A DNA stretch of 63,790 nucleotides, filler included, from Octopus bimaculoides (Eukaryota), in NCBI RefSeq assembly GCF_001194135.2. It is 6 parts of 6 records of this genome, joined end to end, with 100 filler letters (N's around TTAATTAATTAA, not from the genome) between each part and the next. Parts side by side here need not be neighbours in the genome. Positions count along the whole stretch, not along the records: positions 13,672 to 34,600 come from NC_068992.1; 5 more parts are not named here. One strand, given 5' to 3'. The notes beneath the pieces are model-generated. The model had not been told where the DNA came from. It did no database searches and worked only from the letters and a program-made list of their open reading frames with translations. This document shows positions 1 to 63,790 of the stretch, piece by piece. Both the position numbers and the translations under genes were made by a program. Every line of letters starts with the position of its first letter. The stretch's first letter is position 1.

Positions 1-774
1 ATATATATATATATATACAACACAATCAAAATTGGCACAAACACTGCATAAGGTATGCAAATAAAATTGGCAACCACGTACATTCATATAGGTCCTACCT
101 ACTTTTATCGATTTGTCCTCATACACGTGTGCGCACGCGCACACACTAATATACGTATACCTACATATATACACATATAACTGCAGGTACACACATTCAT
201 GCGCAAACATACTATTGTAAATATGTCTTCTTTCAGTCTATATAGTCTATCTAGTTATATTAACGTAAGGAATTTATTATATGAATATATTGTATACAAT
301 ATGTTTATATATGAATATATTATGTATATATGTATGCATATATGTGTTTATACGTATATGTGTGTCCATGTGTTCTCAAACACAACCTTCGGCTAATATA
401 CGCCTGAGACAATAATATAGACAAATGAAACTATATTTACATATTATGTGTTTTTGTACGTACTTATATGTATGTGTACATGTTTATATATATATTTATA
501 TATGCTATCGGGCGGCTTTTAAACTAGCTCCTTGGGCCCAACAATGACACTTCATGCATTGAGTACATATTAAATTTTAATAAACTCGGCCAATATTTTT
601 CAAGCAATGAACAATTTTCATCGAAACAATGATAAAATTTGTCGACTTAGAAATTATTGCAAAGCTTCATGATAAGCAACATTTTTTGTCTTCCCCTTCG
701 GGAGTCAGTACAATTTTCTTTTTTCTGTCTAACCTTTTTCTTTCTCTCTTAACCTCTTTCTGTTGATTGTTTTC

Positions 775-1040
775 AAACATCACCATCACCAGTACTACCA
801 CCATCGCCACCACAACTGCCATACGCACACCATTCAGACTTCTGACGCCACCACCATCAATACCTTTGACTTCTTCACCTTCCTCTCCACCACAATCATC
901 GCTGTCTTTCACATCGATTACTATCACCGTTACCCAGACCACCTCGGCTACCACCACCATCATCACCATCGCCTCCGCCTCTATCACAACTACAGCTCAA
1001 ACTATTATTATCGCCCCATTACCATCACAACCGTGAATCT
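775..1040. repeat. Degenerate (ACC/ATC)n trinucleotide low-complexity tract
   Basis: Runs of cac/cat/acc/atc; His- or Thr/Ser-rich ORFs appear in several frames, as expected of a microsatellite. Confidence 0.8.
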
Positions 1041-1574
1041 ACTACCGCCTTCACCCCAGCATGAGGAATAGTAGAAATGCCTCTGAATAGTGAGAGAGAG
1101 GGTCAGAGTGGGACACACTGACACATAGAAATTCGTTTTGGCATCTATTATTATAGATATACATACATACATACATATACAAACTCACACACACATACAC
1201 ATACACACAGACACATATATACAGTACTATAATCAAAAAAACACGAACACGATGTAAAAAAAAAACAAGCTTAGTATATTAGGTTTGCGCCCAGCAATAA
1301 TTAGAAGTATCTTACGTTTCGAGTATACGCTCTTCTACAGAAAGAATAGGCGAAGAGAGACAAAACAGAGAGAGAAAAAAACACACGTGTTTCAATTAGA
1401 CGGTCACCACATTCTGAAATGACCAGAAGATGAAGGAGACAACTGCGAAGTTGACTTGAAGCGTGGGTGGCAGCGAAAACAACGGTGACCTGGAATATGT
1501 GTAGGTTGCATAGAGAAACTGTGTGGCTATATGGATATATTTATGGTTAAAATAGACGGCACTCGATTTTCTAG

Positions 1575-1636
1575 GTTGCATGTATAAATTCGGTGATTGT
1601 GAGGATGGGCTACAAGAATCTGACGGAGTGACGCAC
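1575..1636 (+). CDS. Possible 62-nt internal exon (xCMYKFGDCEDGLQESDGVTH), product unknown
   Basis: Acceptor gattttctag|G and strong donor CAC|gtgagt with an open frame (phase 1 to 0); no homology recognised. Confidence 0.25.
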
Positions 1637-1974
1637 GTGAGTGCACCAAGTAACTCTATATTCCTTAACGATCTGTATATTATATATATGTGTATACATA
1701 TGTGAATGCGTGTGCGTGTGAGTATGTGTGTACATGTATGTGTGTATGTATGCATTTATGTGTACATATGTGTGGATATGTGTGGATGTCTATATACAGA
1801 TGCGTTTAAAACACACATATATGTGTATGTGTGCGTGTTCATATTTAAAAACATGGTTGTGTGTATGTAGATATGTATGTGTATCTACTGAAGCTAAAAG
1901 GACTTCTCAAACTGTTACTTAGGGTTCCACGTAACTGACCATAGAACAGTAAAACAAAGGAATTTTTTTTACTG

Positions 1975-2228
1975 TATCTTTGGTGTTTATTTATTTTATT
2001 TTTTTTACTTGTTTCAGTCATTTGACTGCAGTCATGTTGGAGCACCGCGTTAAAGGGTTTTTTAGTCGAAGAAATCGACCCCAGAATTTATTGTTTGTAA
2101 GCCTAGTACTTATTTTATAGCTCGCTTTTGCTGAACCGCTAGGTTACGGAGGCGTAAACACACCAGCATCGGTTGTCAAGCAATGGTAGGGCAACAAACA
2201 CAGGCACAATAACACAACAGACGCGTAA

Positions 2229-2264
<36 letters not shown>
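1975..2264 (-). mobile_element. OR2-like tRNA/CORE SINE, 3' portion
   Basis: Reverse complement of a block repeated in the window (tttacgtccccgtaacttagcggttc...gactgaaacaagtaaaag) with internal (GT)n; family name from recalled octopus SINE literature. Confidence 0.7.
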
Positions 2265-2484
2265 NNNNNNNNNNNNNNNNNNNNNNNNNNNNNNNNNNNN
2301 NNNNNNNNNNNNNNNNNNNNNNNNNNNNNNNNNNNNNNNNNNNNNNNNNNNNNNNNNNNNNNNNNNNNNNNNNNNNNNNNNNNNNNNNNNNNNNNNNNNN
2401 NNNNNNNNNNNNNNNNNNNNNNNNNNNNNNNNNNNNNNNNNNNNNNNNNNCGTGCGTGCGTGCGTGCGTGCGTGCGTATGTGTG

Positions 2485-2738
2485 TGTGTCGTTAGCCAGC
2501 ATGAAGAGATGTCATCCTGGGGCTATAAACGCCAGTAGCACTCCCGTATAGGACGCCACGCTTGGTTGGCAATTATATGTTATGATTCCCTATTGCTACT
2601 GTTTACGTCTCGCTCAAAGATTTAATATAGCTTATTTCTCCCTTTTCGAGATCAGCGACGGTTCGTCGCTGGAAAAAGCATATAGTATTTTGCGAGTGGG
2701 GTGAATTTTCATCACTAGGTGGTGATTATCACGTTGAT
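2485..2738 (+). mobile_element. Diverged partial copy of the 349-nt hammerhead (retrozyme-like) unit
   Basis: Colinear with 29437-29653 and continuing into 29654-29693 (agccagc..gagatgtc.tcctggggcta; gccac..tggcaat; tcga.atcag.ga..ctggaaaaa; tcatca..aggt.ggt..tatc..cg.tgat). Confidence 0.75.
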
Positions 2739-2889
2739 CTGAGTTACGACTTTTTATTTGAATTTCTGAATTGTTGTAATACGGAATTGTTGAGTTAATG
2801 TACTGTTGAATTGTTGAATATTGTGTTGCATTTGTGAAATTGTAGAAGATTTTGTTTGGCTTCCCCATTTATGGGCGAAGCGGTTGAAT

Positions 2890-3350
2890 AACGGAAATAT
2901 GAATTCACAGGTCCAGACAGGTAGTTATACTGCGGTAACAGGCAGAAGCCTGATAGCCGAGCTACTGCAGGTTCGAGAACTGGAAGTGAAAGACACGGAC
3001 TACAAGAAATATGATAACCTGTTGAAGAAGAAAGGAGGATGCCTTAGAGTGACCCCCACCCCTTTCCCAAAGAAGTAGTAGAGAAGTCGGAAAGAATAAC
3101 AATTACTTATTGAATGCTGAATATAGCGATAAGAAAAGTAGAAATAGCAGGCGTCGAAGAGATAGAAGAATGTTTGAAGAACGTAAAGGACGTAACGACA
3201 TTCTATAACAGAGGAAGAAAATTTGGCACGGTAGAGGTACGCTTCGTGAATGAGAACGAAGCAAAGAAGTACTCTACCGTAGCCTTGAAAACGGCAAAGT
3301 GGACACTCTTACCTACTTACTGTGGCAGAAAGAAGCGCAAGGATACAAAC
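2890..3350 (+). pseudogene. Frameshifted ORF1 (gag/RRM-like) 5' fragment of an L1/Tx1-type LINE
   Basis: Two offset ORFs (...YDNLLKKKGGCLRVTP; LNIAIRKVEIAGVEEIEE...RGRKFGTVEVRF...WTLLPTYCGR) resembling LINE ORF1 RRM regions; cut off by a SINE. Confidence 0.45.
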
Positions 3351-3374
3351 TGAAAGAAGCGCAAGGATACATAT

Positions 3375-3640
3375 ATCTTTGCGTGTGTGTGTGTGTATGT
3401 GTGTATGTGTGTGCGTGTGTGTCTTTGTTTCGGTGTTTGTCTCCCACTATCGCTTGATAATCGGTGTCGGTGTGTTTACGTCCTCGTAATTCAGCAGCTC
3501 TGCAAAAGAGATCGATAAGTACCAAACTTAGAAAAGACATAAGCATTAGGGTTCCTTCGTTCGAATAAAATTCTTCAAGGTCGTGCCCTAGCTCGGCCGC
3601 AGTCTAATGATTGAAGCAAGTAAAGAATGATAGATAAAAC
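3375..3640 (+). mobile_element. OR2-like SINE, 3' portion
   Basis: (GT)n then gtttgtctcccactatcgcttgataatcggtg...gcagtctaatgattgaagcaagtaaaag, same family as 1975-2264. Confidence 0.7.
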
Positions 3641-4474
3641 AGATTTCTACCTTTATTTAAACTTAAAGCTAAGCATTGGACTCCTAGTCTAACAAATTTA
3701 AGTAAAAGTGTATTCTGCGAACTACAACGCCATAAATTTGGGTATAATACATTATAAACAACATTATCAAGATGCATAACATTTTTATTAGATTATGAGC
3801 TGCTCTTTGGACTTCCAGCAAAGCAAATATTCGAGGATGGTTTATTCGACCATCATTAAATCATTTTCAATGAAGAAAAAATATTCAAATTGTAATTTAG
3901 TAGATTAGTTCTAACTACATGTACACCTAAAAATATCACAACCCACTTCTTCACATTGTTTCCACCATGACATAGCTAACTTTAATTGAACCCGATACAA
4001 ACTCTAGGTTTTTCTCTCATCTTTAACACTCATGAACAGCCCAACCTGGGGTAAAACTCAGAGTAGACCGTCAACTTTGATATAATAAATATATGTATGT
4101 GCTTGCATATGTATTAAGGTTTGATTTTGTCAAATTATATATTTATAACAAAAATGATTTTACACTTTACATGGAGGATTACTCAATACTTTTTAATAGA
4201 GTACATGCTTATTAAAATTTTCATGGAAGAGGGTAACAGTGTCTTCGAAGTTTCGGTTTTCTCAACTTTGTCATACTAACAGACAGGCAGATACACTGTG
4301 CGTCCAAAAATATTTACATATTTTAGAGCTAACTACTCGCTTTTCATTTCTTTTTAAATTTAACCTATTAGAAATAACCCTTTCTGCTATAGGCATAAGG
4401 TCTGGAATTACCCGCTATATATGTTACCCGGCGTGCTAATCATTCTACCAACTCGCTGCCTTCTTATTACAAAT

Positions 4475-5710
4475 AATGAAGGGAGCTAGCTTAAGTTTTG
4501 AACAATGAAATTTATCTTTGAATGATATAAGAAGTTTGAAAACGCAGTCGAAGTGCAAAGACAGTTAAAGAGAGAATTTCAAACAGATCCACTTCCGCAA
4601 CTTACCATCACGCAAATTAGAAGCAAGTTTGAAGTAGATGGAACTGTTCAGAATGTCCCCAAGAAATATTCCGAAAGACTGCGGGCATGACCATGCCTCA
4701 CAAAACAAGTAAGGGTACTAGAAACGTATCGCCACAGTTCAAGTATAATCTTGCGGCAAGAGAGTTGTGAGATAGGAATTTTAAAAGAGTCCATCGCATT
4801 TTGAAATGCTGTCATTGGAAAATTTACATTCCAAGAATATATATTAATGACAGAAGCAGCATTAATACCGAGAGGTAATATTTATTCCCACTTAAACGTG
4901 TATGTTGTTATTAGAACAAACTATACTGCGCTAGTTACCATGACAGAAACTCTCATACTGGCTTTCTGATGCAAAATGCATTTTAGTTTATATCGTTAAT
5001 TGAACATCGACGTTTAAGTGGAGATAAATATTGCCATTCCAAGAATAGCCCATGCTGCTCGTGAAGATGATCACAACTGCAGAGTGATGTTTCGCGAGTA
5101 GCACTTGACAAGATGTGTAGATGCTCTTTCCAACAAAAAGTATTTTCAGTAATGAGGCTACATTTAAATTAAATAGCTCAATTAAGAGCTTCAATTTCAC
5201 CTACTGTGTAATGAGGATCCGCATATGATGGAGGAACATCATGTTAATTTAACAGGATTTACAGTATGGTTCGAGTTATCATTGAAAGTATTAACTGGGC
5301 CGTTTATTTTGGACGGTACTTTGATTGATCCCATTTACTTGAACTTACTGCGACAGTCCGTCATGCCAAGCATTCAAGAGAATTTTAAAGGTGTGGAGTT
5401 CTACTTCCGGCATGTTGAGGTATTATTACACCACACTCATAATGTAATAGCCTACCTCGATAACATTTTTGCCAGACAGACGGGTTCGACGAAGAGGTTT
5501 AGCAAAATACCTACCGCGTTCACCCGACTTCACACAACCACACTTTGGATAGGGATACTTAAGAGATAAAGTTACGATACAAAAGCGGTAACAGTCGATG
5601 AATTGATGCAGCCATTGAACGAGAATGCGCACAAATACCGAACAAAATGTTTTTCGACGTTTGCTTCGTGTTATCAGCAGTGCCCGGATCAGAACGGTCA
5701 TCTGATTGAA
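4475..5710 (+). pseudogene. Decayed Tc1/mariner-superfamily transposase (DUF4817-like HTH plus DDD/E catalytic region)
   Basis: FENAVEVQRQLKREF...TITQIRSKFEVDG; KVFFSNEATFKLN; VWFELSLKVLTGPFILDG...YLNLL; many stops and frameshifts. Confidence 0.8.
4840..5034. mobile_element. 195-bp insertion in the transposase, flanked by a 13-bp direct repeat
   Basis: cattccaagaata at 4827-4839 and 5035-5047; internal 23-bp inverted repeat 4877-4899 / 5010-5032. Confidence 0.65.
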
Positions 5711-5844
5711 AATAGGAGTTCTTGCAAAACAAACAAATGAAATTCTGACTCTAGATTCTATGAAATTATGAAAATGAAATTTATTTTCATAAACACTGAC
5801 TGTACAAGAGAGTTGGAGTTTGCTTGAAGCATTGTAGAACAGAA

Positions 5845-6030
5845 GTAGAAAAAGAAAAGGGAAATAAAGCTTCTAACAATGCAGAAAGTTTTACAAAAAC
5901 ATTTATATTTCGCACGCAAATATTTGACTGCATCCTTCTGAAGATAGTCCTTTGTACCCGAAATATAAAGGTTTTTGTAAAACTTTCAGCATTAATAGTA
6001 GCTTTATTTCCCTTTTCTTTTTCTACTACT
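5845..6030 (+). repeat. Fold-back element (about 50-bp inverted arms) enclosing a minimal hammerhead motif at 5934-5971
   Basis: aaaagaaaagggaaataaagct...gttttacaaaaac vs gtttttgtaaaact...agctttatttcccttttctttt; CCTT-CTGAAGA-...accc-GAAATATA-AAGG. Confidence 0.6.
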
Positions 6031-6447
6031 GATTGTATAATACTTCAAGGTTTGTATCTATCTTTGAAACACTGTGTGTTTATATACATATAGGTGCAGT
6101 AGAGCAGAATGGTTAAGAAGCGCGCTTCTTAACAATGATGCTCTGAGTTTCAACCTACAGCTGACGTCTTGGGAAAATGCCATTTTCCTTGTCACACACT
6201 GCGTCATGTTGATTCCACCTGCGAATAATGTTCAGGGTGTCCAGTGTCTGTGGAATTCTCAGCCACTCAGTCAATGAGCGAGCAATTCATTTGAGTTCAT
6301 CGAACAACTGAATCTTCTTTGTCAAAACTAATGGAGAACCATCCATATGTTATATTTAAAGACGTCAACGAAAAATCTCCAGACATGTTCTTGGCCCCCA
6401 GACAGAAGATAAACTGTTTTTACTTCAATTTTTTATAAAATTTTATT

Positions 6448-6487
6448 GATATTTGATAAGACAAAATACATCGAAACCGGTAATATT
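6448..6487 (+). ncRNA. Minimal type I hammerhead motif, U3-A8 variant, upstream of the Penelope ORF
   Basis: gatat TTGATAA ga..tc GAAAC CG GTA atatt; 5-bp stem I, weak stem II. Confidence 0.5.
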
Positions 6488-6626
6488 TTCTTTATATAAT
6501 TTATTAAATAATTTTCATTAAATTCCCTTTTAAACTAAGATGTTTAGATTTACTTCTGTGCTATTTCCATCTCCATCTTTTATATATAAAAATTAAATTT
6601 GTATAGATCTCTCATCTTTTTTCACC

Positions 6627-6654
<28 letters not shown>

Positions 6655-6657
<3 letters not shown>

Positions 6658-8190
6658 CTACATGCTACTTCATGGACATTCTCCTGAAACCATACTTAAA
6701 ACACATTTAAAGTTACATCAGAAATGATTTGGACATGATAAACCACCTCCCAGAACAGGTCGAGGAAGAAACATTCATGGTTACATTCGATGTCATCAAC
6801 TTATATACCAACATACCACATAATTATGGGATAGTAGCTATTCGATTCTGGCTGGAACAACATCCAGAAGAAATACCAGAATGAATCAACAAAGAATTCA
6901 TCATTGAAACCATAAAACTTATCCCCCATAATAGTCACTTCATGTTTGATACCACTGTCTACCGCCAAAAATATGGAATTGCGATGGGTACGAAAGCAGC
7001 GCCTACCATTGACAATCTTACAATGGGATTCTTAGAAAAAGCAATGTATCAGGAGTTACTGCTAAAATTTGGAGACCCTCTCGCCCAATACATAAAGGGA
7101 AATTGGAAGAGATTTTTAGACGACTGCTTCATACTATGGAATGAAAACATAAACAAACTCCTGGGATTCAAAACACTCCTAAACAGCATCAACACAAACA
7201 TACAATTTACAATAGAATACAACCAGGAGGAACTACCATTCTTAGACATACTGATTAAAAAAACAAACAACAAAATAGAAACAGACACCTTTTATAAAAG
7301 ACAGATGCTAAGCAATACCTTCTTTTTAGCTCTTGTCACCCGAGACATACGAAAACAAATTTCCCCTTCAATCTTGCAAGAAGGATCTGCACCATCGTTT
7401 CGGAGGAAAATGCCAGGGATTTATGATTACAGGAACTCAAAAGCATACTCCTGGACAGGCTCTACCCAATCTAACTTATAAACGAAGAGATAAAACATGC
7501 GAAATCCATCAATACTGAAGCACTAAGAAAAACCAAAGGCAACAACAAATCTACTCTTAAAATATTACCCTGCATATCAACATACAACCCCAGAAACAAA
7601 GAAGCATTCAACGCAATCATACAAAATCTACAAATACTACATAAGCACCCTAAACTGAAAAGAATTCTACTTTACCTTAAAATAGTAAAATAGTCAAAAG
7701 CAACAAACAGCCCAAGTCACTAAAGAAAATACTAACAAATGCAAAATTACTCCCAACTACAACCAACGCAAAAGTGATAAAAAAAAGTAATCGCTCCAAC
7801 TGTGGAACATGCCCCAACCTTTTGGAAGGGTCAGAATACCATTTCATACAAGGGCAACATTTTACAATCAAATCAGATTTCACTTGTGCGTCCGAAAATC
7901 TAATTTATGTGATCAGATGCTCGGACTGCCAGAAAGATTATGTCAGAAGTATGGGAAATTCTATCGGTCGCCGCTGTACAGTGCACCGTCAAAAAATAGC
8001 TTCACCACAATATCGCCAGATATATCTCCGCGAACATATTGACGTATGTGCTAAACAATTGCAATTACAATTCTATATATTCCCTCTGTACAAATTTGCT
8101 GACTGAACCTCAACACAAGCTCGTCTTAATAAAGAAGCCTCATTCATCCAGAAATATAGACCAGAAGTCAACATTAGTTTATTTTAGTAA
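6655..8190 (+). pseudogene. Penelope-like retroelement, 5'-truncated RT plus C-terminal GIY-YIG endonuclease
   Basis: FDVINLYTNIPH; YRQKYGIAMGT; WKRFLDDCFILW; ELPFLDILI; CGTCP...FTCASENLIYVIRCSDCQKDYV...RRCTVHRQKI; stops and frameshifts. Confidence 0.92.
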
Positions 8191-8464
8191 CAACTAACCC
8201 CCGCTAGAACAGAACAACAATCAATTTTTCTCTCCATCTTTGAAATATTTGTAAATAACTCCTAAAACTTGTGTATATATCTCACAAATCTGTATACATT
8301 AAGAATATCAGTCCGAAGACCCTAACAATACTTTGAAAGTAACTTGCAATTTTCAGATAAATTGAAGAGTTACATCCATTTGACTGCAAGAATTATAGTC
8401 AACATCAAAAATGGCGTCCCCATGATTTGACAAAAATTCTCTCTGTACTGAAACCTGAGACCTT

Positions 8465-8503
8465 GAAAATTTGATAAGCGTAAGACGCGAAACCGGTATT
8501 CTC
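8465..8503 (+). ncRNA. Minimal type I hammerhead motif, U3-A8 variant, downstream of the Penelope ORF
   Basis: TTGATAA GCGT aag ACGC GAAAC CG GTA; perfect 4-bp stem II, stem I degraded. Confidence 0.55.
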
Positions 8504-8666
8504 AGTTTATTATATAATGTTGTAATACAACTCTTTGTTTCATTATCCCCTTAATATTAGCATAAATTTTATTATACAAACCTTCAGTGCGTTTTTACAT
8601 ATTTTTCTTTCTTAAATATATATACAAATGTATGTATGTATGTATATATGTATGTATGTATGTGTG

Positions 8667-8714
<48 letters not shown>

Positions 8715-9072
8715 NNNNNNNNNNNNNNNNNNNNNNNNNNNNNNNNNNNNNNNNNNNNNNNNNNNNNNNNNNNNNNNNNNNNNNNNNNNNNNNNNNNNNN
8801 NNNNNNNNNNNNNNNNNNNNNNNNNNNNNNNNNNNNNNNNNNNNNNNNNNNNNNNNNNNNNNNNNNNNNNNNNNNNNNNNNNNNNNNNNNNNNNNNNNNN
8901 NNNNNNNNNNNNNNNNNNNNNNNNNNNNNNNNNNNNNNNNNNNNNNNNNNNNNNNNNNNNNNNNNNNNNNNNNNNNNNNNNNNNNNNNNNNNNNNNNNNN
9001 NNNNNNNNNNNNNNNNNNNNNNNNNNNNNNNNNNNNNNNNNNNNNNNNNNNNNNNNNNNNNNNNNNNNNNNN

Positions 9073-9104
<32 letters not shown>

Positions 9105-9197
9105 TTATACATGTATATACACACAAACATACATACATATGTATGCACACATGCATATATGTGTGTGTATACACACATGAATGCATGTGTGTGTGTA

Positions 9198-9244
<47 letters not shown>

Positions 9245-9599
9245 ATGTATATAATAAACTTAATTTCCCAAGTGTACAGATTGCTTTGGGTAGCGCTTGA
9301 AGGATTAATAATATCGCAGAGAAGGAAGTCATATCAAGTGGAAATTTGATGGGCATCAATTCTTTAGCTTATATTTTCAAATAAAGACTCGTTCCTCTAG
9401 TTCTGCAGCTTGTTAATAATAAAGATAGCAACTACTTGTCTAACATTTCTAACCACAGGCAGTTCAGAAATTTCTTCCGTTCTCTCTTAGATTCTCTACA
9501 GAAATAATGTTTTCTTTGATATTCTTCTCTTATACCGTCAAGGTCTTTTCTGTTCTTTCTGTTTCCATTTTTTTTTCCCCCTTCTGGCATTGGCATTTT

Positions 9600-10015
9600 T
9601 CATGTTCATGATGATGATAATGCTGATGATGATGACGGTGATGACCGTAACGACGACGAAGAAGACGACGACAAACAAGGATGATTATGATTATGAAGAT
9701 GATGATGATGATGATATTGGGTGATGACAAGGACGGTGATACTGATGGCGATGACTACAAAACGATGACGACGACGACGATTTTGATGACGATGATGATA
9801 ACGACGGTGACGATGATGCTGACGCTGACGACGACGAAGGCAGCAACGACGACAACACCGACGACAATAACGATAAAAAGGAGTAGAGTGATGGTGGCGT
9901 GTCGACGAGGGCGATGGAGAAGACAATGGTGACGGTGATGGCAGTGGCGGTGCGACGACGACTACGGTAATGATGGTGATGATACAAAAAATCGTTGATG
10001 ATTATGGTGATGAGT
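9600..10015. repeat. (GAT/GAC)n trinucleotide tract
   Basis: Direct inspection. Confidence 0.85.
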
Positions 10016-10141
10016 GTCCTGGTAAATTGGTTATGTATGCATGTATGGATGCATGTGTCTGCATAAATATGTATATATTCATGAATATGTGTATGTATAC
10101 GCAGGTAAATCTGAGTGTGGGTATGTGTATAGATGCGTGCA

Positions 10142-10181
<40 letters not shown>

Positions 10182-10418
10182 TGTGTGCGTGCGCGCGTAC
10201 GTGTTTGCTCACTTTGGATGGTATTTTTGAAGCATTGAGAAATTTGAAATCTTTATGCAAGTTTTTTTAGTCCGTAAATGGACATAAATGTATACACATG
10301 CATGCAAANNNNNNNNNNNNNNNNNNNNNNNNNNNNNNNNNNNNNNNNNNNNNNNNNNNNNNNNNNNNNNNNNNNNNNNNNNNNNNNNNNNNNNNATATA
10401 TATATATATATATATATA

Positions 10419-11990
10419 CTAGCGGAAACACCCGTCATTGACTGGGTTGAAAGAAGCTGCCAAAACTCTACTATGAATATTGAAAACTATCCACTGCTTT
10501 CATATAAACTTCTGACCTATGATCTTTAGTATTTCAGTCTATAAATGAAGCAAACGTCGCACAGAGTTTGGCTTATGTCTCGTACAAGATAAGTAAATAA
10601 AAGTTCGGGGAAAACTAAAAACATATGTACTGTAATTTATTGAACTTAAGTATTTGAACAAACAAAAATACAAATAGCATTTCTTAGACGAATATAATGT
10701 GACGTTGACAATATTAATTCAAAGTTGTTAATCATTCTGCAAATTTTAGTTTGTTGATCTCATGGTAAAAACTTCCTTATAGGCAATATTTCGGGTTTTA
10801 CCAGTTGGGACAAATGAAAAGATTGTTCTTTCTCCCCATTCTGGGTGTCGCAACACATAACTGACCATGTGAGAAACAGTTCTCTTCTAATTGCAAACCA
10901 GCAACTTTCAAAGTCTGACCTTTGGACTTATTAATGAACATCGCAAAAGACAAACGTATTGGAAATTGAAGTCATTTGAGCTCCAAGGGCACATTGGGAA
11001 GTATTAAAGGTAAGCGAGGAATAAAAACATCTTCCCTTTTTCCACAGCCAGAAATTATTGTGGCCTGTATGACATTTCTCATTAATTTCTTAACAAGTCT
11101 TGTGCAATTGCACAGATTTGGTTGAGAAAGGTTGCGCAGAAGCATGATTGGAGAGCCTATTTTCAATGGAAGGCATTGAGGAAGAGCTCCTGGTGGGTGC
11201 AGTGAGTTTAAGAACTCAACCAGGTAATTGACTATTTCCTATTCATCCACAACAGAGTCTATATATTAGTAAGCATGTTCGTTTCCTGGTAAAAATTTCT
11301 CGAATCTTACATTTAAATTATTCACAGTAATGTTCTTTGGTGCTATGATTGCTTTTTCGCACAACCAAGCAGCATTTGTGTAATTTGAAATTATACTTGG
11401 AAGAACTTTTTCAATAAGTTCCTCAACCGAGCTGACAAAGGTGCTGGTTTCAGATGGATTCAAATCACCTTCATGGTTGATATCTAGCCTTCCTTCTCCG
11501 AGTTGCAAAATAGTATGGGCAAATTGTTCCGACAGATGATTCCTATGCAAATGTGCCTTCATATTTGTAGAAAGCTTTAACACTTTGATATGTTTCCATA
11601 AAATAGATTTCAAGCATGCTTTCAATTCATCTGCTTTTGTTCCTCTGGTTCCTCTGCCACAAGGTTAATGGGTTACTTCACAGTTCAGGAGAATTGCAAA
11701 TAGATCTCTCAAAGAAATAGGTGTGCATGACACTGAGGACTCAGCCATTGTTCTATCCCAGATTGTCATCTAACAAATTTAAGGCTAAATTGGCTTCTTT
11801 ATAAGTATGAACAGTTTGACCATCAACCATTCTTATAAAGGAGAAGGAAGTCGGTCCTCTTATTTCATGCAGAAACAGCTTCAAAAAGAAACATTCATAG
11901 TGACTCGGATGCACAGAATTAACTCTTCCGATTGTCGAGTCAACTAATTTTATAATTGGATGACCCTCAACGTCAACTCCACTTTTTCTT
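10419..11990 (-). mobile_element. Internally deleted Helitron: post-Rep linker, PIF1-like helicase C-terminal half and intact 3' end
   Basis: EIRGPTSF; [14 protein letters not shown]; STNM; [10 protein letters not shown]; [26 protein letters not shown]; hairpin acccagtcaatgacgggt, then CTAG, then T, inserted in (TA)n. Confidence 0.92.
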
Positions 11991-12057
11991 ATAGCAATAT
12001 AAAGTAATAGAGATTATTACAGTTATACACACGCACATACACACATACACACACGAG

Positions 12058-24330: not shown

Positions 24331-24729
24331 AAATTTTGCTGTAGATATACATTTCAATGTGTGCATAGATAAATGATAAATACATCAAGAGAAAATTGCT
24401 AATATACATGTAAACTTGCTTGCCTTCAGACTAAAGTACTTTATGCCACTTATACTTCTAGAATTACACACACACATGCATGTGCATGTGTGTGGGGTCT
24501 GTGTACATGTGCCACATTTTCCGTCAATACCACAATGTTGCCACTTATCACCATCAACAACAATGACCACACCAGTTTCATCATCATAATCCTCATCTTC
24601 ACTTTAATACTCCTCCCCACCCCAACTACTTGACTGACCTCAATTTAAATCTTCAAAATTCAGGAAATTTTAAACAAATCTACTTGCATATACTTCTGTG
24701 AAATCAGTTAGAAGGATGGAAGGAGTATG

Positions 24730-24781
<52 letters not shown>

Positions 24782-25269
24782 TGTTTTGTGTGTGTTTGAG
24801 TGTGTGTTTGTATGAATTTGTATGACTAATGTATCTAACATCCTACAAAGCACATGAAATTGTACTATACATATTGGTTTCAAAGTTTGGCTCAAGACCA
24901 GCAATTTTGGAGACTGGGTAAATTGACTACATTAACCCCAATGCTCAGCTGGTACTTATTTCATTAACCTTAAAAGGATGAAAGCCAAAGTCAATTTGAT
25001 ACTATTGATAACTATAAAATTGTGTGTATCCTCTCAATGATTAACCAGATATGATTTTTTAAATGAGAGCATCTGAAATAAACTCGAATGCTCTCACAAA
25101 CAGGAATACTAAAAAGGAACCTAACCACTCTCAAAATTAAGTAAAAAGCATGGGAAAATAATCTAGAATCCTTGTCCAGTACCGGATTGATCCCAATGCT
25201 GGTCATGGAGTATGAAGATGAGTGTGCAGGCTGTGTTTGTAGTGCTGTATGTTTGACATCTGCAGTGGG

Positions 25270-25400
25270 AACAAGGACAGTTTTCTCTATGAAGGTCTTT
25301 TTTAGTCTATCCACTGATATAGTGTCTTTATGACCATTAAGGTCAATAGTGAAAAATTGTGTGAAAGAAAACAGAAAGGACCTGTATCTAAAGCAGTGCA
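25270..25400 (-). pseudogene. Gypsy-type integrase C-terminal remnant
   Basis: TGPF...FFTIDLNGHKDTISVDRLK. Confidence 0.5.
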
Positions 25401-26068
25401 TTATATTAATTTAAAAATTAATAATAGAGAAACGAAAATAGAACTTTGGAAACAGCAATGCCACCATAACTTACATGGAAACCATAAGTGTACTTTCAAG
25501 GGAGATGATCAGAGAAAGACTTGAAAGTCAACGTAAGATTGTAATACTTCATGTAATATAAGGTATATATAACAAATAATCCAGAACCCTTGTCCAATGC
25601 CAGATTGATCCCAAAAGCTAATCAGTTTGTGCCAGTTACAAGGCCAAACATTTCTGAAAGTTTCACCCGAATCCATCCAGTAGTTCCTGAGATATCTTGT
25701 CTATAGATAAACAAACAAACATGATTGAAAACAATACCTCCACCTTTACTAAGGCAGAGGTAGTAATTGATTAAGTAACCAGAAGATGGATTTGACATAA
25801 GTCTTTATTTTGTACAATGATCGTTTCGATCCATCCTGCTACTGACCCTTATGGGTGGGACTCTGTTCAACATCTGTTGCATCCATTTTGCAACCTGGGT
25901 TATATCAGGTACATCCATACATAAAGTAATGTCTCGCTAACGATCTTGAGTTTAGGCAGTCATGTTGTTATATGCCTGGTGAGTTAGGGAATGAAACATT
26001 TCTACAATTTTCATTACTATTAACTTTACATAACAAAAATGGTAAACATTTGTAAATATAAACATATA

Positions 26069-27074
26069 CTATATTTTCTGATCTATAAAATGTATAAGTA
26101 TTTAAGCTACAGGGCTAAATTTTGGGGAAAATTTTTGTTTTATCTACACATAAAGTACACTGGTGTTTAAAGGACCTATAGAGCTACAGGTCCGCAGCTA
26201 CCTTTTTTGTCGTTGATGTGTATGTAGTTTCAAAATGCCTCCAAGAAAGAGTTACACAGCTGCTGCCTTCAAATTAGAATGTTATCACCAGAGCCACACT
26301 GAGACAGTACAACATAAATGAATCCATGGTCCATTTATGGCACAAACAAGAAGATTCACTATAACTGACCAAAATAGCAAATCATGGCAAGGTAGCTAGG
26401 TGACCAGTCCTAGAAGACCGGGTTGAGAGTTGGGGGCTTGAGTAGAGAACCTCACACTGAGGTATAAGCACAGTACAGATAAGACTGAAAGCAGTATCTT
26501 TAGCCAAAGACCTTGGGCTGACTGACTTCCAAGGTGGACCTTTCTGGTGTCTCTGGTTCATGCAAAGAAAGCATCTGTCACTGAGAGCCAGAACAATGGT
26601 GTGCCAGACTGCCCGCAGACTTTGAAGAAAACTTCAGACAGTACTGCAAGACCAAAATAAGAGAGCTCACACTCAGCCCTGACCAAGTTATCAACACTGA
26701 CAAGGCCCCACTCACCTTTGTCATATTTTGCGAATGAAAACAACACTAGATTCTATCTTACTATAATCAATGACAAACACAGTTTGTCAATAGTAAAGTC
26801 TTTATTAGATTAAAAATAATATTATCAAAACATGATAGTAAAACAAAACAAATATGCTTTGTTTTCTTCCGGGCACCAATGCAGCAGTAGTCTTTCACAT
26901 TGTTCACTGACTGACCTTTCCTCTGGAAAAAGCAGAGGAAGCATTTGATCTCCAAACACAAATAATTTTCCTCCTGAAACTTGTCAATAATATGCACATT
27001 CGGCACACCTTTCTATGAGCCGCACACTAAATTTCCTGGGTAAAAAATAGCAGCTTATACACCAGAAAATATGG
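26069..27074 (+). mobile_element. Internally deleted pogo/Tigger DNA transposon with transposase relic (Brinker-like DBD, CENPB HTH, start of DDE_1)
   Basis: TA-CTATATTTTCTGATCTATAA ... TTATACACCAGAAAATATGG-TA; MPPRKSYTAAAFKLE (26235); DFQGGPFWCLWFMQRKHLSLRART...LPADFEE...VINTDKAPLTF. Confidence 0.75.
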
Positions 27075-27238
27075 TAAATGTAGATAAGAAAGAAAGAAAA
27101 AAGAAAGAAAAAGGAGAAAAAGAAAAAAATAATTTTTGTCCGCAGGAGAAGTGAATAGGAGAGATTAAGTTACATTTCAGACATAGGAATGGTACTAGAA
27201 AAAGGAAGAGAAAAGAAAAGAAAATATATATATATATG

Positions 27239-27286
<48 letters not shown>

Positions 27287-27474
27287 CTGGCTAAAGGATC
27301 TAGGGTGTGAAAGGCTGGTATACTTGTTAACATAGGTCGAGATGTATATAGGCATATACACACATTCACACACACACCCCCCATACATACACCCACACAG
27401 TGACATCGGTATCCCCTGCCCACTTGGCCAATTTCAACCATAGTTCCTACAGTCTGTGGTAAGAAGATAACTAC

Positions 27475-27520
<46 letters not shown>

Positions 27521-27523
<3 letters not shown>

Positions 27524-28925
27524 AAGCCCTTCAGGTAGATGGCCCTGCTCGATCTGTGGAAAAGGTGTAGGTAGAAACTCCATAAAGTGTACCCAGTGTA
27601 AGCTATGGACACATAACAGGTGCAGAAATATCAAAGGAAGGCTACCTGGAAAGATAGATTCTGTGTGTGGCAAATGCTCAGGAGCAATAAATGTTGAAAA
27701 TGTGCAGAAAACAGCCTCTGTCACATTTCAGTGGGGAAAACTATAAGCAGTTGAAAGCTTATGTTACCTAGGTGACCAAGTCAGTAGTGGGGGTGGATGT
27801 TCCGAAAGTGTAACTGCTAGAATAAGAATAGTCTGGGCAAAGTTCAGAGTGCTCCTACCTCTGTTGATAACAAAGGGCCTCTCGCCCAGAGTAAAAGGTA
27901 AACTGTATGATGCATGTGTGCAAACAGTCATGCTACACAGTATTGAAACATGGGCGGTGACTGCTGAGGACATGCATAAGCTTGCAAGGAATGAAGCCAG
28001 TATGCGCCACTAGATGTATAATATCAGTGTGCATACATGGCAGAGTGTAAGTGCCCTGAGAGAAAATTTGGACTTAGGAAGCATCAGATGTGGTTTGCAA
28101 GAGAGACAACTGCACTGGTATGGTCATGTGTTGCAAATGGATGAGGACAGCTGTGCAAAAAAGTGTCACACCCTAGCAGTAGAGGGAACTTGTGGAAGAG
28201 GTCGACCCAGGAAGACCTGGGATGAGGTGGTGAAACACGGCCTTTGAACATTGGGCCTCACCAAGGTAATGACAAGGGACTGAGGCCTTTGGAGATATGC
28301 TTTGCTTGAGAAGACCCGGCAAACCAAGTGAGACTGTAACCGTGGCCTATGCCAGTGCAGCATAACCAACCCATTTAAGAGTACCCATCAATCATTGAGC
28401 AATAAACTGCACTTGCGAAGGCCTGTTGAGGCAAGTGAAATTGTTGTCGTGGCTGATGACAGTACTACCTGATTGGCACCCGTGCCAGTGGCACGTTAAA
28501 AGCACCATTCTAGCTTGACAGTCCTGCCTGTCAAGCTAGACAGTTTTGCCTGACTGGCTCCTGTGCCAGTGGCATGTAAAAGCACCATTCGAGCGTGGTT
28601 GATGCTAGTGCTGGCTGACTGGTCCTGTACTGGTGGCATGTAAAAAGCACCATTCGAGCGTGGTTGTTGCTGGTACCGCCTGACTGGTTCCCATGCTGGT
28701 GGCATGTAAAAAGCACCAGTCAAGCATGGTCACATGTAAAAAGCAGCCACTATACTCTCGGAGTGGTTGGCATTAGGAAGGGCATCCAGCTGTAGAAACT
28801 TTGCCATATCAGATTGGAGCCTGGTACAGCCTTCTGGCTTGCCAGCCACCAGAAAAACCGTCCAACCCATGCCAGTATGGAAAGCAGACGTTGAATGACA
28901 ACGACAATGATGATAATGATGATGA
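27521..28925 (+). mobile_element. 5'-truncated RTE (RTE-X-like) LINE with PHD-like zinc finger, RT thumb, tandem-repeat 3' UTR and (GAT/AAT)n tail
   Basis: WPCSICGKGVGRNSIKCTQCKLWTHNRC...CGKC; YLGDQV; KGKLYDACV..VMLHSIETW; LHWYGHV; GRGRPRKTW. Confidence 0.9.
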
Positions 28926-29233
28926 TATATACATAGATACATATACACACTCACACACACACATATATATGTACATACGCATATACCTACATACATACAC
29001 ATATACACATGCAAACGTTCCCATCTAGATCTATGTATTTGTCTCATTAGTTTTTCAAGCAGTAACTTTTTGATAGCCTATTTGAGTTACAAACTTTCTA
29101 AGTAAGGCATATTTTTAGTGTGCTATAGGGACTCATGTGTCTGATTATTGACCAACATTTCAACATACTCATCAACATATACCCATTAGTCCAAAATATT
29201 ACACACACACACATGTATACACATACATACCTA

Positions 29234-29279
<46 letters not shown>

Positions 29280-29308
29280 TATACATACACGATGGACTCT
29301 CCCATATA

Positions 29309-29399
29309 CCTCTCATCAAAGGTCGGTAGCTATCGGACACTGACGAAGGGAAATAACCCTGAAACCCTGGTCCGTTCATGCTAAGATCAAGATGAGAGG
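29309..29399 (+). ncRNA. Type I hammerhead ribozyme, copy 1 (predicted cut after C29372; A-C mismatch at the first stem I pair)
   Basis: CTGACGA, stem II aggg/ccct with AAATAA loop, GAAA, GTC; extended stem I TAGC/GCTA, GGTC/GATC, CCTCTCATC/GATGAGAGG. Confidence 0.8.
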
Positions 29400-29657
29400 G
29401 GTACCTTCCCTTGGCAAAACAAACAGGACACAGTAGTGTGTCGATAAGCCAGCTGGAGGAGATGTCCTCCTGGGGCTAAAGCAACAGTAACATCCACCCC
29501 TAGGGGTCAGCCACACTTAAGTGGCAATACACTTCACTTTATCGTGCAGTTACTGTTAATACTTCATTTAGAGAATTAACATTGCTTGTTTTCACTTTCT
29601 CGATATCAGTGAAGAATTTCACTGGAAAAATATACATAAGGTTGCCAAGAATTTATA

Positions 29658-29748
29658 CCTCTCATCAAAGGTCGGTAGCTATCGGACGCTGATGAAGGGA
29701 AATAACCCTGAAACCCTGGTCCGTTCATGCTAAGATCAAGATGAGAGG
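29658..29748 (+). ncRNA. Type I hammerhead ribozyme, copy 2, fully canonical (predicted cut after C29721)
   Basis: GGACG CTGATGA aggg aaataa ccct GAAA ccctg GTC CGTTC plus the same extended bulged stem I. Confidence 0.88.
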
Positions 29749-29964
29749 GGTACCTTCCCTTGGCAAAACAAANNNNNNNNNNNNNNNNNNNNNNNNNNNN
29801 NNNNNNNNNNNNNNNNNNNNNNNNNNNNNNNNNNNNNNNNNNNNNNNNNNNNNNNNNNNNNNNNNNNNNNNNNNNNNNNNNNNNNNNNNNNNNNNNNNNN
29901 NNNNNNNNNNNNNNNNNNNNNNNNNNNNNNNNNNNNNNNNNNNNNNNNNNNNNNNNNNNNNNNN

Positions 29965-30360
29965 AAACATGATCAGGGCTTTACATCAAGATATGAAAGC
30001 TAGAGTTAATTTTGGTGGTAGGCTCTCTGAATCTTTTGCTGCGGAAAATGGAATAAAGCAAGGAGACCTTGATGCACTCACCCTCTTTGTAATATATTTT
30101 GCTGTTGTATTGTTACATGCTTTTCAAAACTCTGAGGAGGGTATTTACATAAAATATCGAACAACAGGGAATGTTTTTAATCTGACCAGACTGAAATTCA
30201 AAACGAAGGTTTTTACTTCAGTCATTAGGGAACTTTTGTATGCTGACAATTGCGATCTGAAACAGGTCTGCAATCTCTTGTATCTGCATTTTACAAAGCT
30301 TGTGATAATTTTGGCTTAACCATCAACTTGAAAAAAAATAAACAGTTGTAATGCATCAAC
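29965..30360 (+). pseudogene. RTE/BovB-like reverse transcriptase fragment
   Basis: MIRALHQDMKARV...SESF..ENGIKQGD..LTLFVIYF...GIYIKYRTTGNVFNLTRLK.KTKV...IRELLYAD. Confidence 0.85.
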
Positions 30361-30799
30361 CGGTGTGTGGTGCTGTTTGTAACCCTGCTAAAATTTTTCT
30401 TAAGGGAAAGTTACTCGAGGTTGTTGATTCATTCGTCTACCTTTGAAGTTCTGTTCAAAATTATGGAAATCTTGATAAAGAAATACAGCTGTGAATTCAA
30501 AGGGCAGCAAAAGCATTTGGCAGCTTGTTGTCACGTGTTTGGTGCCAGCAAAATATAAATATGAATACAAAGCTGACTCTTTACAAATCATTTGTCTTAC
30601 CATTCCTGTTGTATTCCTGTAAAACTTGAACTTGATATGAAAGGCATTTTAAATTGTTAGAACAATTCCACCATAAATGCCTTCATCGCATTTTAAAAAT
30701 TAAATGGAGTTCTTTTACTCCAAACACAGATGTTCTTGCATCTGCAGGCATCACCTCAATTAAATATATGATTCTGAGGAACCAGTTGAGATGGTGTGG

Positions 30800-30995
30800 C
30801 CATATTCAGTTCTATATTTAAAAGATGAGGAATTATGTACATTATTTACATTTGAAGGATATTTGTCCTCATCTTGTTTGTTGTTAACACAACGTTTTGG
30901 TTGATGTACCCTCCAGCCTTCATCAGGTGTCTTGGGGAAATCTAGAACCTGGCTTCTCATTCCTAAGGTATTTTTCTATGTTGTTAATATTATTA
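30800..30995 (-). mobile_element. Short Penelope-derived repeat with a CpG-decayed minimal hammerhead (30886-30931)
   Basis: Minus strand gacac CTGATGA aggctg..caacc AAAAC GTT GTGTT; related copy at 63254-63302. Confidence 0.6.
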
Positions 30996-32778
30996 TTGAG
31001 TGAGAGAGCAGTGCATGCCATCAAAGTGACACTGGGGTAAAATATACGAAGCCCATTATACCCATCATGACTACTCCTCTGAGACATTCCATTTTATTAG
31101 ATTTGTAGGCGATGGCAAGACATCATAGGATGAATGAATCAAAAAACTTAGCTGAGATGTAGTCCACTACTATATCTTATTCCAACTTATTTTCCTTTCA
31201 ACACATTCCTCCCATCACATCTGTCCTTGTTGAGAGCATTGGATCAAATGAAACTCTCTTCTCTCTGTTTCTCTTGTTTTAATGCTGTTGCTAACAACAT
31301 ATCTGCATTCGGTTTGTATCATACTTGCAAACAGTCTGAACTGATCTACACCAAATCCAAGTTCCCTCCGATAAATTTGCATTGCACCCACCATGTCTTG
31401 ATGTGTTAGAGGAGACAGAATGTCATCAGTCTCTGCTTCTGATTTCCACTTACTGGTCGTTTTTACATCTGGTGTATTTCATCTGATTTCTATGTCCTTT
31501 GACTCACAGTATTATCACCGTTTGTACCTTCCCTAGTTTATAAATTTCGACTATTGATGCCAGTGGTAACTACAATGAGCCTCTTTTACAATAGAGAACT
31601 GAATTGCTCAATATCCGATCCTCCATGATTGTTTTCGTTCAGTTTCCTTGTATGTCCCCACTGTCCTGCTTTTGTTACCAACTTTGACCCTCTGCAAATC
31701 CCAAATTTTATTCTGGTTCGCAGGAACAACTGCCTTCAAAGTCTTATATTGTCATTCAATGCTCAAAATAAGGAGTAGAAGGACAGCTGACAACTGAAGA
31801 AGGGTCGTTTTTTTATGTTACCTGTTTTGTTTTTCCATTTGTTTCTCTTGTTGTTTGTGTACCCAACTTTATTTTAGTATTTCAAGTTGCTTATGTTTTG
31901 TGATGTGCTGTAACCATATATGCATATCTATATACATATATATGTATGTATGTACATATATGTATGTATATATATATATANNNNNNNNNNNNNNNNNNNN
32001 NNNNNNNNNNNNNNNNNNNNNNNNNNNNNNNNNNNNNNNNNNNNNNNNNNNNNNNNNNNNNNNNNNNNNNNNNNNNNNNNNNNNNNNNNNNNNNNNNNNN
32101 NNNNNNNNNNNNNNNNNNNNNNNNNNNNNNNNNNNNNNNNNNNNNNNNNNNNNNNNNNNNNNNNNNNNNNNNNNNNNNNNNNNNNNNNNNNNNNNNNNNN
32201 NNNNNNNNNNNNNNNNNNNNNNNNNNNNNNNNNNNNNNNNNNNNNNNNNNNNNNNNNNNNNNNNNNNNNNNNNNNNNNNNNNNNNNNNNNNNNNNNNNNN
32301 TATATATATATGTATATATATATATGTATATATATATATATTATTTATATTATTATTTGATTGAACACCACTCATCCATTTCCAAGTAAGTTTATCTTAA
32401 TATTTTTGATGCGACTCTACCCTTTACTATTCTCTCTCTCTTCCCCTTTTGTTTTCTTTTTCATCCTTTCTATAATTCTTTTTTTCTTTTTTCTCTCCTT
32501 CACCATTTTCTATCTCTCTCTCCCCCTTCCTCCTTTACTCTCTCTCTCGTTGCTCACACATGACCATCGTCCATCTTTCTTTTCCTCTCATGATCATCTT
32601 TCTTTGCCTTCCGTGCTGTCATACAGACTGCACATATTCCTATCTATCTCCTCTTCTACCTTTTCTCTTGTCAAAGACAATATTTCTCCAGTGTTCACTA
32701 CTTTACCTATATATATATATATAACACACACACACATATATATATATATCATACATATAGTTATATATATCATATATA

Positions 32779-32814
<36 letters not shown>

Positions 32815-34272
32815 TTATGTATATATCATATATCATATATAGGAGCACTCCATTGGTTGTGAAGGCGAGGGTCCCAGGGTGAAATTCTGCCCATCTCACC
32901 CATATGCACGATGACCATTTTTAATGCAGCAGCAAATTTAAAAGGTGACCGAAGTGAATAAAAATCATAAAAATATATAAGGAAATTGCTTTTAATTTAC
33001 AATAGTATCAGTGGCTGGCATGCTTAAAAACCATAAAGGCAAAAATTATTAATTAATAATGAAGGGTGCTATTGGTAGTATCAACATGCTAAAAATAACA
33101 GTTTTTGCTGGCATATAAGACACACCTTCATCTAGATACCCTTGATAAAAAAAATGACATTCAGTTGTAGAAAATCCACCTTAACAAATTCTGTCTAACC
33201 CATGCAAACATGGAAGGTGGATATTAAATGAGCCATTGATAGAAGGGTATTGGTTTGTTGATTTTTGCTAATGAGTAGGAAGGCCTTTGGTTGTAGAACC
33301 GTCTAAATTCTTTGCGTCAGTTTCCTATTTTAACTCCATTCACATCAAGGATACATTATATGAATAGAAATCAACCACAAAATATTACTTCTACAAGTAA
33401 AACACCAATTTTCCAGACATTGATGGTCCAAAACATCTTATAATCCACACTAGTTTACAAGCAGGGACTTCAAATTCCTTTGGTCACCAGATTAGTTTAC
33501 TGGTACCTTGCACAGACTAATACTTTGTGCAGTATAGCATTAATGGACTTGTATGATTTATGCAAATGTACAGATACCTGTATTTCATTTAATTATTTAT
33601 GTTAATTTCATATTTGTAGAATTTGGAGTTTGCTAACCATAAGTGGCCACCCCTAGTTTATAAAAGTCACTAATCACAAAAGGCTTTGAAACCAAAGGCT
33701 CCAGAAAAATCGAAGTTGTACTTGTACTTTATTTTTTTTAATGCCTGGAATGATGAAAAGTAAAGTTTGCTTCGATGGGATTTGAACTCAAAATGGGAGG
33801 AGCTGTAACTAAATGCAGTAAAGAATTTTGTCTAATACACTAACAGTTTCGCCAAACACTGCTAAATAGGATGTTGGTGAAGTGACATCAACAACAACAG
33901 CTCTAGCAATGCCATGAAAGTGCAAGTATTATTCAGTGTGTGTGCGTGTGAGTGTGTTATTGTACAAGTGTGCCAGTATGCGGATATGAATGTGAGAATT
34001 GTACAGATTATGTATCCATTGTGTCTGAGTGTAGATAATGTATGTGTATGAGTAAGGGAGAAAGAGAGAAAGAGTGGAATAAATAGAGAGAAAGAGAAAG
34101 GAAAGTGAGAGAGAGAAAGAAAGAAAGAGGTAATCAAAAAGATACAAAGTAAGTGAAGTACCTTATGATCTATTATACACTTAAAACGTGTCTGAATATA
34201 TTGTAGTGCATGTATATATATCATATTGCATGTTTGAAATGTGTTAACTTCCATGCCTTCATGTATTTCCAT

Positions 34273-34306
<34 letters not shown>

Positions 34307-34336
34307 ATATATGCATATATATTTGTGTGTGTGTGT

Positions 34337-34600
34337 GGAGGCGCAATGGCCCAGTGGTTAGGGCAGCGGACTCGCGGTCATAGGATTGCGGTTTTGATTC
34401 CCAGACCGGGTGTTGTGAGTGTTTATTGAGCGAAAACACCTAAAGCTCCACGAGGCTCCGGCAGGGGATGGTGGCGAACCCTGCTGTACTCTTTCACCAC
34501 AACTTTCTCCCACTCTTACTTCCTGTTTCTGTTGTGCCTGTAATTCAAAGGGTCAGCCTTGTCACGCTGAATATCCCCAAGAACTACATTAAGGGTACAT
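34337..34600 (+). mobile_element. tRNA-derived SINE of a third family
   Basis: A box tggcccagtgg (34347), B box ggttttgattccc (34390), non-tRNA body; truncated by scaffold join. Confidence 0.7.
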
Positions 34601-34700
34601 NNNNNNNNNNNNNNNNNNNNNNNNNNNNNNNNNNNNNNNNNNNNTTAATTAATTAANNNNNNNNNNNNNNNNNNNNNNNNNNNNNNNNNNNNNNNNNNNN
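34601..34700. other. Artificial scaffold-join spacer
   Basis: 44N-TTAATTAATTAA-44N. Confidence 0.95.
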
Positions 34701-35199
34701 ATATATGTATATATGTATATATATACATATATACATACATACACACATATGTTTATATAGGCATGTAAAACTCGCAATTGTCTTATCTGAATAATCTGTA
34801 TTTAAATCAATACTTATAATTAGATTTTGAGTACTCTAATCGATTATTTTTCACTCTGTTATCAGTATTAATTTCTAACTTCTTTTTTTTTTTTTTTTTT
34901 AAAAAAGATTAAATAAAACAAAATAATGATTATCGACTTTTTTTAGAAATAAAACAACAATAATTACAACAGCAACACAATTAAAATCAGAGAAGAAATA
35001 TTTCGCTCAGAAATATCTGTAAAGAATCCCGACTAAATCAAGTTTCGAAATTCTATTAATCCTTTATTAGGAGGTTTCCTTTCTTCATATTCAATTGAGG
35101 GTAATCCCTATCTAACGACTGGGTGTTATCTCTTCAGTAACATCGTTGCTGAGGTACTTCTGATAAAGATGGGGATAATAGGGGTAGCGCTTGCTGTGG

Positions 35200-35671
35200 T
35201 GAAGGTGGTGGTTGTGGTAGTAATGGTGGTGGTGTGAGGTTTGAAGAAATGGTGGTGAATTTTCTTGCTAGTGAACGGTGCGAAAGAGTAGAAGACGTGG
35301 TGTTGAGAAAAGTGTTGATTGTGATGTTGTTTTGGGTAAGCGGGGTGTTTGTTGTTGTAGGTGGTGGTGGTCATGGTGATGGTGGTGGTGGTGGTGGTGG
35401 CAACCTTAGAACTTCTGCGAGGGTCGGAGTGAAACTAATAATGAGAGGATGATAATGATGACAGCCGTTATGATAAAAGTGGTAGTGATAGAGAAAAAGA
35501 GGCAGAAGTGTGTGTGTGTGTGTGTGTGCGTGTGTGCGTGTATGTAAGTGTGTGTGTATGTGCGTGTGACTATGTGTGTGTGAATGATAATAACGCTGTT
35601 TTGGTGGTGATGTTAATGATGGTGATGGTAAACATTGGTGATTAATGGTTCTAGATGATGATGATGATGAC

Positions 35672-35702
<31 letters not shown>

Positions 35703-35890
35703 TTAATGATGATGATGATGATGATGATAACACTGAGGACGATGATGACGACGACGATGATGACACCGACAACGAAATCGGTAACAACCGCGACGAACGA
35801 CGACGTTGATGATGATTATAATGATGATGGTGATGATGATGAGGAGGAGAAGAAGGAAGAGGAAGTGGAAGACGGTGATAGTGACAGCGG
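35200..35890. repeat. Compound (GGT)n, (GT)n and (GAT)n microsatellite region
   Basis: Direct inspection. Confidence 0.8.
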
Positions 35891-36192
35891 TGGCGGCACT
35901 GTGAACGGTCACATCCAACTGGTTTGTGGGTGGCGGTGGATTAGTGTTCAACCACTCATCGATCTCGACTCTCCTTCACAAAAGAGCACTTGAATGCAGT
36001 GAAAAGCCTTAATGTTATCAACAGATTCTTTAAATAAAATGAAAACAAAGCAAAATAAAATTTAAAAAAAAATATTAAAAAATATTTAAAAATGTTCTGC
36101 TACTCTATGAACTGTTCAGAATTTCCAATTTGATTTTAAATATATAAACAAAGATATGATAGCAAGGACGTGTTTAACGTGTACGTACAAAC

Positions 36193-36297
<105 letters not shown>

Positions 36298-36778
36298 CAT
36301 ACACACATATACATACACATATATATACATATACTTATATACAGATACATACACATACTCATATATTTATATACATATTTACAAATATTTTATTGGTATA
36401 TATATATATATGTATGTATGTATATTTAGATTTTATCCTTATATTTAATTTTATATATATATATATTTCAAATTAAATATAAGGATAAAATCTAAATAAG
36501 AATCTATATAAGAATTTATCAAGTAGCCNNNNNNNNNNNNNNNNNNNNNNNNNNNNNNNNNNNNNNNNNNNNNNNNNNNNNNNNNNNNNNNNNNNNNNNN
36601 NNNNNNNNNNNNNNNNNNNNNNNNNNNNNNNNNNNNNNNNNNNNNNNNNNNNNNNNNNNNNNNNNNNNNNNNNNNNNNNNNNNNNNNNNNNNNNNNNNNN
36701 NNNNNNNNNNNNNNNNNNNNNNNNNNNNNNNNNNNNNNNNNNNNNNNNNNNNNNNNNNNNNNNNNNNNNNNNNNNNNN

Positions 36779-36811
<33 letters not shown>

Positions 36812-37349
36812 GCACTTATACACCCCTGCATATACGAATTATCTTATTTCTATCAAAATGTATTCATTTTAAGGTGTATTAAATGAAATTAAAATAAAAT
36901 ATTCTAAAGTTTATTTTTGGGATTTTGATCAATTCTACAGAAGAATTTTTTTTATATCAAATATTTTATTTTTAAAATATAATGTTTTTGCTGTTCTTTG
37001 CATCTTTAGAAAACTTGCAACATCGATTTTGGAAACAGAAAGAATTTTGGTTTCGGAATTTTTGCTAAATTCCTTTTTATCCGGTTTATTTTGTAGTGAA
37101 AGGTCCTTCCATCCCATTATCTCATCGATTTTGTTGTTAAAGAATTGAAAGAGGCCAAGTTTAAATGACAACAGCTTCACCTCACCAATTTTATTCTGCA
37201 ATATCACTATTGATTATTGGTTACTACTCCAGGTAAAGATATCGTTGTTATTTTTGTTGCTATTGGTACTTCTGTTTTGTTACTGTTGCCATTTCTTAAC
37301 CCCAGGTCAATCCTGGTCAAGTAAACATGTTGAAAACCGTTCCAGTTAT

Positions 37350-37720
37350 GATAATTCCGTCTTTTGTTCAGTTAATTTAGGATTCGTTATCCAATGGCCC
37401 AAAATACTTCATGGCTTGATCCCCAGATCAAAGATGAGGTTTATAGATGCATTCCATCGAGCTCAACTATTATTTTTCCATGTAGGGTAATCTCTGTTGG
37501 CCAATCCTACTGTGTTGAAAACCAAGCCATATCACGTTACATTTTGGAGATTTCCATACCTGAATACTGGACACAAAGATCACTCAACCACATTGGTGAT
37601 CTTGTTAGAGACGAGCAACATGAAATTTAGGATCTACCAAAGCTCAGGGGCAACAATGGTCTGAAACGAATCTCGACTGCAGCCCCTGAAGAAAAAGAAG
37701 ACTTAATCCAATGGGCGTTA
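37350..37720 (-). pseudogene. Possible highly decayed Gypsy RT fragment
   Basis: NLQNVT*YGLVFN and IFDLGIKP resemble post-YxDD Gypsy RT motifs; weak. Confidence 0.25.
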
Positions 37721-38174
37721 TCATTTTCTAAAGTTAGCCATGTGTGGTTTGGAAGGCAGTGGGTAGATTTGACTTTATTATAAATGCATAGCCTCAAATC
37801 GGTTTTTGTTTAACAGTCCTATCATCATTTGTTTAACAGTTCTATCGTCGACCATTACGTCTTTTGCTACATGTAAAAACTACATTCTCCAATATGATCT
37901 TCCCTTCTTTTTTAAGATAATATTGTGTGATCTCACGGGAATTTGGTTGCTATTTTTAGCAAGTTAAGCGACTGCACAAAAGTTTGGTGTCAAGAAAACC
38001 GGTATGGGGAACAAAACATCGGCTGATGCTAAGTTCCATCTGGCGTATCTATCATGTGACCTTGCTTTCGTTTGATAGCAATAAATCTAGAAAAACTATA
38101 TATATGTGAACGAGTTTACATATATATGTGTATGTGCGTGTGTGTGTATGCATGTATATGTGTATGTGTATATG

Positions 38175-38219
<45 letters not shown>

Positions 38220-38691
38220 NNNNNNNNNNNNNNNNNNNNNNNNNNNNNNNNNNNNNNNNNNNNNNNNNNNNNNNNNNNNNNNNNNNNNNNNNNNNNNNNN
38301 NNNNNNNNNNNNNNNNNNNNNNNNNNNNNNNNNNNNNNNNNNNNNNNNNNNNNNNNNNNNNNNNNNNNNNNNNNNNNNNNNNNNNNNNNNNNNNNNNNNN
38401 NNNNNNNNNNNNNNNNNNNNNNNNNNNNNNNNNNNNNNNNNNNNNNNNNNNNNNNNNNNNNNNNNNNNNNNNNNNNNNNNNNNNNNNNNNNNNNNNNNNN
38501 NNNNNNNNNNNNNNNNNNNNNNNNNNNNNNNNNNNNNNNNNNNNNNNNNNNNNNNNNNNNNNNNNNNNNNNNNNNNNNNNNNNNNNNNNNNNNNNNNNNN
38601 NNNNNNNNNNNNNNNNNNNNNNNNNNNNNNNNNNNNNNNNNNNNNNNNNNNNNNNNNNNNNNNNNNNNNNNNNNNNNNNNNNNNNNNNNNN

Positions 38692-38725
<34 letters not shown>

Positions 38726-39630
38726 GTGTACAGTGATACAGACGGATAGTGTGCGTGATGTGTGCTTGTGTAGATGTGTATATAATTTTATGTGCATTCA
38801 TTGATTTGTATTAAATCTGAGCAAAAAAAAAAAATAGGTATGCATGGCCCATGTTTATCTATTTATACACGCCATTATACACCATTATAAAAAGACACAC
38901 ACACACACATACAGACACACACATGCACAGATGCGGGCACAGACAGTCACAGACTCACAAATACATACTCACACATACACACTGAAACCGTTGATGAAGA
39001 AGGAGAAGATGAAGAATGGCATGTACTGATTAAGCTCTCAAGCTCCGTCAAAGAGAAAAGAACCGAACTAAACAAGCGGACAGTGGAGATAAATAGATTA
39101 TTTAATACATAGACCAACGGCTTAGCTAACCAGGCTGAATAAATTCGCACTCGCTTAACTTTCGTCTTCATTTGGACACGTCGGCTGTAGTTAGAGACGG
39201 CAGCCATTTGTATAGAATCAAATAAAGGCGGTGGTACGTTTTATTTTTATTTTTAGCTTATGTGACTATCCTATCTCTGACCATCAGTTCATGTCAACGT
39301 ATAATGTATGCGTATATATATATACATATATATGTGTGTGTGTGTGTACATGTATGTTTGTGTCTGTATTTGTTTTATGTATTTGTTTTATGTATTTGTA
39401 AGTATGCTGTTCAGTGTGAGTCTGTATGTGAATGTATTCGTATGTATATGTGGGAATATATTTTGGTATGTCAGTTGTGTGTTCATGTTATTTTAGTCAC
39501 TGTATACTTGATATAATTTTTAAATTTAATGTATGCGTGCGTGAGTGTATACTTTGGAAGTCGTCTTTTTACGCTTGGAAATTATATATATATATATATN
39601 NNNNNNNNNNNNNNNNNNNNNNNNNNNNNN

Positions 39631-40440
39631 NAAATACAAAATGGGACAAGAACGCAAAACATTCAGACGGTTAGGTGATACAAAAAAGGGACAACAAAAC
39701 ATCAAGATAAACGATACAAAGAAAACAAGGACGGGTCATTCGGAGTTTTCTTTCCTCAGTCGAGTTCCAGATTATCTTTGCAATTTCGGCTGGTTATTCA
39801 CGATATTGCTCCAATCTGGCCAGCCCCAAGGAAAAACTAAGCTTAGAGCATTAGATTCCTTGGAAGAAAGCAACGAATGTATACGAAAACAAGGACGGGG
39901 AAAAAACTCAGAATGTTACACAAATACAAATAACAAGACATAACAATAGGTGTCATTCGACTAAGGACGAATTAAATGTCTGCAAATCATCAGTGCGACC
40001 AAAACCGGAAATGACGCTGCAGAAAATAATTTTCTGCATCGAAACCTGTCTATTAGAGAACACAGTTATTTAAATTTAAATAATAAGGGTAAAAAATTGA
40101 TATTAATTTGATTAATATCAATTTAAACCAGTGGCCGAGCATATTGAAAAGATATGAAGATTCAGAGAAATTATATTACATACATATAAGAGGGATGACC
40201 ACTAGGTGGACATCTAATATTCTAAATGTAGGCCCCATATGGTCTGACCACGAAGAAAACATTGTTCTCAAGAAAATTCAGCAAACACCAGAACGTAAGC
40301 GAGCAAGACAAATGAAAAGATACAAAATATAATGATTAGTAACATACTAGGTTTTACTATTTACATATTTACACACGTAAATGTCTCCAAATCATTAGTG
40401 ACCGTCATAGAAAATATAATTTGCAGAACTATACACGAGG
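39631..40440 (+). mobile_element. Penelope-associated pseudo-LTR-like repeat with a hammerhead relic (40010-40050)
   Basis: gctgcagaaaat-a-attttctgcatc GAAAC CT GTC; downstream part is homologous to 56090-57160. Confidence 0.45.
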
Positions 40441-40589
40441 CGTCCACACGAGAGAGAACATGCATGCCGATAGAATAAGTACCTAAGCTTATGAAGAATA
40501 AGTCCTGGGGTCGATTTCTTCGACTAAAGGCGATACTCGAGTATGGATGCAGTTAAATAACTGAAACAAATAAAAGAAGATATATATAA

Positions 40590-40975
40590 TTAAAAATGTG
40601 TTATAAAATTTTATATAAACCCAACTAACAGTTAAAAAATATGGAGAAGATATGTTAGAAGTTAATATAAATTTTTAATCCATTCGATCGTTTCGAATAA
40701 TAATACTGACATGTAAGAAAACATGAAAAAATTTAAATTAATTATAATAATAATTAAAATAGTAATTAAATTAATTTAATTTAAATATTATTTTAATTAT
40801 TATTATAATTAATTTAATTTTTTCCATGTCTTCTTACATGTCGGTATTATCATACGAAACGATCGTATGGATTAAATATTTATATTAACTTTTAACATCT
40901 CTTTTCCATTTTTTTTTTACTGTTAGTTGGGTTTATATAGGATTTTATCCTATAATACTCAACACATTTTTAATT
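40590..40975. repeat. About 190-bp-arm imperfect palindrome centred near 40765
   Basis: aaacccaactaacagt / actgttagttgggttt; ccattcgatcgtttcg / cgaaacgatcgtatgg; catgtaagaa / ttcttacatg. Confidence 0.75.
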
Positions 40976-42010
40976 GTCATATTTTCATATTTAAAATTAC
41001 TTGCAATAGTAAGTTATTATTTGATATGAAGAATATTTATTATAAATATGACCCTTTGAAACCCCCAAAGAAGGTCTAGATGTTCTACTTAAACAATTTT
41101 TCTCACACAAATATATATATTTATATAGTAGAAGACACCTGCCTAATGTGCCAAGCAGTGGGACTGAACCCGGAACCATGTGGTTCGTAAGCAAGCTACT
41201 TACCACATAGCCACTCCTACGCCTATTTGTATTTATATTTACCATATTTGAATGAAATTCTCTACTCATATAAAGAAAGATTGCATTTCTGAGCTGCCGT
41301 ATGTATTATCCAACACATTACTTCAAATTCAGTGTCAGTTTTGATGTATGAGAATCATATCTCGAGGCATTTTTGCTAAAACAGAAATTTGCACACAATC
41401 TACTTATTTATATAAATATATTTATGACTGGATTATGCAAAAGTGTCTCTTACAATGTGCGTGCATATCTGTACGAGATAGTACAGATATATGTGTGTCT
41501 ATATACATACATACATACATACATACATACATTATATATATATATATANNNNNNNNNNNNNNNNNNNNNNNNNNNNNNNNNNNNNNNTATATATATGCAT
41601 GCATGTATGTATATAATTATAAGAGTGTATTTAGTCATGCAGGAGTAAATATTCATAAATGTCTAAGTGTTTGCCTGTATAAATATATCAATCTATGTAT
41701 TTGTTTATTCATGACGATGTATGTAACCATGTATGAGTGTGTGTGTGTGTGTGTGTGAATGTGAGTGTGCGCGCGTGTGTGTGTGTATGAGTGTGCGTGT
41801 GTGTGTGTGTGTGTATTTTAATAGGTGTGTACAAAACTATCTGTGTGTGTGTGTTCATACAGATAGATACACACATACATGCATATAGACACACATACAG
41901 CTCAGACAGACACACACATAGCACAGGCAGACACATACGTATACACACAAGCACATATACACATACTCACATACGCAAAACAAATATACAAACGCACATA
42001 TATATACGTA

Positions 42011-42073
<63 letters not shown>

Positions 42074-42944
42074 TATATATATTCAGTTATTGTTGTGATT
42101 ATTATTTTTGTTACTATGATTATTATTATTGTTATTATTGGTAATGATGTTGATGTAATTGCTGTTGTATGTATGTAGATATTTGTTCATGTATATATAT
42201 ATATATACATATAATTATATAAGGACGTGTTCATATACGTGTGTAAGTATGTATGAATACCACTCTAATGTTAATTGCAATTACTGTAAACATAAATGTT
42301 TAATAAGCAGAGTAAATGTTTAGGGCGCAGGGTGGATGGGGGTATTTTGAGTGAAATCCCTTAAAAGATCTAATTAACTTCCATAAACACCTTGTAGACA
42401 GGGGTTTAACCAACCCAGCTTCTCTGCTAAATAGACACGATTCTCACTACTAACTTGACACCTCTCTTCTTAGACTCATTTTTCTTTCTTTCTGTTATTT
42501 TATTTTTTTTTCGTTCAGGAATTTTCTGAGTCGCCAGAAGACCTACACCGAACCGTACAAATTAGATCTATTAAGACTTAATTAATGAACGGAAGTTAAA
42601 TAAGAAGGAAGTTAAGATAGTAATCGAACTCTGAACCTCTTAGTTTCATAGTTTATTACTTAGGCTCGTTGAATATGGTTAATAACTTGTAAAGAAGTAA
42701 TTAAGAGTTTGTCAAAGAAATATTATTTACACGGAAAACACGCTGCGTGCAGATGATAAAGGTTGACTATTGCCTCGGGCTATAACGGGGAGAGAAAAGT
42801 GGGGGAGAATGCGAGTGAGACTGCCAAGAATTTTATTGTAAGACGGTATGCCTCTGTTGAATATGTGGGATATAATTTGAATACGAGAATTTATATACAC
42901 ATACATACATACATACATACGTATGTATGTGTGTATGTATGTAT

Positions 42945-43290
42945 AACTTTTACTTGTTGCAGACGTTTGACTGTGGTCATGCCTTGAAGAACTATTTTCG
43001 AAAGCCTGGCCCTTATTTTATCAGTATCTTTTGCCGAACCGCTAAGTTGCGGGACGTAAACACACCAACATCGGTTGTCAAACGGCGTGAAGTGGGGAAC
43101 AAATACATACTCGAAAATACACAGAGATAGTTATGCATATATATATACGATAGGCTTCTTTCAGTTTCCGTCTACGAAATCCACTCACGAGGCTTTGGTC
43201 GGCACAAGGCTATAGTAGAGGACACTTTATCGAGGTGCCATGCAGTGGGACCGAACCCCACCTAGAATCGCGTACTTAGGAAGCAAACTT
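42945..43290 (-). mobile_element. Near full-length OR2-like SINE (a 5' piece also at 41125-41225)
   Basis: Head (ggttcggtcccactgcatggcacc), ctactatagccttgtgccgaccaaagcc, cgtagacggaaactgaaagaagcc, tttacgtcccgcaacttagcggttcggc. Confidence 0.75.
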
Positions 43291-44416
43291 CTTTATTTCA
43301 TTTGATTAGCCATGAAGGCTGTACATAGAGCAGCAGAAGCTAGGAACTTGACAAAGACATTAATGAAAATATGGTAGGATGACACAGATGAAAAATGAGA
43401 GGGGTGCCAGCGCCCACCGACTGGCAACCCCACGAAAACATTGTTTCAATACAAATCATTTACATATCATTTACAAAATCAGTTATGCAATACAAATCAA
43501 ATTCATTAATACAATTAATCATAACTAATCCGCCCTGCCACGGACCTTAAGCAAACGACTTGCTGCCCGCAGACAAGTCCGCATGGACAAGTCGGAGTCC
43601 GTGGCGAGGCAGATAAAATCCTCCAAACTTCTTACCACACAGCCACGCCTGCACCTATATGCATGTCATGATAGATCGCTGACCACTACATTTATATTTT
43701 TTTCTCCTTGTTTCTCTCCTTATTTCTTTCTGTGTTCCTTTCAGTTGAAGAGCGTATGCTCGAAACGTCAAAGACTTTCTCAATTCCCGAGCGTTAAACT
43801 AATACACCCATCTGTTGTTTACACCACTTGTCTTCGTCTGTTGTTGTTTCTTTCGTAAATTCTCCCATACATGTATGTATGCATGTATTTATGTCATTAT
43901 TCAGCTTATTTCACGTTTTCTGGCCAAAGCTCACCTTCTCCATCAGCAGGCGTCAGGTGCCGCAGTGATCACAGAGAAACATGAGATAAAGTGTTTTGCG
44001 CAAGAACACAATACACCACCCGGTCGAGGAACTGAAATCACGATCGCTGAATCGTGAGTGTATCAAACTAACCACTGGACAGTATGTATATTTATGTATA
44101 TGTATATAGAAATGCACATACTCACACATACACACACACACGCACACAGACACAAATACATACACAAGCTCAGAGAAGTAGACGGGCATATGAGTGTTTG
44201 TATGTGTATGAATGCGTGTGTGTCTATGTATGTATGCATGCATACGAACATACATACATACATACATACATACATACATACAAACAAACATATATATACA
44301 TACATACAAACATACATGCATACATACAAACATATATACATACAAATATACATACACACATACAAACATATATACATACAGATAGACATACATATATACA
44401 TACATACATACATACA

Positions 44417-44447
<31 letters not shown>

Positions 44448-44457
44448 GTGTATACGC

Positions 44458-44557
44458 NNNNNNNNNNNNNNNNNNNNNNNNNNNNNNNNNNNNNNNNNNN
44501 NTTAATTAATTAANNNNNNNNNNNNNNNNNNNNNNNNNNNNNNNNNNNNNNNNNNNN
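44458..44557. other. Artificial scaffold-join spacer
   Basis: 44N-TTAATTAATTAA-44N. Confidence 0.95.
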
Positions 44558-44676
44558 ACTAACCCTCATCGTAACTCTAACCCTAACCGTAACCCTAAAA
44601 CCCTAACCCTGACCCAAAAACCGTAACCCTAACACCCTAGTGAAAATTGTGCGGGTGTTAATCTGAAAAATTACCC
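44558..44676. mobile_element. MITE end carrying degenerate (CCCTAA)n
   Basis: ccctaa/ccgtaa/ctctaa units then gggtgttaatctgaaaaattaccc. Confidence 0.5.
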
Positions 44677-45769
44677 ACATTTGTAATGAAGTTCACTGAT
44701 TTGCAATGTGTTGTCAATAAGCTCCGTAGTTTGTATATTTACAAAACATTGACGAACATGAGTTATCTTGTAGTGAATGCTTGTGTGTACGTGCGCGTGT
44801 ATGCGTTTGAGAGAGCGAGAGAGAAGAGGGAGAGAGGAAAAGAGAGAGGGGGGAGAAAGGAATAGAGAACGGGAGCAATGAAGAAAGCGAAAGAGAGGAA
44901 GTACTCCATCCTGGGGATGGAGGAAAAGAAAACGATTGCAGCCAAATCGAAAAAAAAGCTGTCGTAGACAGTTTAAGCAGGATCCTACAGGAATGAAAAT
45001 AAAATAATAAAAATAGATATAAATTATAAAATTAAAATCAAAATTAAAACTTTATACACTTTTAACACGTATTTAAACATGATAAACGTAAAAACAAAAA
45101 AACTTCCGATTTCACTGAAATGGATAGTTAATTCTGGGACACCCTGTATATATTAGCGGGTGCGAGAGGTATTTGAAGACATATTTGGTAATATAATAAA
45201 CCAATTCTAATCTTGCAAATAACCAAATGTATTTTAACAAAAAATTTCTGTAAATGTTCTCGATAAGCTTTCTTATAAGATTATTCTTTGAATATGTCTT
45301 CAACATCGATGACTGCTTAATGTGAAATAGGAATCGTTGATATGCCTGTACTATTTAATGGTGCTTATTTGTTTCCAACATCACCTGGACATTCTTGGTG
45401 AGTAGGAAATTCTTGTTTGTGGATCACATAAAGATAATCTTCAAAATATGGTCGTATAAGGCGCTTGTACTGAGGTCGATTCATACGACAAAAAATTCTG
45501 CAGGGCAGTGCTCCAGCATGGTCACAGTCTAATGACTGAAACAAGTAAGGCATAGAAGATATAAGATGGCTGCTGTGTTGTTTTCTGTCCTAGAAGTGAG
45601 TCAGAGTCCAGGTCTCTAACGATGTTACTTCATGGCCGTCTACTTATTCTGTAAAATATATCTACGTTCCCATCAGTATTGAAAATCTCCAGTTGCATTG
45701 ATCCGTTTCTTAGGTCTTACATTCATCTTACAACATCTATGGAGTAACTTATTCACATCAAATGTAATA

Positions 45770-45985
45770 ATGATTTCAAATTTTGGTACAAAGGCAGGAA
45801 TTTTGGGAGAGGACTTAAATTGATTACACCGACTCCAGTGTTCGACTTGTGCTTATTTTATTGACCTCGAAAGGATGAAAGGCAAAGTCGATCTCGACGG
45901 CATTTGAACTCAGAACTTAAGGACGGACAAAATGTCGCTAAGCATTTTGACCGGAGTGCTAAAGATTCTGCCAGCTCACCGCCTC
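45770..45985 (-). mobile_element. tRNA-derived SINE, antisense copy
   Basis: gaaaggatgaaaggcaaagtcgatctcgacggcatttgaactcagaac...ctgccagctcaccgcc. Confidence 0.8.
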
Positions 45986-46102
45986 AGGTAAAATGTAATA
46001 ATGAAAAACGAAAAGAAAACCTACCCATAAAGGGAACTGCGTGACAATATAGCCGGGAGAGAAGTACAAATATCGCTTGGGAAATTCTCCTAAATAAGGT
46101 GT

Positions 46103-46795
46103 GGGTCTGTGCAGTTTCGCACACAGATTTTTAAAATAATTTTTTGTTAATTAAATAGTTTGAAACTTCGTATACTGGTGGAATTTCTCACGCTCAACAC
46201 GGATTACTTTCAACATTTTTGACAAAATTTCGTATTTTAGAAGTTATTTCGTGTTGAAGTTGTCGTATTTACGTAATTTTAACCAATCAACAACGTGTAT
46301 TCAGTTGAAGAAAGCTACTGCTGTTTGTAATAGTAATCGAAGAGGAACAACATCCGGGTCAGCACCGTGGATTCCTTACTCTTTCCCTCTCTACTGGCAG
46401 ACAGCCACCTCTATACCATCAACTACCAACCAGCGAGCGAACTTGTCACTGCCACTACAATTACTGCTGTATCTCTAACTGGTTGCATCGATGCGACCCC
46501 CCCCCCCAAAAGCGTGTAATATGCAAGAGGCAGTAAACAAAAATGAAATAGAACAGAGTGGTGACATTTAGTAGAGAAAAGCCGGATGTTGTTCCTCTTC
46601 GATTACTTTTGCAAACAGCAGTAGCTTTCTTCAACTGAATACAAGTTGTTGATTGGTTAAAATTACCCAAATACACCAGCTTCAACACCAAGTAAACCAT
46701 GTTCAGCGTGAAAAATTCCACCGGTATACGAAGTTTCAAACTGTTTAGTTAAAAAAAGATGATTAAAAAATCTGTGAGCAAAACTGAATAGATCC
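46103..46795. mobile_element. Merlin-like MITE with about 265-bp inverted arms and 8-bp TSD
   Basis: TSD taaggtgt at 46095-46102 and 46796-46803; ends GGGTCT / AGATCC. Confidence 0.75.
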
Positions 46796-47883
46796 TAAGG
46801 TGTGATGGACCCAGTTACGAGGGGAAGAAACGAAATGAATCCCTCAAGACAGTGTAAAGCTGTACTTGTTTTAAATTTACGTTTATGTATTTGTTTTGCA
46901 AGATTCTTGATGTGAAATCCTGTGTTGAAACAGATATTGTTATACTTAGAGATGGTCATATTTTTTGCCAGTTAAACACACACACTATATACTTGGGCTT
47001 TACTTCAACTTTATTATTATTATTATTATTATCATTATTATTATTATTATTATTTTGGTGTCCTTTGACACTAACATGATAATAATAAAGCTGAAGTGAA
47101 GACCAAATATAAAGTGTGTGTGCTTAATTGGTAAAATATGACCATCCCAAAGTATAACATTATAACAATCATTTTTGCGAAAAAGGAAGAAAGAAAAACG
47201 CCAGCAAGAACCATTTTTAGTTCCTGACCAAATTCCAGTATTTGACCTTGTGAACTTGTCTCTACGTGAACTTAACAAGGTGGATGTCAGCTCAGTTAAT
47301 TACAACGAGATACTCAACCCACCCTCAAACATTTTTCTTCCCTTCTATTAGTTTGGTTCTGATAATTCCGTTGCTATCACAATGATCCTGCAAGAATAGG
47401 GTCAGACAAGTTGGACAATATAAATATATATTCATTAAATTATTCTGCTATGCAATTAATGGTCAGTTGTTCCTCGTCATGTGAATGGTTCTTGTACATG
47501 TATTTTTTATGTTTTTTGTGGGTATGAGAATGAGAATTGTTTCTGTTAATAGCAGACATTCTGCTTTATTGATAATCCCCACTGAGAGCTTGCTGTTAGA
47601 GTTTGATAAGAGATCACCGATAAAAGGTCAGTTGCTTTATATTAGCAGCCGATAATCATTTATGTATATGTGTGTATGTATAGAAGCATGTAGATGTATG
47701 TATATGTGAATATATGCGTGTGTATGTAAGTATGTATGTGTTCATGCATGTGTGTATGTACGTGTATATATATATATATATGTATGTACGTGTGTATACA
47801 TATGTACGTGTGTATATATATGTACGTGTGTATATATATGTAGTATGCTCATACGTGTTACATATATGTGTGTGTGTGTGTGT

Positions 47884-47972
47884 GTATGAGGATTTGTGTG
47901 TATATGAGGCTTTGTGTGTGTATGAGGCTTTGTGTGTATATGAGGCTTTGTGTGTATATGAGGCTTTGTGTG
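47884..47972. repeat. 18-bp minisatellite (tatgaggctttgtgtgta), about 5 copies
   Basis: Direct inspection. Confidence 0.8.
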
Positions 47973-48077
47973 TATGTGTGTATGCCTTACATGTGTGTGT
48001 ATGTATATGTATCACTATTCATTCGCATGAATATACATATATCTCTCATCTCATAATGCGTCTTGTTTATTTATCTG

Positions 48078-48150
<73 letters not shown>

Positions 48151-49115
48151 TTCCTTTAAACGGGAAGGAAGAGCTATTTTTATCGCACTTTTTTTTTATC
48201 GTACTTGTGGCTATGGTGAAAGAATGTATCTGTTGGACGCGTCTGAAAGGATTNNNNNNNNNNNNNNNNNNNNNNNNNNNNNNNNNNNNNNNNNNNNNNN
48301 NNNNNNNNNNNNNNNNNNNNNNNNNNNNNNNNNNNNNNNNNNNNNNNNNNNNNNNNNNNNNNNNNNNNNNNNNNNNNNNNNNNNNNNNNNNNNNNNNNNN
48401 NNNNNNNNNNNNNNNNNNNNNNNNNNNNNNNNNNNNNNNNNNNNNNNNNNNNNNNNNNNNNNNNNNNNNNNNNNNNNNNNNNNNNNNNNNNNNNNNNNNN
48501 NNNNNNNNNNNNNNNNNNNNNNNNNNNNNNNNNNNNNNNNNNNNNNNNNNNNNNNNNNNNNNNNNNNNNNNNNNNNNNNNNNNNNNNNNNNNNNNNNNNN
48601 NNNNNNNNNNNNNNNNNNNNNNNNNNNNNNNNNNNNNNNNNNNNNNNNNNNNNNNNNNNNNNNNNNNNNNNNNNNNNNNNNNNNNNNNNNNNNNNNNNNN
48701 NNNNNNNNNNNNNNNNNNNNNNNNNNNNNNNNNNNNNNNNNNNNNNNNNNNNNNNNNNNNNNNNNNNNNNNNNNNNNNNNNNNNNNNNNNNNNNNNNNNN
48801 NNNNNNNNNNNNNNNNNNNNNNNNNNNNNNNNNNNNNNNNNNNNNNNNNNNNNNNNNNNNNNNNNNNNNNNNNNNNNNNNNNNNNNNNNNNNNNNNNNNN
48901 NNNNNNNNNNNNNNNNNNNNNNNNNNNNNNNNNNNNNNNNNNNNNNNNNNNNNNNNNNNNNNNNNNNNNNNNNNNNNNNNNNNNNNNNNNNNNNNNNNNN
49001 NNNNNNNNNNNNNNNNNNNNNNNNNNNNNNNNNNNNNNNNNNNNNNNNNNNNNNNNNNNNNNNNNNNNNNNNNNNNNNNNNNNNNNNNNNNNNNNNNNNN
49101 NNNNNNNNNNNNNNN

Positions 49116-49598
49116 GCTAGCACTAAATTCGGAACGATGTGGTTGGGAAACAAGCCTCTTATCATACAGCCATGTCTGCGCCTAATAAATTTCTGAATAT
49201 TAGGCGAAGACATGGCTGTATGATAAGAGGCTTGTTTCCCAACCACATCGTTCCGAATTTAGTGCTAGCGTGCAGCACCTTGAGCAAGTGTCTTCTGCTT
49301 TACCCTTGGGCCGACCAAAGTGTACATACATAGGAAAGGTCGTCAACATAGCCGATAGAGCTTGGCACTAGTGACGCCAGAGGATTTGGTGTGAACATGC
49401 AAAGAGCGAAAATAGATACCACAAATTATCTTTTACGATCCTGGCTGTGTGGTAAGAAACTTGCTTCATAACACATGGTTCTAGGTTCAGTCCCATTGCG
49501 TGGCACCCTGGGCAAGTGTCCTCTACTATAGCTGCAGGCTGACCAAAGCCTTCTGAGTGGATTTGGTAGTCGGAAATTGAAAGAAGCTTAGCGTATAT
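49116..49598 (+). mobile_element. OR2-like SINE heads; the first forms a near-perfect 150-bp palindrome (49116-49269) at a gap edge
   Basis: gctagcactaaattcggaacgatg...catcgttccgaatttagtgctagc; second head at about 49440. Confidence 0.7.
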
Positions 49599-49599
49599 A

Positions 49600-50657
49600 C
49601 AGGTGCGTGAGATATTTGAGGACAGATTTATGTTTGTTATATAATAACAGATAGCTTTATTTATCGAAAAATGCTATGAGGATAAAAATAAACCTTCTTT
49701 TCTATGATGTTATTCAATAAAGTCGCCTTCAGCTTCAACAACTGCTTCTATATAAGATCTAAATCATCTACATGCTCCAATCAAGTGGTCCTAGTTCATT
49801 TTGCATATTACTCTGACTGTGGCAGGTTTCAAAGAATTTTTGGTATTATGGGTGTGTTCATTGAACTCTCTCTCAACAACGATCCACATGTAATAATCCA
49901 ATGGATTGAGATCTGGGGAATTAGGAGGCCAAATTTTAGGGGTTACGTGATAATGAAAATTTTCAGTCGTCCATTCTTGTGTTACTAGAGCCATGTGTGA
50001 TAGTGCAGAGTCTTACTGAAATACATATGACCTTACATTGCATACACTGTCTATCCAGGGCTTAACAATTATTTCCAGAACCTCAATGTAGGTGGCAAAA
50101 TTAACTCTGAGGCCTTGTGGAAAGAAGTAAGGAGGCATCACATATCCTTCATTGCTGACAACCTCTAAAACTGACAGTGGCAGGAAATTGTGTATTCATA
50201 GCACTTGCATAACTTCAGAAGGATCTGCATATAACCATCTGTCATTTCTTCTGTTATTTCTTTCTCGTTTGAGAAAAACTAAATCAAATCTTCTGCTGGA
50301 TTTTTTTACTTTAAGAGCCTTGTAGATAGGATGTAGTAATCTTTTTTTGCTTTTTGGGACAAATTGACCCTTCCTCATCATATAAGATTTATATCTGATG
50401 TCTTCGTGGACAACATTTCTGACTGTTCTTTCTGACACATAGAGATCTTTTGCAATAGACCTCATGGACTTTCTGGGATTGTAACTTGTTGAACTTGCTG
50501 GATAAATTCAGGTGTTCTGATGATTTCAGAGCGTTTAGAATGCTTTTTATGCTTTGATACTGGTGATACATTTCCATCTTCAGACTCTAGCTCCTTACAA
50601 ACTTTGTAGACGAAAGATTTGGCAACTTTTAAAAATCGAGATATTTCTAAATCATTA
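49600..50657 (-). pseudogene. Decayed DD37D (maT-type) Tc1/mariner transposon with right terminus at 49600
   Basis: MRSIAKDL.VSERTVRNVVHEDI; RRNDRW; VFQ*DSALSH...WPPNSPDLNPLDYY with 37 residues between D2 and D3; ends AEGDFIE*; TA-CAGGTG terminus. Confidence 0.88.
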
Positions 50658-63399: not shown

Positions 63400-63790
63400 C
63401 AGTATATCACAAATACTTTTGGATAAAGCCTTGATATTCGCCCAAAATTATACTACCATCCGAAGATCGGATATCAATATCATTCTGGCAATGAAGAAAA
63501 TTCTAATTCAATTTAAGGGTAATTATTGAACGCGCAACGAATGTATGGATTACTTCGATATAACAATGGACACAACAGACTCCGCTCACGCACAAACCTT
63601 GTGGGCTTGTTCCTCATCCCTTCAGATTAAACAATACTTGCCTAACATAACCAATGGACTATAGAGGGATGATGCACTTCTTGCAGTAACTGGATGACCT
63701 CAACCTTCAGTAGAACGCACAAGGACAGCCCTACGCAAAATCTTCAAAATCTACAGCCTAAATATTTCATTCGAAACTGATACCAATTTT
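63400..63790 (+). pseudogene. Penelope-like RT fragment (GLYRDD type), running off the window end
   Basis: FDITM..D.A...LVGLFLI...GLYRDDALL...ERTRTALRKIFK. Confidence 0.7.

Follow-up and report, generated by a model that had tools for sequence, protein, structure and literature searches.

Does a locus of the Octopus bimaculoides genome at which the same hammerhead-like motif occurs twice belong to a mobile element that carries a self-cleaving ribozyme, and does the family to which it belongs keep that ribozyme in working order? The locus lies in a 21-kb piece of the window, the window being the whole stretch of 63,790 nucleotides that was analysed. A preliminary description, made without database searches, had proposed two near-identical hammerheads with GUC cut sites 349 nt apart, and this was borne out by a 119-nt direct repeat (29305-29423 and 29654-29772) with 98% identity and a spacing of exactly 349 nt. 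The coordinates of all features are collected in Table 1.

Table 1. Features of the octopus repeat locus and sites at which the window copy departs from the family
Feature	Positions	Strand	Window state	Family state	Basis or remark
Left flank, (CA)n/(TA)18 microsatellite	29200-29304				TA x18 at 29236-29271
Hammerhead domain, copy 1	29305-29403	+			cut predicted after C29372
Helix I, 5′ strand, copy 1	29309-29317, 29321-29324, 29327-29330, 29335-29339	+			sequence reading and fold
Core CUGACGA, copy 1	29340-29346	+			sequence
Helix II AGGG/CCCU with loop AAAUAA, copy 1	29347-29360	+			sequence and fold
GAAA, copy 1	29361-29364	+			sequence
Helix III, A-U and C-G around loop CCUG, copy 1	29364-29371	+			sequence
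Helix I, 3′ strand, copy 1	29373-29399	+			sequence and fold
349-nt monomer between both predicted cut sites	29373-29721	+			GC 43%; extended helix I closes spacer
Spacer	29404-29653	+			core ~29428-29525 is the family's most abundant part
Hammerhead domain, copy 2	29654-29752	+			core CUGAUGA at 29689-29695; cut predicted after C29721
Beginning of next spacer copy, broken off by gap	29753-29772	+			sequence
Assembly gap, 192 N	29773-29964				array may extend into it
Variant site	29336		G	A in 73%	G.U to A-U
Variant site	29339		A	G in 98%	restores 2.1-1.1 pair
Variant site	29341		T	C in 90% (81% at copy-2 position)	U4 to C4
Variant sites	29365 / 29370		C / G	T / A, 88% each	pair 15.2-16.2 C-G to U-A
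Variant site	29368		T	G in 99%	helix III becomes a perfect palindrome
Variant site	29372		C	A in ~65-67%	C17 to A17
Variant site	29378		A	G in 99%	proximal helix I gains its sixth pair

A tandem repeat interrupted by an assembly gap

The repeat array begins at ~29305, directly 3′ of a (CA)n/(TA)18 microsatellite. As copy 2 ends at a gap of 192 N that starts at 29773, only 1.34 units are visible, and a blastn search with word size 7 detected no further copies of the repeat in the 21-kb piece. The monomer unit between the two predicted cut sites has a GC content of 43% and contains stop codons in all six frames, which marks it as non-coding.

Conceivably, the tandem could be a product of the assembly, in which two dispersed copies would have been fused or collapsed where a contig ends beside the gap. 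This would fit with the termination of copy 2 exactly at the 192-N gap, with the existence of ~10^4 near-identical family copies, which are a typical cause of contig breaks, and with the lack of contigs for parts of the locus in several runs at ≥99% identity. Against this, perfect contigs from independent runs (at least 99% identity) covered positions 29336-29433, 29602-29657 and 29628-29666 (29602-29666 in all), 29637-29692 and 29668-29714, and these include the copy-2-specific G29688 and T29693 and span the junction between the spacer and hammerhead 2. Moreover, the two repeat copies differ at 2 positions and are therefore not one sequence used twice, and the order spacer-hammerhead-spacer proved to be general in the family, as judged from a loose-end consensus of reads and from a 231-nt RNA contig. 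We thus regard the spacer/hammerhead-2 junction at this locus as real and consider an assembly artefact very improbable.

Both copies contain a complete type I hammerhead core

On the + strand, the pattern CTGANGA..GAAA..GTC was found only at 29340-29372 and 29689-29721, while 0.11 occurrences are expected per window. The conserved type I core consists of C3 U4 G5 A6 N7 G8 A9, of G12 A13 A14, of an A15.1-U16.1 pair and of H17, which may be any nucleotide but G, at the cut site. Both copies read CUGA(C/U)GA ... GAAA ... U-C17, which completes the conserved type I core, and three helices are arranged around this core in the type I layout, with helix I open such that the 5′ and 3′ ends lie within it. 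The 5′ strand of helix I consists of the segments CCUCUCAUC, GGUC, UAGC and GGAC(A/G), and its 3′ strand of CGUUC, GCUA, GAUC and GAUGAGAGG, which together give 9+4+4+5 bp (22 pairs). Helix II has 4 bp. Helix III is limited to the two pairs A15.1-U16.1 and C15.2-G16.2, which enclose the tetraloop CCUG, and C17 follows. The preliminary description had listed the CUGANGA/GAAA core, a 4-bp stem II with an AAAUAA loop and a bulged stem I; each of these helices is indeed present in the sequence and is formed in the predicted fold. For the two 99-nt domains this fold had energies of -36.9 and -37.1 kcal/mol, with z-scores against shuffled sequences of -3.7 and -4.5, respectively, as compared to -2.0 for the opposite strand. 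Likewise, all the spacer hairpins that had been named earlier were recovered in the predicted fold (spacer z -4.2).

In copy 2, the helices are composed of standard pairs throughout, including G29688-C29722. Copy 1 has an A at position 2.1 (29339), resulting in an A29339.C29373 mismatch at the base of helix I. A strict descriptor, requiring a helix I of at least 5 bp, a helix II of at least 4 bp, a helix III of at least 2 bp and an NUH cut site, matched only 29689-29721 in the piece, since copy 1 fails at this mismatch, and it gave 0 matches in 14 Mb of composition-matched random sequence.

A search with the Rfam model Hammerhead_1 (RF00163), which the preliminary description had proposed as a check, went against it: neither this model nor its relatives matched at the gathering score, nor even at E<=10 when four nested slices of 47-575 nt (including 47, 71 and 575 nt) were searched. 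The only Rfam matches were microsatellite 'miRNA' and C/D-box look-alikes, the latter due to the UGAUGA and CUGA motifs. A covariance match in Rfam serves to classify sequences in practice and does not define a hammerhead biochemically. Helix II is usually closed by a G-C pair, whereas here it is closed by A-U, and this A10.1-U11.1 pair, together with the 2-bp helix III and the long bulged helix I, is the likely cause of the miss.

The idea that a structured repeat here resembles a hammerhead by chance would draw on this Rfam result and on the fact that the loose core pattern is expected ~0.1 times per window and thousands of times per genome. It is effectively refuted by the absence of full-descriptor matches in 14 Mb of random sequence, by the 22 helix I pairs in combination with helices II and III, by compensatory changes between subfamilies and by a predicted minimum-energy dimer fold that is a double hammerhead (both described below). 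The locus is a genuine type I hammerhead module in a ~349-nt unit of a multi-copy repeat, with predicted cut sites.

The repeat family is abundant and appears mostly dispersed

Contigs from four DNA runs piled up on the repeat stretch. When calibrated on unique flanking sequence, the single-copy word depth was ~45-62 in DNA run X1 and ~24-30 in run X3, and the summed depth of the hammerhead core bin (~0.71M in X1 and ~0.34M in X3) thereby corresponded to ~13,000 copies. The highest depth was reached in the spacer core at 29444-29523, with sums of 2.4-2.6M in X1 and 1.4-1.9M in X3, or ~45,000-70,000 copies. Altogether, we estimate that the family comprises ~13,000-17,000 hammerhead modules and ~30,000-60,000 copies of the spacer core, amounting to ~0.25% of the genome when the depths of the raw genomic reads are summed by hand. 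Raw genomic reads at ~0.7x coverage gave a depth of ~12,000 (run X21) and ~10,000 (run X22) for both hammerhead copies together and of ~30,000 (X21) and ~20,000 (X22) for the spacer core, and the reads matching the family made up 0.42% and 0.31% of the DNA reads in X21 and X22, respectively. The multi-copy nature that the preliminary description had left to be checked is thus confirmed by contig depth and raw-read depth alike, at ~10^4 or more copies.

About 77-80% of the family DNA reads continued into unlike sequence, a figure that is partly inflated by divergence and by Hi-C linker chimeras in those libraries. This indicates that most copies are short, partial or dispersed, and that long homogeneous arrays are not the rule. 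Spacer-to-hammerhead and hammerhead-to-spacer adjacencies were both common family-wide, and shortened family copies often adjoined (TA)n, (CA)n or (CT)n, as the locus does on its left side. The tandem 349-nt unit of the preliminary description is accordingly correct as to its period, but with 1.34 units in view at the locus and with most family DNA looking dispersed or partial, it would not stand for long arrays. In four exact-pattern scans of metagenome and GTDB contigs, neither the hammerhead core nor the spacer core was matched, and a protein search with translated ORFs of the repeat returned no candidates.

Helices I and III are maintained between subfamilies

We next compared the window copy with the family, using read counts per position; the family states in Table 1 are thus subfamily consensus states and marginal counts, not alignments of individual copies. 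In 85-88% of the copies the pair 15.2-16.2 was U-A, as against C-G for the window type. The RNA reads gave identical counts for 29365 and 29370 in five of six columns, and the sixth differed by one read. Positions 29334-29378 and 29339-29373, which are mismatched in the window copy, are paired in the family. The distal part of helix I reads CUCUCAUC/GAUGAGAG in the window versus CUCUCACC/GGUGAGAG in the loose-end consensus, and one of its pairs changes from U-A to C-G between subfamilies. Helix III of the family is an exact 8-nt palindrome, namely ACCCGGGU in the subfamily of the window copy and AUCCGGAU in the majority, of which the window's own ACCCUGGU is a mutated form. As read from these consensus sequences, helices I and III are preserved via compensatory change.

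The preliminary description had considered the core as canonical. This applies to both window copies, which have CUGA...GUC, but it is a minority state in the family, where ~86-90% of the genomic copies have a C4 (CCGA) core and ~65% have A17. The subfamily of the window copy is a minority one that has the fully canonical CUGA...GUC core, and T4 is found in ~14% of the copies, or ~1,900. In addition, the window copy carries two private changes that weaken the structure: a G to T change at 29368/29717, by which the palindrome is lost, and a G to A change at 29378/29727, by which a helix I pair is lost. The window copy is probably a decaying relic.

The T4 fraction (~10-14%) matches the fraction of the subfamily with C-G at 15.2-16.2 (~12-15%), and in all subfamilies the remainder of the ribozyme is intact, so that the hammerhead ancestry is not in doubt. 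Chance decay of a CpG in a CCGA of non-hammerhead origin was rejected as the source of CUGA, since every other core position and each of the three helices occur in the consensus. The majority copies retain every catalytic core position except for U4C, and A17 is a permitted cleavage nucleotide. For the U4C variant it was reported that the substitution 'considerably decreases activity in vitro' while leaving sufficient activity in vivo for the viroid to be infectious (PMC3088659).

Folding predictions suggest an inactive monomer and an active dimer

According to energy predictions, a single motif would favour an inactive, shifted pairing that lies across the cut site. For the window monomers, the catalytic fold was predicted at -27 to -30 kcal/mol versus a minimum of -37 kcal/mol for a shifted pairing, and for the canonical consensus monomer at -29 to -30 versus -39 kcal/mol, which makes the catalytic fold 7-9 kcal/mol weaker than its shifted alternative. 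The latter consists of CGGAC/GUCCG and covers the cut site, and it is preferred because helix III has only 2 bp and a palindromic tetraloop.

Two motifs, on the other hand, may pair via the 8-nt palindrome to form a double hammerhead, which was the predicted dimer minimum for the family consensus. The double hammerhead was favoured over two monomers for both the canonical consensus (-83.7 versus -78.2 kcal/mol) and the majority consensus (-98.5 versus -93.6 kcal/mol), and it is predicted to have an intermolecular helix III of 8 bp, a proximal helix I of 6 bp and an intact helix II. For the window's own mutated copy, the double hammerhead was not the predicted dimer minimum. Hence the earlier proposal that stem III is too short for a monomer but can pair between two copies agrees with the predictions for the family consensus dimers and does not hold for the window's ACCCUGGU. 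In these calculations, the motif would switch from inactive as a monomer to active as a dimer.

The complete 349-nt monomer is predicted to be branched and strongly self-paired, with a fold of -107.2 kcal/mol (z -3.9 against shuffled sequences) in which helix I is extended by CUUGGCAA/UUGCCAAG, thereby closing the branched spacer. When folded as a circle, the monomer (GC 0.433) reached -106.7 kcal/mol with 52% of its nucleotides paired, and the shifted register again hides the cut site.

RNA reads of the family resemble background

In three raw RNA-seq runs, 0.006-0.008% of the reads matched the family, as compared to 0.3-0.4% of the DNA reads. The RNA coverage followed the DNA copy number, with a hammerhead-to-spacer ratio of 0.39 in RNA and 0.40 in DNA, and both mate orientations were equally represented, without strand bias. 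The RNA-seq data showed no excess of molecule ends at 29372/29373 or 29721/29722, which is a weak negative, and no depletion of U4 reads across the cut site, C4 accounting for 80-97% in RNA and 90% in DNA. The signal looks like background, as expected if dispersed copies are transcribed by read-through or within introns, or if a small amount of DNA is carried over. There was also no sign of abundant unit-length RNA in the RNA-seq. Poly(A)-selected libraries would miss circles, and in short reads the junction of a circle looks the same as that of tandem DNA. Since the library chemistry may exclude circles and the short-read junctions are ambiguous, this pattern does not constitute evidence against circles.

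A related copy is represented in an older RNA run by a contig of 231 nt at a depth of 69, which spans the end of a spacer, a fully canonical hammerhead (CUGACGA, ACCCGGGU, GUC) and the start of the following spacer. With regard to the transcripts of the unit that the preliminary description had anticipated, RNA of the family is thus present, but abundant unit-length RNA and cleavage ends did not appear in the RNA-seq data.

A LINE-type reverse transcriptase fragment lies beyond the gap

Directly after the gap, at 29965-30319, we found a decayed fragment of a reverse transcriptase. The fragment itself had no match in Pfam, in PDB or in a word-indexed search, and it was classified via relatives; as these carry Exo_endo_phos and RVT_1 domains, it is of the LINE type and not Penelope-like. 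The relatives detected with HMMER were located on unrelated ENA contigs without the repeat. No Penelope-like ORF with a Penelope-type reverse transcriptase and a GIY-YIG endonuclease was found in the 21-kb piece, and the array as a pseudo-LTR of an adjacent Penelope-like element was rejected in view of the LINE type of the neighbouring reverse transcriptase. ARAGORN detected no tRNA-like head (pol III A/B boxes) in 28000-31500, and the Rfam models for tRNA, 5S and 7SL gave no match. The region around the locus is rich in repeats.

A retrozyme-like element is the favoured explanation

In our judgement, the locus is likely a partial tandem insertion (at least 1.34 x 349 bp) of a high-copy non-coding family with one type I hammerhead per unit, which would be retrozyme-like. 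By its kind it would belong to the metazoan non-LTR retrozymes and be akin to a SINE that bears a hammerhead, with self-cleavage and circles as proposed steps. Drawing on the retrozyme literature, multi-unit transcripts would be made, the double hammerhead would cleave these multimeric transcripts, and the resulting monomers could be circularised by a host RtcB-type ligase. The reverse transcriptase of an autonomous element would then copy the RNA into further insertions, solo or partially tandem, with microsatellites as a frequent target. An insertion bias toward microsatellites has been described for Penelope-like elements (PMC8557442), and in view of this association the mobilising reverse transcriptase would most plausibly be Penelope-like.

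Alternatively, the family could be derived from a hammerhead that no longer works as a ribozyme and could have spread as an ordinary non-autonomous retroposon. We regard this as rather unlikely, and we attach the same limited weight to its corollary that the fold and the palindrome were kept not for self-cleavage or circles but through recognition by a mobilising reverse transcriptase or endonuclease, or that the family is simply young. Such a reading would account for a majority core with CCGA (U4C) and A17, for an RNA coverage that is low, symmetric, proportional to copy number and devoid of cut-site ends, for copies that are mostly dispersed or partial, and for a predicted monomer fold that is non-catalytic. 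However, the majority copies have kept all core positions but U4C, with A17 being allowed, the compensatory changes preserve exactly the hammerhead helices, ~1,900 copies keep U4, and one canonical copy was found in RNA. Furthermore, U4C is reported to be active enough in vivo for a viroid to be infectious (PMC3088659). The retrozyme-like reading remains the one that we favour. Of the non-autonomous retrozyme that the preliminary description had suggested, the hammerhead, unit size, GC content, non-coding nature, copy number and predicted structure were all recovered, while the seemingly dispersed copies and the RNA-seq reads, which gave no sign of abundant unit RNA, would speak against it.

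Relation to known hammerhead elements

The defining features of metazoan non-LTR retrozymes have been described, and solo, dimer and multimer copies exist (PMC7229834; bioRxiv 10.64898/2026.07.22.740005). They are recognised as 150-450-bp tandem repeats with one type I hammerhead per unit, a GC content below 50%, no coding capacity, no LTR, PBS or PPT, and multiple copies, along with abundant linear and circular RNA of unit length, a monomer RNA with a high degree of self-pairing and target-site duplications. At the octopus locus, the 3′ end of the insertion falls within the gap. The octopus family shares the GC content of 43%, the non-coding nature, the absence of LTR, PBS and PPT, the ~10^4 or more copies and a self-paired predicted monomer. 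In the mussel Mytilus galloprovincialis, ~5,000 type I hammerheads occur in 350-390-bp repeats (Cervera & de la Pena 2020, PMC7229834), and the octopus family resembles these and other metazoan retrozymes in its ~350-bp unit, single type I hammerhead, low GC content, non-coding nature, thousands of copies and mollusc host, a likeness of anatomy. In contrast to the hammerheads of invertebrate retrozymes, which have been described as efficient monomers, the octopus monomer is predicted to be inactive, with its 2-bp helix III and palindromic tetraloop. The octopus family also differs in its majority U4C core, in the lack of abundant linear or circular RNA in RNA-seq and in the mere 1.34 units visible.

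Amphibian satellite 2 and the axolotl elements HHR_Amex1 and HHR_Amex2 (330-350-bp units) share with the octopus repeat the unit size, the weak helix III and the palindromic tetraloop, as well as 10^4-10^5 copies and the expectation that multimeric transcripts are cleaved by double hammerheads. They belong to another phylum and are unrelated in sequence, and dimer-dependent cleavage is experimentally documented for the amphibian elements, whereas for the octopus family it is an energy prediction. The Schistosoma Sm-alpha and Sj-alpha repeats are SINE-like and dispersed in many copies, and their type I hammerhead has a bulged helix I and an A-rich loop II of 6 nt. By this description, the octopus repeat would resemble them in its dispersal, its multi-copy nature and the layout of its hammerhead, but it has no tRNA-like head detectable with ARAGORN, and its helix II closes with A-U.

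The minimal hammerheads in pseudo-LTRs of Penelope-like elements have in common with the octopus repeat a palindromic helix III, which implies action as a dimer, partial-tandem insertions and an association with microsatellites. Yet helices I and II are full-sized in octopus (22 and 4 bp), and the reverse transcriptase fragment beside the array belongs with the LINEs that have an AP endonuclease. According to a 2026 preprint confined to vertebrates, vertebrate retrozymes stem from Penelope-like pseudo-LTRs (bioRxiv 10.64898/2026.07.22.740005). The natural U4C variant of a viroid (Perreault et al. 2011, PMC3088659) has the same substitution as ~86-90% of the octopus copies; it is rare and has reduced in vitro activity in the viroid, while it is the majority state in the octopus genomic repeat. 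Altogether, the mussel elements are the closest by unit size and host phylum, and the amphibian elements by helix III and dimer logic.

The literature searched contained no description of hammerheads or retrozymes in octopus or other cephalopods, in line with the preliminary description, which knew of no such report in octopus, and the 2026 repeat annotation of O. vulgaris does not mention ribozymes (PMC13282606). The family would be a new representative of a kind of mobile element that is already known, with self-cleavage and circular RNA as proposed properties. As type I hammerhead repeats are widespread in invertebrates, including molluscs, the existence of such a family is expected and would not surprise a specialist. 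It would nonetheless add cephalopods to the animals carrying hammerhead retrozymes. In the O. vulgaris annotation, SINEs account for 11.6% of the genome, and 893 of the SINE families without a class were active recently (PMC13282606); part of this pool of octopus 'unclassified SINEs' would then be ribozyme-bearing.

Three properties would be unusual for an invertebrate element. Because of the palindromic helix III the hammerhead looks dimer-dependent, a property stressed so far for amphibian elements. The predicted fold of monomer and circle hides the cut site, which would be a simple answer to how circles escape re-cleavage. Lastly, the bulk of the family has an attenuated U4C core.

Variation among the copies is strand-asymmetric

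On the + strand, A/G variation among the copies was found at 13.7% of the purine positions versus C/T variation at 5.8% of the pyrimidine positions (odds ratio 2.6, p 0.005). This asymmetry would be explained if the family were an active octopus retrozyme that transposes via its + strand, hammerhead-sense RNA and if this RNA underwent A-to-I editing by the cephalopod machinery ahead of reverse transcription. We consider this scenario improbable; if true, it would mean that RNA editing leaves a heritable footprint in the genome.

Strand asymmetry of variation in the hammerhead family

Variation among the genomic copies of the hammerhead family was unequally distributed over the bases of the hammerhead-sense strand. 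Across positions 29300-29772, where the 119-nt direct repeat enters the tally twice, 34 places varied family-wide between A and G, versus 13 between C and T. Expressed as rates, 13.7% of purine positions and 5.8% of pyrimidine positions were variable (odds ratio 2.6, p 0.005 over the same interval, with the repeat likewise counted twice). The asymmetry may be the footprint that a + strand RNA intermediate leaves when it undergoes A-to-I editing or is copied by a biased reverse transcriptase. At 29684-29728, the hammerhead core also matched C/D-box snoRNA and scaRNA models weakly (6-9 bits), because CUGAUGA and CUGA mimic the C and D boxes; these are chance likenesses.

Reads of the raw genomic runs X21 and X22, which derive from 'GENOMIC OTHER' libraries, contained the palindromic bridge linker GGTTCGTCCATCGATCGATGGACGAACC, which is not window sequence. 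These are proximity-ligation libraries, and the share of family reads running on into dissimilar sequence is therefore inflated.

Retroelement surroundings of the array

The ~21-kb piece from NC_068992.1 that carries the array is a mosaic built from fragments of retroelements and from microsatellites.

Repeats and coding remnants in the piece
Feature	Position	Strand	Remarks
Short ORF	18999-19442	+	looks like LINE ORF2 C-terminal part
Short ORF	28014-28247	+	looks like LINE ORF2 C-terminal part; no Pfam match
65-nt tandem repeat	28548-28730		2.8 units, 84% matches; GCCTGACTGG...TGGTGGCATGTAAAAAGCACCATTCGAGCGTGG; 0.6 kb upstream of the array
Decayed reverse transcriptase fragment	29965-30319	+	immediately 3' of the 192-N assembly gap
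High-copy repeat	30810-31080		distinct from hammerhead family

Both ORFs resemble the C-terminal part of LINE ORF2, for example in ...GRGRPRKTWDEVV.... In the reverse transcriptase fragment YADD is replaced by YADN, and a Pfam search of the fragment itself gave no match. Its HMMER relatives carry Exo_endo_phos and RVT_1, by which it is classed as an AP-endonuclease LINE. Judging by depth, it occurs in perhaps a few hundred copies.

This last, very high-copy repeat reached a summed word depth of ~3M in the DNA run X1 and 1-1.7M in X3, corresponding to roughly 50,000 copies, and a raw-read depth of up to ~3,000. Many copies share the continuation ...TAAGGGTACACCAGGCACATGCATCACAAC, and the repeat is probably another SINE-like family.
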